Under the pieces are notes generated by a model. That model had not been told where the DNA came from and made no database searches. It was given only the letters and a program-made list of their open reading frames with translations. A stretch of DNA of 64,000 nucleotides from Terriglobia bacterium (GTDB taxonomy: Bacteria; Acidobacteriota; Terriglobia; 20CM-2-55-15): contig CAXWPJ010000002.1 in NCBI GenBank assembly GCA_963664115.2, forward strand, positions 96,001 to 160,000, given 5' to 3'. Below, piece after piece: positions 1-64,000 of this stretch. Made by a program: the position numbers and the translations under genes. Each line of letters starts with the position of its first letter. Within the stretch, counting starts at the first letter, position 1.

Positions 1-115
1 GCCAGCCGCGCCGCGGCCTACGGCCGCGCGCGAGCTTTACATAACGCCCCTGCTATGACATTCTCACGCCTGACATAGTCGCCGGCCCCCGCTTAAAACG
101 CTTATTCGCCAAGAC

Positions 116-349
116 ATGTCGCAGAACCCTGGTACCCTCCTCGGCCCGTATACAGTCACCGACAAGATCGGCGAAGGCGGTACGGACGAACCCTATCGCG
201 CCGGCGACGAGAAGCTCGATCGAGAGGTCAACGGGCGTGTTCTGAGCGGAGCCTGGATGAGCGGGGTCGAGGGTCTCACGACGAGCCGAGAATACGTCAG
301 CACAATTGCGCCATGGCGTACTTGGGCTAAGCGAAGAGGGTGGAGGTAA
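116..349 (+). pseudogene. Ser/Thr protein kinase N-terminal remnant
   Basis: PGTLLGPYTVTDKIGEGG..YRAGDEKLDREV matches Hanks kinase subdomains I-II, then degenerates. Confidence 0.75.
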
Positions 350-353
350 GACG

Positions 354-1463
354 ATGCGCATATCAAGGGTTCTTCTGCCGGTTCTCGCCATCACGGTGCT
401 CGCAGTGCCGCTTCTGACAGCACAGAACCGGACGTCGAACACGTTCGACATCTACCTGATCGACGTCGAGGGTGGGAATGCGACGCTGTTCGTCTCGCCT
501 TCCGGTGCTTCGCTGCTCAGCGACACCGGCTACCCGAGCGATGGCCGTGACGCTGGTCGCATCATCGCGGCAGCCAGGGATGCGGGCCTTACGCAGATAG
601 ATCACCTGGTCACCACGCACTACCATCGCGATCACATCGGTGGCCTCTCCGAGCTGACGGAGCGCTTTCCCGTCAGGCACTTCATCGATCATGGACCTAA
701 CCAGCAGTCCGGTGGCTCTGGTGCAAGCTTCGAGGAGGGCTACAAAGCGATCTACGCGAAGGCGACCCACACGGCTGTCAAGGCCGGCGACACGATTCCC
801 ATGGCCGGTCTCGATGTGCGCGTGGTGACCTCCGCTGGTGAGACGATCACGACGCCACTCCGTGGCGGGGGCGGCGCGAATCCCTATTGCGCCAGCTTCA
901 AGCCAGGAGAGAACAACATCGAAGATCCGCTATCGGTCGGGATCCACATCACGTTCGGGAACTTTCGGACGATTCATCTGGGCGACTTGACCAGAAACAA
1001 GGAATTCGAGCTGATGTGCCCGAATAACCGCCTTGGCACCGTCGATGTTCTGATGGGTTTGCACCACGGACAGGTCACCTCGAATTCGGAAGTGCTCGTT
1101 CATGCGCTGCGTCCGCGCGTGGGGATCATGAACAACGGGACTCGCAAAGGGGGCGACCCTGAAGTGATGAGAACCATCTTTTCATCTCCGGGCTTTGAGG
1201 ATCTCTGGCAGGCTCACTTCTCACTCTGGAGCGGCCAGGAGTACACGGTGCCTGGACTCTTCATCGCCAACATGGTCGACGAGCAAGGGCCGACCATGCC
1301 CATCGCTCCGGCGCCGCCGGCGCAACCCGGATCCAGCGCGGCCCCACCGCCAGCGCACGACGGAGTGGCCTACTGGGTCAAGGTATCTGCGCAGCAGGAC
1401 GGGACGTATACGGTCACCAACGCGCGGAACGGCTTCAGCAAGACTTACACGCCAAGGAGGTGA
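354..1463 (+). CDS. Secreted MBL-fold metallo-hydrolase (ComEC/Rec2-like)
   Basis: GGAGG RBS before ATG 354; signal peptide; IDVEGGNATL and THYHRDH (HxHxDH) motifs. Confidence 0.85.
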   Translation: MRISRVLLPVLAITVLAVPLLTAQNRTSNTFDIYLIDVEGGNATLFVSPSGASLLSDTGYPSDGRDAGRIIAAARDAGLTQIDHLVTTHYHRDHIGGLSELTERFPVRHFIDHGPNQQSGGSGASFEEGYKAIYAKATHTAVKAGDTIPMAGLDVRVVTSAGETITTPLRGGGGANPYCASFKPGENNIEDPLSVGIHITFGNFRTIHLGDLTRNKEFELMCPNNRLGTVDVLMGLHHGQVTSNSEVLVHALRPRVGIMNNGTRKGGDPEVMRTIFSSPGFEDLWQAHFSLWSGQEYTVPGLFIANMVDEQGPTMPIAPAPPAQPGSSAAPPPAHDGVAYWVKVSAQQDGTYTVTNARNGFSKTYTPRR

Positions 1464-1469
1464 TCGCGG

Positions 1470-1516
1470 GGCCCGGACGAGATGGTGTAGTGGCCTAGCG
1501 TCGTGCCGGATTCCAT
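1470..1516 (-). pseudogene. Very short Ser/Thr kinase 5' stub
   Basis: Manual translation MESGTTLGHYTISS, same motif as the stubs at 116 and 4187. Confidence 0.55.
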
Positions 1517-1637
1517 AGTCAGTGGCTTGTTAGGTCAGGACTGAGATCGTTGGGGGCAGTCTACAAGTCGGATGGGCTGGATGTATACGAAATCTCACTG
1601 GGCGGTAACGGGATATAACAGGACTTGACCCTGCCAA

Positions 1638-1733
1638 TCAAGACACCGGCACCCGTTCCTTCAGTTCTTCAAACCAGTTCAGGACAACCTGGACCGGTGC
1701 CGGAACAGAAGCGGTTTCATCTCCATTTAGCAC
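1638..1733 (-). pseudogene. C-terminal stub of kinase-PD40/TolB-type protein
   Basis: Manual translation VLNGDETASVPAPVQVVLNWFEELKERVPVS*; resembles the recalled C-terminus of acidobacterial kinase/beta-propeller proteins. Confidence 0.6.
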
Positions 1734-2244
1734 TGATCAGCTCGCGTGATAAGGAATAAGTGTCCACAAGCGCCTCGTTACTGGCCGAGTATGTGCTGGG
1801 CGTCCTTCTCGTTTTCATTACAAACGTATTCCAGCAGATCAGTGTCCGGCAGCAGATTCAATTCATGGACAATCGTCCAAGGCTCTGTATATGCTTCCGG
1901 GTCATCGATCGTGATTTCCATCTCCAGGTGTCCGAAGTCTCTACGGTAAAAGCGTTCGGTCAGATGCAGAGCTTCGGTAGCCGGGTGACCTGCCTGGTCG
2001 TGCCAAGCCCAGCCGTTGAAACCGGTGCTCTCTACGACGAAGGTGTCTTCTTCCCACCTGCCGATGGAATATCCGTACCAGGTAGGCAAGCCTACAACCG
2101 CAGGAAGGGGACGGCCATCCACAAAAATCTGCCGATACATCGTTCTAGATTCGTAAAGGATTAATGTTAATCCAGGGGTTTGAACAAACTTCCAGGGAGT
2201 CGAAAGCACATTTTTCATTGTTATGCCGCTCGGCAAACAATGAA

Positions 2245-3629
2245 GAGTTATAACCGAATCTGGTGTTTGAGGGATTGAATAAGAGCGGCGTATCTGGTTG
2301 ATTTGTTGTGACAAAACTTCAAAGCAACCATAGGAGATACGCCACTGTGAGCAAGAGTAACGTGAATGGACCGGAAGGTCGAGAAACGATTGAGGATCCA
2401 GTAACAGAACTACTACGAGTTGGGGCACAGCAACTGATCCAACGCGCAGTGGAAGCCGAATTGGCAGAGCTGCTATCCCAGCACGGTGGCCGGCGAACTG
2501 AGACAGGAAACGCCGGGGTGGTACGCAACGGTTATCTGCCGGAACGCGAACTGCAGACGGGATTGGGTCCGGTAACAGTCCAAATCCCGAAGGTCCGTGC
2601 CAAGACGGGCGAAGCTGTGACGTTCCGATCGGCCCTGGTACCACCGTACATTCGGAAGACGAAGTCGCTGGAAGCAGCGGTGCCGTGGTTGTATTTGAAA
2701 GGCGTTTCCAGCGGCGAGATGGGTGAGGCCCTAAAAGTTCTTGTCGGTCCCCAGGCGCAGGGTCTGTCGGCGAGCACGGTATCGCGGTTGAAACAGGTTT
2801 GGGGCGAACAGTACCGCCTCGGATGCGAGGAGCGTTTGGATGCAGATCGCTGGGTCTATGTCTGGGCCGACGGCATCTACAGCGGACTTCGGGCGGAACA
2901 AACCAAGTTGTGTGCATTGGTCGTGATCGGCGTGAATGAACGCGGAGAGAAGCGTTTCCTGGCGATCGAAGACGGTGTACGGGAATCGACACAGAGTTGG
3001 CGCGAGGTCTTGTTGAAGCTGAAGTCCCGTGGGATGAATGTTCCGAAGTTGGCCATCGGTGACGGTGCGATGGGGTTCTGGGCCGCACTGGAGGAAATCT
3101 ATCCCGAGACACGTCAACAACGTTGCTGGATGCACAAAGTCATGAACGTCCTCAACTGCCTGCCCAAGTCGGTCCAGGCGAAGGCGAAACAGGCCCTGCA
3201 CTCGATCTGGCAGGCCGAGACGAAGGCAGACGCCGAGAAGGCATTCGACTTGTTCATTGAAACCTATGAACCGAAGTATCCGAAAGCCACACTCTGCCTG
3301 CAGAAAGACAGAGAGGAACTGCTGGCCTTTTACGACTTTCCGGCCAAGCACTGGCAGAGCATCAGAACGACGAATCCCATTGAGTCGACCTTTGCCACCA
3401 TTCGACACCGAACGAAGCGATCCAGAGGTTGCCTGACACGGGATGGCATGCTGCACATGATGTTCAAACTGGGCCAGTGCGCTGAGAACAATTGGCGACG
3501 ATTACGAGGATTCGATGATCTGAGCAAGGTAATCATCGGAGTGAAATTCAACGATGGTGTCGAAGCGACACAAGTCGATCAGGCCGCCGCTTGAATCAAT
3601 CTCCTAAACACCACTTTTGACAATAACTC
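2245..3629 (+). mobile_element. IS256-family element, copy 1 (1385 bp)
   Basis: Imperfect terminal IRs GAGTTAT..ATAACTC; 9-bp TSD AACAATGAA at 2236-2244 and 3630-3638. Confidence 0.95.
2347..3594 (+). CDS. IS256 (mutator-type DDE) transposase
   Basis: RNGY, VWADG, AIGDG, QRCWMH and RTTNPIES motifs; GTG start after AGGAG. Confidence 0.95.
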   Translation: MSKSNVNGPEGRETIEDPVTELLRVGAQQLIQRAVEAELAELLSQHGGRRTETGNAGVVRNGYLPERELQTGLGPVTVQIPKVRAKTGEAVTFRSALVPPYIRKTKSLEAAVPWLYLKGVSSGEMGEALKVLVGPQAQGLSASTVSRLKQVWGEQYRLGCEERLDADRWVYVWADGIYSGLRAEQTKLCALVVIGVNERGEKRFLAIEDGVRESTQSWREVLLKLKSRGMNVPKLAIGDGAMGFWAALEEIYPETRQQRCWMHKVMNVLNCLPKSVQAKAKQALHSIWQAETKADAEKAFDLFIETYEPKYPKATLCLQKDREELLAFYDFPAKHWQSIRTTNPIESTFATIRHRTKRSRGCLTRDGMLHMMFKLGQCAENNWRRLRGFDDLSKVIIGVKFNDGVEATQVDQAAA

Positions 3630-4074
3630 AACAATGAATGTTCGGGTCATTTCTCGAATTGTTCGCCCGGCGCTCATTGAATATGTCTTCTGCCCACGGC
3701 TGGAAGGGCACTTCTTTTCCATCTTTGACGAGGTCGGCAATGTCCTGAGTTATGCCGGAAGGCACCATCCACACTCCAGACATGTCCGGCTGGCCATCCG
3801 GCGTCCGTGGCGTCGGCGCAAAAAGATCCGGCTCGCCGTCCGGCGTTCGGGGGATACCGGGGGTTGGAAAATTGAGCCACTGCGCCGGGGCGGACAGGGC
3901 GGTCACAAACAGCAGAACCACTAGGGCGATAGTGACGGCAGAGATCCTGTTGGCTGAAATTTGCATATTCACCTCCGGTTAACCCCGGGCTAGCCTTCAC
4001 GGCAATCGGTCGTAACGAAACTCATCCTGAGGAAGTTTCTCATCGCAATACTCAGTAAGTCACCTGAAATTGGT

Positions 4075-4187
4075 TCTGCGGGTAGCGTCTTAATCGCGAT
4101 CTCACGCCCGAGTTTCGTGTCCCGCGCACGCCACACCTCTCCCATTCCACCCTTGCCGAGGAGTGTGCTGATCTCGTAGTGGCCTAG
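4075..4187 (-). pseudogene. Ser/Thr kinase N-terminal fragment, 5' end cut by IS1380
   Basis: [36 protein letters not shown]: Gly-loop plus the VAIK-equivalent lysine. Confidence 0.85.
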
Positions 4188-4188
4188 T

Positions 4189-6035
4189 CCCAAAACAAGC
4201 GCATAACCAGTCCGCCGAGGCCCAGTTCGCGCCGATAGAATTCGAGGCATAGAATCCCGTTCCCGGATGGCCTGTTCCAGGTATCGAGTTTCTGTTGAAT
4301 CTGTTTCAGTTCAGCCTCGCTGGTGTTGGACGGTTGACAGAAACCGGGACCTCGATCGCCCGGGCTCAGAGTCATGATCGGGTCAACATCGCAGAGGCTG
4401 ACGCAACACATCCACCCCGCGGAACAAGACCGGCAACCACCGGTTCCAGGCCAGGATCCGGAACAGAATGCGCCGCCCGGTGCGCACGAGTTGGCACGGC
4501 ACAAGCATGAAAGCGTTCAAGAAGGTTTTGAACTCCATGCGCAGCACGGTTTGCTTCTCAGCCTGATATTTTTGGCCCCAACGTCCGGTTTCGGGAAGCA
4601 GCAATGCAAACCACGCTTTCAGTGTCCAGGCCAGTGACGCGATCACCATGTAGGCCCAGTTGCTGGTCTGATCTCCGACCGGCATCCGCAACGCCTGAAC
4701 GCCGTTCTTCAACTGCTCAATGAGATTCTCCTGATTGCACCGTTGATTGGCACGCATCACAATCTGGTCGGCCGGATCCGAACGGTTGGTAATGTAGAAG
4801 AAGTACCGGATGTCGTCAAACAACACCTGCTCTCCTTTGGCCACCGACAGATTCTTCCGCACCACGACGACACGGTAGTCCCGATCGCAGGCTCCGGGTC
4901 GATACCGAAACTCGGCCACATCCTCACCCTGCAAGCGGATATTGTCGAAACCGCGCTGCCGAACGATCTCTTCCTTCACGTTGTCGGGACGTTGGCGCGG
5001 TTCGGTCGCCACGTCGTATTTCGCGGGCCGTTCCAGGCGCTTCCACTGGCGCGGCTCCAGTTCATCGGCCCGGGCCTTCAGGTTCGCCATCGCGTCAATC
5101 CCGAATATGAAACCCACCTGCTGGTCGTCCCATCCGTCCAGATGCCGGGTCTGGCTGAAGTCCGTGTCCCCGCGCAGCAGGATCTGGCGAAACCCCGCAT
5201 GCCGGCACAATGCGATGGCTTGGTCGAACCGGACCGCGGCTCCTTCATGCGACGGCCGGTTGCCGCTACGATTGACCAGATACAGCGGTTCGGCGGTGTT
5301 GGCCAGCGAGATCATCAGCGGGTGATATCCCCACGTCCCGTCGTAGGCCACGTCCATCCCTTGCTTGCATTCCCCCGTGGTTTCGGCCAGTGTCCCGTCC
5401 GCGTCCAACACCGCTTCTTCGAAAAACGCCGCCGGTTGCTGTCGCCAGACTCCGAGCCGGACTTGATTGGTTGCCTCCATCAGACACTCCACGTCGTCGG
5501 CCTCGAATCTCCGGCAGAAGTCTCCCGCCGTCGTCGGATCCGGAATCCGTTGCGCTCCCAGCGCATCCAGATACACCGCATCGTTGCGCCGCAGTTCGAT
5601 GTCTTCCAGGCACGTTCCTCCGCTCAAGGCGTTGTAGGCGATGTTCAGCACGTGATCCGACTCGTGATACGGCAGGTGCCGCTTCAACACATGCACGCCC
5701 TTGTCGATGGCTTCGATCAGCCCGGTCCGCCGCGCCACCAGTTGCATCGTCCCGATACCACCAACCGATGTGCCCCGCGTCCGCTCTCCCATCTCGTACT
5801 GAATGTTGCTCGCCGAAAACATCGGCTCTACCTGATCCGTCCAATGCCGGTCCCCAAGCCGACGTTCGATTCGCCGCTTGCGGTTCCTCATGTTCTTGCG
5901 CGTATAATCGTTCATCTGAAATGCCTCCTTTTCCGAAGAATCTGTCCAAGGTTTTTTTCGCACGGAGAGGGGGCATTTCGGGTACTTCCGCTCTTATTGC
6001 ACTATCATTTCCTCGTCAATCACGCTTGTTCAGGG
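4189..6035 (-). mobile_element. IS1380-family element, copy 1 (1847 bp)
   Basis: IRs CCCAAAACAAGCG / CGCTTGTTCAGGG; CTAG on both sides but unrelated flanking genes. Confidence 0.92.
4383..5915 (-). CDS. IS1380-family DDE transposase
   Basis: LDADGT, GYHPL, LRGDTDF and ENLIEQLK motifs; AGGAGG RBS. Confidence 0.92.
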   Translation of the reverse strand: MNDYTRKNMRNRKRRIERRLGDRHWTDQVEPMFSASNIQYEMGERTRGTSVGGIGTMQLVARRTGLIEAIDKGVHVLKRHLPYHESDHVLNIAYNALSGGTCLEDIELRRNDAVYLDALGAQRIPDPTTAGDFCRRFEADDVECLMEATNQVRLGVWRQQPAAFFEEAVLDADGTLAETTGECKQGMDVAYDGTWGYHPLMISLANTAEPLYLVNRSGNRPSHEGAAVRFDQAIALCRHAGFRQILLRGDTDFSQTRHLDGWDDQQVGFIFGIDAMANLKARADELEPRQWKRLERPAKYDVATEPRQRPDNVKEEIVRQRGFDNIRLQGEDVAEFRYRPGACDRDYRVVVVRKNLSVAKGEQVLFDDIRYFFYITNRSDPADQIVMRANQRCNQENLIEQLKNGVQALRMPVGDQTSNWAYMVIASLAWTLKAWFALLLPETGRWGQKYQAEKQTVLRMEFKTFLNAFMLVPCQLVRTGRRILFRILAWNRWLPVLFRGVDVLRQPLRC

Positions 6036-6040
6036 TCTAG

Positions 6041-6452
6041 TGCTGACGGGCTTGGCGAAGAGGGAAGCCCTCTAGTTTTGCAGTTGGTCTGTAGCGGAAC
6101 AATTGAACGCATGAAAGCGCTACGGGCAAGAGCGGACGCCTTCCACGGCATTGACCAGATCGAGGTATCCCGAACCGTCTACCCGGACCGCGACTTTGAA
6201 CTCGTGGATATCGTCTCCAGGGGCGCGGACAAGGGAAGTGGCCTGTCCGCCCTGGCACGGATACTGAACGTTGCCCCGGCACAGATCATGGCGATCGGGG
6301 ACAACTACGCAGATTCCAAGATGCTTGAAGTCGCCGGATATCCCGTCGTGATGGGGAATGCGCCCGAAGAAATGCGGCGTCGCTGGCCCGTAACGGGCAC
6401 AAACGATGAAAACGGCGTGGCTCAAGTCATCGAACGCTTCATCCTGTCCTGA
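6041..6452 (+). pseudogene. Cof-type HAD IIB hydrolase, C-terminal fragment
   Basis: DKGSGL, MAIGDNYADSKML, VMGNA and NDENGVAQVI motifs; N-terminus missing at the IS1380 junction. Confidence 0.85.
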
Positions 6453-8871
6453 CTCACTATTAAAATACTTAGTTTCTGTATTTTAACATTCTATATCTTT
6501 AGTAACTATTGAGATATTTGTACGAGTAGTAGGTTAGTTTCTTAGGCAAGTCTCGGACAAGTATTGACAAAAGTTTGTCCACGACGCGAAGGTTAGTTCT
6601 TGCGTAGTCAGTAAGTTGCGGCCGCCAGAGATTGAGCGTCGCGCACATGCACCCGTGCGCCCCTAAGTCGTTTGATGACTTGTATTTTAGGGGTATTTTC
6701 TGTCGCGTTAGCCAGTCTGTTGTTGCGAAGGAGTCAAAACTATGGCTGGCAGGAAGCAAGCCGTGGGCGTTCAAGCAATAGCGGCCCACACCAGACAGGA
6801 TGCTGGAATCTCCAAGGGATCTCCCGATACCCGCAGATTTTCCCGTTCGCGATCGAATTCCGGATTCGTAAGGCCGTCGCAATGCCTGGCCACCCGAATC
6901 CCACATCTCGATTTCTCCCTTCCAGCTATAAAGAATTCCTGGGAAATGCCGATGAGAGTGAAGACAGCCCGAAATACGTCTCCGGGCAATCTGGGTCCCG
7001 ATCGCAGAATCGGCCCGTTCAGATTGCCCCGAGGACTGTCCCTGCGGCGACCGGCTACGGTCCCGCAGTAATAACTTTCGAGATAGGGAGAAACGCATGA
7101 TGTTCGGTCTAAAAAAACTGCCTTCATTGATAGTGCTGGGCGCACTCTTACTACTACTGACACCCACTGTGGACGCTATAGCGCAGGATCGCGTGGAGGT
7201 CATTATTCAGTTCGACGGCCCTCCAGGACAAATCCGTCAGGCGATAGAATCACTCGGCGGCGAGGTCAAAGCGGAATACACGTACCTGGGATCCATGTTT
7301 GCTGAGGTACCCTCCGACTCGATGGATGCTGTCAAATCAGCGTCCGGTGTTAGTTCAGTGCGGAGAAACACTCCGGTCCATGCGCCCGAGCTCGTGTGGC
7401 CGTTCGGCGGGCGTGGCGTAGAAGCAGCCGCAGGCCTGGACCCGCTGGCGAACATCAACCACAACGGATTTACACCCATCACGGACATACAGGATTTCGC
7501 CGCAAGCAATTCGGGATCTTACCTGATGAATCATGCTACGGACGGTGTCCGGGCTTTGCACGCGGACGGCCTGACCGGTAACGGTGTGATTGTTGCAGTT
7601 GTGGACTCTGGCCTCCGACCCGTTTTCGACCACTTCGACCAGAATACTGTCGTCGTCGGATGTGAAGATTTCGTCGGCGATGGTCACGGCTGTAGCGACA
7701 ACCGGAACGACGGACACGGGACGATGGTCGCCGGTGCAATCGCAGCCGCAGCCGAGTTCCATTTTTCTAAAAACAGTCTATTTCTGCAGTCGGTCTTCTT
7801 TAACGCGAATGGTGCGTTACTGAATCGTAGACCCCCTAACAACGTCCCCGATACAGTCGCGATGATCGGAAGCGCCCCGGGTGCACAGATCTACGCCTTC
7901 CGAGTCTTCGGAAGCAATTCCGAACCGTCGGACACCGCAACTATCCTACTAGCGATCCAAAGGATTATCACCCTAAAGAATGAGGAGATGGTGGACATTC
8001 GTGTGGCGAACTTCAGTCTAGGTCGCCGAACGATTTATGCAGGCCTTGACGTCTTTGACACAGCGTTCGATGCTCTCCTTGCTAACGGAATCGTTCCTGT
8101 AGTCTCGACCGGTAACGCCGGTCCAGCGCTCCTGACGACGGCCAGTCCGGCGAGCGCCTTCAGCGCCATCGCCGTTGGCGCCGGAAGTCTTTTTCACCAG
8201 GACCGGATCGTGGGAGACCTGGGCTTCTTCGGAGCTACCGGACCCGCCGGTTTCGGCGACACGTTGCGTCCATTTGAAGGTGGACAGACAGCATGGTTCA
8301 GTTCACGCGGACCGAACGCCGACGGCCGGCAGGGACCAGGCGTCATGTCAGAGGGATTCGGTGTCTATGGGGCAGGTCTGGCAAGTCAGGGGAGTAAGCT
8401 TAGTCTCGGCATCGGTAGCAGCTTCGCAGCACCGAACGTTACCGGTATTGCGGCTTTGCTCTGGGAACATTTCGATAAGACAAGTAATACCCTCTCCCCT
8501 GTTGTGTCTGCCACAAAGATCCGGAACGCAATCGTCGGAAACGGCAACAAAATGATCATTGTCGGTGGCGAAACCGAAGACGATCAGGGGAATGGATGGG
8601 TAGACGCGAAGAAGGCCCGAGACAATCTGGGCGGGGCATCAGTGTTCCCACCGACCGCTCCCCCGACCGAAACTCTAGTAAACGACTATATTAAGAGGAC
8701 ATTGGCAGTTGTGGGATCTACAACACACCTTTTGAATCTGGAACCTGGCGACCGTCAAGATGTGATTTACAACGTCAATCCTGCAGATGCGGAACTAAAT
8801 ATCGAACTCTCTAGCATATTAGAAGTCGCCTGCGCTCCCGACCCAGAACCGTTCTTTGGCAACGAACTACT

Positions 8872-10256
8872 GAGTTATTGTCAAAAGTGGTGTTTAGGAG
8901 ATTGATTCAAGCGGCGGCCTGATCGACTTGTGTCGCTTCGACACCATCGTTGAATTTCACTCCGATGATTACCTTGCTCAGATCATCGAATCCTCGTAAT
9001 CGTCGCCAATTGTTCTCAGCGCACTGGCCCAGTTTGAACATCATGTGCAGCATGCCATCCCGTGTCAGGCAACCTCTGGATCGCTTCGTTCGGTGTCGAA
9101 TGGTGGCAAAGGTCGACTCAATGGGATTCGTCGTTCTGATGCTCTGCCAGTGCTTGGCCGGAAAGTCGTAAAAGGCCAGCAGTTCCTCTCTGTCTTTCTG
9201 CAGGCAGAGTGTGGCTTTCGGATACTTCGGTTCATAGGTTTCAATGAACAAGTCGAATGCCTTCTCGGCGTCTGCCTTCGTCTCGGCCTGCCAGATCGAG
9301 TGCAGGGCCTGTTTCGCCTTCGCCTGGACCGACTTGGGCAGGCAGTTGAGGACGTTCATGACTTTGTGCATCCAGCAACGTTGTTGACGTGTCTCGGGAT
9401 AGATTTCCTCCAGTGCGGCCCAGAACCCCATCGCACCGTCACCGATGGCCAACTTCGGAACATTCATCCCACGGGACTTCAGCTTCAACAAGACCTCGCG
9501 CCAACTCTGTGTCGATTCCCGTACACCGTCTTCGATCGCCAGGAAACGCTTCTCTCCGCGTTCATTCACGCCGATCACGACCAATGCACACAACTTGGTT
9601 TGTTCCGCCCGAAGTCCGCTGTAGATGCCGTCGGCCCAGACATAGACCCAGCGATCTGCATCCAAACGCTCCTCGCATCCGAGGCGGTACTGTTCGCCCC
9701 AAACCTGTTTCAACCGCGATACCGTGCTCGCCGACAGACCCTGCGCCTGGGGACCGACAAGAACTTTTAGGGCCTCACCCATCTCGCCGCTGGAAACGCC
9801 TTTCAAATACAACCACGGCACCGCTGCTTCCAGCGACTTCGTCTTCCGAATGTACGGTGGTACCAGGGCCGATCGGAACGTCACAGCTTCGCCCGTCTTG
9901 GCACGGACCTTCGGGATTTGGACTGTTACCGGACCCAATCCCGTCTGCAGTTCGCGTTCCGGCAGATAACCGTTGCGTACCACCCCGGCGTTTCCTGTCT
10001 CAGTTCGCCGGCCACCGTGCTGGGATAGCAGCTCTGCCAATTCGGCTTCCACTGCGCGTTGGATCAGTTGCTGTGCCCCAACTCGTAGTAGTTCTGTTAC
10101 TGGATCCTCAATCGTTTCTCGACCTTCCGGTCCATTCACGTTACTCTTGCTCACAGTGGCGTATCTCCTATGGTTGCTTTGAAGTTTTGTCACAACAAAT
10201 CAACCAGATACGCCGCTCTTATTCAATCCCTCAAACACCAGATTCGGTTATAACTC
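8872..10256 (-). mobile_element. IS256-family element, copy 2
   Basis: Same sequence as copy 1; ACGAACTAC duplicated at 8862-8870 and 10257-10265, plus an extra T at 8871. Confidence 0.95.
8907..10154 (-). CDS. IS256 transposase
   Basis: Protein identical to copy 1. Confidence 0.95.
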   Translation of the reverse strand: MSKSNVNGPEGRETIEDPVTELLRVGAQQLIQRAVEAELAELLSQHGGRRTETGNAGVVRNGYLPERELQTGLGPVTVQIPKVRAKTGEAVTFRSALVPPYIRKTKSLEAAVPWLYLKGVSSGEMGEALKVLVGPQAQGLSASTVSRLKQVWGEQYRLGCEERLDADRWVYVWADGIYSGLRAEQTKLCALVVIGVNERGEKRFLAIEDGVRESTQSWREVLLKLKSRGMNVPKLAIGDGAMGFWAALEEIYPETRQQRCWMHKVMNVLNCLPKSVQAKAKQALHSIWQAETKADAEKAFDLFIETYEPKYPKATLCLQKDREELLAFYDFPAKHWQSIRTTNPIESTFATIRHRTKRSRGCLTRDGMLHMMFKLGQCAENNWRRLRGFDDLSKVIIGVKFNDGVEATQVDQAAA

Positions 10257-10985
10257 ACGAACTACAGCTAGCCATCCACACCGTCAAGACATCCACGGTG
10301 GGGCCCACAGGACAGTATTATGACTTAAACCCAACTGAGGGATTTGAACAGGCCTTCATAGGACTGGATGATTTTGAAAATCCATCGGGTGTGTTCCCAG
10401 GCCGATGCACAGATTCGGACGGTCCCGGCCCTCTTCCCGGGATATGTTCTTTCAGCCTTTTGACTCCTGAGCCCGGACTCCTCCGCATCAGCGTCAGTGG
10501 CGCCACGACCAACGCCTGCAACATGTCGACCGACGCGACGATTGTGTCCACCATGGGAGACACTTTTTCTGCTGACCCACTGGATTATGGTACGGTTGCG
10601 GACGGTGGAACAGTAACTGTAGGGTCGATCGACGTACCGCAGGGAGCTCAAAAGATCGAGTTTGAGCTTTCCTGGATCAACGACTGGACACACTATAAGG
10701 GAAACGATCTGGAGCTTCAGGTGTTCCTACCCGGATTGAGTGTTCCATTGCCGTTCGGGCTCACTCTCGATGCTCCTGAAAGGTTTGAGGTGACTTCAGC
10801 GGCGTTGACTGCTCTGTTTGGGGGCCCCAAGACGGTACCCCTCGACGGAATATGGACCATAAAAGTTCAGGGGTTCGAGGTGAACGAGATGCCCGGAGAC
10901 TGGACACTTCGCGTGCTAGTCGACGGAGACGAGCCGGATTTGATTCCACCCACGCCTTAGCTGAAAAGGGCATTAAGTGTCTTAG

Positions 10986-11012
10986 AAAGGGCGGTCTTCG
11001 GACCGCCTTTTT
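10986..11012 (+). terminator. Rho-independent terminator
   Basis: GGCGGTC-TTCG-GACCGCC followed by TTTTT, downstream of the protease. Confidence 0.85.
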
Positions 11013-12117
11013 CGGTTTCCAGGACAGTTCTAAAGCACAATGGCAAACTGTAAGGCAATCTGCGGAGCGTCGAGATTGTCCTCGTGCTTGACAAACGTAT
11101 AGACATCGATGCCGTCCCCAACCCAAACCTTAATTCTTTCCTGCCAATCAATCGCGCCGTTATCAGTATAGCGGGATCCCCGCAGACGGATATACGTCTT
11201 GATTGATGTCAGACGAATCGGCGTCGTGTGGTCATCTTCATCGTGGACAGATAGGGCGACGGAGCATCGCCATAAGGTAATCCTGGGCTTCGGATGGGAC
11301 CCTCAGGCGTTCCCAATGGGTGATCATTCGCGAGAAGCCTTCAAGGCTATGCGGAAGTCTGGATCCGTTAAATGCTATCCACTTTTCCAGCCTCTTAGCC
11401 GTGAGGATCTGGAAAAAGGTGTGGTTTAGATCTCAACGGCCCGAAACCACGGAGAGTAATATTCGATGAACTTCGTCAGTAGCGCTTCTTTCGCCTAAAA
11501 ACACCGGCTTCGACTCAATATGAGCAAACCCCGCCGTATACTCATACAAACCTAAACAAAAAACACATCGATCAAGAGCATTATTGAATGTATTACAGTA
11601 TATACCGCCCATATCTATTTGTAGCACTGTCCTTTAGACACCTCCTATCGATTTGGCCCTGACAAACGCATCCTTGTGGTCGACAAGCAGGACAAAGTCC
11701 TAGGACCCTTTACCAACAGTCGTTTCGCAGGAAAAGATGCGTCTTGAGCCGGTATTCCAGACCTTCCGTCAAACGCCATACTGCTGACACCCCAGAAACG
11801 GGCCCTCCGCACACTCCGATCGCCGAAAACCCCATTTGAAGGCGTCAACGAAAGTGTTAGATGCCTCACAACCCGATGCCTATTGGTCCAAAATGAGTGC
11901 CGTTTTTCAACAAGAAGGAAAAGGCCCGGAATCGGTGCAAAAGGCTAGAGACAATCGCCTTAGAGGCTTGCAGAACGCGTTGCGGAGAGTTTTGCACAGG
12001 TTTGTCCACAGTCCCTGTGGAATCGGCAGATTTGCCGGATTTTGGCCGCCTGCAGAGGGGAGCGGGGGATCCGGCGATCCCGAGGGACGCGTGCATTATG
12101 GGCCCATCCCAGACGTG

Positions 12118-12145
12118 ACTTGACATAATACTCATTATGCGACGT
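12118..12145 (-). other. dif: dif site (XerCD recombination site); left boundary of integrated element
   Basis: Minus strand ACGTCGCATAA-TGAGTA-TTATGTCAAGT versus E. coli dif GGTGCGCATAA-TGTATA-TTATGTTAAAT; 11-6-11 layout. Confidence 0.88.
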
Positions 12146-12177
12146 AAACTAGCTCCTACGCGACCCCGAAAGCCCCA

Positions 12178-12366
12178 CTATCGAGCCTTCCCAACTACGA
12201 TGTCCCCAGGCTCCAATTCGACCGCGTGGATCCCCGTAACCAAGATCTGGACCTGATCCCCCGTGGCAAGTCCCACAATATTTCTAACCCACCGTGGGAT
12301 CAGTCGTTTACGGTTATCCACTGGAAACATCCATTTCTTATTTAGAATCGGGAGTCGGCCTTCCAT
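12178..12366 (-). CDS. Small AbrB/MazE-like DNA-binding protein (tentative)
   Basis: RLIPRWVRNIVGLATGDQVQI resembles the AbrB IP..vR..lgl..GD.v pattern; ATG overlaps the upstream stop (TGATG). Confidence 0.5.
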   Translation of the reverse strand: MEGRLPILNKKWMFPVDNRKRLIPRWVRNIVGLATGDQVQILVTGIHAVELEPGDIVVGKAR

Positions 12367-12608
12367 CACGCCTTCTTCTCGCCCAAGAACTTCACGACAT
12401 ACATATCTGTTTCCATGTCCGAGGCTGGAGCCCAAATCACACGGACAGAACTTTCCAAACAACCGACTCGCCGTCGCACTTCCACAGGGTACGTCCCCAA
12501 CCCGTTTTTGCCGCAGGTCGCAAGTTCGATGTCGGACAGAGTAAATCGTTCCTTAAGCTGTTCCATGAATTTGTCCCGAGCACTCGACCCCTTCGGGCCT
12601 TTCTTCAT
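12366..12608 (-). CDS. Hypothetical protein, 80 aa
   Basis: Start and stop both overlap neighbouring frames, suggesting translational coupling. Confidence 0.55.
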   Translation of the reverse strand: MKKGPKGSSARDKFMEQLKERFTLSDIELATCGKNGLGTYPVEVRRRVGCLESSVRVIWAPASDMETDMYVVKFLGEKKA

Positions 12609-13099
12609 CCTGAATAGAACTCTAGTGAAGATGCGCGCAGATATGCGTCCCGGCCCCGCGATCCCGTCAGTAGGTTCCGGCTGGGTTCTTGCCGGATCCC
12701 GATGCGTGAGCCCTGGACGGGTAGTAGTGCAGCTTGAACGGCCCTTCTAGCGGTAACTCCGGACTGAACCGCGCCGGCGCTTTGCTTCGCTCTTTCGTAA
12801 CCCTCATAACTTTCTTCATCGATTTCAATCCTCTTGTGCGGATCCGAGAGCCGGCGCTGGATGGCCGGCCAAATATCGGGTCGAAAGGCACCGGTGCTGT
12901 CGAGCTCGCACTGGAGCTCCTGAGCACGTTGCGCTTGCCGTGTGAAGTGGTTTGGAAAAGACTGCCGGAGCCAGTCCAGGTCTTTGAGCTCGCGCTCAAT
13001 TTCCCGTCTTCGCTCCGGCGAAATTAGAGAGATTGGAGGCTTTTTGGGTAGGGTTCTGGCCGGATGTGGTGGTGAATTCGGCTCATACGCGCTTTTTGG
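12605..13099 (-). pseudogene. Open frame of 164 codons without a canonical start
   Basis: Manual translation ..SPERRREIERELKDLDWLRQSF..EFYSG*; its TGA overlaps the ATG at 12608. Confidence 0.35.
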
Positions 13100-13204
13100 T
13101 CACTTGCTCAAAGTTCAAATTGCATGTTGTCTCGGGCCTCGAAGGGTGCAACTTCCGAGGCCCTCTCTACGTCAACCGGTTTAGGACCGGCCCACCTCTC
13201 CCGT

Positions 13205-14589
13205 GAGTTATTGTCAAAAGTGGTGTTTAGGAGATTGATTCAAGCGGCGGCCTGATCGACTTGTGTCGCTTCGACACCATCGTTGAATTTCACTCCGATG
13301 ATTACCTTGCTCAGATCATCGAATCCTCGTAATCGTCGCCAATTGTTCTCAGCGCACTGGCCCAGTTTGAACATCATGTGCAGCATGCCATCCCGTGTCA
13401 GGCAACCTCTGGATCGCTTCGTTCGGTGTCGAATGGTGGCAAAGGTCGACTCAATGGGATTCGTCGTTCTGATGCTCTGCCAGTGCTTGGCCGGAAAGTC
13501 GTAAAAGGCCAGCAGTTCCTCTCTGTCTTTCTGCAGGCAGAGTGTGGCTTTCGGATACTTCGGTTCATAGGTTTCAATGAACAAGTCGAATGCCTTCTCG
13601 GCGTCTGCCTTCGTCTCGGCCTGCCAGATCGAGTGCAGGGCCTGTTTCGCCTTCGCCTGGACCGACTTGGGCAGGCAGTTGAGGACGTTCATGACTTTGT
13701 GCATCCAGCAACGTTGTTGACGTGTCTCGGGATAGATTTCCTCCAGTGCGGCCCAGAACCCCATCGCACCGTCACCGATGGCCAACTTCGGAACATTCAT
13801 CCCACGGGACTTCAGCTTCAACAAGACCTCGCGCCAACTCTGTGTCGATTCCCGTACACCGTCTTCGATCGCCAGGAAACGCTTCTCTCCGCGTTCATTC
13901 ACGCCGATCACGACCAATGCACACAACTTGGTTTGTTCCGCCCGAAGTCCGCTGTAGATGCCGTCGGCCCAGACATAGACCCAGCGATCTGCATCCAAAC
14001 GCTCCTCGCATCCGAGGCGGTACTGTTCGCCCCAAACCTGTTTCAACCGCGATACCGTGCTCGCCGACAGACCCTGCGCCTGGGGACCGACAAGAACTTT
14101 TAGGGCCTCACCCATCTCGCCGCTGGAAACGCCTTTCAAATACAACCACGGCACCGCTGCTTCCAGCGACTTCGTCTTCCGAATGTACGGTGGTACCAGG
14201 GCCGATCGGAACGTCACAGCTTCGCCCGTCTTGGCACGGACCTTCGGGATTTGGACTGTTACCGGACCCAATCCCGTCTGCAGTTCGCGTTCCGGCAGAT
14301 AACCGTTGCGTACCACCCCGGCGTTTCCTGTCTCAGTTCGCCGGCCACCGTGCTGGGATAGCAGCTCTGCCAATTCGGCTTCCACTGCGCGTTGGATCAG
14401 TTGCTGTGCCCCAACTCGTAGTAGTTCTGTTACTGGATCCTCAATCGTTTCTCGACCTTCCGGTCCATTCACGTTACTCTTGCTCACAGTGGCGTATCTC
14501 CTATGGTTGCTTTGAAGTTTTGTCACAACAAATCAACCAGATACGCCGCTCTTATTCAATCCCTCAAACACCAGATTCGGTTATAACTC
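13205..14589 (-). mobile_element. IS256-family element, copy 3 (inside the dif element)
   Basis: 9-bp TSD CTCTCCCGT at 13196-13204 and 14590-14598. Confidence 0.95.
13240..14487 (-). CDS. IS256 transposase
   Basis: Protein identical to copy 1. Confidence 0.95.
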   Translation of the reverse strand: MSKSNVNGPEGRETIEDPVTELLRVGAQQLIQRAVEAELAELLSQHGGRRTETGNAGVVRNGYLPERELQTGLGPVTVQIPKVRAKTGEAVTFRSALVPPYIRKTKSLEAAVPWLYLKGVSSGEMGEALKVLVGPQAQGLSASTVSRLKQVWGEQYRLGCEERLDADRWVYVWADGIYSGLRAEQTKLCALVVIGVNERGEKRFLAIEDGVRESTQSWREVLLKLKSRGMNVPKLAIGDGAMGFWAALEEIYPETRQQRCWMHKVMNVLNCLPKSVQAKAKQALHSIWQAETKADAEKAFDLFIETYEPKYPKATLCLQKDREELLAFYDFPAKHWQSIRTTNPIESTFATIRHRTKRSRGCLTRDGMLHMMFKLGQCAENNWRRLRGFDDLSKVIIGVKFNDGVEATQVDQAAA

Positions 14590-14660
14590 CTCTCCCGTTG
14601 CTCGTCGGTTCAGAACCGCAGAGCGGGAAATCTTTAAACTTCATCTATGGAACACACAAA

Positions 14661-14900
14661 ATGACTAATCCTGACGTAAAAATCGTGAGTGAAGAAGTGC
14701 TGTTGCAGCGAGTTTGGAACAACAATGAAGCTACAGCCTCCCAAATGGAATTAGATGACCGTCGGACCGAGAAGCTGATCAAGTCAATAGAGAAACTGAA
14801 CAAAACTACAACGCGGTACTCTCGCATTTTGGCTCTGTTGACCTTAACTATCCTCATTCTGACCATCGTTCTTGTGTACGATCTCCCTACGATCACGTGA
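14661..14900 (+). CDS. Small coiled-coil protein with C-terminal TM helix
   Basis: MTNPDV..EKLIKSIEKLNKTTTRYSRILALLTLTILILTIVLVY; AT-rich. Confidence 0.65.
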   Translation: MTNPDVKIVSEEVLLQRVWNNNEATASQMELDDRRTEKLIKSIEKLNKTTTRYSRILALLTLTILILTIVLVYDLPTIT

Positions 14901-14908
14901 CCTTGAAT

Positions 14909-15109
14909 TCAAAACAATCTCCCCTGAAGCTTGCCGGCCTCATGCTCAGCCAGGAAGCAGCGCCAACACTGAAACATCTGGACTACCTTTCCCGGCCTGC
15001 CGTGGAACCGCTCACACTGAGGACACCAGAATTCGCACTCGACGGTGGACGGAGTTTTCAACCGCTGGGAACTGCCCTGTTCCTGTTTGAAGGTTTCCAT
15101 GCTCGACAT
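14909..15109 (-). CDS. Small zinc-ribbon protein
   Basis: CPQC...CWRC motif; G-rich RBS. Confidence 0.55.
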   Translation of the reverse strand: MSSMETFKQEQGSSQRLKTPSTVECEFWCPQCERFHGRPGKVVQMFQCWRCFLAEHEAGKLQGRLF

Positions 15110-15261
15110 GAACACCCCCGCCCGACCTACCTAAAATCTCGAATTGGATCACGCGGCCCGGTCGGGCGTTGCGTCCAAATGAGGAACAACACGCCGAACA
15201 AAATCACGGCATCCCGAAAAAGCTTCTTATCCATGCTCGACATGAACACCCCCGCCCGACC
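15096..15261. repeat. 32-bp exact direct repeat pair
   Basis: TCCATGCTCGACATGAACACCCCCGCCCGACC at 15096-15127 and 15230-15261. Confidence 0.9.
15127..15243 (-). CDS. 38-aa hydrophobic peptide
   Basis: MSSMDKKLFRDAVILFGVLFLIWTQRPTGPRDPIRDFR*; same initiation region as the zinc-ribbon ORF. Confidence 0.45.
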   Translation of the reverse strand: MSSMDKKLFRDAVILFGVLFLIWTQRPTGPRDPIRDFR

Positions 15262-15289
15262 GAATTTGGTCTGTTATAATTTCGGGGCG

Positions 15290-15489
15290 ATGGAGATTCG
15301 CAAGAACTGCTCGCACACCTCGAAGAACGCGCCACAGTCCATCTTGTCGGTCCGTTTCTCGCCGGCGGCCGCACGGCCGCTGATTGCCTCATAAAAAAGG
15401 CCTATAAGGACTCTGTTCTCGTTGCACTGACAGACGGGAAATTGGCTCAGTTTCCGTACTCCAGCATCGTCGCCATCGTGTATAGCTAA
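15290..15489 (+). pseudogene. Possible Sm/Hfq-like small protein with a 1-nt frameshift
   Basis: ELLAHLEERATVHLVG..CLIKKAYKDSVLVALTDGKLAQFPYSSIVAIVYS*; ATG 15290 is out of frame by one base; TATAAT at 15275-15280. Confidence 0.35.
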
Positions 15490-15513
15490 GCCCTAAGCTC
15501 CTGTGGATAAAAG

Positions 15514-15541
15514 ACTTCGCAAAATACTCATTATGCGACGC
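15514..15541 (-). other. Degenerate dif copy; right boundary of integrated element
   Basis: Minus strand GCGTCGCATAA-TGAGTA-TTTTGCGAAGT: XerC arm and spacer conserved, XerD arm degenerate. Confidence 0.8.
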
Positions 15542-15599
15542 TATAAATGGACCCCCTGGCCTCTTGAACCCGACCCACCCGCCAAGCCATAATCACCTG

Positions 15600-16610
15600 A
15601 TGCCTCTCACAGATACACTCCAGCGTCCCCTCCGGGACCTTCGGGTTTCCGTCACCGACCGCTGCAACTACCGTTGCAACTATTGCATGCCCCTGGACGA
15701 GTATGTCTGGACCGAAAAATCAGCCCTCTTATCGTTCGAAGAGATCACGCGACTCGCTTCAATTTTTGTTCGCCATGGCGTCGAACAGATTCGATTGACC
15801 GGTGGCGAGCCTCTGGTGCGCCAGAATCTTCCCGAACTGGTCGCTCGTCTGACAGAACTAGATGGATTGCGCGATCTGTCACTGACAACGAACGGGTCCC
15901 TCTTGACAGCGCGAGCCGCCGAACTTCGGCGTGCCGGCCTCAATCGGATCAACGTGAGCCTCGACACGCTGCGCGCAGATCGTTTTCTCAAGTTGACCAA
16001 ACGAGGCGATCTCGCTGAAGTGCTGACCGGAATTCAGACCGCCCGCGAGGTGGGCTTCAAGACGATCAAGATCAACGCCGTCGTGATCGAAGGCGTAAAC
16101 GAGGATGAAATTATTGATCTCGTCGATTATTCCAGAGCGGAAGGATTGGAAATTCGCTTTATAGAATTTATGGATGTCGGTAACGCGAACGACTGGAGCC
16201 TCAAGCGCACGGTGTCCAAGAAGAAAATTCTTCAGACGATTCAATCGCGGTACCCCTTGAAAGAAGTTGGCCACCGGAACGGCCGTGCGCCCGCCACGGA
16301 ATACGAGTTTCTGGACGGCATCGGATCGGTCGGCATTATTGGTTCAGTTACCGAACCGTTCTGCTCCAGTTGCACCCGGGGACGTCTGACTGCAGACGGC
16401 CGGCTTGTCACCTGCCTTTTCTCAGAAACAGGTTTCGATCTGAAATCATTGCTTCGTGGTGGAGAAAGCGACGAAGCGATCGCAAGCGCAATCAATTCGG
16501 CATGGAGTAAGCGCCAAGACCGATACTCCGACGAACGTTGGAAGGCGCTTCAGTCGGGCAACTACCTCGACAGTGGCAGGAAGATCGAGATGATCACACT
16601 CGGGGGTTGA
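15600..16610 (+). CDS. moaA: GTP 3',8-cyclase MoaA
   Basis: LRVSVTDRCNYRCNYCMP radical SAM motif, FCSSC cluster, C-terminal MITLGG. Confidence 0.95.
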   Translation: MPLTDTLQRPLRDLRVSVTDRCNYRCNYCMPLDEYVWTEKSALLSFEEITRLASIFVRHGVEQIRLTGGEPLVRQNLPELVARLTELDGLRDLSLTTNGSLLTARAAELRRAGLNRINVSLDTLRADRFLKLTKRGDLAEVLTGIQTAREVGFKTIKINAVVIEGVNEDEIIDLVDYSRAEGLEIRFIEFMDVGNANDWSLKRTVSKKKILQTIQSRYPLKEVGHRNGRAPATEYEFLDGIGSVGIIGSVTEPFCSSCTRGRLTADGRLVTCLFSETGFDLKSLLRGGESDEAIASAINSAWSKRQDRYSDERWKALQSGNYLDSGRKIEMITLGG

Positions 16611-16698
16611 TGGCCGACCCCGGGGCGCTACCCGGGGACTTCCCTGCCGCGTCTCTTCCCCGATTCGTCCATTTGCGATCAGTGATCCAGCGCGCAAT

Positions 16699-16735
16699 AA
16701 AAAGGGGGCTTGCGGCTTAGTGCCTGCAAGCCCCC
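16699..16735 (-). terminator. Rho-independent terminator
   Basis: GGGGGCTTGC..GCAAGCCCCC stem with a T-tract on the minus strand. Confidence 0.8.
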
Positions 16736-16994
16736 GTTGCTTTCGAATAAACCTCAAAGTGTGAGGCGTGGCGCTGGTAAAGGTGCTTTTCGTCGTCGTG
16801 TCACGAGGCGATTACCCAGCGCTGGAGTCAGGAAGTAAATCCTGAAGTAATCGCCGACTCCACAGTGAACACGAACTTGAACGAAGAGCGAACGCCAATC
16901 ACACCGCCGCAGGGCCCGATTGCGAAGGACGCTTTCAACTTATAATTGAACACGTCCCCAGGACCCGTCGAACTCGGTCAGTTCTGAAAAAACG

Positions 16995-17177
16995 TTACCG
17001 TTTCTTCTTGGCTTTCTTCTTCGCTACTTTCTTTTTGGCTTTTTTCTTAGTCGCCTTTTTCTTAGTAGCTTTCTTCGTGGTCGCCTTCTTCTTTGTAGCT
17101 TTCTTCTTGGCGGCCTTCTTCTTCACTACTTTCTTCTTGGCCGCCTTCTTTTTAGGCGCCTTCTTTTTTGTAGCCAT
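16995..17177 (-). CDS. Lysine-rich histone H1-like protein, 60 aa
   Basis: KKKAA/KKKAT repeats; GGAG RBS. Confidence 0.75.
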   Translation of the reverse strand: MATKKKAPKKKAAKKKVVKKKAAKKKATKKKATTKKATKKKATKKKAKKKVAKKKAKKKR

Positions 17178-17397
17178 ATTGAAGCTCTCCTTTTCTCTCT
17201 TTTGTTGTTTTTATTCTTTTTCGTACTCTATACGCCGCGATGTTGCTACGACGCACGATAGTACTTTCCTATAATCGCATCACGTTTTCCAGTTAAGAAT
17301 TCAAACTAAACCTGACGCGACAGCATATTGTTTTCTTAGGGATTCCCAGATCAGGTCCCGAATTTACCGAATGTTGCTTATGAAAATTCTGTAACGT

Positions 17398-17871
17398 ATG
17401 GTTCATTACGTGCGATTTCTCCTTTCAGTGATCACGCTCCTGTTCGTTTTGACCAGTTGTTCGCGACTCGAGGTACTGACCGACGAAGCGCTACGGGATG
17501 CCCAGGCCCGTTGGAACGCCAACGCTCCCGGCTTGTATCGTGTCGTTATTGAAATGACAGGCGGACGCGTCGAAGCCGGCGTCTTCGAAGCGCTGGTACG
17601 GGGAGAGCAAGTCGTGAGTCTGAAGAGAAACGGACAAGTCATCTTGCCGGACCGGGCCGAGGACTACTCAATCCGCGGCCTGTTCCGGATTCTTGAACAG
17701 GAACTGGCTCTAGCCCAACAACCTTCCCTGCTCGGAGCACCGCCGGGCTATGCGGCGCACTTGCTGGTCCGTTTTGATTCTGACAACGGTCGGCTGGAAC
17801 GCTACCGTCGTACTGTCACAGGAGTCGATAACAATATTGAAATCGCGATTCTGGTTTTTGAACCGCAGTGA
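17398..17871 (+). CDS. Lipoprotein (DUF6174-like)
   Basis: Lipobox LTSC; L..AQARW....Y motif. Confidence 0.65.
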   Translation: MVHYVRFLLSVITLLFVLTSCSRLEVLTDEALRDAQARWNANAPGLYRVVIEMTGGRVEAGVFEALVRGEQVVSLKRNGQVILPDRAEDYSIRGLFRILEQELALAQQPSLLGAPPGYAAHLLVRFDSDNGRLERYRRTVTGVDNNIEIAILVFEPQ

Positions 17872-17876
17872 AGAGT

Positions 17877-19425
17877 CTATTCGAGTCCGTAGCGCTTGAC
17901 CTTGTTGATCAAGCCCTGATGACTCAAGCCCAGTTGCTTGGCAGTCTTGCGCCGATCTCCCTGATTGTTGATCAATGCTTCCCGGATCATCTGGATCTCC
18001 AGGGCAGTCACACGATCTTTAAGGAATTTTTTGACTGCGCCAGTAACCGGAGAGTCTTCGGTGGGTTCTTCCACAGTATTCGATTCACGGATCGCTTCAG
18101 ACAGATCTTCGACTCCGACCAACTCGGTCGCGCAAAGTACCAGCGCCCGCTTGACTTCGTTTTCGAGTTGACGGACATTGCCGGGCCAACTGTAGGAAAT
18201 CAGGACTTTCATTGCCTCAGTCGAAAAACCGTCCGTTCGAGTGCCCAGTTCGGGTCCGTATTTTTGAAGAAAATGTGTGGCCAACAGCGCAATATCTCCA
18301 CGAATCTCACGCAGCGCGGCCATCTTCACGTGAACAATATTTAATCTGAAAAACAGATCCTGCCGAAATCGTCCGGATTCGATCTCGCCTGACAGATCCT
18401 TGTTGGTCGCGGCAACCAGTCGAATGTCGACGGGCACGGGTTTACGGCCGCCCACCCACTCCACTTCCCGTTCTTGAAGTACGCGCAGCAACTTTGCCTG
18501 GGCCGACATGCTGAGATCCCCGATCTCGTCTAGAAAGAGCGTCCCTCCCGAAGCGGATTCGATCCGCCCAACCCTGCGTTCGACACCAGTGGCAACACCC
18601 TTCTCGATGCCGAAGAGTTCGGCTTCAAGCAGTGACTCGGGCAAAGCCGCACAGTTGACAGCGACGAAAGGTTTGGCGTGTCGCGGCCCCCCATAGTGAA
18701 TGGCGCGCGCTGCCAGTTCCTTCCCCGTACCATTTTCACCGGTAATCAGAACAGAAATGCTCGTCGCCGACACCTTGTCAATCAGGCTTCGAATGGCGTC
18801 GACCTTCTTGGTTGTTCCAAGAATATTTCGAGACGAAAAGCGCTCCGCGACCGCATGCCTGAGAGTTTGATTCTCCTGAACCAGTTCCTTCTGCTTCGCT
18901 TCCAACTCCATCAGTTGACGCGCGTTGCCTAAAGCAACGGCGGCCTGGGAAGCCAAGGCCTCTACGAATTGATCATCTTCGTTACTGAAACGCCCATCGC
19001 GCTTGTTGAGGACCTGAAACACTCCGAAGACATCACCCTTGTAGTTACGAATCGGCACACACAGGATGTTTCGCGTTCTGAATCCGGTGAGGGAGTCTAT
19101 CTTTGGATAGAACAGTGGCGAATTGTACGCGTCTTCAACCATCATTGTCTTACCGGTCTTGATAACCGCACCCGCAATGCCCAGCCGCGCATCGAAACGA
19201 ATGACTTCTGATGTTCCCAAGGCAACCTTCGCCCAAATCTCACCCTTGTCGGCGTCAAGGTAGGAAGATCGTCGCGCGCTCGGCATCGACCAGTTTGGCG
19301 GCCTCGGTTGCGATAATATTCAGTAGCTCATCGAAGTTCTTTTCAGAGTTGATGCGCCGACAGACATCGAGCAAGGTAACAAAACGATCGATGACCAAAT
19401 GGGGGGCGTGAAAGTTGGCTTTCAT
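17877..19425 (-). pseudogene. GAF-AAA+-HTH sigma-54 activator, frameshifted near 19262
   Basis: GENGTGKE, ELFGIEKGVATGV, WPGNVRQL and Fis-type HTH; GAF N-terminus lies in another frame (..ATIF / YLDADKG). Confidence 0.85.
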
Positions 19426-19444
19426 GGTGTTGCCAAGGTAGACA

Positions 19445-20194
19445 TTGCGTCGAACAATGTCAATAATACGCAACATGCCACCGCGTTTTCGAGGATTTCC
19501 CGAGGAAGGACTGCGTTTCCTCGTCGGTCTCAAAAAGAACAATAAGAGGGAGTGGTTCCAGAAAAGGAAAGATGTCTATCTCGCAAATGTGAAAGATCCA
19601 ATGGCCTCCTTTATCATGGCTGTGTCCACGGATCTGGAAAAATTTGCTCCGGAAATGATCGGTAGCCCTAAAATATCCGCGTTCCGTATCTATCGGGACA
19701 CCCGGTTTTCTCCGAACAAAGCGCCTTATAAAACCCATGTAGCCGCCGTCTTTCCGCGACGCGGATTGGAAAAGCATGTGGGCGCCGGACTCTATGTACA
19801 TATCGCACCGGATGAAGTGTTCGTCGGTGGTGGCCTGTTTAGACCGGTCTCCGCCGATCTTCTGGCACTTCGCGAATATCTCGCAGCCCATCATGCGTCG
19901 TTTCGCTCTACCGTCGAATCTCAAAAGTTTCGTAAGTTTTTTGGATCACTCTCGGGAGAACAACTGACGCGGGTCCCCCGTGGTTTCGCTAAGGACCATC
20001 CGGCGGCCGATCTCTTGCGTTATAAACAGTTCCTTGCATCGCGCCAGCTCGAACCTGAACTGGTCACGACCCCCGCCTTTTATCCGGAAGTCATCCGGAC
20101 TTTCAAGACGCTCCTGCCGATGATTCGTTTTTTAAATGATCCGATCACAGGACGACGTCGGTACGCCGACTTGAGCCCAGCCAAAGGCCGCTGA
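19445..20194 (+). CDS. DUF2461 (TIGR02453) protein
   Basis: NNKREWF and FRIYRDTRFSPNKAPYKTH motifs. Confidence 0.9.
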   Translation: MRRTMSIIRNMPPRFRGFPEEGLRFLVGLKKNNKREWFQKRKDVYLANVKDPMASFIMAVSTDLEKFAPEMIGSPKISAFRIYRDTRFSPNKAPYKTHVAAVFPRRGLEKHVGAGLYVHIAPDEVFVGGGLFRPVSADLLALREYLAAHHASFRSTVESQKFRKFFGSLSGEQLTRVPRGFAKDHPAADLLRYKQFLASRQLEPELVTTPAFYPEVIRTFKTLLPMIRFLNDPITGRRRYADLSPAKGR

Positions 20195-20279
20195 AGTGCG
20201 CGGACATGAAGTGAGCCCTTGCCCAAAAAAAGAATTCTGGAACTTTAAACGTCCTTGCCGTCAACTGTTCTAAGAGAGC

Positions 20280-22262
20280 ATGCAGGGAAATATATTTATG
20301 AAGCGGACACCGCATCGCGTGACCCGGAGCTGGGCGCGCCGAGTATCTGTTGTAGCGACGCTCGCCCTGATCTGGCTGACATCGAAAACCTTCGGCCAAT
20401 CACCTGCGACGGATCTCTTAGACCCGCAACCGACGACTTCCGTCTTCGACCTAGGTCATTTCGAGCATCCAGACGCATTCTTCGTTGAACCGGCCCTGGC
20501 CAACCTGGAATTGTCCGCATTAACGGAAGCGGTCGCACAGTACATCAACCCGGTGATCATACGGAGCGCGCCCCTCTTACCTGCGCCCAGAAACAACTTC
20601 ATCGATGAACATGTATTCGCGCGCATCGAAGCCGCAGGCATTGAACCGGCGCCATTCAGTTCGGATACCGAATTTCTCCGTCGCGTCACACTCGACCTCA
20701 CAGGAAGGATCCCGTCTCCTGATGAAGTTACCGACTTCATCGACGATTCCACTTCCAGCAAGCGCGATGTTCTGATCGACAGCCTTATTGCATCTTCAGC
20801 ATTCATCGACAAGTGGACGATGTTTTTTGGCGACCTGTTCAAGTTAAACGGACGGGCCTCGAACGTGAACCGGTTCACCCAGGGCCGGGATGCTTTTTAT
20901 CTCTATTTGAAAGAATCGATCGCTGGGAACAAACCCTACGACACGATGGTAAAGGAGATGATCACGGCAACGGGGGACAACCATGCCGTCGGCGCGGCGA
21001 ATTTCCCGGTTGGCGGCATTATTCCCATGGGACCCGCCCAGGACACTTACGATGGACAGGCCGCACAGGTCGCAGCTATGTTTCTCGGAATCCAGGTTGT
21101 CGACTGTTTGCTCTGTCATGACGGTGCCGGCCATCTGGAAGACGTCAGCCTTTGGGGATACCGTCAAACGCGTCACGACATGTGGGGCCTGTCGGCCTTT
21201 TTTGCCCAAACACGGATCCGACGCGAACGCATCAGTGATCAGCCGCGACTGATTCGCTTCGACGTTTCAGATAATTCAGGCCAACGTTTCCGCTACAGTC
21301 TCAACACCACCGAAGGAAATCGCAGCGCAAGATTACCTGTGAATGGCATCAGTGTCGTTGCCCCGAAGTATCCGTTCACGCTTCCATCCACCGACATCGG
21401 ACAGGTTGAAGAGGGCGAAGTCCGGCGTGTGGCTCTGGCCGAGTACGTCACCGACGACATCCAGTTTGCGCGCGCGATCGTAAACTACGTCTGGGAAGAA
21501 CTCATGGTCGAAGCGTTCGTGACCCCATCCAACGCTTTCGATTTGGACCGCCTGGATCCCGACAATCCGCCGCCGGCCCCCTGGACGATTCAACCCACGA
21601 ATCCAGAATTGCTTGAAGCGATGGCGGTATGGATACAACAGAACAATTTCGATCTGCGAGGGTTGATCGCACTGATTACGAAATCCAGGACATACCAGTT
21701 GTCCGGGGCGTATCCCACCGAATGGTTTCCCGAGTACGTGCCGTATTACGCCCGGAAGTTTGCACGCCGGCTGGATGCCGAAGAAATCCATGATGCCGTG
21801 ATAACGGCGACTGGAATTGGCGCCAACTACACCATACGGTCACGAACCGGGACCGTCCTGGGCCCCGTTCAGTGGGCCATGCAGTTGCCCGACACCATCG
21901 AACCTCGTTCCAATCGAAGGATCGCCCTGTTTCTGGATTCACTTGGACGCGGTGACAGAGACCAGACCGTACGATCCTCCGACAGCTCCGCGCTCCAGGC
22001 GCTCAACCTGATGAATCACCGCTTTGTCATGGACCGAATCGACGCGGATATCGGGTCGGGAACGCTCGCACGAATATTGGCTGAGACCAGCGACCCCACG
22101 GAAATCATCCGGCAAACGTACCTGGCAACGCTCTCCCGGTTTCCGTCCGACGACGAAATCGCACTCCTGCAGCCCATGATGGTGCAGTTGGGCGCCGCCG
22201 CCGGTGCGGAATCGTTGCAGTGGATTCTGATGAACAAACTGGATTTTGTTTTTAACTACTAG
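20280..22262 (+). CDS. DUF1549/DUF1553 domain protein
   Basis: NFIDEHV, FLRRVTLDLTGRIP, CLLCHD, PTNPELL, RRLDAEEIHD and QALNLMN motifs. Confidence 0.9.
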   Translation: MQGNIFMKRTPHRVTRSWARRVSVVATLALIWLTSKTFGQSPATDLLDPQPTTSVFDLGHFEHPDAFFVEPALANLELSALTEAVAQYINPVIIRSAPLLPAPRNNFIDEHVFARIEAAGIEPAPFSSDTEFLRRVTLDLTGRIPSPDEVTDFIDDSTSSKRDVLIDSLIASSAFIDKWTMFFGDLFKLNGRASNVNRFTQGRDAFYLYLKESIAGNKPYDTMVKEMITATGDNHAVGAANFPVGGIIPMGPAQDTYDGQAAQVAAMFLGIQVVDCLLCHDGAGHLEDVSLWGYRQTRHDMWGLSAFFAQTRIRRERISDQPRLIRFDVSDNSGQRFRYSLNTTEGNRSARLPVNGISVVAPKYPFTLPSTDIGQVEEGEVRRVALAEYVTDDIQFARAIVNYVWEELMVEAFVTPSNAFDLDRLDPDNPPPAPWTIQPTNPELLEAMAVWIQQNNFDLRGLIALITKSRTYQLSGAYPTEWFPEYVPYYARKFARRLDAEEIHDAVITATGIGANYTIRSRTGTVLGPVQWAMQLPDTIEPRSNRRIALFLDSLGRGDRDQTVRSSDSSALQALNLMNHRFVMDRIDADIGSGTLARILAETSDPTEIIRQTYLATLSRFPSDDEIALLQPMMVQLGAAAGAESLQWILMNKLDFVFNY

Positions 22263-22272
22263 CGGCACGGAT

Positions 22273-23616
22273 ATGACAATGCGTATCGATAGACGAACCC
22301 TTCTCAAGTCCGCACTTGCCGGAGTGACCGGCTACTTCGCGGCACCGCTGGAAACCTTGGCGGGCGCGACGGTCACGTCACAAGGTCTCCCAACGCTCTC
22401 TACGGCCCGGAACGTCATATTTCTCCTGATGCGGGGTGCGCCCAGTCAGGTCGACACCTTTGATTTGAAGGTGGGATCCTGGACACCCGAGGATTTCAGT
22501 CCGACCACGGTCGGCGCGATGGACTTCCCTGAAGGCCTGTTACCCAACCTGACGCAGCAACTGGACAAGATCTCCGTCGTGCGCAGCATGCAATCAACGG
22601 CATTGGTTCATCCACTCCTACAGCAATGGACACAGATCGCGAGAAGCCCAACCAGTGCGACGGGTACGATCGCGCCGAACATCGGCTCGATTGTCGCTCT
22701 GGAAACTGAATCCGGCCGCCGTAGCGACCAACCGCTACCGGGCTTCGTTTCGCTCAATACGGGTGGACGGATTGCGAAGCAGGGCTATTTCGGAGGCATC
22801 TACGCACCTTTTGATGCCGTAGCCGACGCGGACGGCCTTGAAGGCCTCAGTAACCCGGTAGGCGAGGGTCTGTTCAGCGCCCGCTACGATATGCTCCAAC
22901 TGCTGGATGCCCGAAATCGCCAACCGTCCCGATACGGAGACGCCCTGGAAGAAATGCATGACTTCTACAGCAGCGCGCGCCGCATGATGTATGAACCCGA
23001 AGTCCAGGCAGCGTTTGAATTCACGGCTTCAGATTCCGAACGCTACGGCGATACCGACGTCGGGAACTCGTGCATAGTCGCCCGGAATATCCTCGCCGGT
23101 GATTTGGGAACGCACTACATCCAGATCAACTCCAGCGGATGGGATCACCACCAGGACATCTACCTTGACGGCGCCGGGATATACGAGAGGTGCGCGGAAC
23201 TGGATCCGGCCCTTTCGAACTTGCTGTCCGACCTGGCAAGCATGCCGGGCACCGCCGGACAGACGCTGCTCGACGAAACCCTGATTATCGCTAAGGGAGA
23301 GTTCGGGCGTACGGTGGGCGACCTGACCAGCCAAAGCGGACGCGATCACTACTTCGTCCATTTCACGATGTTTGCGGGTGGCGGAACGGTCGGTGGTCGG
23401 GTCATCGGAAAAACGACGCCTGACGGGCGTTTCGTGGAAGATCCGGGATGGTCAGGCAACCGTCCGGCAACGGCTGAAGACGTCGCGGCGACTATCTATT
23501 CCGCCCTGGGGATTGACCATACAACGGTTCTTAACGACGACCCCCTCGGACGGGGATTCCGCTACACGCCGGACACACCCTGGGAGTCCACTCCGATTGT
23601 GGAATTATTCGAGTAG
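22273..23616 (+). CDS. DUF1501 domain protein (Tat signal)
   Basis: DRRTLLK, GAPSQVDTFD, GWDHH, GEFGRT and GRDH motifs. Confidence 0.9.
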   Translation: MTMRIDRRTLLKSALAGVTGYFAAPLETLAGATVTSQGLPTLSTARNVIFLLMRGAPSQVDTFDLKVGSWTPEDFSPTTVGAMDFPEGLLPNLTQQLDKISVVRSMQSTALVHPLLQQWTQIARSPTSATGTIAPNIGSIVALETESGRRSDQPLPGFVSLNTGGRIAKQGYFGGIYAPFDAVADADGLEGLSNPVGEGLFSARYDMLQLLDARNRQPSRYGDALEEMHDFYSSARRMMYEPEVQAAFEFTASDSERYGDTDVGNSCIVARNILAGDLGTHYIQINSSGWDHHQDIYLDGAGIYERCAELDPALSNLLSDLASMPGTAGQTLLDETLIIAKGEFGRTVGDLTSQSGRDHYFVHFTMFAGGGTVGGRVIGKTTPDGRFVEDPGWSGNRPATAEDVAATIYSALGIDHTTVLNDDPLGRGFRYTPDTPWESTPIVELFE

Positions 23617-23898
23617 AATCTCCTCTGTGTCATCCGGAAACTCATCGAACACGTAGATGCCGCTCGCTCGCTGAAGAGTACAGAGCGGGCAATTTTCATC
23701 AAAATATTCTCTGGGATCGAAAGCCTCCGTGCGGGACTGAACTGCCGCGTCGTCGGGCTGGTCCAGATGAATGAGAACAAAACCGTCCTTGCGCGAAACA
23801 ATCGCATGGGCGCCGTATCGGGCGCGAAGCTCCTCGTCTGAAAACATAGTGGGTATAGAAAAGAACGCTTCCCTCGATGAGTCAGCAAGTGTCTCCAC
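23605..23898 (-). CDS. Hypothetical acidic protein with CPLC
   Basis: ORF fills the gap between annotated genes. Confidence 0.55.
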   Translation of the reverse strand: METLADSSREAFFSIPTMFSDEELRARYGAHAIVSRKDGFVLIHLDQPDDAAVQSRTEAFDPREYFDENCPLCTLQRASGIYVFDEFPDDTEEILLE

Positions 23899-23957
23899 GA
23901 GATAGCGCTCGAATAGGAAAGGTCGAGTTTTATTGTACAGCAGACAGCGCGGCTTGA

Positions 23958-24314
23958 TTAACTGCGTCCGTAATCGTCATCCAGGCGGACAATATCGTCC
24001 TCCCCGAGGTAGGCACCACGTTGCACCTCGATAAAAACCAATTTGTCGCTGCCAGCGTTTGCCACCCGATGTGCGGCGCCCGAGGGAACATCCACGCTCT
24101 CTCCGACGGTCAAGGGGAAGTCGCGTCCATCCAGTGTGACGAGAGCCTGGCCGCTCACGATGGTCCAATGTTCGGATCGGGATGCATGACGTTGATAACT
24201 GAGCCGGCCTTTTGGAAGAACGACGATGCGTTTGACTTTGTACCCCGCGTCCTCATCGATGACGGTAAACGTGCCCCACGGACGCGTGTCGGTTTTTCTA
24301 TGGTCTGAGGTCAT
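23958..24314 (-). CDS. Cupin, mannose-6-phosphate isomerase type II C-terminal domain
   Basis: RPWG, RLSYQRH..RSEHW and EVQRGAYLGEDDIVR motifs. Confidence 0.9.
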   Translation of the reverse strand: MTSDHRKTDTRPWGTFTVIDEDAGYKVKRIVVLPKGRLSYQRHASRSEHWTIVSGQALVTLDGRDFPLTVGESVDVPSGAAHRVANAGSDKLVFIEVQRGAYLGEDDIVRLDDDYGRS

Positions 24315-24467
24315 CAGATTTTCACCTAGGAATCAGTCTGGTCCTGCAATTGCAGTAATTAGACTAACGAACCGGAATTGAAACTTGACTACAAAACGCC
24401 ATGGCGTACTCTATCTGAGACGGAGAATTTCCTCTTCATCTGAGACCTCTCTTGAGAAAGGATTCTC

Positions 24468-26738
24468 ATGCTTGTTCGCTTCTGGGGAACCCGAGGTTCC
24501 ATACCGACTCCGGGGCCAGGGACTGCCCGTTACGGTGGCAATACATCCTGCGTTGAGCTTCAAACCGACGACGGTAATCTGTTCGTCTTGGATTGCGGGA
24601 CCGGCATCCGCGAACTGGGACTTTCTCTTCTCGGCAGGTCGGCCACTCCCCCGAGAATCCACATCCTGATCAGCCTTACGCACTGGGATCACATACAAGG
24701 ATTTCCCTTCTTCACGCCTGTCTTTCTTCCGGGGACCGAAATCAACATTTATGCGCCTCTGGGTTTCCAGCGGAGCCTCGAAGATGCCTTGTCGGGACAA
24801 ATGCAGTATTCCTACTTCCCGGTAAAGCTGGATGATCTATCGAGCCGCATCCATTACACCGAACTGGACGAAGGGTTTTTTCGAATCGGGAACTCCCTCG
24901 TAGAAACGCAGTATCTGAACCATACAGCGCCAACGATCGGCTATCGTATCACCGAAGGCTCGACCAGCGTGGCCTACGTCACCGATCACGAGCCCTTCTG
25001 GCAATCGTCGGGACCTGTGTTCCAGCATCCGGGAGATCAACTCCACGTGGAGTTCATTCGCAACGCCGATCTTCTCATCCATGACGCCCAATATTCGGAA
25101 GAAGAATACAAGGGCAAGGTGGGTTGGGGCCACAGCCCGATCGGGTACGTCCGGGATGTCGCTCTGGCAGCCGACGCCCGGCGCCTCGCCCTGTTTCATC
25201 ACGATCCCACGCACGACGACGCCTGGATTGAAGAAACAGAACAGGAACTCCGCAAGTCGATGGCCGGTCATTCTCCTGCGATCGGCGTTTTCGCCGCAGC
25301 CGAAGGAATGGAACTTCAGATCCAGGGCGACCGCCTGCATTCCGAGATCACCCGCGAATCGGCTCTGGAACACCGCTCGACCCTGGGCCAGCGCGTGTTG
25401 TTCGTCAGCGCTGAGCCGAACGACTTCACCTTGATGGAACGCACGCTTGTGGAAGACGGCCTGATTCTAATGCCGGCCTCCGACGCGGCAGGCGCGTTGA
25501 AACGCTGCGAAGAGTTCGCGCCTGGAGTCGCAATTGTCGATGGCAAGGCACTAGAGAACCATCCACAGTTCGTACAAACGTTGCGCCAGAAAACGGGTAA
25601 CCCCGATTTGCCCGTTATTGTTCTGACCCAGGGACACGATCTCGGCAGTACGAAGTTGGGCTTCGCCGATGCAACCGACTACCTGGAACGCCCGTTCAGC
25701 CCACCGATGTTGCGGTCGCGGGTTCGAGCCTGGATTTCCCGGACCGTTCTGGAGAAACGAGCAACGCCATCGGGTTCCGGAACCAGTCGAGACCAATCAT
25801 CCGCCGCTACAGCGTCGATAAAGTCAGATGAAAACTATACGGACGTTCTCAAAAAGACAGCACTGTTCCAGCACTTGGACACTGCCCAACTCGAAGACCT
25901 CATATCGAACGCCAGCGAACAGGTCTTTCCTGCCGACTATCCGATTCTTAGCGAGGGCGATGCGGGAACGAGCGTGTTCATCATTGTTTCCGGACGCGTC
26001 CGGATCGTCGAGTCTGTGCCGGACGGCCCAGCCGACATGTTTCTTGGCGAACTCGGCGCGGGCGAGATCTTCGGAGAGATCGGGTTTCTCCGGGATTCAC
26101 CCCGGTCCGCGACCGTTCGAACGCTGGAACAGACACGGTGTCTGGTCCTGCCTCAGGCAGACTTCCTGATCACCTTGGAATCCTCTCCCGCATTGTGCAT
26201 TGCCCTGCTGCGGGTACTGGCCGGCCGCCTGGCTGAGGCCGATCGGCTCCTGGCGCGCTACGCCCCAGACCCTTTAACCGGGCTCCCCGGTCGGCGAGCG
26301 TTTCACGATCTCTATCACAGACTGGCAGCAGGAGCTCGCCGGAGGGGTAACAGCGCCATCCTGATACTCATCGACATCGACAACCTGCGCGGCATCAATG
26401 CCGATTTCGGCTATACAGTGGGTGACGATGTTTTGAAAGCGACCGCCGACGCCTTGCGGCAGTCCTCTCGCACGACCGACCTGATTGCACGTTACGGAAG
26501 CGACGAGTTTGCCGTATTGCTGACAGATACCGACCCGAGGGTTTGTGATCAGATTACGGCAAGAGTCAACGAGCACGTCGCCACACTCGCAAAAGAACAG
26601 ATACTTCCTCCAGGAGTCCACTACGATTTCGGCATCGCGATCAGCGAAGAAGCGCCCGAAACAGTCGACGGCTTACTGCGCAAGGCCGACGAAGAAATCC
26701 AGAAGAAGAAAGCGCGAAAGACTAAGGTCACCTCTTAA
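24468..26738 (+). CDS. MBL hydrolase-REC-cNMP-GGDEF fusion
   Basis: FWGTRGS and THWDH; REC-like middle; FGE..PRSAT cNMP pocket; DPLTGL and ARYGSDEF. Confidence 0.88.
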   Translation: MLVRFWGTRGSIPTPGPGTARYGGNTSCVELQTDDGNLFVLDCGTGIRELGLSLLGRSATPPRIHILISLTHWDHIQGFPFFTPVFLPGTEINIYAPLGFQRSLEDALSGQMQYSYFPVKLDDLSSRIHYTELDEGFFRIGNSLVETQYLNHTAPTIGYRITEGSTSVAYVTDHEPFWQSSGPVFQHPGDQLHVEFIRNADLLIHDAQYSEEEYKGKVGWGHSPIGYVRDVALAADARRLALFHHDPTHDDAWIEETEQELRKSMAGHSPAIGVFAAAEGMELQIQGDRLHSEITRESALEHRSTLGQRVLFVSAEPNDFTLMERTLVEDGLILMPASDAAGALKRCEEFAPGVAIVDGKALENHPQFVQTLRQKTGNPDLPVIVLTQGHDLGSTKLGFADATDYLERPFSPPMLRSRVRAWISRTVLEKRATPSGSGTSRDQSSAATASIKSDENYTDVLKKTALFQHLDTAQLEDLISNASEQVFPADYPILSEGDAGTSVFIIVSGRVRIVESVPDGPADMFLGELGAGEIFGEIGFLRDSPRSATVRTLEQTRCLVLPQADFLITLESSPALCIALLRVLAGRLAEADRLLARYAPDPLTGLPGRRAFHDLYHRLAAGARRRGNSAILILIDIDNLRGINADFGYTVGDDVLKATADALRQSSRTTDLIARYGSDEFAVLLTDTDPRVCDQITARVNEHVATLAKEQILPPGVHYDFGIAISEEAPETVDGLLRKADEEIQKKKARKTKVTS

Positions 26739-26862
26739 CCACCGCAAGGTCCAAGACAAACTCCACAGGATCGTAGATAAGCTCGGCCGGACAAATACAC
26801 TGACGCCTTCGCCCGCAATTTCGTCTATTCTAGCGAGATTCCATTAAGCCCCAGGAGGCAGC

Positions 26863-28803
26863 GTGTCCGACCAGAATCCGGAGCATCAACCCCACACCCC
26901 GTCTTCGGAGCATCAGCCATATATCAAATCGTCGACGTCGCTCCCCGAAATCACGGTGAAGTCGCTCATTCTGAGTGTGGGTCTCGCAATCGTTCTGGGT
27001 GCGGCCAATGCCTATCTTGGATTGTTTGCGGGGATTACCGTGTCGGCATCCATTCCCGCCGCAGTAATTTCGATGGCGGTGTTACGCTGCTTTAAAAACT
27101 CCAACATCCTTGAGAACAACATCGTCCAGACCGCCGCATCCGCCGGAGAAAGCGTGTCGGCCGGAGTTATCTTTACGATTCCCGCTCTCGTGATCCTGGG
27201 CACATGGACGCGTTTCAACTATTGGGAAACAGCCATGATCGCCGGCTTCGGAGGGTTTCTGGGCGTGTTGTTTACGATCCCGCTGCGCAGGTCGCTCATC
27301 ATTGAAACGCCCCTCCGTTTTCCTGAGGGCGTCGCAACCGCAGAGGTATTGAAAGTCGGGGAAGGCGGGGGCACCGGCATTCGACACATCGCAGCCGCAG
27401 GAGCCATCGGTGCGGTCTTCAAACTGGGTGAGGCCGGCCTTCGACTCTGGGGTGGTGTCGTCGAACAGGCGACCTACGCCGGCGGCACGATTCTTTATTT
27501 CGGAAGCAATTTATCGCCCGCACTCATCGGCGTTGGATACATCGTAGGGTTGAACATTGCCGCTCTCGTCTTTATCGGAGGCGCACTCAACTGGTTCATC
27601 GCTATTCCCATACTCGCATCGATCAACGGAATTTCTCCCGATCAATCCGCCGTGAGCGCAGCGGGTGTGCTCTGGTCAACCCAAACACGCTATCTAGGCG
27701 TAGGTGCCATGGTGGTGGGTGGCCTGTGGGCACTGGTGCGCCTTCGGACGAGCTTGATCCAAGGCATCCGTTCCGGTGCGGTCGCCTACCGCAAAGCTCG
27801 CGATGGAGGGATGTCACGAATCGCGCGCACCGAGCAGGACATTCCCATGCAGTGGGTTGGCATCGCTCTGGCGCTGTCGGTGATTCCTCTTTATTTCATC
27901 TTCAACCACATCACCGGCCAGCCCGGACTCTCCGCATTCATGGCCGTGATCATGCTGGTGGCGGGATTTCTGTTTTCGGCGGTGGCGGCCTATATGGCCG
28001 GTCTCGTCGGATCGTCGAACAACCCGATTTCCGGCGTGACCATTGCCACGATTTTGAGCTCCGCGATTCTGCTCCTAGTATTTCTTGGTGCGGATAACCC
28101 CATCGGACCGGCGTCGGCTATCTTGATCGGTTCGGTGGTGTGTTGCGCTGCGGCAATGGCGGGCGACAATCTTCAGGATCTCAAGGCAGGACATCTCCTG
28201 GGAGCAACGCCGTACAAGCAACAAATTGTTCAAGGCGTCGGTGTCATCTCGGCGGCGGCGGTCATCGCCCCAACACTGAACCTCTTGCTCGATGCCTATG
28301 GCATAGGCATCTCAACCCCGTTACATCCCGAACCACTGGCGGCCCCACAGGCAACGCTGATGGCCTCAGTCGCTCAGGGTGTATTTCAAGGCGGACTTCC
28401 CGTCGGAATGGTCGCGATCGGCATGGCGATCGCAGTTGCAGTGATTGCGCTCGACCTCTACCTGGAACGGAAACAATCGAACTTCAGGACACCCGTACTT
28501 GCGCTGGCGGTCGGCATCTACCTTCCTCTGGAACTTTCCGTACCCATTTTCATCGGCGGCCTGATCGCACACTGGGCCAGACGGGGACGCGAGGGCACCG
28601 AAGATCGGGGTGTCTTGTTTTCGGCTGGCTTGATCACCGGTGAGGCCTTGGTCGGCATCGCGATTGCGATTCCCATCGTCCTGTTCGGCCGCCCGGATGT
28701 TCTGGCCTTCTGGGGAGTTCATGAGGGGAATGTCCCCGGTGTCCTACTGTTGAGCGTGGTGGGCTATCTACTCTACCGCGCAGGCATCTGGTCAGATGAA
28801 TAG
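26863..28803 (+). CDS. OPT family oligopeptide transporter
   Basis: ENNIVQTAASAGES, SNNPISG and QDLKAG motifs; many TM helices. Confidence 0.92.
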   Translation: MSDQNPEHQPHTPSSEHQPYIKSSTSLPEITVKSLILSVGLAIVLGAANAYLGLFAGITVSASIPAAVISMAVLRCFKNSNILENNIVQTAASAGESVSAGVIFTIPALVILGTWTRFNYWETAMIAGFGGFLGVLFTIPLRRSLIIETPLRFPEGVATAEVLKVGEGGGTGIRHIAAAGAIGAVFKLGEAGLRLWGGVVEQATYAGGTILYFGSNLSPALIGVGYIVGLNIAALVFIGGALNWFIAIPILASINGISPDQSAVSAAGVLWSTQTRYLGVGAMVVGGLWALVRLRTSLIQGIRSGAVAYRKARDGGMSRIARTEQDIPMQWVGIALALSVIPLYFIFNHITGQPGLSAFMAVIMLVAGFLFSAVAAYMAGLVGSSNNPISGVTIATILSSAILLLVFLGADNPIGPASAILIGSVVCCAAAMAGDNLQDLKAGHLLGATPYKQQIVQGVGVISAAAVIAPTLNLLLDAYGIGISTPLHPEPLAAPQATLMASVAQGVFQGGLPVGMVAIGMAIAVAVIALDLYLERKQSNFRTPVLALAVGIYLPLELSVPIFIGGLIAHWARRGREGTEDRGVLFSAGLITGEALVGIAIAIPIVLFGRPDVLAFWGVHEGNVPGVLLLSVVGYLLYRAGIWSDE

Positions 28804-28813
28804 GACGGACGCT

Positions 28814-29668
28814 TCACCTGAGGACGGCCTCCAGGGAAGTTGACGCGTCCGTTTTTTCGTCGCGATATTTAACGATTACGGGCGCATACACGCCAACACC
28901 GTTCTTCCTGGCAAACTCACCCTTGGCCGGGCGCGACCCGGGCACCAGAACGGCTCCCGGCGGAATCGTCAGCGGGGTGTCATCAGAACGCTGGTAGATC
29001 GCGTCCCGAACCGTGTCGTAGACCCGTACACCCCCGGTCAGCAGAACTCCCGGCGCCAGAACGGCCCGCTCACCAACAATGACGCCCTCATACACGCCAC
29101 AGTTGCCACCCACGAACGCATCGTCTTCGACGATCACCGGAAGCGCTCCGGGAGGTTCCAAAACACCTCCGATCTGAGCCGCAGCCGAGAGATGGACCCG
29201 CTTTCCGACCTGTGCGCATGAACCCACCAGTGCATGAGAATCCACCATGGAACCATCGTCAACCCAGGCGCCGATGTTGATGAACATGGGCGGCATGCAG
29301 ATCACGTTCTGTCCGATGTAGGCGCCATCACGAATGCTGGAACCACCCGGCACGACCCGGGGGTCAAAGTCCGTCTCGCGTCGAAGCGGCAAGGTGTCCT
29401 TGTCCAGGAAGCGGAACTCCCCGGAAAGATCCCTCCGGGTGTTTATGCCTACTCGAAAAGCCAGAAGGATTCCCCGCTTCACCCAGGCATGGGTCTGCCA
29501 CACGCCATCCACCTTTTCTGCAGCACGGTAACGTCCCTGGTTGAGTCCCTCTCTGAATTCGGCAACGAGAGCCAAGCCTTCAGTACGTGCCTGCTCGACC
29601 GGCAGGGCCATCAATCGATCGATTTCGCTTCCGATGTCAGGCATTCGCGCCCTTCTCGCCATTCGCAC
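28814..29668 (-). CDS. dapD: Tetrahydrodipicolinate N-succinyltransferase
   Basis: WVKRGILL, RVVPGG and GSCAQVGKRVHLS..IGGVLEP motifs. Confidence 0.93.
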   Translation of the reverse strand: MRMARRARMPDIGSEIDRLMALPVEQARTEGLALVAEFREGLNQGRYRAAEKVDGVWQTHAWVKRGILLAFRVGINTRRDLSGEFRFLDKDTLPLRRETDFDPRVVPGGSSIRDGAYIGQNVICMPPMFINIGAWVDDGSMVDSHALVGSCAQVGKRVHLSAAAQIGGVLEPPGALPVIVEDDAFVGGNCGVYEGVIVGERAVLAPGVLLTGGVRVYDTVRDAIYQRSDDTPLTIPPGAVLVPGSRPAKGEFARKNGVGVYAPVIVKYRDEKTDASTSLEAVLR

Positions 29669-30569
29669 CCTTCTTCATGATCAATCCCAGTTCCGATGCG
29701 ATCCGGCCCAGCGCGTCCCGCGTCTGGGGAGAGGCTTCGGTCAGCGGCAGACGGCAGGTGTCTGCGAGGAGCCCCATCATTGCGAGGACGGCCTTTACGG
29801 GTATCGGGTTGCTCTCTAAAAAATTCGCCCGCATTAAAGGAAGCAGACGGTAATGCAGCGCACGGGCGCGCTCTAAATCTCCCTCCAGGGCACGATCGAC
29901 CATCTCCCCATACAACGCAGGTACCTCGTTGGAAACAACCGAAACCGCTCCGTCCCCCCCCGCCGCGATCATGGGCAGAGTCAGTGCATCGTCGCCGGAA
30001 AGCACCCGAAAGCCTTCCTTTCGGCAGCGGAGGATCTCCATGATCTGCGGGAAATCCCCGGAGGCTTCTTTAACGGCAACGATGCCGGGCAGCTCAGCCA
30101 AGCGCAAAGTGGTCTCAGCGTTGATGTTTCCACTCGTTCTTCCGGGCACGTTGTAAACAACGACAGGGAGATCGTTGACCTCAGTCACCGCCTTGAAGTG
30201 CTCGAAATATCCTTCCTGCGTCGGCTTGTTGTAGTAGGGACCTACGGAAAGAACGGCGTCCGCGCCAAGTTTCGCAGCGCGCTGGGTCAATCGCTGTGCA
30301 CGGGCCGTCGAGTTGCATCCGGCGCCCGCAATCACCAGAACCCGGCCAGCGACCAACTCGACCACACGTGCGATCACCCTCTCCCACTCGTCGCTTTCCA
30401 GCGTCGCTCCTTCGCCGGTCGTACCGCAGGGCAGAATCATGTCGACGCCGCCTTCGACCTGGAACTCGACCAACCGGGCGAGAGCATCCTCGTCCACGCT
30501 CAGGTCCTGGCGAAAAGGCGTTACGAGAGCGGTTCCTGTGCCTTGAAATTTTTCTTTAGATATCGTCAT
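29637..30569 (-). CDS. dapA: 4-hydroxy-tetrahydrodipicolinate synthase
   Basis: GTTGE, PYYNKP, YNVPGRT and KEASG motifs. Confidence 0.95.
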   Translation of the reverse strand: MTISKEKFQGTGTALVTPFRQDLSVDEDALARLVEFQVEGGVDMILPCGTTGEGATLESDEWERVIARVVELVAGRVLVIAGAGCNSTARAQRLTQRAAKLGADAVLSVGPYYNKPTQEGYFEHFKAVTEVNDLPVVVYNVPGRTSGNINAETTLRLAELPGIVAVKEASGDFPQIMEILRCRKEGFRVLSGDDALTLPMIAAGGDGAVSVVSNEVPALYGEMVDRALEGDLERARALHYRLLPLMRANFLESNPIPVKAVLAMMGLLADTCRLPLTEASPQTRDALGRIASELGLIMKKGANGEKGANA

Positions 30570-30591
30570 TTATCTATTTGATTTAATGATA

Positions 30592-31302
30592 CTAAATGTC
30601 CACGTCGTCCATCGTAAACACGCCTTTTTTCCCTCGAACCCACCGGGCGGCCCGTAGCGCTCCCATCGCGAAACCTATCCGGTTTTTGGCAGTGTGACGC
30701 AATTCAATCATATCCCCTTCCGAGTCGAAGCCCACGATGTGAGTGCCTGCCATTGTCCCGGCCCGGAGGGAGGAAATCTGAAGCGCCTCTTTCCCGATGC
30801 CACCCGGGGGCGTACCTTCCACAGTTCTGGTTTTGCGCTCGATCTCCTCGAGCAGGATCTCCGAGATGCGAAGCGCTGTCCCACTGGGACTATCGACCTT
30901 GCCCCTGTGATGTTTCTCTTCAACGAATACATCGTACTCGGGCAGCGATTCCATCAACTGGGCCGCTCTTTCGAGAATCCGGTAAAACGCGTTCACTCCT
31001 ATCGAGAAATTCTGCGCGTACACGAGCGCGGAATCTGTAAACCAACTGCGCACTTCGTCGAGATGGTCATACCATCCTGTCGTTCCGACGACGATGTCTA
31101 CGCCGCCGTCTGCCGCCAGTTTCATATTCTCCATGACCGTCTCAGGTGTCGAAAACTCGATGCACACCTCTGCTTTTTGGAGGCCCTCAGCGTTTGGAAG
31201 AGGGTCCAGGTCGAACTTCGACACGATCTGGTCACCCGCCTGGAGCGCCAGGCGTTCGACCTCACGGCCCATCTTCCCGTAACCAATCAGAGCTATTTTC
31301 AT
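30592..31302 (-). CDS. dapB: 4-hydroxy-tetrahydrodipicolinate reductase
   Basis: GYGKMG, VGTTG and EKHHRGKVDSPSGTA motifs. Confidence 0.95.
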   Translation of the reverse strand: MKIALIGYGKMGREVERLALQAGDQIVSKFDLDPLPNAEGLQKAEVCIEFSTPETVMENMKLAADGGVDIVVGTTGWYDHLDEVRSWFTDSALVYAQNFSIGVNAFYRILERAAQLMESLPEYDVFVEEKHHRGKVDSPSGTALRISEILLEEIERKTRTVEGTPPGGIGKEALQISSLRAGTMAGTHIVGFDSEGDMIELRHTAKNRIGFAMGALRAARWVRGKKGVFTMDDVDI

Positions 31303-31323
31303 GATCGCGGTCCTGCCGCTCCG

Positions 31324-32316
31324 CTACTTGAGAAGGGTTCGCGCCAATCGATCGTATAACTCGACACCTTCGAGCAGGTCGCGCTTGAATATTTTCTCGT
31401 GCGCTGTGTGCGCGTCGAGTATGGAACCCGGACCGATCAGGAGAGGCTTGCCCAGGTTGCCCAAATACGGGATGTCGCTGCCAAATGAAACGACGGTCTG
31501 ATCAAAACCTTCAACGACGTGCATGTGTTGGGGTGCGGACGCTGCCAGAACGTCAATCACGGCCCGGTTGTGGACCGCTCGGCCCAGCCGCAGGCGGGCA
31601 TCAGGAACATCCTCGACCGTTCTCAGCATTATCGAAGCCGTCGCCGTGGCCGCGAGAATGTTTGCCGCCGTCCCTCCGCCGATCACGCCGATGTTGCATG
31701 ACCCTGCACCGAGAGTTGGATCCTCTCCCCAATCGGTGCCCACGCAGTCATGTAATACATCGATGAGCCTATGAACAGCCGATATACCCGCCTCAGGATA
31801 ACCCGAATGAGCCGCCTGGCCCCGAACACTCAAGTCTGCGAGTAGAGTTCCCTTCTGAGCCCGCGCCAGTTTGTTTTCGGTCGGCTCCCCGACAATGACA
31901 AACTCAGAAGACCAATCCAATCCGTTGGCCGCTTTCGCACCATCGCCTCCCGTCTCCTCGCCCACAAGGAGAAGAAATGCGAAATTCCGGATTCCATCCG
32001 CTCGCAAGCGCTCACCTGCAGCGAACATCGCAGCAAAGATGCCCTTCGTGTCACAAGCACCCCGTCCATACAACGCTTCTTCATCTTCGGAGACATCCAA
32101 GACAGGCGGAACGGTGTCGATGTGCGTACAGAAAACGACCCTCGGATCTTCACCGGCATAGGCGAGGACATTGAAGCGATCGTCGCCCACAGACTGGGTT
32201 TTTACGCGGTATTCCTGTTTTTCAAGAAAAGAACTGAGGAAGCGGCCAACGTCCCCTTCGGTCCCTGTGACCGAGGAAATTGCCATCAATTGCTTCGTCA
32301 ATTCAAAAGGAGTCAT
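31324..32316 (-). CDS. M20 metallo-hydrolase (DapE/ArgE-like)
   Basis: THIDTV, GRGACDTKG, GEE and GEPT motifs; first gene of the dap operon. Confidence 0.88.
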   Translation of the reverse strand: MTPFELTKQLMAISSVTGTEGDVGRFLSSFLEKQEYRVKTQSVGDDRFNVLAYAGEDPRVVFCTHIDTVPPVLDVSEDEEALYGRGACDTKGIFAAMFAAGERLRADGIRNFAFLLLVGEETGGDGAKAANGLDWSSEFVIVGEPTENKLARAQKGTLLADLSVRGQAAHSGYPEAGISAVHRLIDVLHDCVGTDWGEDPTLGAGSCNIGVIGGGTAANILAATATASIMLRTVEDVPDARLRLGRAVHNRAVIDVLAASAPQHMHVVEGFDQTVVSFGSDIPYLGNLGKPLLIGPGSILDAHTAHEKIFKRDLLEGVELYDRLARTLLK

Positions 32317-32395
32317 AGCAGGACAATCGTAAATATCGAATACATTCCCTCGCCCGAGGCGTTCATTATAGATCGGTATCGATTACAATCGGTGC

Positions 32396-32731
32396 GTGAT
32401 TACCGAAGCGGAATTTACCCAATCCAGCGATGCAGTCCTCGAAGCGCTCAATCGCTCCATGGACACCATCGCCGACGACCACGACGTCGAAATCCTGTTT
32501 CAGAGCGGTGTCCTGTCACTGGAGATCGAAGCGCCGACCGTATCGAAAATAATCGTGAGCCCCAACAGTTCCGCCCGTCAAATCTGGATCTCAGCCCAAT
32601 CGACCAGTTTCAAGTTGGACTGGTCTCCGGACAACGCCGCTTTCATCTTCCCTGCCACCGGAGAGCCTCTCGACGTACTCATAGGCCGACTTGTGGGTGA
32701 GGAGCTCGGCGTCGGCCCGATACACCTGTAA
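32396..32731 (+). CDS. cyaY: Iron donor protein CyaY (frataxin)
   Basis: GVLSLE and RQIWISA..SFKLDW motifs; acidic N-terminal helix. Confidence 0.82.
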   Translation: MITEAEFTQSSDAVLEALNRSMDTIADDHDVEILFQSGVLSLEIEAPTVSKIIVSPNSSARQIWISAQSTSFKLDWSPDNAAFIFPATGEPLDVLIGRLVGEELGVGPIHL

Positions 32732-32770
32732 CACAACCTCTTCTAACCAGCAGAGAACCTGAGGCATATC

Positions 32771-33266
32771 TCAAGGGTTTCGATGTATCCAGAATGCGAC
32801 AAGGAGGCTCAGGCCCGTTTTGGCAAAGTCCACGAGGGAATAGGCGGCATGAATCAAACCGAAGGTGTTCAGCTCGGGTGGAGGCGGATCGCGCGGAACA
32901 AAGTCGAGGGCCCGCCCCACTGAAACAATCGGAGGCGTCAAACCGAGGGTAAGAACCACGGCGAGGATGCACATGGCGCACGCGCCCACACGGACTCGCT
33001 TCGACTCTGAATGCCACACCAACCACAGCAGTAACGCACCCATACCAATCTGGACAATTCCCCAGGCAATGAAAAACAGACGGTTCAATTCGGATGAAAC
33101 GTATCGCATAAACTCCCGCGCCACATCGCTGCCCAGCGACGCGACGACGTCGTTAAACCCCCTGAACCAGTCCCGCTGCCAAAAGGCGATCGATCAGATA
33201 GAAATTCTGCGTGGCCACAACAGCCATGAAGATCGATCCCATGACCCAGGCCCCGATCAGGGCTAG
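32771..33266 (-). pseudogene. DUF4149-like membrane protein; 5' end cut by IS1380 and frameshifted near 33158
   Basis: LALIGAWVMGSIFMAVVATQNF.. shifts frame at GGGGG into ..RYVSSELNRLFF..FGLIH. Confidence 0.7.
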
Positions 33267-33267
33267 T

Positions 33268-35114
33268 CCCAAAACAAGCGCATAACCAGTCCGCCGAGGC
33301 CCAGTTCGCGCCGATAGAATTCGAGGCATAGAATCCCGTTCCCGGATGGCCTGTTCCAGGTATCGAGTTTCTGTTGAATCTGTTTCAGTTCAGCCTCGCT
33401 GGTGTTGGACGGTTGACAGAAACCGGGACCTCGATCGCCCGGGCTCAGAGTCATGATCGGGTCAACATCGCAGAGGCTGACGCAACACATCCACCCCGCG
33501 GAACAAGACCGGCAACCACCGGTTCCAGGCCAGGATCCGGAACAGAATGCGCCGCCCGGTGCGCACGAGTTGGCACGGCACAAGCATGAAAGCGTTCAAG
33601 AAGGTTTTGAACTCCATGCGCAGCACGGTTTGCTTCTCAGCCTGATATTTTTGGCCCCAACGTCCGGTTTCGGGAAGCAGCAATGCAAACCACGCTTTCA
33701 GTGTCCAGGCCAGTGACGCGATCACCATGTAGGCCCAGTTGCTGGTCTGATCTCCGACCGGCATCCGCAACGCCTGAACGCCGTTCTTCAACTGCTCAAT
33801 GAGATTCTCCTGATTGCACCGTTGATTGGCACGCATCACAATCTGGTCGGCCGGATCCGAACGGTTGGTAATGTAGAAGAAGTACCGGATGTCGTCAAAC
33901 AACACCTGCTCTCCTTTGGCCACCGACAGATTCTTCCGCACCACGACGACACGGTAGTCCCGATCGCAGGCTCCGGGTCGATACCGAAACTCGGCCACAT
34001 CCTCACCCTGCAAGCGGATATTGTCGAAACCGCGCTGCCGAACGATCTCTTCCTTCACGTTGTCGGGACGTTGGCGCGGTTCGGTCGCCACGTCGTATTT
34101 CGCGGGCCGTTCCAGGCGCTTCCACTGGCGCGGCTCCAGTTCATCGGCCCGGGCCTTCAGGTTCGCCATCGCGTCAATCCCGAATATGAAACCCACCTGC
34201 TGGTCGTCCCATCCGTCCAGATGCCGGGTCTGGCTGAAGTCCGTGTCCCCGCGCAGCAGGATCTGGCGAAACCCCGCATGCCGGCACAATGCGATGGCTT
34301 GGTCGAACCGGACCGCGGCTCCTTCATGCGACGGCCGGTTGCCGCTACGATTGACCAGATACAGCGGTTCGGCGGTGTTGGCCAGCGAGATCATCAGCGG
34401 GTGATATCCCCACGTCCCGTCGTAGGCCACGTCCATCCCTTGCTTGCATTCCCCCGTGGTTTCGGCCAGTGTCCCGTCCGCGTCCAACACCGCTTCTTCG
34501 AAAAACGCCGCCGGTTGCTGTCGCCAGACTCCGAGCCGGACTTGATTGGTTGCCTCCATCAGACACTCCACGTCGTCGGCCTCGAATCTCCGGCAGAAGT
34601 CTCCCGCCGTCGTCGGATCCGGAATCCGTTGCGCTCCCAGCGCATCCAGATACACCGCATCGTTGCGCCGCAGTTCGATGTCTTCCAGGCACGTTCCTCC
34701 GCTCAAGGCGTTGTAGGCGATGTTCAGCACGTGATCCGACTCGTGATACGGCAGGTGCCGCTTCAACACATGCACGCCCTTGTCGATGGCTTCGATCAGC
34801 CCGGTCCGCCGCGCCACCAGTTGCATCGTCCCGATACCACCAACCGATGTGCCCCGCGTCCGCTCTCCCATCTCGTACTGAATGTTGCTCGCCGAAAACA
34901 TCGGCTCTACCTGATCCGTCCAATGCCGGTCCCCAAGCCGACGTTCGATTCGCCGCTTGCGGTTCCTCATGTTCTTGCGCGTATAATCGTTCATCTGAAA
35001 TGCCTCCTTTTCCGAAGAATCTGTTCAAGGTTTTTTTCGCACGGAGAGGGGGCATTTCGGGTACTTCCGCTCTTATTGCACTATCATTTCCTCGTCAATC
35101 ACGCTTGTTCAGGG
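33268..35114 (-). mobile_element. IS1380-family element, copy 2
   Basis: CTAGT duplicated at 33263-33267 and 35115-35119. Confidence 0.95.
33462..34994 (-). CDS. IS1380 transposase
   Basis: Protein identical to the other copies. Confidence 0.93.
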   Translation of the reverse strand: MNDYTRKNMRNRKRRIERRLGDRHWTDQVEPMFSASNIQYEMGERTRGTSVGGIGTMQLVARRTGLIEAIDKGVHVLKRHLPYHESDHVLNIAYNALSGGTCLEDIELRRNDAVYLDALGAQRIPDPTTAGDFCRRFEADDVECLMEATNQVRLGVWRQQPAAFFEEAVLDADGTLAETTGECKQGMDVAYDGTWGYHPLMISLANTAEPLYLVNRSGNRPSHEGAAVRFDQAIALCRHAGFRQILLRGDTDFSQTRHLDGWDDQQVGFIFGIDAMANLKARADELEPRQWKRLERPAKYDVATEPRQRPDNVKEEIVRQRGFDNIRLQGEDVAEFRYRPGACDRDYRVVVVRKNLSVAKGEQVLFDDIRYFFYITNRSDPADQIVMRANQRCNQENLIEQLKNGVQALRMPVGDQTSNWAYMVIASLAWTLKAWFALLLPETGRWGQKYQAEKQTVLRMEFKTFLNAFMLVPCQLVRTGRRILFRILAWNRWLPVLFRGVDVLRQPLRC

Positions 35115-35143
35115 CTAGTGCAGCGTCGCGTTTTTTTCCTAAA

Positions 35144-35239
35144 GCCACAGGCGTTTACTTATTGAAGTCACAGACGAATTTTTGATAAAACCACAGGCGG
35201 TTTTTTACTCGAGCCACGGGCGTTAATGTCGCTTGTGGC
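35144..35239. repeat. GCCACAGGCG-like motif array, 23-bp period, plus one inverted copy
   Basis: Copies at 35144, 35167, 35190 and 35213; inverted copy at 35230. Confidence 0.8.
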
Positions 35240-35247
35240 TGACTAAG

Positions 35248-35976
35248 CTAACGGCGGCGTATCAGGCCCTTGGCATTCAAGGCGAATCCGTCGGGGAGAG
35301 TCTCCTCGATTTTCGGACGGAAACCCTTAACAGGCCATTCCTGATCTGAAAAAATCTCTGCGATCTGCCGGCGAATCCGCGGTCTATCCTCGGCCTCAAG
35401 GAACACTTCAAGGAGACGCTCACGGACAGTCTGGCCGAGGCTGGCCAGAGCTTCAATCGCCACGATCCGCACGTCGTCATCAGAATCTACGAGAAAGGTC
35501 TGGAGCGTCGCGCTCATTTCTTCGGTGACATGACCCTGGATGGCCCGAAGCAGGCTGACCCGATGCTCGGACGCCGTGAATTCACTTTCAGCGACAGTCT
35601 CGATAATCTCGATGAGATGGTCAATCAATTCCTTTTCAGGGAGGATCCGCGCCAAAGCCTGCACGGGCCAGTCCACCTGGTGATGAATTTTCATGAAACG
35701 GAGAATAGGCCCGACGGCTTCGGGTCCTTTCTCGACAAGCATCTCGACGACCATCCTCTTTTCTTCGACATCTTGTGTGATGACAAGGCTCGATATCGTG
35801 AATCGCTTGACCAGACCTAGAATGGCCTCGGGAGTTCCCCACTCAAACAGGCGTTCGGCCGCTTCGATCCTGGGACCTTCCTCCCCGTGAGGTTCGGTCA
35901 GCCTTTTAACGGCACGGTCGATTTGCTTTTGCGAGAGACCGCCTCGTCTGAACAGGTCAAACATATTGATGAACAA
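35248..35976 (-). CDS. HEAT/PBS-lyase repeat protein
   Basis: LVDSDDDVRIVAIEALASLG-type helical repeats. Confidence 0.75.
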   Translation of the reverse strand: MFINMFDLFRRGGLSQKQIDRAVKRLTEPHGEEGPRIEAAERLFEWGTPEAILGLVKRFTISSLVITQDVEEKRMVVEMLVEKGPEAVGPILRFMKIHHQVDWPVQALARILPEKELIDHLIEIIETVAESEFTASEHRVSLLRAIQGHVTEEMSATLQTFLVDSDDDVRIVAIEALASLGQTVRERLLEVFLEAEDRPRIRRQIAEIFSDQEWPVKGFRPKIEETLPDGFALNAKGLIRRR

Positions 35977-35983
35977 TGGCGAA

Positions 35984-36015
35984 CGCCTGTGGCCCGAATC
36001 AAAAACGCCTGTGGC
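35984..36015. repeat. Two CGCCTGTGGC copies, inverted relative to the 35144 array
   Basis: At 35984 and 36006, 22-bp spacing. Confidence 0.8.
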
Positions 36016-36061
36016 TCGAATTAATTATGCTTACTGACGGATGGATCGTCGATCAGTCCAG

Positions 36062-36859
36062 CTAATCCCCTATGCGCGTCAGGGAAAAGGGATCAATCCG
36101 TGCGTTCTGGATACGAAAACCCCAGTGAAGATGGGGTCCGGTAACCCGACCCGTCGCGCCAACCAAACCCACGACCTCGCCCCCCTCGATCATCTGACCG
36201 GGTTCGACGTCAATTTGCGACAAATGAAGGTAAACCGAATATATGCCCAAACCGTGATCGACGACCACCGTATTTCCATTAAAGAAGTAGTCCCCTGTCT
36301 CCACGACCCGCCCACGACTCGTGGAACGAATCGGGGTACCCGCTGCCGCGGAAATGTCGGCACCGGAATGAGGATTCCTGGGCTGGTCGTTAAAAACACG
36401 CCGGTGACCAAAATTACTGCCCTGAGCATTTGGAATCGGGACGACGAAACCGTCATCCCAAAGAATGTCCGGCGTGATCTGAGCAAAAACCTGGCCCAGT
36501 CTCTGGCTCTCTCTCCTGGACCGTTCCAGGTTTTCAGGACTCAACTCGACGAAACGGGGTTCGACTGTGAGGCGGGTTATCGGGAAAGACTTGGGCTCGA
36601 CACGGATCGCTTCATCAAGCACCTCGCGTCTTCCGTCCGAATATCGAAACGTCACCGGTGCCGGGTAGTCTCCGGCACCAAGATCCAGGTCCGCACCGAT
36701 AATCGCTACCCATCCATTGCCCGACCGGATCAATGGGATCGTCCGGTTCCGCCACTGCACTGCGACATGATCCAAGCCATCCTCGTTCGGATATTCCAGC
36801 AGCAGCGCGTCGCCCTGCACCACTGAGAACACCGTCAGCATGAGAGCCAGAAAGGACAT
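36062..36859 (-). CDS. M23 family metallopeptidase
   Basis: HSGAD, YLHLS and TGRVTGPHLHW motifs. Confidence 0.92.
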   Translation of the reverse strand: MSFLALMLTVFSVVQGDALLLEYPNEDGLDHVAVQWRNRTIPLIRSGNGWVAIIGADLDLGAGDYPAPVTFRYSDGRREVLDEAIRVEPKSFPITRLTVEPRFVELSPENLERSRRESQRLGQVFAQITPDILWDDGFVVPIPNAQGSNFGHRRVFNDQPRNPHSGADISAAAGTPIRSTSRGRVVETGDYFFNGNTVVVDHGLGIYSVYLHLSQIDVEPGQMIEGGEVVGLVGATGRVTGPHLHWGFRIQNARIDPFSLTRIGD

Positions 36860-36996
36860 ATCACCTCCAAACGCATGACCCGGATCGGAAGACAGCTCGT
36901 CCCGGCCGGTCTAGCCTGTAGTTTACGCCCATCCCCGGGAAAGATCAGGTCCCCACCCGTGTCCGGTCAGGAGCCTCGTGTTGAGATCCTGACTCT

Positions 36997-39207
36997 TTGC
37001 GCACGTTTGTGCTTATTATGGATCTCGTGTCGCGTGCTGAGGAAAACAAACTCCTGACCCTTGAGGACATTTACGATCCCGGCAGGAAGGGGATTTTCGA
37101 GGGCAAATCATCAAGCCTGCGAAAATGGGTCAGCGACGACCACTACCTGGAACTCATCAACCATGAAGACAAGAACGACGAAGAAAATTCACTCTGGAGG
37201 CGCATTGATGCCCGAACGGGTGAGGGCGTCGCACTCTATGACCTCGCCGTCATGCGGGCGGCTATTGAGGAGTCCGCTGGTGTTAGTGCCTCAGACGCGG
37301 CTGAAATGTCCCGGCCGTCGAAGCATCGTTTGAACTCCGACCAGACCGCCGCACTAATCGAACACAATGGCACGCTGGCCTACTACCGGTTCGGGTCCGA
37401 TCGCATCACACGATGCAACACCGACATCGACATGGAGGCAGGCGCGGTTTTCAGCCCGAACGACACCTGGATCAGCTACATCAAGAACGACAACATTCAT
37501 GTCACCAACGTCCTGAACGAAACGACCCATGCACTCACGACCCGTGGCGGTGGTTCAGTTCTCGCCGGCCGCCTGGACTGGGTTTACCAGGAAGAGCTCT
37601 ACGGCCGGGGTAACTTCACCGGTCACTGGTGGAGCCCGGACGCGACACACATCGCGTTTCTGGAGTTGGATACGTCCCAGGTCCGGGAGCATTGGATTCC
37701 CGATCACGTGTCGAACCAGCAGGATCAAAAAATCCACTACCCGAGGGCCGGCGAAGCAAATTCAACGGTCCGTTTGGGTGTGGTGAGTGTTCCAGACGGT
37801 CAAACACGTTGGCTCGACACATCCAAATATGACTCGATCGACCACTTGATTGTCCGCGTCGCCTGGGCAGCGGACGGGTCCTATATCATGTTTCAAGTAC
37901 AGGACAGGGAACAGCAATGGTTGGACCTGGTTAGAGCCGACCCCAAAACGGGTCAGGTCCGTACCATCTTCCGAGAAACGACACCTGCGTGGGTCGAGGT
38001 CCTCGATAACCCACACTGGCTCGATGACGGTTCCTTTGTCTGGCTTTCAGAGCGTTCCGGATGGCGTCACATTTACCACTACAATGAAATCCAGGATTCG
38101 CCGAAACCCGTCACTTCCGGCGATTGGGATGTGCGTAAAATCTATGGAATCGACACGGTTCAGCACTGGATCTATTTTTCGGCCACCGAACACAGCCCCA
38201 TCGCTGCCCACACCTACCGGATTCGTCCCGACGGTACCGGTTTAGAACGGCTCACGGATCGCGACGGCACACACGCGTCCACGTTTTCCCCGACGTTTCG
38301 ATATTTTATCGACTCCTGGTCAAACGCAGTCACACCTCCCGAAGTTCGCCTCCATCGTGTTCTTCACCAGGGCGACGACGAAACGGTAGACGAAGGGGAA
38401 ATTTTAAATACCCATTCGGTCGCCAATCTCAGCATCTATGCCTGGGGCCGAACCGAACTCACAAACGTGTCCGCGCGCGACGGATTCAAACTTCCAGGCA
38501 TCATGATCCGGCCTCCAGACTTTGACCCCAACCGCAAGTATCCCGTCCTGTGCCATGTCTACGGCGGCCCCATGACACCCAAGGTGCAGGACGGGTGGGG
38601 TGGGTCCATCCATGCGTGGCACCACATGCTGGCCCAGAGAGGAGCCATCGTTTGGGTCCTGGACAACCGGTCTTCGAGCGGCCGGGGCGCAGTTGCGTCC
38701 TGGACAATCTATCGCCGTTTCGGAGAGATGGAATTATCGGATCTTGAAGATGGCATCACCTGGCTTAAATCCCAACGTTATGTCGACCCGGAACGTCTGG
38801 GAATATGGGGCTGGAGTTTCGGTGGATACCTCACGGCCTACGCGATGACCCACGGTGCCCTGTTTCGGATGGGCATCGCCGGGGCACCGGTTACAGACTG
38901 GAACCTGTATGACAGCATTTACACCGAGCGCTACATGTCACGACCCTCAAACAATCCGGAAGGGTATAGAAACAGCTCAGTGCTTGAGGCCGCCGACAAA
39001 CTCCATGGCAAACTCCTGATCCTTCATGGCACGATGGACGACAACGTCCACATCGAACATTCCATGCAACTCGTTCATAAACTTCAGAAAGCCGGTAAGG
39101 ATTTCGAGACCATGTTCTATCCACAAGCCAAACACAAGATCGAGGATCGGAAACAGCTGTACCACATGCAGGGGGTGATGACGAATTTCGTGTTGGAGAA
39201 TCTCTGA
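36997..39207 (+). CDS. S9B dipeptidyl-peptidase IV
   Basis: DWVYQEE, GWSFGG and HGTMDDNVH motifs; start codon uncertain. Confidence 0.93.
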   Translation: MRTFVLIMDLVSRAEENKLLTLEDIYDPGRKGIFEGKSSSLRKWVSDDHYLELINHEDKNDEENSLWRRIDARTGEGVALYDLAVMRAAIEESAGVSASDAAEMSRPSKHRLNSDQTAALIEHNGTLAYYRFGSDRITRCNTDIDMEAGAVFSPNDTWISYIKNDNIHVTNVLNETTHALTTRGGGSVLAGRLDWVYQEELYGRGNFTGHWWSPDATHIAFLELDTSQVREHWIPDHVSNQQDQKIHYPRAGEANSTVRLGVVSVPDGQTRWLDTSKYDSIDHLIVRVAWAADGSYIMFQVQDREQQWLDLVRADPKTGQVRTIFRETTPAWVEVLDNPHWLDDGSFVWLSERSGWRHIYHYNEIQDSPKPVTSGDWDVRKIYGIDTVQHWIYFSATEHSPIAAHTYRIRPDGTGLERLTDRDGTHASTFSPTFRYFIDSWSNAVTPPEVRLHRVLHQGDDETVDEGEILNTHSVANLSIYAWGRTELTNVSARDGFKLPGIMIRPPDFDPNRKYPVLCHVYGGPMTPKVQDGWGGSIHAWHHMLAQRGAIVWVLDNRSSSGRGAVASWTIYRRFGEMELSDLEDGITWLKSQRYVDPERLGIWGWSFGGYLTAYAMTHGALFRMGIAGAPVTDWNLYDSIYTERYMSRPSNNPEGYRNSSVLEAADKLHGKLLILHGTMDDNVHIEHSMQLVHKLQKAGKDFETMFYPQAKHKIEDRKQLYHMQGVMTNFVLENL

Positions 39208-39335
39208 GACGTCAAAACATTTATTTTCTTGTGGAATACAGCTCACCATCCCTCCGGACGGGCGTCTCATATACTTTTTGGGCTTGGAATCATTTCAAAC
39301 GACAGACATGGCCTTTTCATGGAATAATTTAGCGT

Positions 39336-40058
39336 ATGGTTAGTGTTTCCGTATTGGGCGCTTTCGCGGCCGGCATCGTTTCGTTTCTTTCACCGTGTGT
39401 CCTCCCTCTGGTTCCCGGCTACATCTCCATCGTCTCCGGCGTTTCGCTGGAACAGTTGCAGGCGGACCGCAGTGCATCGATGACAAAGACGGTGGTGGCA
39501 AACTCTGTTTTCTTTATCCTTGGCTTCTCAACGACGTTCATCGCACTGGGTGCCTCAGCGACGTTCCTGGGCCAGGTCATCATGGGACAGATGGCGATCC
39601 TCTATCGAGTGGCGGGCATTGTCATCATCGTTTTCGGCCTCCACCTCATAGGCATCTTCAAGATCCCTTTCCTCTATCAGGATAAGCGCTTCCACAACGT
39701 CACCAAACCACGCGGCATGTTCGGCGCCTATGTTTTGGGCCTGGCTTTTGCATTTGGCTGGACGCCCTGCATCGGCCCGATTCTGGCAGGCATCCTGACC
39801 TTTGCCAGCACTAGGGAAACGGTTTATCAGGGCATATTTCTTTTGGCGGTCTATTCGGCCGGCCTGGGTTTGCCTTTTCTTCTGACCAGCCTGGGATTGA
39901 ATAAGTTCCTGTCTTTTTATGGCCGATTCAAGCATCATTTCCACACCGTCGAAATCGTCAGCGGCCTCCTTGTTGTTACGGTGGGTGTCCTGATTCTCAC
40001 CAACAACTTCACACGACTCTCGGGCTACCTCGGTTTTCTGAACCGCTTCGCGCTGTAA
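39336..40058 (+). CDS. ccdA: Cytochrome c biogenesis protein CcdA
   Basis: SFLSPCVLPLVPGY and GWTPCIGPIL motifs. Confidence 0.92.
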   Translation: MVSVSVLGAFAAGIVSFLSPCVLPLVPGYISIVSGVSLEQLQADRSASMTKTVVANSVFFILGFSTTFIALGASATFLGQVIMGQMAILYRVAGIVIIVFGLHLIGIFKIPFLYQDKRFHNVTKPRGMFGAYVLGLAFAFGWTPCIGPILAGILTFASTRETVYQGIFLLAVYSAGLGLPFLLTSLGLNKFLSFYGRFKHHFHTVEIVSGLLVVTVGVLILTNNFTRLSGYLGFLNRFAL

Positions 40059-40139
40059 TCGACACGCACTCTCACCTTCGGCCCTACCCCACCTCTTGTG
40101 ATTCTGGTTGTGATTCTGGTGTGTTAGAATCACGCGCCC

Positions 40140-40289
40140 ATGGACGAAATCCTGGAACGTCTCCTATCCAGCGCCGAAGAAACATTTGGTGCCGAACGCG
40201 TTCTAGCACTCAAGCCATTCCTCGAACAGGCGGCTTCGGACCTTTACGTCCTTTCGCTCTACCCGCTGGACTCCACCGATGACGCCTGA
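40140..40289 (+). CDS. 49-aa protein overlapping the amidase start (possible small partner subunit)
   Basis: Manual translation MDEILERLLSSAEETFGAERVLALKPFLEQAASDLYVLSLYPLDSTDDA*. Confidence 0.55.
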   Translation: MDEILERLLSSAEETFGAERVLALKPFLEQAASDLYVLSLYPLDSTDDA

Positions 40290-41595
40290 CGACTTCTCCC
40301 TGAAAGCGGTATCGGAACGCATACGCGGTGGCCAATCCTCGTCGGGCCAAACCGTGTCTCTTTTCCTGGACCGGATTGCCCGGGCAGAGAGCAGGATACA
40401 GGCATGGACGACCGTGGACTCCGATGGCGCGTTGGGGCAAGCCGAAGTTTTGGACAGAGAGGCCGCCGAGGGCCGCTATCGGGGCCCACTCCACGGTGTG
40501 CCGGTCGGTATCAAGGACATCTTCAGCACTCGCGGACTCCGAACGACGATGGGTTCGCCTCTGTTTAAAAACAATGTGCCCGATCACGATGCAGCCGTCG
40601 TCGAGCGGCTGAGGGAAGCAGGTGCGATTATCCTCGGAAAAACCGCCACAACCGAGTTCGCGGCCCTCGACCCGGGACCCACGCGAAATCCATGGAATCC
40701 GGAGCACACACCGGGGGGGTCGAGCAGCGGCTCCGCAGCGGCCGTAGCGGCCGGAATGTGCCCGGGAGCCACCGGGTCACAAACCGCAGGCTCGATCGGC
40801 CGCCCTGCTGCGTTTTGCGGTATCGTCGGGCTCATGCCCACCGCATCGCGCATATCGCGGGAAGGCGTCTTCCCCAACTCATGGTCTCTCGACCACGTCG
40901 GCGCGTTCGGACGCAGCGTGGACGACGTCGCTATGATGACGTCGGCCATGTCCTCCCGCCCCCTGAGGCATGACCCTGCCATAGCCGCAACTGAGATCCG
41001 GGTCGGCGTCGTCCGCGAATTCTTTCACGAAAACACCGATACGGAAGCATGGGAGCTTCATGAACAACTCATTGACCGGTTGAAGGGGGCTGGTCCCAAG
41101 GTTGAAGAATTGTCACTGCCGGATACGTTTCCTAATGCGATCGCGGCCTTGAGAACGATCATGCGGGTCGAACTCGCCGCCGCCCATGCCGAATTACATG
41201 CCCAACACCGAGCAGACTATGGCCCTATTCTTCGTGGCCTGGTGGAAAGCGGGCTTCTTATTTCTGCGACCCAGTATCTTCGCGCCCGACGATTGCGGCG
41301 CATCTATCAAAAGGAAATGGGGCAGCTGTTCACCCGTTGTGACGTAATCCTTTCACCGGGCGCCCGGGGACCCGCCCCTTCGGGCCTGGGCAGTACCGGG
41401 GATCCAACGATCTCCGCGCCCTGGACACTGGCTGATTTTCCGACACTTTCCTTGCCGATAGCACTTGTCAAGGACGATCTGCCAGTCGGCATTCAACTCA
41501 GCGCGCAGCGGCTGGATGAAGGTCGGCTCCTCAAAATTGGAAGATGGTTCGAACAGTGGGTGGGGTTTGCGGAACTCCCCGAAATCTACCATTGA
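40279..41595 (+). CDS. Amidase signature family enzyme
   Basis: GVPVGIKD, PGGSSSGSAAAVAAG and GSQTAGSIGRPA motifs. Confidence 0.92.
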   Translation: MTPDDFSLKAVSERIRGGQSSSGQTVSLFLDRIARAESRIQAWTTVDSDGALGQAEVLDREAAEGRYRGPLHGVPVGIKDIFSTRGLRTTMGSPLFKNNVPDHDAAVVERLREAGAIILGKTATTEFAALDPGPTRNPWNPEHTPGGSSSGSAAAVAAGMCPGATGSQTAGSIGRPAAFCGIVGLMPTASRISREGVFPNSWSLDHVGAFGRSVDDVAMMTSAMSSRPLRHDPAIAATEIRVGVVREFFHENTDTEAWELHEQLIDRLKGAGPKVEELSLPDTFPNAIAALRTIMRVELAAAHAELHAQHRADYGPILRGLVESGLLISATQYLRARRLRRIYQKEMGQLFTRCDVILSPGARGPAPSGLGSTGDPTISAPWTLADFPTLSLPIALVKDDLPVGIQLSAQRLDEGRLLKIGRWFEQWVGFAELPEIYH

Positions 41596-41629
41596 AAACG
41601 AGCACCTGAACGTCACTATAAAGAACACT

Positions 41630-42496
41630 ATGGTTCGCGCATCTACAGCCCTGGCACTTCTGAAAGTCCTCATCACCGCAGCCTGGGCGGACTCCGAACT
41701 ATCACAATCCGAATTGAACTACATAAAGGAACTGGCCCGGCGTTTCGACCTGGACGACTCGGACTGGTTCGAACTCCAGCCTTACATTGAAGATCCGGTA
41801 TCCGAGGAGGAGCAGATTGCTGTAGTCCAGGATCTGTTATCGAGAATTGGATCGGCGTCGGAGCGGGAAACGGTAATCCGGCATATCGAAGGCGTCATCA
41901 GCGCCGATGACCGCGTAACCACCGAAGAAAAGGAACTCTTACGCCGCTACGAAGACATTCTGAAAGAGCCTTCATCCCTCGACTTGATGATGAGCCGCGT
42001 CAAGTACCTGTTCCAGTCGCCGCCACCCCAATCGAGAGTGGACGTTGACGAGTTCCTCAAAAACAAGATCCTTTTCAAGTTGCGCCGGAAGGTGGGCGAT
42101 GAGCAGATTACCCCCCAGATGCACCGACTGGCTCTGCTGGGCGGTTTGATGGGCATCGTTGCACACGCCGACCACGACATAAACGAACGCGAGTTACAGG
42201 AAATTCGACGGCGATTGTCCGAGCGCGGCAACTTCGACGAGAGCGCGCTCGATTTACTCCTGACAATTATTCACGAAGAAACCGTTCGCGGACTGGATCG
42301 CTACCGGATGATCAACGAGTATACCGGAAACGCGACACTGGAAGAGCGCACTGAGATCCTGGATCTTCTGTTTGCCGTCGCTGCCGCCGACGGTGGCCTG
42401 ACCCACGCCGAACTGGAAGAATTGCGGGCCATTTCTTCGGCCCTTCACCTGAGCCACAAGCAGTACATCAACGCCAAGATTCGCATAAAAGAATAA
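41630..42496 (+). CDS. Tandem TerB-like domain protein
   Basis: AAWADSEL..E and VAHAD / VAAADG..E motifs. Confidence 0.8.
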   Translation: MVRASTALALLKVLITAAWADSELSQSELNYIKELARRFDLDDSDWFELQPYIEDPVSEEEQIAVVQDLLSRIGSASERETVIRHIEGVISADDRVTTEEKELLRRYEDILKEPSSLDLMMSRVKYLFQSPPPQSRVDVDEFLKNKILFKLRRKVGDEQITPQMHRLALLGGLMGIVAHADHDINERELQEIRRRLSERGNFDESALDLLLTIIHEETVRGLDRYRMINEYTGNATLEERTEILDLLFAVAAADGGLTHAELEELRAISSALHLSHKQYINAKIRIKE

Positions 42497-42539
42497 CGTC
42501 ATTCCGGACTACCCGGACAATCATTCGCTTACCTCCGGA

Positions 42540-43181
42540 TCACACGATAACTCTCGGCTCGTGCATGGAGAACAGCCCTGCGACGGACCGAAAGGTCCCC
42601 AGGGCGGCCCGCTTGAACTGTGCGGGTTTCATCCGAATGAACTCATCGCAGTCGATACGCCGCCCAATGACGAGGTGACCGTCTTTTCGGCGGGTCACTT
42701 CTTTGCCCAGGCCGGCAAACTTGGTTTCCGACCATCCATTCAAGTCTGCCTCCGGTCGCTCGTCGTGCTCGTCCTTGAACCACGCCAATTTTTTCCCGGA
42801 TCCCAACATCAAGCATATCCCCCGGATGTCTCGTCGCCACTTCAGGGCCCATTCAGCTTTGTCGTAGTATTCCGGGCCAAGTTCAAAAAGCAATCGAACG
42901 CAGTTACGCGAGACCGCTATCTTGAAGTGGACGTCCTTCTTGTAACCCCGTTTGTCCGCGCCTAAAGCAGCCCATGTGTCATCTGGAGGATTGACCGTGC
43001 GGCGCATGTGTTTCGCCACATGCACGTGAAGGGGCCGGTCGACCAGGCTTGCTACACCCGGAGCGAGGGCCGCTCCGATATCAGAGAGTTTGGGTTGGAT
43101 CTCGCTGCGAAGCGCTGCCATCCGTTCTTCGAAATCGGAGATATCGAATACTTTGAAATCGTTTGACGTAAACAGGTTCAT
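42540..43181 (-). CDS. DUF1054 (YktB/UPF0637) protein
   Basis: HVAKHMRRTVNPPDDTW and KRGYK..HF motifs. Confidence 0.88.
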   Translation of the reverse strand: MNLFTSNDFKVFDISDFEERMAALRSEIQPKLSDIGAALAPGVASLVDRPLHVHVAKHMRRTVNPPDDTWAALGADKRGYKKDVHFKIAVSRNCVRLLFELGPEYYDKAEWALKWRRDIRGICLMLGSGKKLAWFKDEHDERPEADLNGWSETKFAGLGKEVTRRKDGHLVIGRRIDCDEFIRMKPAQFKRAALGTFRSVAGLFSMHEPRVIV

Positions 43182-43245
43182 GTTCCCTCTTAAGATTTTC
43201 GCTGCCCCGCCTATTCTAAAGCATTGAATCGGACCCGACCCCACC

Positions 43246-45159
43246 ATGTATCCCTGGAAGTCCGTCTTTCCGGGTCTGTCAGAACAATCCGGGACACCGG
43301 CGCTCAGATTCAGTACACTTTTACAGATGTTCCGCGACCGCCGATTCCGACACGATTGCCTGGCACGGCCTTGCCTGGGATTTCTCATTGCGCTGCTGCT
43401 TCTCTCTCCATCTGCCCTTTCAGCGCAGGCGGTCTACGCCGCGAACCAGATCCCGGCCAATGGAGTCCAGATCGAGTGTCGAATTTCCATTGAAGACCCC
43501 CTCGCCCATCTCTATGCAGTAGAAATAGATATTCGGGGTATTCAAGCCGATGACCTCCAACTCGCAATGCCCGCCTGGGCACCGGGTGACCGTCGGATTC
43601 GGGACTTCGCCCGAAACGTCCAGAACTTTCAAGTTCGGTCCCGATCTGGAAATCGTAGCCTGAACTGGGAAAAGACAGACAAGCAAACCTGGGAAATTCT
43701 TAAACGGCCCGACGACGATGTGATCATCACCTACGATGTCTATTCAACGGGACTGACCGCGGAAATGGCAGACATCTCCGGCCCCGCGACATATATGTAC
43801 GTCGTTGGACACAAGCACGTTCCCGTCGCCCTCCGTTACGAGAAACCGCGCCCCTGGGATATTCACACGGGGCTTGAACGTCGCGGCGGCGCCTACCGGG
43901 CGCCCGATTACGATGTCTTCATCGACGCACCGGCCTTTGTCGGAGAGGCCCGAGTCCATGAATTCACGTCTGAGGATGTTCCCTATCGCCTCGTTTTCAG
44001 CGATCCGACTGTGGAGTTCAACGAAGAGCAACTCCTCACGGACATACAAGACATCGTTGAGGCGACCGTGCAACTATTCGGTTCCCCACCGCATAAGAGT
44101 TATACGTTTTTGTTCAAAATCATCCCAACAGCCGGAAGCAGCGGCCTCGAACATCTCAATTCGACGCGCATCACCGTCGGAAGAAACGATTTCGCCAGTG
44201 GGCTCCGGTACGAACGTTTCCTGTTTGTCGTCGCGCACGAATTTGTTCATGTTTGGAACGGAAAGCGTATTCGGCCCTCCTCCGAAAGCACGTTCGACTA
44301 CACGCGTGAAGCACCCACGCGTCTTCTCTGGCTAACGGAGGGCTTGACCAGCTACTACGCACGACTGCTGCTCGCACGTACGCGAATACTGCCGATCCAG
44401 GCCTACCAGGTCCAGCTCGCGCAGGAAATCAATCGGCTCCAGCATGCGCCCGGACGGTTTCTCATGAGCCTGGAGGAAGCCAGCTGGGAAGCCTGGGCCC
44501 CGAGCGACAACAGCGACAACAACAGCATTTCCTACTACACCAAAGGCGAGATCACGGGCTTTCTCCTCGACATCGAAATCCGGGCACGGACCGGAAGCGA
44601 AAAGAGTCTCGACGATGTCATGCGCTATCTCATGGAAACCTATGCCAACCAGGGTGTGGGCGTTCCCGAAGATGGCTTCCTGATGGCCTTGAATACGGTG
44701 GTAGGATCTGATTTTGAGCAGTTCTATGGGTCTGTGATCCAAAGCCGCACGGAGCTCGATTACACAAGCTACGCAGCTCAAGCGGGCTTTCGTGTAAGAG
44801 CCGATCGACAGCTCCCGACTCTATATATGGGAATTCAGTTTGTCGAAGCCGAAGGTGGACTGGCGCGTATTTCGAGAGTGATTCCCGATAGTCCGGCCTC
44901 GGCGGCCGGCCTGGATACCGGGGACATCCTGCTGGCCTTCGCTGACCGCCGCGTTACGTTCAGCAATTTCCAGGGTGAGTTCCGGCGACGGAAACTCGGA
45001 GAGACTATAGACCTGACCATTACGCGTGGAGACCGTATCCTTGTGTTGGAGTTCACACCCAGCGAAATCCAGGAAGAGACCTGGAGCATCGTAGACGAAC
45101 CTAATGCAACCGAGGAACAGATGGAGATCCGGAATCGCTGGATCGGAGAACTCAATTAA
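43246..45159 (+). CDS. M61 glycyl aminopeptidase with PDZ domain
   Basis: MPAWAPG, GLEHLNS, HEFVHVWN, EGLTSYY, SYYTKG and C-terminal PDZ; true start probably further downstream. Confidence 0.92.
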   Translation: MYPWKSVFPGLSEQSGTPALRFSTLLQMFRDRRFRHDCLARPCLGFLIALLLLSPSALSAQAVYAANQIPANGVQIECRISIEDPLAHLYAVEIDIRGIQADDLQLAMPAWAPGDRRIRDFARNVQNFQVRSRSGNRSLNWEKTDKQTWEILKRPDDDVIITYDVYSTGLTAEMADISGPATYMYVVGHKHVPVALRYEKPRPWDIHTGLERRGGAYRAPDYDVFIDAPAFVGEARVHEFTSEDVPYRLVFSDPTVEFNEEQLLTDIQDIVEATVQLFGSPPHKSYTFLFKIIPTAGSSGLEHLNSTRITVGRNDFASGLRYERFLFVVAHEFVHVWNGKRIRPSSESTFDYTREAPTRLLWLTEGLTSYYARLLLARTRILPIQAYQVQLAQEINRLQHAPGRFLMSLEEASWEAWAPSDNSDNNSISYYTKGEITGFLLDIEIRARTGSEKSLDDVMRYLMETYANQGVGVPEDGFLMALNTVVGSDFEQFYGSVIQSRTELDYTSYAAQAGFRVRADRQLPTLYMGIQFVEAEGGLARISRVIPDSPASAAGLDTGDILLAFADRRVTFSNFQGEFRRRKLGETIDLTITRGDRILVLEFTPSEIQEETWSIVDEPNATEEQMEIRNRWIGELN

Positions 45160-45169
45160 CCGGGGGCAA

Positions 45170-45400
45170 ATGATGGAAATCGAACTCATATACTGTCAGT
45201 CCTGAAACTATGAGCCTCAGGCGGTCAGCCTGATCGAGAAGCTCATCACGGAGTTCAAATCCAAAATCAAACGCTTTGTATTGGTGCCGTCCGACGGGGG
45301 GCGCTTCGAAGTGAGTGTGAACGGATCGCTCATATACTCGAAACTTGAAACCGGACGTTTTCCCGAGTACGACGAGATCCACCAGAAACTCCCAACCTAA
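45170..45400 (+). CDS. Rdx-family (SelW/SelT/SelH) selenoprotein, CxxU
   Basis: MMEIELIYCQS-UGA(45203)-NYEPQAVSL..PSDGGRFEVSVNGSLIYSKLETGRFP..; SECIS-like hairpin follows. Confidence 0.9.
45217..45233 (+). promoter_or_regulatory. Bacterial SECIS-like hairpin
   Basis: TCAGGC-GGTCA-GCCTGA beginning 11 nt after the UGA. Confidence 0.75.
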
Positions 45401-45404
45401 GAAG

Positions 45405-45430
45405 GAAGGGCGGCCCGGAAGCCGCCCTTC
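45405..45430. terminator. Terminator hairpin between convergent genes
   Basis: GAAGGGCGGC-N6-GCCGCCCTTC. Confidence 0.75.
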
Positions 45431-45481
45431 AAACATTCATGTACAACTAGATATTTTATTTCTTATCCTTAAGTCCTGTCA

Positions 45482-48400
45482 CTAGTTGTTTCCATTTCCG
45501 CGGCCCGGATTGTCGTTTCCACCACCACCCTGGCCACTGTTCCCACCACCTTGGTTGTCCTTGTCTTGGCCTGGCGGCGTCTTGTCGTCACCCTTATCAG
45601 CGGGCGGATCCTCTTCTCCTCCCTGACCGCCGCCTCCTCGGCGGAATTGCGGTGGCAACTTGTCTTCGCCCTCATTCCGGCCCGGCGGCGTCTTGTCATC
45701 ATCCCCATCCTGGCCTGGCGGTGTCCGGTCGTCATCCCCATCCTGGCCTGGCGGTCTCCGGTCGTCGTTTTTACCCGGCCCACCCTTCCTGCCCGCGACC
45801 GACAAAATCTCTACGTTGGAACGGAGACTCCCGTTTTCAACGTGAACTCCGATATCCAAGGCTTCAGGAGGAGTCTCCGTCAACAGAACGACCAATGTCT
45901 TGTCGTCCACAAACTCCGGTATAAACACCCGGCTCTCGACTCTCCCTTCAAACGTTGCCGACATGACGACGATCGATTCCGCCGTAAACCCCTCTCCACG
46001 CACAGTAACGGAAATGTTTTCGCTTCCGGCCCCGATTGTCTTGGGATTCAGGGATCGAATGAGGGGAACCGCACCTTCGATCGTCAAGGACAAGGTTTCT
46101 TCCGACAGGCCTCCTCCCCCGGGATTACTTACCTGAACCGACTTCTGACCCCGAGCACTCAATATTTCGCGATCAAGGATTCCTACCAGTTCTTCCGTCG
46201 AATTAAAGAGGGTTTTGATCGCCATTCCATCAACAAGGATCTCCGAATTGCCTACAAAGCCCCCGCCCGCTACGGCGATAATCACGCGGCCTTTCGTGGG
46301 TGACAGCGTGGACGGGGTCAGTGAATCCAGAATGGGAGTCGTCGCGCGTATGACGAATGGGAGCCTGGCTTCATCGGATCCACCCCCGGGAGATGGACTG
46401 ACAACCCCGATTTGAAACGATCCAGCCCGTTTTAGAATGCCCCGATTAACGCGACCGATCAGCTCAGAATTGCTCACGAATTCTGTCGGAATACGCGTTC
46501 CGTCCACAGTGACAGCCGTGCGGCTCTCGAAGTTGGAACCCGTCACCGTCAGCGATATAGAAATGGAGTTAACAACTGCTTCCGTTGGAGAAAATCCATC
46601 GATCGCAGGCGGAACACCGGTGACTTGAATCGCAAACGGTGCGGAACCACCGCCCGGAGCGGGATTGGAAATCAAACCATTCAAACGCCCGGAACGTTCG
46701 ATGGCAGCCGGATCCAGTTTCAAGCTGATCGTATCGGCAGCCACCGCCACATCCATGGCGCCGTCAAGACGAACGCTTGTCAGCTCGGGTAGAAAGCCGC
46801 TTCCAGTTATCGTGATTTCGACCGGGCTGTCCGTACCCGCAGACACCTCGGACGGCGAGACGGCATCGACACGAGGTGGAGAGTGCCTCCGTTCAACGAC
46901 GGTAAAGATCAGTGATCCGGATACCTGGGATCCCGGGTTTTCGACAAAGACCGTCTTTTCTCCTGCAATTACGGCACTGGCAGGAACCCGGACAGTGAGC
47001 GTCTGTTGGGACAGGGCACCGGGAACCAAGAGCAGTCCATCGAAAGACACGACGGATGTCCGGTTGAAGTTATTACCTCTCAGCGTCAATACAACGTCCT
47101 TGTCCGCGATCGATTCGTCAGGAGACATACTGATCAGGACCGGGTCGGGACTCTCGACTTCGATATTCGTCACTTCCGGATCGGGCACGGAGCTGCCACC
47201 GCCCGGGCCGGGATTGGTGACGCCAATGTTGAAATTGATCGGCGCGAGTTGAGGGCTAATGAAAGCATTGCCATCGCCCTCGGTGATGGCCTGAGTCGAT
47301 GACCCAACTGCAAGCAGCGAATCGAGCAGGGACCCGAAAACAACAGCCGTCAACTCAGTTGAACTGATGAACGTCGTCGGTAAGGTTGCTCCGTTCAGGT
47401 TGACAACCGATGTGGGGAGGAACCCGGTTCCCCGAATCGTGAGCGTAACGCTGGTCACACCCAAGGGAAATGTTTTCGGCTCGATTTCTGTGATTTGGGG
47501 CTCGGGATTCGGAAGTCGGACGAAGGTGGCATCATTGCTTCCGAAGTTGGCGACAACCGCCAACTGCGCCCCGGGATCCACATCGACGCCAAACGCTGTA
47601 CTTCCGACAGGGACCTCGGCCAAAATCTGCAATTGCCCCAGGTTGATCACCGTCACTGTCGTGATCGCGCCGAGGCTTCCCTGCCCCCGAACAAACCCAC
47701 TGTTGCTGACGACCGCGTTGTTGGAGATCGGATCCACCGCCACTGCAGTCGGACCGTCCCCGACTTCCAGCGTGGCGATCACTGTCAACGACTCAAGGTC
47801 GATTACGGTGACCGTTCCGCCGTTGGCATTCGCGACCACAGCAACGTTCGTCGTCGGGTTGATTGCCACTGCACGTGGAAATTCTCCCGTTGGAACCTGC
47901 CCCACAATGGTTCCCTGCGCCAGATCGATGACTGAGACCTGCATTCCCGCACGTTGGGTGACGAGGGCACGCCCCGTCACCGGATTGACCGCGATACCTC
48001 CGGGCCGATTCTGAACGGGGATCGTGCCGGTAACCGCAAAGGTATTCAGATCGATCACGGCCACGCTGTCGTCCTCGCCGTTGACGACCAGAGCCTGGGC
48101 CTCACCGGGCACGATGGCAACACCGGCCGGAAATCTCCCGACTGCGACCGTCGCTACGACACTCCGGGATCCGATGTCGATAATGGACACATCGTTACTG
48201 CCAACGTTAGCTACGACCGCGAGGCCCAAATCGGGATCGACGTCGAGTTCTGTCGGACTGCGACCCACTTTCACCTGTCCCACGACCTGAAGTTCGTCGA
48301 CGTCAATGAAGAAGACACTGTCCGCCGATTCGCTGGCGACCAAAGCCAATCGTGACAGGGGATCGATCGCAACACCGGCGGGAAATCCTCCGACCCCCAC

Positions 48401-50416
48401 GCGCCCCACGATCAAGGGATTGTCCAGCGCTGGATTCACCTGGAAGTCCAACGAAGACGAGGTTCCTCCGCCTGGAGGTCCGGTAACGACACTGATCGCA
48501 AGCGTTGCCGTTTCGAATAAAGCTGCGGCCGGAAGCACCGCCTGGACCTCGACCGCGCTAACGAAAGTCGTCTGAACAGGTACCCCGTCGAGTTGGACAA
48601 CCGAAGTCGGGCTGAAGTTGGCCCCACCCACGCGCAGATTCAAGGTACTGCTGCCGGCGAAAGTCGCCGACGGCGTGACGAATAATAACGTCGGCGCCGC
48701 GGCTGCAACGACGCCGCCGCTTTCGAAACGGACTCCATCAACGTTCTCTAAAGCCAACTCTATCGTTTGTGTATCCGGGGAAAACTGAGCACCCGGAGCA
48801 CTCGGCCTGAGTGTGTAGGTTCCAGCCGGAAGTTGAGAAAACACGAATGCCCCAAAGCTATCGGTCGTTTCGCTCGTGTTCACCGGGCCTTCCAACGACA
48901 CAGTCACCCCGGAGACGCCCAGACCTGCCTGGGTCACGCTTCCCGTTATCGCCGAGGTCGTCTGCGCAGGCGGAACGAATGCGCCACCGGGAATCTGAGG
49001 GTTTACGTTGGCTAAGGAAAGTCCGTTCGTAGATCCCATCAATGCTGAAGCAATGAGCGCTTGGCTTGATGTGAGGTATGCCCAGACACGAGATTCGGCG
49101 GAGCTGGCCGGCACAAAGGAACTGAAAAGCCCTGATTCCGTTTGTCGAGGAGGAATCGTAATTGTTTCCCTGCCAACAGTGGTTCCATCGTCCCGAAGGA
49201 TAAACAGATCGACAACTGCTTCCTCGGTTCCCACATTGTTCAGGGTCAGACCCGTGAAGAACAGGTCGCTGTCGGCAAAGTGCGCGAAGACCAAATCTCG
49301 CGAGGCAGACACCACGTCAGTGCCCGACACCAGAGCAAACGATGAAGCCGTGAGGTTCCCTAAGCCGATGAACGTCGCCACCTGGCCCAAATCCGACTCA
49401 ACTTCTATCCAGCCCAGACGCAGCTCACCGGAGGGAAAACCGAACAATTCCTCGGCACTCAATCGGAACGATTCGTTGGGTTTGAGCGGTATACGGGCAG
49501 GGTTCGTTTCGCCACTCCATAGGGCTCCACCGGTCTGGTAGGCCGTCAACGTCACTTCCTGACCAATGCCTCCGGCATTCACAATACCGACGTGTGATAT
49601 CCACCCCGCGCCCGTAATAAATTGGGAAAGAATCGCCGTCGTCGAATTCTCTAAGGATTGGCCCGCCAGCATCACCGATTCCCTGCGCAGGGCGGGCGCT
49701 TCCGGAACCTGAAAATCCGCCACTAACTCTAAACCGGCAAGGGGACGATCAGACGTCACTCGCACATGCGATGCTTCGCTGAGGTCGATCGATTCGAACA
49801 CGTCCGTCAGTGTCTGACGGAGAAGCCCACGTGAGGGCACGACGAGTGATGCGGACCCAAGAGTTGATCCATCGCGAGCAAACAAAGTCGCCGACGCGTT
49901 GGCAAGCTCGGGGCTCGGATTTACAAGGGATAATTCCGTCGCCCCGATTCCGTCTTCAGAAACGAGCGGGAACAGAAATTCCGTTAGCGGTTCCGCGACC
50001 GCGGCGCCATCGAGGTCGGTCAGCGCGGAGTTACCATTGAGGAAGAAACCGGTCAATCCGGAAGTCGCACTTGCAGCCTCGACCCAGCCATTGAAGGGCG
50101 TATCGGTACCAAATATTTCCGGATAGATCCGCGTATACTGACCTCCCGCCGGAATTGCAATCGATACAGGATTCTCGACTCCGGACTCCGTTACCAATGA
50201 ACCGTCGGGATTCAGTGCCGTAAAAGTTACTGTGACCGATGAAGGTGTAGGATTGCTGATCGCGAGACCGGTAAAGACCCCGTCAGAAGTGATCACGCGT
50301 GGAAAATGAAGGACGCTCTGGGCCCGTGCTTCGCCTTCCACAGCCAGGGAAAGGCCACACACGGCCAAGCTCAGCAAGCAATATTTGAGTGGGTGCAACC
50401 TGCGAACGAAAGACAT
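45482..50416 (-). CDS. 1644-aa secreted/surface protein: carboxypeptidase-regulatory-like domain, YVTN beta-propeller, multiple IPT/TIG domains, low-complexity tail
   Basis: Signal peptide; VANxGSNxVSxID repeats; repeated G..F..S.V...TFVS..EL / V.NP.PGGG.S. Confidence 0.85.
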   Translation of the reverse strand: MSFVRRLHPLKYCLLSLAVCGLSLAVEGEARAQSVLHFPRVITSDGVFTGLAISNPTPSSVTVTFTALNPDGSLVTESGVENPVSIAIPAGGQYTRIYPEIFGTDTPFNGWVEAASATSGLTGFFLNGNSALTDLDGAAVAEPLTEFLFPLVSEDGIGATELSLVNPSPELANASATLFARDGSTLGSASLVVPSRGLLRQTLTDVFESIDLSEASHVRVTSDRPLAGLELVADFQVPEAPALRRESVMLAGQSLENSTTAILSQFITGAGWISHVGIVNAGGIGQEVTLTAYQTGGALWSGETNPARIPLKPNESFRLSAEELFGFPSGELRLGWIEVESDLGQVATFIGLGNLTASSFALVSGTDVVSASRDLVFAHFADSDLFFTGLTLNNVGTEEAVVDLFILRDDGTTVGRETITIPPRQTESGLFSSFVPASSAESRVWAYLTSSQALIASALMGSTNGLSLANVNPQIPGGAFVPPAQTTSAITGSVTQAGLGVSGVTVSLEGPVNTSETTDSFGAFVFSQLPAGTYTLRPSAPGAQFSPDTQTIELALENVDGVRFESGGVVAAAAPTLLFVTPSATFAGSSTLNLRVGGANFSPTSVVQLDGVPVQTTFVSAVEVQAVLPAAALFETATLAISVVTGPPGGGTSSSLDFQVNPALDNPLIVGRVGVGGFPAGVAIDPLSRLALVASESADSVFFIDVDELQVVGQVKVGRSPTELDVDPDLGLAVVANVGSNDVSIIDIGSRSVVATVAVGRFPAGVAIVPGEAQALVVNGEDDSVAVIDLNTFAVTGTIPVQNRPGGIAVNPVTGRALVTQRAGMQVSVIDLAQGTIVGQVPTGEFPRAVAINPTTNVAVVANANGGTVTVIDLESLTVIATLEVGDGPTAVAVDPISNNAVVSNSGFVRGQGSLGAITTVTVINLGQLQILAEVPVGSTAFGVDVDPGAQLAVVANFGSNDATFVRLPNPEPQITEIEPKTFPLGVTSVTLTIRGTGFLPTSVVNLNGATLPTTFISSTELTAVVFGSLLDSLLAVGSSTQAITEGDGNAFISPQLAPINFNIGVTNPGPGGGSSVPDPEVTNIEVESPDPVLISMSPDESIADKDVVLTLRGNNFNRTSVVSFDGLLLVPGALSQQTLTVRVPASAVIAGEKTVFVENPGSQVSGSLIFTVVERRHSPPRVDAVSPSEVSAGTDSPVEITITGSGFLPELTSVRLDGAMDVAVAADTISLKLDPAAIERSGRLNGLISNPAPGGGSAPFAIQVTGVPPAIDGFSPTEAVVNSISISLTVTGSNFESRTAVTVDGTRIPTEFVSNSELIGRVNRGILKRAGSFQIGVVSPSPGGGSDEARLPFVIRATTPILDSLTPSTLSPTKGRVIIAVAGGGFVGNSEILVDGMAIKTLFNSTEELVGILDREILSARGQKSVQVSNPGGGGLSEETLSLTIEGAVPLIRSLNPKTIGAGSENISVTVRGEGFTAESIVVMSATFEGRVESRVFIPEFVDDKTLVVLLTETPPEALDIGVHVENGSLRSNVEILSVAGRKGGPGKNDDRRPPGQDGDDDRTPPGQDGDDDKTPPGRNEGEDKLPPQFRRGGGGQGGEEDPPADKGDDKTPPGQDKDNQGGGNSGQGGGGNDNPGRGNGNN

Positions 50417-50544
50417 GAGTGCTAACTACCCTATCCTCTGGACTCTTCAGTTTAGGCTGATGACGGGTAGGCTATAACGGGGCCCGAGGGATGTCAAAAG
50501 GCGATTCCTAGGAAGGAGGCTGAAGCGGCCACGGCCGGTCTGTT

Positions 50545-51336
50545 TCAAGCCCCGCCCAGATTGAGGGGATCACAGGGACCCGGGCCACGACCCAGACCGA
50601 GCCTGTTTCGAATGGCATCCGCGGTAAATACTTTCCCATCTTTGACGGCATCCGATAGAGCCTGCCCGCGCGCAAGATAAGCTGCAATTGCTGCGGATAG
50701 GACACATCCTGTCCCGTGCGACTCCGCGTGGTCGATGTGCTCGCCTGAGAGCCGCGCCATGGTCTGGCCATCGAAAAACACGTCCAGAGCCGTCACACCC
50801 TCCAGATGCCCGCCCGTAACCAGAACGCTCGCCCCGCTCAATTCGTAAATCCCTCGCGCCGCAGTTTCCATCTCGGACGGCGTCCGGACCCTCTGGCCCG
50901 ATAAAGCTTCAGCCTCGTTCAGATTGGGTGTCACAAGGGTGCACAGCGGAAGCAATTGTGTACACAAGACTCCTAGTGCATCGGAATCAAGCAAGGTCGC
51001 CCCTGAACTGGAGGTGATGACGGGATCCAGGATCACCAGACGGCAGTCGTATTGAGCTAAGGTCTGTTGAACGATTTCCACGTTGTCTCGAGAGGACAAC
51101 ATGCCGATCTTGACGGTGGTGGGCGGAATGTCGCCGAGCACGGCGTCGAGTTGCCCGGCCAATGCCCCGTCGGGCAGGGGGAACACTTCACGTACGCCCT
51201 CAGTGTTCTGAGCTGTAAGCGCTGTAACCACTGCCATTCCGTAGACACGCAAAGCGGAAAAGACTTTCAGATCCGCCTGAATCCCGGCACCTCCACTCGG
51301 GTCGGATCCCGCGATCGTCAAGACCGTCGGTATCAC
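50545..51336 (-). CDS. thiD: Hydroxymethylpyrimidine/phosphomethylpyrimidine kinase
   Basis: IAGSDPSGGAGIQADLK, TPNLNEA and HGTGC motifs. Confidence 0.95.
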   Translation of the reverse strand: MIPTVLTIAGSDPSGGAGIQADLKVFSALRVYGMAVVTALTAQNTEGVREVFPLPDGALAGQLDAVLGDIPPTTVKIGMLSSRDNVEIVQQTLAQYDCRLVILDPVITSSSGATLLDSDALGVLCTQLLPLCTLVTPNLNEAEALSGQRVRTPSEMETAARGIYELSGASVLVTGGHLEGVTALDVFFDGQTMARLSGEHIDHAESHGTGCVLSAAIAAYLARGQALSDAVKDGKVFTADAIRNRLGLGRGPGPCDPLNLGGA

Positions 51337-51486
51337 GACAACTCCCCGAAGCCGCTTCGACCGTACTGAAAGATACCGGGCCCCATCACGGCATTATATC
51401 GTTGGATAGATAGGAGGGCAGACAGGCGTCGGGCTGAACCGGCTGGTTTCGGGGCTACTTGAGCCGAGGACTGATACAATATCCGG

Positions 51487-52104
51487 GTGTTACCGAGAAC
51501 ATTCATGACGTTCATATGTTTGCTGTTTATCACGGCTTTCGGGTTCTCTCAGGTTCCTGCCGGCCCCCCTTTTGATAGCGCCACGCATCCCAATCCGATC
51601 GTAACCTTCGCAGAGAACGCTGACTTCATGCCCACAACATACGAGGTGGCAGTCGAGGATGCCGGCATTGAGATTCTCGGGCTCTCCTCTAATGAAGGCA
51701 CTCGGGAGAGTATTGAAATTGCGGCGGGTAGAGTCGACGAAGTAAAGATTCTCGGCCGAGACAGGGAGACCCTTTTCTACCCCGTTGTGCGCCAGCATTT
51801 CCAGTTGCATGACGGCGGTGTCCTCACCCTCTATTCGTTCAGAAACCCGAAACCGGACATTCCGGATCGTTTTCTGGTCTCGACGCTCAACCAACATGCC
51901 TTCGCGAGGGAAGACGATCCCGAAAAAAACCGCTTTGGAGCCAGTGCCCGGCCCGCTCAACTCGCTGTCCTCGGAGCACCGGCACTCTTATTCGACAACG
52001 AGGGTAAACTGACTTTATTCTGGCAGGATTCGAACGTCTCACACGTGGTCGATTCCACGATCGAACGCGGGGCTCTCCTGCGCCTTGTCGAAGACCTTCT
52101 CTAA
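51487..52104 (+). CDS. Exported hypothetical protein
   Basis: Signal peptide; directly upstream of lptFG. Confidence 0.65.
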   Translation: MLPRTFMTFICLLFITAFGFSQVPAGPPFDSATHPNPIVTFAENADFMPTTYEVAVEDAGIEILGLSSNEGTRESIEIAAGRVDEVKILGRDRETLFYPVVRQHFQLHDGGVLTLYSFRNPKPDIPDRFLVSTLNQHAFAREDDPEKNRFGASARPAQLAVLGAPALLFDNEGKLTLFWQDSNVSHVVDSTIERGALLRLVEDLL

Positions 52105-52143
52105 ACGGAAATCACACTGAAACTCTATTAACTGAGTGAACAT

Positions 52144-54441
52144 GTGAATCGCCTCGACAGGTACATCTTTCGCGAAATCCTCACTCCGGCGCTGATCGCG
52201 TTGATCGCACTGACGTTCGTCTTGGTGGGCCGCGAACTGAGCGCTTTACTTGAGCTCGTCGTTCGTCGTTCGGCGACCGGACACGAACTCTTTTCGATAA
52301 TTGCGGCAATCGTTCCGGGAGCGTTGATCTTTACGATCCCCACGGCCGTTCTGGTGGGCGTGCTCACCGGTTTCGGGCGCTTGTCCTCCGACAGCGAAAG
52401 CGTCGCTTTCAGGGCCGCCGGCCTGTCGATGGCCACGATCCTCCGTCCCGTGCTGGCCCTCGGAGTTCTGGCGTGGGGCGTGAACATGGTCCTGTCGGTG
52501 TGGATCGCGCCGACGGCGGCTGCCAATCTCCGTCAACTCACGCGATCGATCGGAATTCGCCAGCTGGCTTTGGAGCTTCAACCCCGTGTATTCAACGAAG
52601 ACGTCGAGGATCTGGTGCTTTATGTTCAGGATATATCTCCAGATGGCAGTGAGTGGCGCGGGATTCTCCTGGCAAACCTTGAAGATCCGGATGAGCCTAA
52701 GGTCATCTTTGCTCGATCGGGCCAGCTCGTCAGTGACCCTGACAACGAACAGTACCAAGTCACTCTGTCAGCCGGTAGCAGGCACGTGGTTTCGCCTCTG
52801 GCTCCAGACCGCTATTCCTCGACTCAGTTCGACACATTGACGCTGCCCGTCCCGATTTCTACCGAACCCACGGATACAACTGAATCGACCCCTGTTGAAC
52901 TATCGACGCGGGACCTCTGGACGGCCGTCCGGGCAGACGAGGCCACGTACGGGGAACAGGTCGAGTTCCACCGCCGGCTGGCGTTGCCGTTTGCCAGTCT
53001 GGCCTTCGCCCTGATCGGATTCCCTCTCGGCTTGTCGACGAAGAGAGGGGGCCGCTCACTGGGACTCGTCGTGAGCGCCGCACTGATGTTGATCTATTAC
53101 ATGGTTTTCATCGGAGGGACACAGATCGCAGGTAACGCTCAAATGTCGCCCTTCCTGGGAACCTGGGGGGCCAACCTCGGATTCACCCTGTTGGGGGTGG
53201 GCTTGCTCCTGCGGTCGGAACGCGAACGTAGCAATCGCGCAATGGAGCTCCTGCTTGATACCGGTGCGTGGATTCGGAAACGATTTGCGTCCGTTCGCGG
53301 AGGGCCCAATAGATTCAGCCAATGGGCGTATTCCCTGACGCACCACCCCACCTGGTTCCGCACGCTGGACCTGTATGTTCTAAAGAGCTTCTCGTTTTTC
53401 TTTCTACTCGTGCTCGTAGTCTTCGTGTCGATGTTCGTCATCGTGACACTTTTCGAACTATTGCCCGATATCGTTCAGAACAACGCCAGCTTTGGCGTCG
53501 TCGCCAGCTACTTTTTCTATCTTTTGCCACAGATTCTGTACTGGGTGATTCCTCTCGCAGTGCTGGTTGCCGTCCTGGTCAACCTGGGAACCCTGACGAA
53601 AGCCAATGAAACCCTGGCCGTCAAAGCGGGTGCGATCAGCCTGTACCGCCTGTCAGCGCCCCTCCTGCTGACAGGCCTCGTGCTGTCAACAGGCATCTAT
53701 GTCATGCAGGACTTTCTACTGCCTTACACCAATCAACGTCAGGATGAGTTTCGGAACCAAATCAAGGGCAGACCCCCCCAGACATATCGCGATCCCTTAC
53801 GCAAGTGGATGGCGGGATCGGACAACCGTATTTATTACTACAACTATTTTGACCCGGTGCAGAACTCCTTCCCCGGCATTTCGGTGTTCGAATTCGATCC
53901 CGACTCGTTTTCACTTCTGCGCTGGACATTCGCCGAACAGGCGCGCTGGAACGGTCAATCCTGGGCGTTCTTGAAAGGCTGGACGGCTTCGATCGACGGT
54001 AGCGGCCAGATGGATGCCTATGATTCTTTCGAGCAGTTTGCCTACTCACAGATGAGTGACGATCCCGACTACTTCAAAAAAGAAGTGCTTACTGCGTCTC
54101 AGATGAACTATCCGGAATTGAACCGCTACATCGACGACTTGAGCCGGAGTGGTTTTGACGTCAGCGGCCTGACGGTTGATCTGTATCGGAAGCTGTCGTT
54201 CCCCCTGGTATCGGTCATCATGGTCATCATCGCCATACCGTTTTCGTTTACCACGGGGCGCCGCGGAAGCTTTTACGGTATCGGATTATCCATTGTGATC
54301 GGAATCAGCTACTGGGCCGCCTTCGAACTCTTCGACAAGCTGGGGGGAATAAACCAACTCTCCCCTTTGATTGCCGCGTGGTTTCCAAACCTCATATTCG
54401 GCTTCAGCGGCTTTTGGCTGCTATTAAAGGTCCGGACATAG
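52144..54441 (+). CDS. lptFG: Fused LptF/LptG LPS export permease
   Basis: Two tandem YjgP/YjgQ units (LDRYI..GRLSSDSE; LDLYV..NETLAVKAGAIS). Confidence 0.9.
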   Translation: MNRLDRYIFREILTPALIALIALTFVLVGRELSALLELVVRRSATGHELFSIIAAIVPGALIFTIPTAVLVGVLTGFGRLSSDSESVAFRAAGLSMATILRPVLALGVLAWGVNMVLSVWIAPTAAANLRQLTRSIGIRQLALELQPRVFNEDVEDLVLYVQDISPDGSEWRGILLANLEDPDEPKVIFARSGQLVSDPDNEQYQVTLSAGSRHVVSPLAPDRYSSTQFDTLTLPVPISTEPTDTTESTPVELSTRDLWTAVRADEATYGEQVEFHRRLALPFASLAFALIGFPLGLSTKRGGRSLGLVVSAALMLIYYMVFIGGTQIAGNAQMSPFLGTWGANLGFTLLGVGLLLRSERERSNRAMELLLDTGAWIRKRFASVRGGPNRFSQWAYSLTHHPTWFRTLDLYVLKSFSFFFLLVLVVFVSMFVIVTLFELLPDIVQNNASFGVVASYFFYLLPQILYWVIPLAVLVAVLVNLGTLTKANETLAVKAGAISLYRLSAPLLLTGLVLSTGIYVMQDFLLPYTNQRQDEFRNQIKGRPPQTYRDPLRKWMAGSDNRIYYYNYFDPVQNSFPGISVFEFDPDSFSLLRWTFAEQARWNGQSWAFLKGWTASIDGSGQMDAYDSFEQFAYSQMSDDPDYFKKEVLTASQMNYPELNRYIDDLSRSGFDVSGLTVDLYRKLSFPLVSVIMVIIAIPFSFTTGRRGSFYGIGLSIVIGISYWAAFELFDKLGGINQLSPLIAAWFPNLIFGFSGFWLLLKVRT

Positions 54442-54454
54442 CAGTCCGTATCCG

Positions 54455-55351
54455 TCATGCACGCGGGTGGTGATCCTGATAAATCTGTTTTAGTCTTTCC
54501 CGAATAACGTGGGTATAAATCTGAGTGGTCGAGATGTCTGCGTGTCCCAGCATCATCTGGACGGAGCGCAGGTCAGCGCCCCGTTCCAGCAAATGTGTTG
54601 CGAAAGAATGCCGCAGCATGTGCGGCGTGACCTTCTTTTCGATCTTGGCGCGTTTCCCGTGCCCCCGCAATATCAGCCAGAAGCCTCCCCGCGTGAGGGC
54701 TTGGCCTCTATAGTTAAGAAAAAGACTCGGGCTCGTCTTCTTGGGACGTCCGCGATCGATGTAATCACGAACGGCCTCTGCGGCGGTCTCCCCTAAGGGA
54801 ACTATTCTTTCCTTGCTCCCTTTTCCCATCGAGCGGACAAAACCGTTTTCCAAATCGACGGAATCCATGGTCAGGGCAACAAGTTCGGAAACTCGAAGTC
54901 CCGTGGCGTAGAGCACTTCGAGCATCGCTCGATCTCTAAGCCCCCTAGGTCCGGAAACGTCAGGCGCTCCCAGGAGACGGTCGACTTCGTCAAAAGTCAG
55001 AAAGTGAGGGAGGGGTTTCCAGGCTTTGGGTACATCGACTGCCGAGGTCGGATTTTCTTCGGTAGCGCCATCGAGGATCAGGAATCGATACAGTCCGCGA
55101 ACCGCGCTCAGAGCGCGGGCGGCCGAACGGGCTTTTAATCCATGATCGTACAGAAAGCTTAGAAACGCGGAAACACCCGTTGCCCCCACACCGAGCACAT
55201 CGCGCTTATCCAAGTACTCTAAGTACAGCGTAAGATCGCGGCTGTAGGCACCGACCGTGTTCGCGGACAGCCCTTTCTCAATTCGAATGTACTGGATGAA
55301 ACGGTCGACCCACTGATCGTTCGTCACCGAATGATTCGCGGCGGATGTCAT
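54455..55351 (-). CDS. xerD: Tyrosine recombinase XerD
   Basis: RDRAMLEVLYATGLRVSEL, PHMLRHSFATHLL, LGHADISTTQIYTHV and HHPRA motifs. Confidence 0.93.
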   Translation of the reverse strand: MTSAANHSVTNDQWVDRFIQYIRIEKGLSANTVGAYSRDLTLYLEYLDKRDVLGVGATGVSAFLSFLYDHGLKARSAARALSAVRGLYRFLILDGATEENPTSAVDVPKAWKPLPHFLTFDEVDRLLGAPDVSGPRGLRDRAMLEVLYATGLRVSELVALTMDSVDLENGFVRSMGKGSKERIVPLGETAAEAVRDYIDRGRPKKTSPSLFLNYRGQALTRGGFWLILRGHGKRAKIEKKVTPHMLRHSFATHLLERGADLRSVQMMLGHADISTTQIYTHVIRERLKQIYQDHHPRA

Positions 55352-55894
55352 TTCATAACTACCTAAATCTAATATATTTATATGTTAAACAGATCAGACC
55401 CGCTTCCGTATCCGTGCCGTCGCGGTTAACACGAGGGTAACATTCGGGTAAAACGCTTGAAAAGGGTCATCCGGGAATGACGGGGTCGCGTTTAGACGAG
55501 ATAGACGAGCATTCACTACAAAGCTCACTGACAGTACTTCCCTAAAAAGGACGGGCTTGTCGGCACGCTCACAGGGGCATCTGGATACGATCCCAAGCAA
55601 GCTTGACGATCAACTCCGTGAGACGCTGGAGTTCACAACTCCAGCAGAAACATTAAACGCAGGTGTTCAATCGAGGGAGGTCCTGCCGACTGCAAGAACT
55701 CGAGGCTGAATTTCTTCTGGACTAACAGCCACCCGCAGGGCAGAGTGTCGGTGTGACATTGACTGCGATTACCTTCTTAGGTCTCGCCGCCTGTTTCATG
55801 AGTCCGCAAATGTGTCTCCCGTGGGTTTAGTCCCCAGCCATACGAGTCTAGACAACGTAAGATTTACCCATCCTCCCAGCGTTTTGCATTACAG

Positions 55895-56347
55895 GTGTTC
55901 TCAATGTCGCGATTAGTCCTCCTACTGTTCCTCCTCGCCGTTTTTGGTGTGTTGATCACGGACTTGGTGCTCGTCATCCGAAGCGCAGTCGGAAAGATTC
56001 CGATTCCCGATGACAACAAGGCCCTAGGTTGGTGGGGGGACGTACAGATTCTGATCGCATCCAGCGTAAATGCAATAAACGCTGTCAGCCAACCGACGGC
56101 TTCGTTTACTGATATTCGATACTGGACTCAACTGGCTGTTGCCACCTCCGTATTCTTTGGGTGGCCCGCCTTGGTCGCATACCTCATGTACGGTAGAAAG
56201 AAACACAGGAATTACCGCAAATTCGCCAGACTGTTCTTATGGCTGAGCGTTTTCCACCCAATCATTATTTTTCGTTCAGCAGCCGCGATAAGCTCAGCCA
56301 CTCTCTTGCCAGCGATGAAGCGCCGATGTAAAAAAGTTTGGGAATAA
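55895..56347 (+). CDS. Hypothetical membrane protein
   Basis: About three hydrophobic segments. Confidence 0.5.
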   Translation: MFSMSRLVLLLFLLAVFGVLITDLVLVIRSAVGKIPIPDDNKALGWWGDVQILIASSVNAINAVSQPTASFTDIRYWTQLAVATSVFFGWPALVAYLMYGRKKHRNYRKFARLFLWLSVFHPIIIFRSAAAISSATLLPAMKRRCKKVWE

Positions 56348-56578
56348 AAGCGTTTAGTGAGTCGAGAGAATCTCCTTCTAGCGAGGCACTTCTGTTCGAT
56401 TGTTCTGGCGACGTATCCCCACCCGACGCTCTAACTATCTATTCACCCGATATTTCGGAAGTTGAGATTTCATTGCCTGCTGTCCCACTCTTTTATAGAC
56501 TGCCCCCAGCCTTCTAAGCATCGACCCTTATCAGTGACTCAAGTAACCGGCAAATCCAGCCTGCAAGTGAGATTCAGT

Positions 56579-57136
56579 ATGATCAGGACTGTCTGTATCT
56601 TGGCGTTAATCTTTGCCTTGTTGCCTGCGATAGCAAATGCCCAGACACAGGACAATGCCGCGTCCCGGCCGCTTGGCGAACTATTCGTCGGATATTCTTA
56701 CTCTGCACAGGGAAGGCCGACGATGCACGGTTGGCACAGCTCCCTGCTGTCTCAATTGACTGATAGGGTGGGGATATTGGTGGATTTGTCCGGACATTAC
56801 TGGTCGCCGGATGTCCCCGTATTCGGGCTACCACTTGATGTGAACGCAGGGTTGCACGCGTACCGGTTTGGTCCTCAGATAAAGATGGTCACCGGTCGGA
56901 CTGTGACTACGTTCGTCCATGTCCTCGTGGGCGGCAATTACTTACACGTGTTTGGTGGGGGCGATATTGCGGGATTGCACGGATTTGCCGCAGCTGTCGG
57001 GGGCGGTGCCGATTGGCACCTGAACGATACGATCTCCCTGCGTATTCCACAATACGATTACAGCCTAATGTGGATATCGGGTGGAAACTCGTCCGGATTC
57101 CGGATATCGACAGGACTGGTCTTCAAGCTCAGATAA
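56579..57136 (+). CDS. Outer-membrane beta-barrel protein
   Basis: Signal peptide; ELFVGYSY, GGGADW and FRISTGLVF motifs. Confidence 0.8.
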   Translation: MIRTVCILALIFALLPAIANAQTQDNAASRPLGELFVGYSYSAQGRPTMHGWHSSLLSQLTDRVGILVDLSGHYWSPDVPVFGLPLDVNAGLHAYRFGPQIKMVTGRTVTTFVHVLVGGNYLHVFGGGDIAGLHGFAAAVGGGADWHLNDTISLRIPQYDYSLMWISGGNSSGFRISTGLVFKLR

Positions 57137-57244
57137 AAAAACGGCCTTTTGTCCGAATCATTCTGACGACGTACAAGCGGGAACGTCGCGTTTTCATCCC
57201 GTTAGTCTGCGTTCGGGAGACTTAAGCTGACAATGCCCACTAGT

Positions 57245-59091
57245 CCCTGAACAAGCGTGATTGACGAGGAAATGATAGTGCAATAAGAGCGGAAGTACCC
57301 GAAATGCCCCCTCTCCGTGCGAAAAAAACCTTGAACAGATTCTTCGGAAAAGGAGGCATTTCAGATGAACGATTATACGCGCAAGAACATGAGGAACCGC
57401 AAGCGGCGAATCGAACGTCGGCTTGGGGACCGGCATTGGACGGATCAGGTAGAGCCGATGTTTTCGGCGAGCAACATTCAGTACGAGATGGGAGAGCGGA
57501 CGCGGGGCACATCGGTTGGTGGTATCGGGACGATGCAACTGGTGGCGCGGCGGACCGGGCTGATCGAAGCCATCGACAAGGGCGTGCATGTGTTGAAGCG
57601 GCACCTGCCGTATCACGAGTCGGATCACGTGCTGAACATCGCCTACAACGCCTTGAGCGGAGGAACGTGCCTGGAAGACATCGAACTGCGGCGCAACGAT
57701 GCGGTGTATCTGGATGCGCTGGGAGCGCAACGGATTCCGGATCCGACGACGGCGGGAGACTTCTGCCGGAGATTCGAGGCCGACGACGTGGAGTGTCTGA
57801 TGGAGGCAACCAATCAAGTCCGGCTCGGAGTCTGGCGACAGCAACCGGCGGCGTTTTTCGAAGAAGCGGTGTTGGACGCGGACGGGACACTGGCCGAAAC
57901 CACGGGGGAATGCAAGCAAGGGATGGACGTGGCCTACGACGGGACGTGGGGATATCACCCGCTGATGATCTCGCTGGCCAACACCGCCGAACCGCTGTAT
58001 CTGGTCAATCGTAGCGGCAACCGGCCGTCGCATGAAGGAGCCGCGGTCCGGTTCGACCAAGCCATCGCATTGTGCCGGCATGCGGGGTTTCGCCAGATCC
58101 TGCTGCGCGGGGACACGGACTTCAGCCAGACCCGGCATCTGGACGGATGGGACGACCAGCAGGTGGGTTTCATATTCGGGATTGACGCGATGGCGAACCT
58201 GAAGGCCCGGGCCGATGAACTGGAGCCGCGCCAGTGGAAGCGCCTGGAACGGCCCGCGAAATACGACGTGGCGACCGAACCGCGCCAACGTCCCGACAAC
58301 GTGAAGGAAGAGATCGTTCGGCAGCGCGGTTTCGACAATATCCGCTTGCAGGGTGAGGATGTGGCCGAGTTTCGGTATCGACCCGGAGCCTGCGATCGGG
58401 ACTACCGTGTCGTCGTGGTGCGGAAGAATCTGTCGGTGGCCAAAGGAGAGCAGGTGTTGTTTGACGACATCCGGTACTTCTTCTACATTACCAACCGTTC
58501 GGATCCGGCCGACCAGATTGTGATGCGTGCCAATCAACGGTGCAATCAGGAGAATCTCATTGAGCAGTTGAAGAACGGCGTTCAGGCGTTGCGGATGCCG
58601 GTCGGAGATCAGACCAGCAACTGGGCCTACATGGTGATCGCGTCACTGGCCTGGACACTGAAAGCGTGGTTTGCATTGCTGCTTCCCGAAACCGGACGTT
58701 GGGGCCAAAAATATCAGGCTGAGAAGCAAACCGTGCTGCGCATGGAGTTCAAAACCTTCTTGAACGCTTTCATGCTTGTGCCGTGCCAACTCGTGCGCAC
58801 CGGGCGGCGCATTCTGTTCCGGATCCTGGCCTGGAACCGGTGGTTGCCGGTCTTGTTCCGCGGGGTGGATGTGTTGCGTCAGCCTCTGCGATGTTGACCC
58901 GATCATGACTCTGAGCCCGGGCGATCGAGGTCCCGGTTTCTGTCAACCGTCCAACACCAGCGAGGCTGAACTGAAACAGATTCAACAGAAACTCGATACC
59001 TGGAACAGGCCATCCGGGAACGGGATTCTATGCCTCGAATTCTATCGGCGCGAACTGGGCCTCGGCGGACTGGTTATGCGCTTGTTTTGGG
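57245..59091 (+). mobile_element. IS1380-family element, copy 3
   Basis: ACTAGT on both sides (57239-57244 and 59092-59097). Confidence 0.95.
57365..58897 (+). CDS. IS1380 transposase
   Basis: Protein identical to the other copies. Confidence 0.93.
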   Translation: MNDYTRKNMRNRKRRIERRLGDRHWTDQVEPMFSASNIQYEMGERTRGTSVGGIGTMQLVARRTGLIEAIDKGVHVLKRHLPYHESDHVLNIAYNALSGGTCLEDIELRRNDAVYLDALGAQRIPDPTTAGDFCRRFEADDVECLMEATNQVRLGVWRQQPAAFFEEAVLDADGTLAETTGECKQGMDVAYDGTWGYHPLMISLANTAEPLYLVNRSGNRPSHEGAAVRFDQAIALCRHAGFRQILLRGDTDFSQTRHLDGWDDQQVGFIFGIDAMANLKARADELEPRQWKRLERPAKYDVATEPRQRPDNVKEEIVRQRGFDNIRLQGEDVAEFRYRPGACDRDYRVVVVRKNLSVAKGEQVLFDDIRYFFYITNRSDPADQIVMRANQRCNQENLIEQLKNGVQALRMPVGDQTSNWAYMVIASLAWTLKAWFALLLPETGRWGQKYQAEKQTVLRMEFKTFLNAFMLVPCQLVRTGRRILFRILAWNRWLPVLFRGVDVLRQPLRC

Positions 59092-59226
59092 ACTAGTGGC
59101 CTTGGCCTCCATCTCAAGCACTACAAACGAACGTGAATCCGGCCGCTGTATTGTGTATGCTGCAGTGAGATGTTCCGAAATGAGGATGCAGCGAGGAATT
59201 CCCTCGCACGACAAGAGGAGATTCAC

Positions 59227-59727
59227 ATGAAGTGGATGCGCACACTAGCTATTTTCGTCGCCGGGTCCGCAGTCGGCGCCGTTGCGATGCAGACGGTTGC
59301 CGCTCAGGAAAGCAGCAACACAGGCCTCCGCCTGAACCACGTCGGAATCGCCGTGGAAGACGTGGGTGAGGCCATAGAGTTTTACACCAAGGTGATGGGT
59401 TTTCGGGTGGCGTTCGAGTTTCCGAGCCCGGATGGCCGACCGACGACCACGTATCTCCAGATCAATCGTGACACGTTCCTGGAAGTGGCGCCGGCCAATG
59501 CAGATAGAGCCGCAGGCACCATCACCCACATCGGCATTCAATCCGAAAACGCGGACGCCACGGTCGCCCGGCTTCGCCAAGGCAGGGCAACAGTGACCGA
59601 CCCTCGCGTCAGTTCGAACAGTAGGGCCAAACTCGCCAACGTCACCGATCCTAACGGGATCCGATTGGAGTTGAATGAACTGGTTCCCGGCTCGCTCACG
59701 AGGCAAGCGGTAGAATCCTGGAGGTAG
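59227..59727 (+). CDS. Exported VOC/glyoxalase family protein
   Basis: GAGGAG RBS; signal peptide; LNHVGIAV, FYTKVMG and DPNGIRLEL motifs. Confidence 0.85.
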   Translation: MKWMRTLAIFVAGSAVGAVAMQTVAAQESSNTGLRLNHVGIAVEDVGEAIEFYTKVMGFRVAFEFPSPDGRPTTTYLQINRDTFLEVAPANADRAAGTITHIGIQSENADATVARLRQGRATVTDPRVSSNSRAKLANVTDPNGIRLELNELVPGSLTRQAVESWR

Positions 59728-59808
59728 TTGCCTGGTCATGCTATGTTGGCCCAATGGCATACATCGTTTGGTAATACCGCGAACATGCTTTTAGATTGGA
59801 GGTGCCCT

Positions 59809-60180
59809 GTGAGATATCGGCTCATGACGGTTGCCGCGGTGGCGGCCGGCCTTCTGATAGTTTCAGTCCCGCTGGTAGCGCACCACAGTAACGTCAACTT
59901 CGATACCGGAAAGGAAATTACGATGCAGGGGACCGTCACGGAATGGGTTTGGGCCAATCCCCACTGCTTCTTAATATTCGATGTGCGGGACGACAATGGC
60001 AGCGTCGTTCACTGGATTGCTGAAAGTAGTAATCCTCCCGGCATGGCCCGGAAGGGCTGGAGCAACCAGTCACTGAAGCCCGGCGATGAAGTTACTGTGA
60101 CAGTGGAGCCCGTCAAGAACGGCAGCCCACTCGGGCGTATGCTGCAAGTCGTACTCCCGAATGGTCAGACATTAGATTAG
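59809..60180 (+). CDS. DUF6152-family exported protein
   Basis: GGAGG RBS before GTG; AHHS..FD, WANPH and LKPGDEV motifs. Confidence 0.78.
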   Translation: MRYRLMTVAAVAAGLLIVSVPLVAHHSNVNFDTGKEITMQGTVTEWVWANPHCFLIFDVRDDNGSVVHWIAESSNPPGMARKGWSNQSLKPGDEVTVTVEPVKNGSPLGRMLQVVLPNGQTLD

Positions 60181-60343
60181 GCACCCAGGGGGCCGGAAAT
60201 GTGGCCGCCCCGCCTTCGAGATAGGATGGAACCGTCGGCGCTTGAAGCAAGTCTGCTTTGATTGCAGGTCGATCATACAGTTTACGAGTGCGGCTCTTGT
60301 TGAGTTGCGACGAAATATGGATTTCGGGTAAGGAGTTACACGT

Positions 60344-61195
60344 ATGCCGAATCGACGCATAGTCTGGATCATCATCCTTGCTGTAGTACCGGCCTTTTCC
60401 CTCCTCGCTTTGGCTCAGACGCCTCAACCCATCTGGAATTCAATGGCACCGCCTGCCGAGTCGGATACGGTGCGAAACCGAGCGCCCGCCCCACGGCGTG
60501 ACCTGTCTGGGATTTGGGACCCGGCCGTCAACGCCATCGGGGCAGATGGTGCGCAAAACATGCCATCAGACGGCAGACCTGAGCATACTCTGCCTTATAC
60601 GTCGTTGGGGGAGGAAGCGTTCGATGCCAACAAGCCGGCATGGGGCGTTACCGGCGTTCCGTCGGCGCTTTCCAATGATCCAGTGCCTCTTTGTGATCCA
60701 CAGGGATTTCCGCGCATCGTTCTTCATAATTTCAGAACAAGCCAGATCTTTCAGACGGCGAACCAGGTGATCATCCTGTACGAATTTAACAAGAAATGGC
60801 GTGTCATTTGGACTGACGGACGAGAACTGCCCGAGTTGGATGAACTGGAGCCAAGATGGTGGGGGTACTCGGTTGGCAGGTGGGAGGACGACACCACGTT
60901 TGTCGCTGAGACGGTCGGGCTCAATGAAAGTACCTGGCTTGATAATGCAGGGCGTCCACACAGCAGCGATCTGCGCGTAGTGGAACGATACCGCCGCCTG
61001 GACCACGATCGCTTGGAAATGACAATTACGATTGACGACCCGACATTCTACACCCAACCTTGGATAGCACTCGACAAGCTACCTCTGGCGTTACAGCCGT
61101 CCGATTTCGATATTAGGGAGATGGAGTGCTCACCGTCAGAAACGGAGAGATATAACAGGCTGTTTGGTGACCCTGCCGCTGGTGTGGAACGATAG
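60344..61195 (+). CDS. Secreted hypothetical protein (intact paralog of 1778-3972)
   Basis: DLSGIW, CDPQGFPR, IWTDGR, GYSVGRWEDDT and MTITIDDP motifs. Confidence 0.8.
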   Translation: MPNRRIVWIIILAVVPAFSLLALAQTPQPIWNSMAPPAESDTVRNRAPAPRRDLSGIWDPAVNAIGADGAQNMPSDGRPEHTLPYTSLGEEAFDANKPAWGVTGVPSALSNDPVPLCDPQGFPRIVLHNFRTSQIFQTANQVIILYEFNKKWRVIWTDGRELPELDELEPRWWGYSVGRWEDDTTFVAETVGLNESTWLDNAGRPHSSDLRVVERYRRLDHDRLEMTITIDDPTFYTQPWIALDKLPLALQPSDFDIREMECSPSETERYNRLFGDPAAGVER

Positions 61196-61679
61196 CAAGA
61201 GCCGCGAATGACACCGTATCAGGCGGCAAGCATCAACGCGCTGCTGCCACTAGCTGACTTTGGCATTCCCGCAAGGTTCTGGCCTGGCGACTCTCAAACA
61301 CGCAGGATACGGCGATGTGTGTCGAAGCTTTGGAAGAAGCCATCGAACGCTACGGCTGTCCGGAAATCTTCAACACCGATCAGGGCAGCCAGTTCACCAG
61401 CACCGCCTGGACCGATGTTCTAAAGCATCACAACGTTCGGATCTCGATGGACGGCAAAGGCCAGTGGATGGACAACGTGTTCATCGAGCGTCTCTGGCGC
61501 TCACTGAAATACGAATGCGTCTACCTGAACGCCTTCGAGGATTTCAAAGATGCGGATATTCATATAAGGGATTGGATGGAGTACTACAATGACCATCGGC
61601 CCCATTCCACCCTCGGCGATCTCACCCCGGGCGAGGTCTACGACGGAATCACAACGGTATCTTCGGCAGCATGATTAAC

Positions 61680-63064
61680 GAGTTATAACCGAATCTGGTG
61701 TTTGAGGGATTGAATAAGAGCGGCGTATCTGGTTGATTTGTTGTGACAAAACTTCAAAGCAACCATAGGAGATACGCCACTGTGAGCAAGAGTAACGTGA
61801 ATGGACCGGAAGGTCGAGAAACGATTGAGGATCCAGTAACAGAACTACTACGAGTTGGGGCACAGCAACTGATCCAACGCGCAGTGGAAGCCGAATTGGC
61901 AGAGCTGCTATCCCAGCACGGTGGCCGGCGAACTGAGACAGGAAACGCCGGGGTGGTACGCAACGGTTATCTGCCGGAACGCGAACTGCAGACGGGATTG
62001 GGTCCGGTAACAGTCCAAATCCCGAAGGTCCGTGCCAAGACGGGCGAAGCTGTGACGTTCCGATCGGCCCTGGTACCACCGTACATTCGGAAGACGAAGT
62101 CGCTGGAAGCAGCGGTGCCGTGGTTGTATTTGAAAGGCGTTTCCAGCGGCGAGATGGGTGAGGCCCTAAAAGTTCTTGTCGGTCCCCAGGCGCAGGGTCT
62201 GTCGGCGAGCACGGTATCGCGGTTGAAACAGGTTTGGGGCGAACAGTACCGCCTCGGATGCGAGGAGCGTTTGGATGCAGATCGCTGGGTCTATGTCTGG
62301 GCCGACGGCATCTACAGCGGACTTCGGGCGGAACAAACCAAGTTGTGTGCATTGGTCGTGATCGGCGTGAATGAACGCGGAGAGAAGCGTTTCCTGGCGA
62401 TCGAAGACGGTGTACGGGAATCGACACAGAGTTGGCGCGAGGTCTTGTTGAAGCTGAAGTCCCGTGGGATGAATGTTCCGAAGTTGGCCATCGGTGACGG
62501 TGCGATGGGGTTCTGGGCCGCACTGGAGGAAATCTATCCCGAGACACGTCAACAACGTTGCTGGATGCACAAAGTCATGAACGTCCTCAACTGCCTGCCC
62601 AAGTCGGTCCAGGCGAAGGCGAAACAGGCCCTGCACTCGATCTGGCAGGCCGAGACGAAGGCAGACGCCGAGAAGGCATTCGACTTGTTCATTGAAACCT
62701 ATGAACCGAAGTATCCGAAAGCCACACTCTGCCTGCAGAAAGACAGAGAGGAACTGCTGGCCTTTTACGACTTTCCGGCCAAGCACTGGCAGAGCATCAG
62801 AACGACGAATCCCATTGAGTCGACCTTTGCCACCATTCGACACCGAACGAAGCGATCCAGAGGTTGCCTGACACGGGATGGCATGCTGCACATGATGTTC
62901 AAACTGGGCCAGTGCGCTGAGAACAATTGGCGACGATTACGAGGATTCGATGATCTGAGCAAGGTAATCATCGGAGTGAAATTCAACGATGGTGTCGAAG
63001 CGACACAAGTCGATCAGGCCGCCGCTTGAATCAATCTCCTAAACACCACTTTTGACAATAACTC
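61680..63064 (+). mobile_element. IS256-family element, copy 4
   Basis: 9-bp TSD ATGATTAAC at 61671-61679 and 63065-63073. Confidence 0.95.
61782..63029 (+). CDS. IS256 transposase
   Basis: Protein identical to copy 1. Confidence 0.95.
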   Translation: MSKSNVNGPEGRETIEDPVTELLRVGAQQLIQRAVEAELAELLSQHGGRRTETGNAGVVRNGYLPERELQTGLGPVTVQIPKVRAKTGEAVTFRSALVPPYIRKTKSLEAAVPWLYLKGVSSGEMGEALKVLVGPQAQGLSASTVSRLKQVWGEQYRLGCEERLDADRWVYVWADGIYSGLRAEQTKLCALVVIGVNERGEKRFLAIEDGVRESTQSWREVLLKLKSRGMNVPKLAIGDGAMGFWAALEEIYPETRQQRCWMHKVMNVLNCLPKSVQAKAKQALHSIWQAETKADAEKAFDLFIETYEPKYPKATLCLQKDREELLAFYDFPAKHWQSIRTTNPIESTFATIRHRTKRSRGCLTRDGMLHMMFKLGQCAENNWRRLRGFDDLSKVIIGVKFNDGVEATQVDQAAA

Positions 63065-63169
63065 ATGATTAACCGTGGAATCCACCTTAAAATGGCTGCC
63101 AAGCTGTCCAACCGATGGGGTCCACTTCTCTTAGCAACTGCCGCAGTCATTCTTGGAACGTAAGCGCTG

Positions 63170-63682
63170 CTACGGACCCGTCGCGGGGGCCCCCGCGTGC
63201 AGGTAATAGCGAATCCTCTCGAAAACTTCGTCCTCCAGCTCTAGGATTTCGCGAATCTGTTGTTGTGAGGCCAACAGGCCGTTAGATTCGCGGTACGCGA
63301 GCAGCCGGGCGGCCTGCTCACGGGTAATTCCGGGGATCTCGACTAGTTCGTCCTCTGATGCCGCATTCACATCGACGAGTGGAGGCACCTCTGGGCCGAA
63401 CACGTCAGTCAGGTAAACGATAATCTCTTCGGCTTCGTCAAGGAAGATCGGAGCGCCTCGCCCGATCATGTCGTAAACCGTCGCTTCCCATCTTTCTCGC
63501 GGCTTTCGCTCCCGCACCGTGCGCTCGAGATTGTGGCAGCTCTGACCGCAATACTGGGCCGTGAGTTCCTGCCCCTGTCCCGGCGGCAGGTATTCTGTCC
63601 ACTCTTCTTCGCGTTCTTGGCCTAATAACACCAAAGTTACACACATGCACCCGACCAATCCCACCGCTAGCCACTTATACAC
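63170..63682 (-). CDS. Exported cytochrome c-like domain fused to ComEA-type helix-hairpin-helix
   Basis: LPPGQGQEL..CGQSCH..W...V..M..RGA, then VDVNAASEDELVEIPGI..A..L..YR..NG. Confidence 0.75.
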   Translation of the reverse strand: MYKWLAVGLVGCMCVTLVLLGQEREEEWTEYLPPGQGQELTAQYCGQSCHNLERTVRERKPRERWEATVYDMIGRGAPIFLDEAEEIIVYLTDVFGPEVPPLVDVNAASEDELVEIPGITREQAARLLAYRESNGLLASQQQIREILELEDEVFERIRYYLHAGAPATGP

Positions 63683-63765
63683 GTCCCTCCTCCCAATAAA
63701 TCCTCTCTCACCTGCCGCGGATGCTCAGTTCCTATCCCTGATGGCACAAGGCCAGTCAATCCGAG

Positions 63766-64000
63766 TTACACGAGTCTTGTCCGGGCTGCGGCAACCGAGT
63801 ACGCTGGGTACGAGCCCGCCTGTTCTGCACCGGAACCCGAGTTCTCGATACGGGCATCGATCAAGTACGGCCGCCCCTCACGCGTTGTTCTGATGGCCCG
63901 TGACATTGCCTCTCGAACTTGCTCGCGACTTTGCACCTGTTCGCCGCGGATGCCGAAGGCCTCGGCCACGCGAACGAAATCGACGTTCGGATCACCCAGG
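63766..64000 (-). CDS. Thiamine diphosphate-dependent enzyme, C-terminal part (runs off the window)
   Basis: DPNVDFVRVAEAFGIRG...GRPYLID is typical of the TPP C-terminal domain. Confidence 0.75.
   Translation of the reverse strand, partial: LGDPNVDFVRVAEAFGIRGEQVQSREQVREAMSRAIRTTREGRPYLIDARIENSGSGAEQAGSYPAYSVAAARTRLV

Follow-up and report, generated by a model that had tools for sequence, protein, structure and literature searches.

A 2-kb recombinase-free insert at the dif site of a Terriglobia chromosome, probably a locked and eroding relic of XerC/XerD-mediated integration

Several described elements use dif without an integrase of their own. In one design, that of TLC-phi and the gonococcal genetic island (GGI), the XerC arm and spacer of dif are kept while the XerD arm is divergent (PMC5357621). 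TLC-phi of Vibrio cholerae is a small, recombinase-free element at dif whose XerC arm and overlap resemble those of dif and whose XerD arm diverges (PMC6744903, PMC9226527, PMC5357621); as described, it encodes XafT (HTH plus DUF3653) along with a HUH rolling-circle Rep, undergoes excision, and its XafT-driven recombination needs the first and fifth innermost bases of the XerD arm (PMC9226527). The GGI and Legionella LME-1 are each flanked by one canonical and one modified dif, the modified site being tied to stable integration (PMC5357621, PMC9765430); the GGI is reported there as a 57-kb element with a type IV secretion system and no XafT, whilst LME-1 uses the single recombinase XerL (PMC9765430). 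CTX-phi and VGJ-phi also use dif without an integrase (PMC5357621; 10.64898/2026.06.12.731946), and PM2-like double-jelly-roll prophages of the dif type are described in Vibrio (PMC12715192, PMC11630473).

We analysed a 64,000-nucleotide stretch (the window) of a genome placed in Acidobacteriota, class Terriglobia, in line with the probable Acidobacterium host suggested by a first-pass annotation. Two dif-like 28-bp sites (Table 1) lie as direct repeats 3396 bp apart; their 6-bp spacers are identical, their XerC-side arms mismatch at the outermost base only, and their XerD-side arms mismatch at three of 11 positions, the arms being told apart by their resemblance to the dif motif of Vibrio in PMC12715192. 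Subtracting an IS256-family element with its target duplication leaves a unit of 3396-1394=2002 bp. This analysis confirmed the two sites, spacing, shared spacer, degenerate XerD arm and unit length of the first-pass annotation. The near-palindromy it had noted for the reconstructed attP is correct at 9/11, but only one base above the 8/11 of the left site by itself. Pairing of the left 28-mer with the right site is beyond chance. As in TLC-phi, the unit is small and recombinase-free, with a dif-like XerC arm and spacer and a divergent XerD arm, so that its attachment design is of the published TLC/GGI type rather than the new mini-IMEX class that had been proposed. The general hallmarks of an IMEX are present, namely position at dif, no recombinase of its own alongside host xerC and xerD (the xerC candidate lies on another contig, C9:863231-864190), two hybrid sites and empty relatives. 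Unlike CTX-phi and VGJ-phi, the unit has no spacer mismatch or inovirus genes; an arm scan and DNA folding at both ends found no second inverted att site ~90 nt away (CTX-type folded ssDNA attP), and no VGJ-type overlap change is present on the XerD side.

That the left 28-mer marks the genuine chromosomal dif is indicated by its top genome-wide score, by the moaA-linked site of relatives, which is mostly single and in single-contig genomes opposite dnaA, and by GC skew. With a matrix of the arms only, built from the sites of 20 relatives, it was the best-scoring place in the 4.9-Mb genome (37.1 bits) and the right site the second best (17.4 bits); the D-side arm of the right site scored 1.8 bits versus 15-21 in 19/20 relatives. 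The moaA-linked site was single in 20 of 24 relatives (those whose moaA locus was fetched), and in all three single-contig relatives the dif-to-dnaA distance was 49 %, 53 % and 52 % of the chromosome. The empty dif beside moaA that the first-pass annotation had proposed looking for was found in three of four congeners, with the 56-bp spacing to moaA unchanged; whether or not the site is occupied, the moaA-like gene starts 56-58 bp past it. Both spacers match those of congeners G001, G002 and G003. GC skew does change sign at the site (+0.015 left, -0.035 right), but it is weak and peaks 8 kb to the left, or 23 kb to the left with IS masked. KOPS-like octamers showed the expected lean on small counts (9:3 left, 9:16 right).

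The weak arm recurs elsewhere in this genome (G000). Two intact sites, at C2:750682 and C9:952963, carry the element's XerC arm exactly, adjoin 5' fragments of ssb and have C-like bases at arm positions 5-6, as in the unit's weak arm; they score 17.1 and 14.2 bits on arms alone versus a background of 15.8, and are distinct only with spacer and flanks. Since the same arm type occurs at these two intact sites, the weak arm is, on sequence grounds, an element trait and not local decay. All three weak arms retain XerD-arm bases one and five, counted from the innermost, a likeness to TLC-phi; drift of the weak arm towards the XerC arm distinguishes the unit from that phage, as does its acidobacterial host. 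A different occupant of the same site was found in congener G002, where an 11,198-bp recombinase-free unit is flanked by one canonical and one degenerate site. It is likely an integrase-less PM2-type tailless provirus and would fit the dif-type prophages of Vibrio (PMC12715192, PMC11630473): its capsid-like protein matched P2_C (E=0.003) and P2_N (E=0.045), a 41 %-identical homologue of that protein matched P2_N just under the cut-off (E=2.7e-5), and the unit further encodes a packaging-type ATPase (PHROG E=1e-15), a transglycosylase and a regulator-like gene at one end. The capsid-like protein had no PDB sequence match, and scanning IMG/VR with this protein, the homologue, an alignment of the two, P0004, P0026 and P0002 gave no confirmed match. 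A survey of 400 genomes of the phylum gave a single capsid match (G224, E=7e-4), which was rejected because its surroundings are host DNA lacking further viral genes. By these comparisons, dif is an IMEX target in this genus. They also bear on whether foreign DNA entered by a route other than Xer, with the second site a decayed duplicate of dif. The genome is rich in transposons and the XerCD reaction is read from layout, but the insert boundaries coincide exactly with the two 28-mers, a different element in G002 has the same layout, and the weak arm is found twice more in the genome, paired with the element's XerC arm, making such an entry highly improbable.

Table 1. Coordinates of the dif-associated unit, its genes and flanking host features in the window
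Feature	Position	Strand	Remarks
Left site, canonical dif	12118..12145	-	XerD arm 12118-12128 (host), spacer, XerC arm 12135-12145 (element-derived)
62-aa AbrB-like ORF	12178..12366	-	Directed at XerC-side arm; called in other assemblies
80-aa ORF	12366..12608	-	Start/stop overlaps with both neighbours; AbrB-like pattern by eye only
160-aa ORF	12605..13086	-	Near-start frameshift in this strain
IS256-family element with target duplication	13196..14598	-	IS 13205-14589, 1385 bp; between two divergent gene groups
79-aa ORF, hydrophobic C-terminus	14661..14900	+	Called in other assemblies; unknown PHROG E=0.015, weak
66-aa ORF, two CxxC motifs	14909..15109	-	Zn ribbon possible; sub-threshold profile matches; reality uncertain
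Two exact 32-bp direct repeats	15096-15127, 15230-15261	.	Each contains a minus-strand ORF start
38-aa hydrophobic ORF	15127-15243		Between the 32-bp repeats
Sm-like ORF	15290..15489	+	Small, beta-rich; directed at degenerate arm; Sm/Hfq label a lead only
Right att site	15514..15541	-	XerC arm 15531-15541 (host), same spacer, degenerate XerD-side arm 15514-15524 (element-derived)
Host moaA-like gene	15600..16610	+	Conserved right flank; label from sequence and first-pass annotation
Host xerD	54455..55351	-	TIGR02225 367 bits vs cut-off 329.6

ORFs span 1666 of the 2002 bp and include three minus-strand genes with overlapping starts and stops. The AbrB-like and Sm-like labels of the first-pass annotation stand as leads only (E=0.013 and, for Sm/Hfq, E>1). 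The 62-aa AbrB-like ORF is likely a small regulator (TIGR01439 E=0.013, under cut-off; PHROG antitoxin E=0.14); it was not found in 34 family genomes, where the best other match had E=0.027. The 80-aa ORF had no family match in profile searches and Atlas matches of 0.81-0.82, at lead level only. Its homology search returned 19 rows, comprising one diverged true homologue (70 % identical) and 18 long repeat-rich proteins, set aside as repeat artefacts; among 400 class genomes no match was convincing, two of the three weak ones having internal stops. The frame previously described as 164 codons without a start proved to be an ATG-started gene of 160 aa from which this strain has lost a single base close to the start, and programmed frameshifting was discarded once the one-base allele turned up. 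The sole homologue of this ORF was its own allele, with no usable Atlas match and nothing in IMG/VR, phages or plasmids. The split state of the 160- and 80-aa pair may be the ancestral one, to which the overlapping stop and start codons and a 79-aa homologue point. The 79-aa ORF likely encodes a coiled coil plus membrane anchor. No recorded called protein was found for the Zn-ribbon and 38-aa ORFs at the two starts tried for each. The Sm-like ORF has an ATG start in all five covering runs and matched only its own allele; Foldseek gave Hfq rows at E 1.5-3 and none at E<=0.001, from a single-sequence model of pLDDT 48. Such models were poor (pLDDT 48 and 36), the best VIA-align match had Z 2.8, and modelling of XerD together with a pair of the 62-aa proteins gave no verdict (score 0.00). 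Promoters and terminators were no more numerous than in shuffled sequence, and no RNA dataset was listed as containing the unit. The IS256 element is a later passenger, with a transposase of the Mutator family (PF00872), a 9-bp target duplication (13196-13204/14590-14598) and some 50 other nearly complete copies genome-wide.

Searches for the functions of a mobile element returned little. The element frames gave no recombinase match (E>0.5, while controls scored 1e-154 and 1e-18), in agreement with the first-pass annotation. Its suggestion of a XafT-like activator among the small ORFs was not upheld: XafT/DUF3653 (PF12375) matched neither the unit ORFs nor the six frames of the host genome at E<=1. 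XafV shares only 18 % with XafT, and fold searches for a remote Xer activator near attP gave no clear match, with models of only pLDDT 36-48. No ORF or allele matched a HUH rolling-circle Rep in Pfam, PHROG or NCBIfam; conceivably the 160/240-aa ORF is an extremely diverged one. No origin of replication was recognised in the unit. The unit, unlike TLC-phi, therefore has neither Rep nor XafT that we could find, nor any sign of excision; it shares the lack of XafT with the GGI, which unlike the unit has recognised transfer genes, and differs from LME-1, which relies on XerL. With the Vibrio double-jelly-roll prophages and the G002 layout it has in common the site and a regulator at the end, but its end regulators are AbrB-like, not P16/RstR and P15/XafT, and it has no Rep, double-jelly-roll capsid or packaging ATPase; no capsid homologue was found in G000 either. 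PADLOC matched none of six unit proteins. No unit ORF matched the G002 provirus in tblastx (the two end genes reached a non-significant profile E=0.14), and apparent flank likeness seen with loose gap costs disappeared with strict ones. Nor did the ORFs match IMG/VR, phages or plasmids, and no parent or deletion junction was identified; the stretches returned by pattern scans (42 from viruses, 7 from genomes, 17 from metagenomes) included none with a unit-ORF homologue or second site.

Sequencing runs, some of which may be from the window's own sample, showed the unit at its junctions in four studies. Contigs crossed the left junction in 6/7 runs and the right in 5/7, at flank depth; run X12 had unlike letters before 15566 and covered neither junction. 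Runs labelled sponge metagenome had shares of 0.13-0.24. IS256 was present in the window, X1, X2 and X5 and absent in X3 and X8, and the sole joint listed in four runs at 97 % likeness was this IS-free allele. No circular attP or empty-site junction, the former a check suggested by the first-pass annotation, was seen in four runs (Logan contigs, among joints listed, with rare variants dropped). Lesions differed between alleles. The frameshift at the start of the 160-aa ORF was shared by the window, X1 and X3; in X5 a frameshift fuses this ORF to the 80-aa ORF (240 aa); and in X8 mobile-element ends lie within it and a 5-bp duplication breaks the Sm-like ORF. The latter is also out of frame in the window through five extra bases, perhaps misassembled, that none of the runs shows. 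Substitutions outside the IS numbered four among those listed. Intact ORFs do occur among the alleles, and no indel was seen in the 62-, 80- and 79-aa ORFs in any covering run, on few alleles and short mutational targets. Loose ends occurred at 12895 and 12981 in X3 and X5.

We consider it probable that the unit is a recombinase-free dif insert, that XerC/XerD integrated it in the manner known for TLC and the GGI, and that it is now an eroding relic, locked in place and passed on vertically. From the two hybrid sites and the two intact look-alikes we infer the attP of a circular dsDNA element, which would have combined a good XerC arm, the host spacer and a degenerate XerD-side arm. A single crossover with dif would have restored a canonical dif at the left end and placed the weak site beside moaA, the layout that is observed. 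The weak arm would then prevent FtsK/XerCD excision, as published for GGI and TLC, and the unit, with no recognised replication, capsid or activator gene, may persist passively while frameshifts and insertions accumulate. The observed lesions would point to relaxed selection. The parent was perhaps a larger element (a tailless virus as in the congener, or an ssb-carrying replicon), to which we lean slightly over a satellite that was born small; decay of a larger prophage, which the first-pass annotation had set against its own reading, remains the leading origin, despite the lack of ORF matches to the G002 provirus or IMG/VR.

That annotation had read the locus as a minimal satellite using host XerCD. 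The dif, the lack of an integrase and an att layout fitting XerCD stand, but several lesions argue against an active satellite. A complete, competent, non-autonomous satellite with 2002 bp as its natural size, a helper likely of the G002 kind and perhaps an Xer-activating ORF would accommodate the IS-free and intact-ORF alleles; the loose ends suggest that these samples contain related sequence, the homologue of the 80-aa ORF implies a wider family, the likely helper type occupies the same site in G002, and XafT can act in trans, as described in PMC6744903. The dense, coupled layout and the three unbroken ORFs likewise count against a relic and fit a compact working unit. Several independent lesions, recurring in different strains, together with the lack of a replication gene, origin or DUF3653 and of any circle or empty-site joint, nevertheless lead us to prefer a relic; neither is there a capsid homologue in G000, nor were convincing homologues found in the family and class genomes searched, so that we regard the satellite as unlikely. 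Quite unlikely is its fuller version, a complete, replication-less mini-IMEX of a genus-wide family with an XerD arm turned XerC-like and a new non-DUF3653 activator, spread as a satellite by PM2-like viruses. The indel-free ORFs, the recurrence of the junctions across studies and the weak antitoxin match would also suit a domesticated cassette whose end regulators or membrane ORF guard the host against dif-targeting viruses while the rest decays, and variable loci of dif-type phages are described as rich in defence and toxin-antitoxin genes (PMC11630473). We consider this very unlikely given the PADLOC result, the small targets that short ORFs offer to mutation and the few alleles.

In a literature search at abstract level, thin for subscription literature, we found no report of dif hijacking or of dif-type tailless proviruses in Acidobacteriota; supplementary tables in PMC12715192 and PMC3025954 could be relevant here. 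With the present locus, Acidobacteriota are added to the known hosts of dif hijacking, and likely to those of dif-type tailless proviruses. The 2-kb unit, most likely a relic, is of moderate interest itself, and the G002 provirus is the better subject. Degenerate XerD arms without DUF3653 represent the same gap here as in the gonococcal island, which makes this genus a place to seek another Xer activator.

Two 28-mers flanking an element interrupted by an IS256 copy with a 9-bp target duplication had been described in the first-pass annotation, and all of these features match that description. The transposase within the unit belongs to the Mutator/IS256 family, and about 50 further near-full copies of the IS are present in the genome (G000). 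A second copy in the window, also with a 9-bp target duplication, splits a subtilase gene. An allele of the unit lacking the IS was present in sequencing runs X3 and X8, so the subtraction that yields a 2002-bp unit is real. At 0.536, the GC content of this unit is below the genome mean (0.567), and 6 % of 2-kb windows go equally low. As claimed when it was called integrase-less, the unit contains no tyrosine recombinase. Elsewhere in the window is a 60-aa ORF rich in lysine and alanine, which by eye we take to resemble histone H1-like proteins.

The locus of the left site is the chromosomal dif of the host, a member of Terriglobia (Acidobacteriota). The moaA locus was examined in 24 of 34 other genomes of the family: 20 carried a single dif-like site just upstream of moaA, two of one genus (G018 and G008) had such a site within the moaA-matching span instead, one had none and one (congener G002) had two. 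A matrix built from the sites of 20 relatives ranked the left site first in G000 (37.1 bits) and the right site second (17.4 bits), and in three single-contig relatives the distance from dnaA to the site amounted to 49, 53 and 52 % of chromosome length. The anticipated GC-skew inversion in G000 is weak: the sign changes near the site, and the peak lies 8–23 kb to the left. The window includes host xerD, and contig C9 has a xerC candidate; dif had already been predicted in three Acidobacteria (PMC3025954). The unit is an insert into dif. Congeners G001, G003 and G004 all have the predicted empty dif next to moaA, with a site-to-moaA spacing of 56 bp versus 58 bp in the window, and left-flank likeness extends to within approximately 100 bp of the site in G001 and G003. 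The G004 spacer is unlike that of the other four congeners at three of six bases, and would be expected to bar elements bearing the common spacer. Genome G019 has, besides its moaA-linked dif, another dif-like site amongst mobile-looking genes on a short contig; the XerD-side arm of this second site is partly degenerate.

Coordinates of dif-related sites, elements and other features
Feature	Location	Remarks
Left site of unit	window 12118-12145	canonical dif
Right site of unit	window 15514-15541	weak XerD-side arm
Dif-like site within moaA-matching span	L020:1311-1338	G018
Dif-like site within moaA-matching span	L026:3650-3677	G008
dif of G004	L117:8957-8984	
Second dif-like site of G019	L118:345-372	G019:C235
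G002 element at dif	L015:1831-13056 = G002:C2:3801330-3812555	11,198 bp (11.2 kb) between near-canonical and degenerate site
Orphan attP-type site	C2:750682	~900-bp unit L001:8170-9075
Orphan attP-type site	C9:952963	~900-bp unit L002:8548-9478
Palindrome, example copy	L168:315-356 (C1:92856)	
Small integrase-bearing element	L101:11013-15953	G000:C9:636-641 kb
Split subtilase gene	window 7097-10960	second IS256 copy at 8871-10256
60-aa ORF	window 16995-17177	

The weak XerD-side arm is a trait of the element. Two intact orphan attP-type sites elsewhere in G000 carry the element's XerC arm exactly, with the same spacer or one differing by a single base, and the same C-like bases as the unit's weak arm at arm positions 5-6; scored on arms alone, they fail to clear background. 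Each orphan unit holds the 5′ half of ssb, one variable small ORF and a 330-bp stretch common to both (93 % identical). Neither was found in the 34 family genomes. Other assemblies contain near-identical copies of the L002 ORF, including one located on a contig of 5.4 Mb. The orphan sites appear to be pieces captured from larger elements that belonged to the same att family. Both units are bounded by an imperfect palindrome of approximately 37 bp with 151 copies genome-wide versus none in two shuffles, which clusters mostly in direct orientation 0.4–8 kb apart and also occurs in congeners. One copy precedes a tyrosine recombinase gene, itself present in six equal-scoring copies, and an IS91-type transposase gene comes next; the palindromes probably represent IS91-like termini of captured cassettes. 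The first and fifth innermost host XerD-arm bases are kept in all three weak arms of G000, with adjacent bases varying, whereas the weak arm of G002 keeps only the first; XafT-driven TLC recombination requires one of the two (PMC9226527). For the proposal that attP comprises two XerC arms, the 9/11 palindromy was seen, but the left site alone gives 8/11, and the case for a second XerC-like arm is therefore thin, although the recurring C-like bases lend it some interest.

Alleles were compared using contigs, which drop rare variants, of seven runs from four studies, some of which may be the window's own source sample. The left junction was crossed at flank depth in six of seven runs and the right in five; X12 covered neither and differed from the window before position 15566. 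Among the joints listed at 97 % likeness in four runs, only the IS-free allele appeared, with no circular-attP or empty-site joint in these contigs, from which rare variants are lost. The 160-aa gene start is in frame in X2, X5 and X8 and out of frame in the window, X1 and X3. In X5 this gene is fused to the 80-aa gene (240-aa P0026), whilst X8 displays paired loose ends within it, of which one corresponds to the end of a repeated mobile element. The Sm-like gene bears a 5-bp duplication in X8, and five extra bases in this gene were seen in the window only. Four substitutions were listed outside the IS, and no indels were seen across runs in the 62-, 80- and 79-aa ORFs. Alleles differ by lesions, suggesting, from a small sample, that selection has relaxed over part of the unit. 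All four combinations of IS presence or absence (13205) and start frame (13073) occur among X1, X2/X5, X3 and X8, suggestive of between-strain recombination or repeated events. X3 and X5 share loose ends at window positions 12895 and 12981, where further contigs agree with a stretch of the 160-aa gene before departing from it; the sequence beyond may belong to a related element or to a spacer array. A strong hairpin ending one such contig was not found in five genomes of the genus.

As for gene content, the AbrB-like label held, weakly, for the 62-aa ORF, but family searches with the 80-, 160- and 240-aa forms gave nothing. A fold check was run, but the structure models were too poor for fold assignment. 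Amongst the small ORFs, no DUF3653 match pointed to the suggested XafT-like activator, and the unit's proteins had no defence-system match. The 80-aa ORF has one homologue, 70 % identical on a 548-bp contig, indicating that the family extends past this species.

The G002 element occupies the same dif, and no tyrosine recombinase was found in it. It encodes a replication-type protein with a DnaA N-terminal domain, a topoisomerase-like protein, a packaging-type ATPase, a transglycosylase and small genes. Its 377-aa protein gave weak PM2 capsid matches, and a 41 %-identical homologue of that protein matches P2_N (E=2.7e-5). It is likely a dif-type double-jelly-roll, PM2-type tailless provirus, a kind known from Vibrio (PMC12715192; PMC11630473, the latter leaving host-recombinase use open). 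The capsid protein had no match in G000. At the XerC-arm-side end of both this element and the unit lies a small gene that shows an AbrB-like pattern and is oriented towards the site; likeness between the two was not significant. A third XerC-arm-like site with a different spacer sits 760 bp inside the left end of the G002 element. In the circular form, the regulator gene at the end of the element would read across attP into the replication gene, and integration would therefore sever the early genes from its promoter. Elsewhere in G000, a small element carries an integrase, an Xis-like HTH protein, a rolling-circle Rep-like ORF (PF23343), DUF669 and a Zn ribbon; an ORF of this element shares 43 % identity across 53 aa with a gene of the G002 provirus.

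Layout, empty relatives, absence of a recombinase and alleles were observed directly, and we infer the following recombination steps. A double-stranded circle would have recombined with dif via host XerC/XerD, using a Xer activator either encoded by the element or supplied in trans (activator basis: PMC6744903; 10.64898/2026.06.12.731946). The weak arm would then prevent FtsK-driven excision, as in GGI (PMC5357621; PMC9765430), and the unit would now be carried passively while eroding. No parent element was found; the unit is somewhat more likely a remnant of a larger element than an element born small. It falls outside the TLC-phi family proper (no DUF3653) and belongs to neither the CTX nor the VGJ type. 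A literature search at title and abstract level returned no IMEX report for Acidobacteriota. The proposed new IMEX class was not borne out, as the att layout is of the known TLC/GGI type. In sum, the unit is real and works like a TLC/GGI-type IMEX, with the general IMEX features of dif residence, lack of a recombinase, flanking hybrid sites and empty relatives, and it represents a known kind of dif-resident element.
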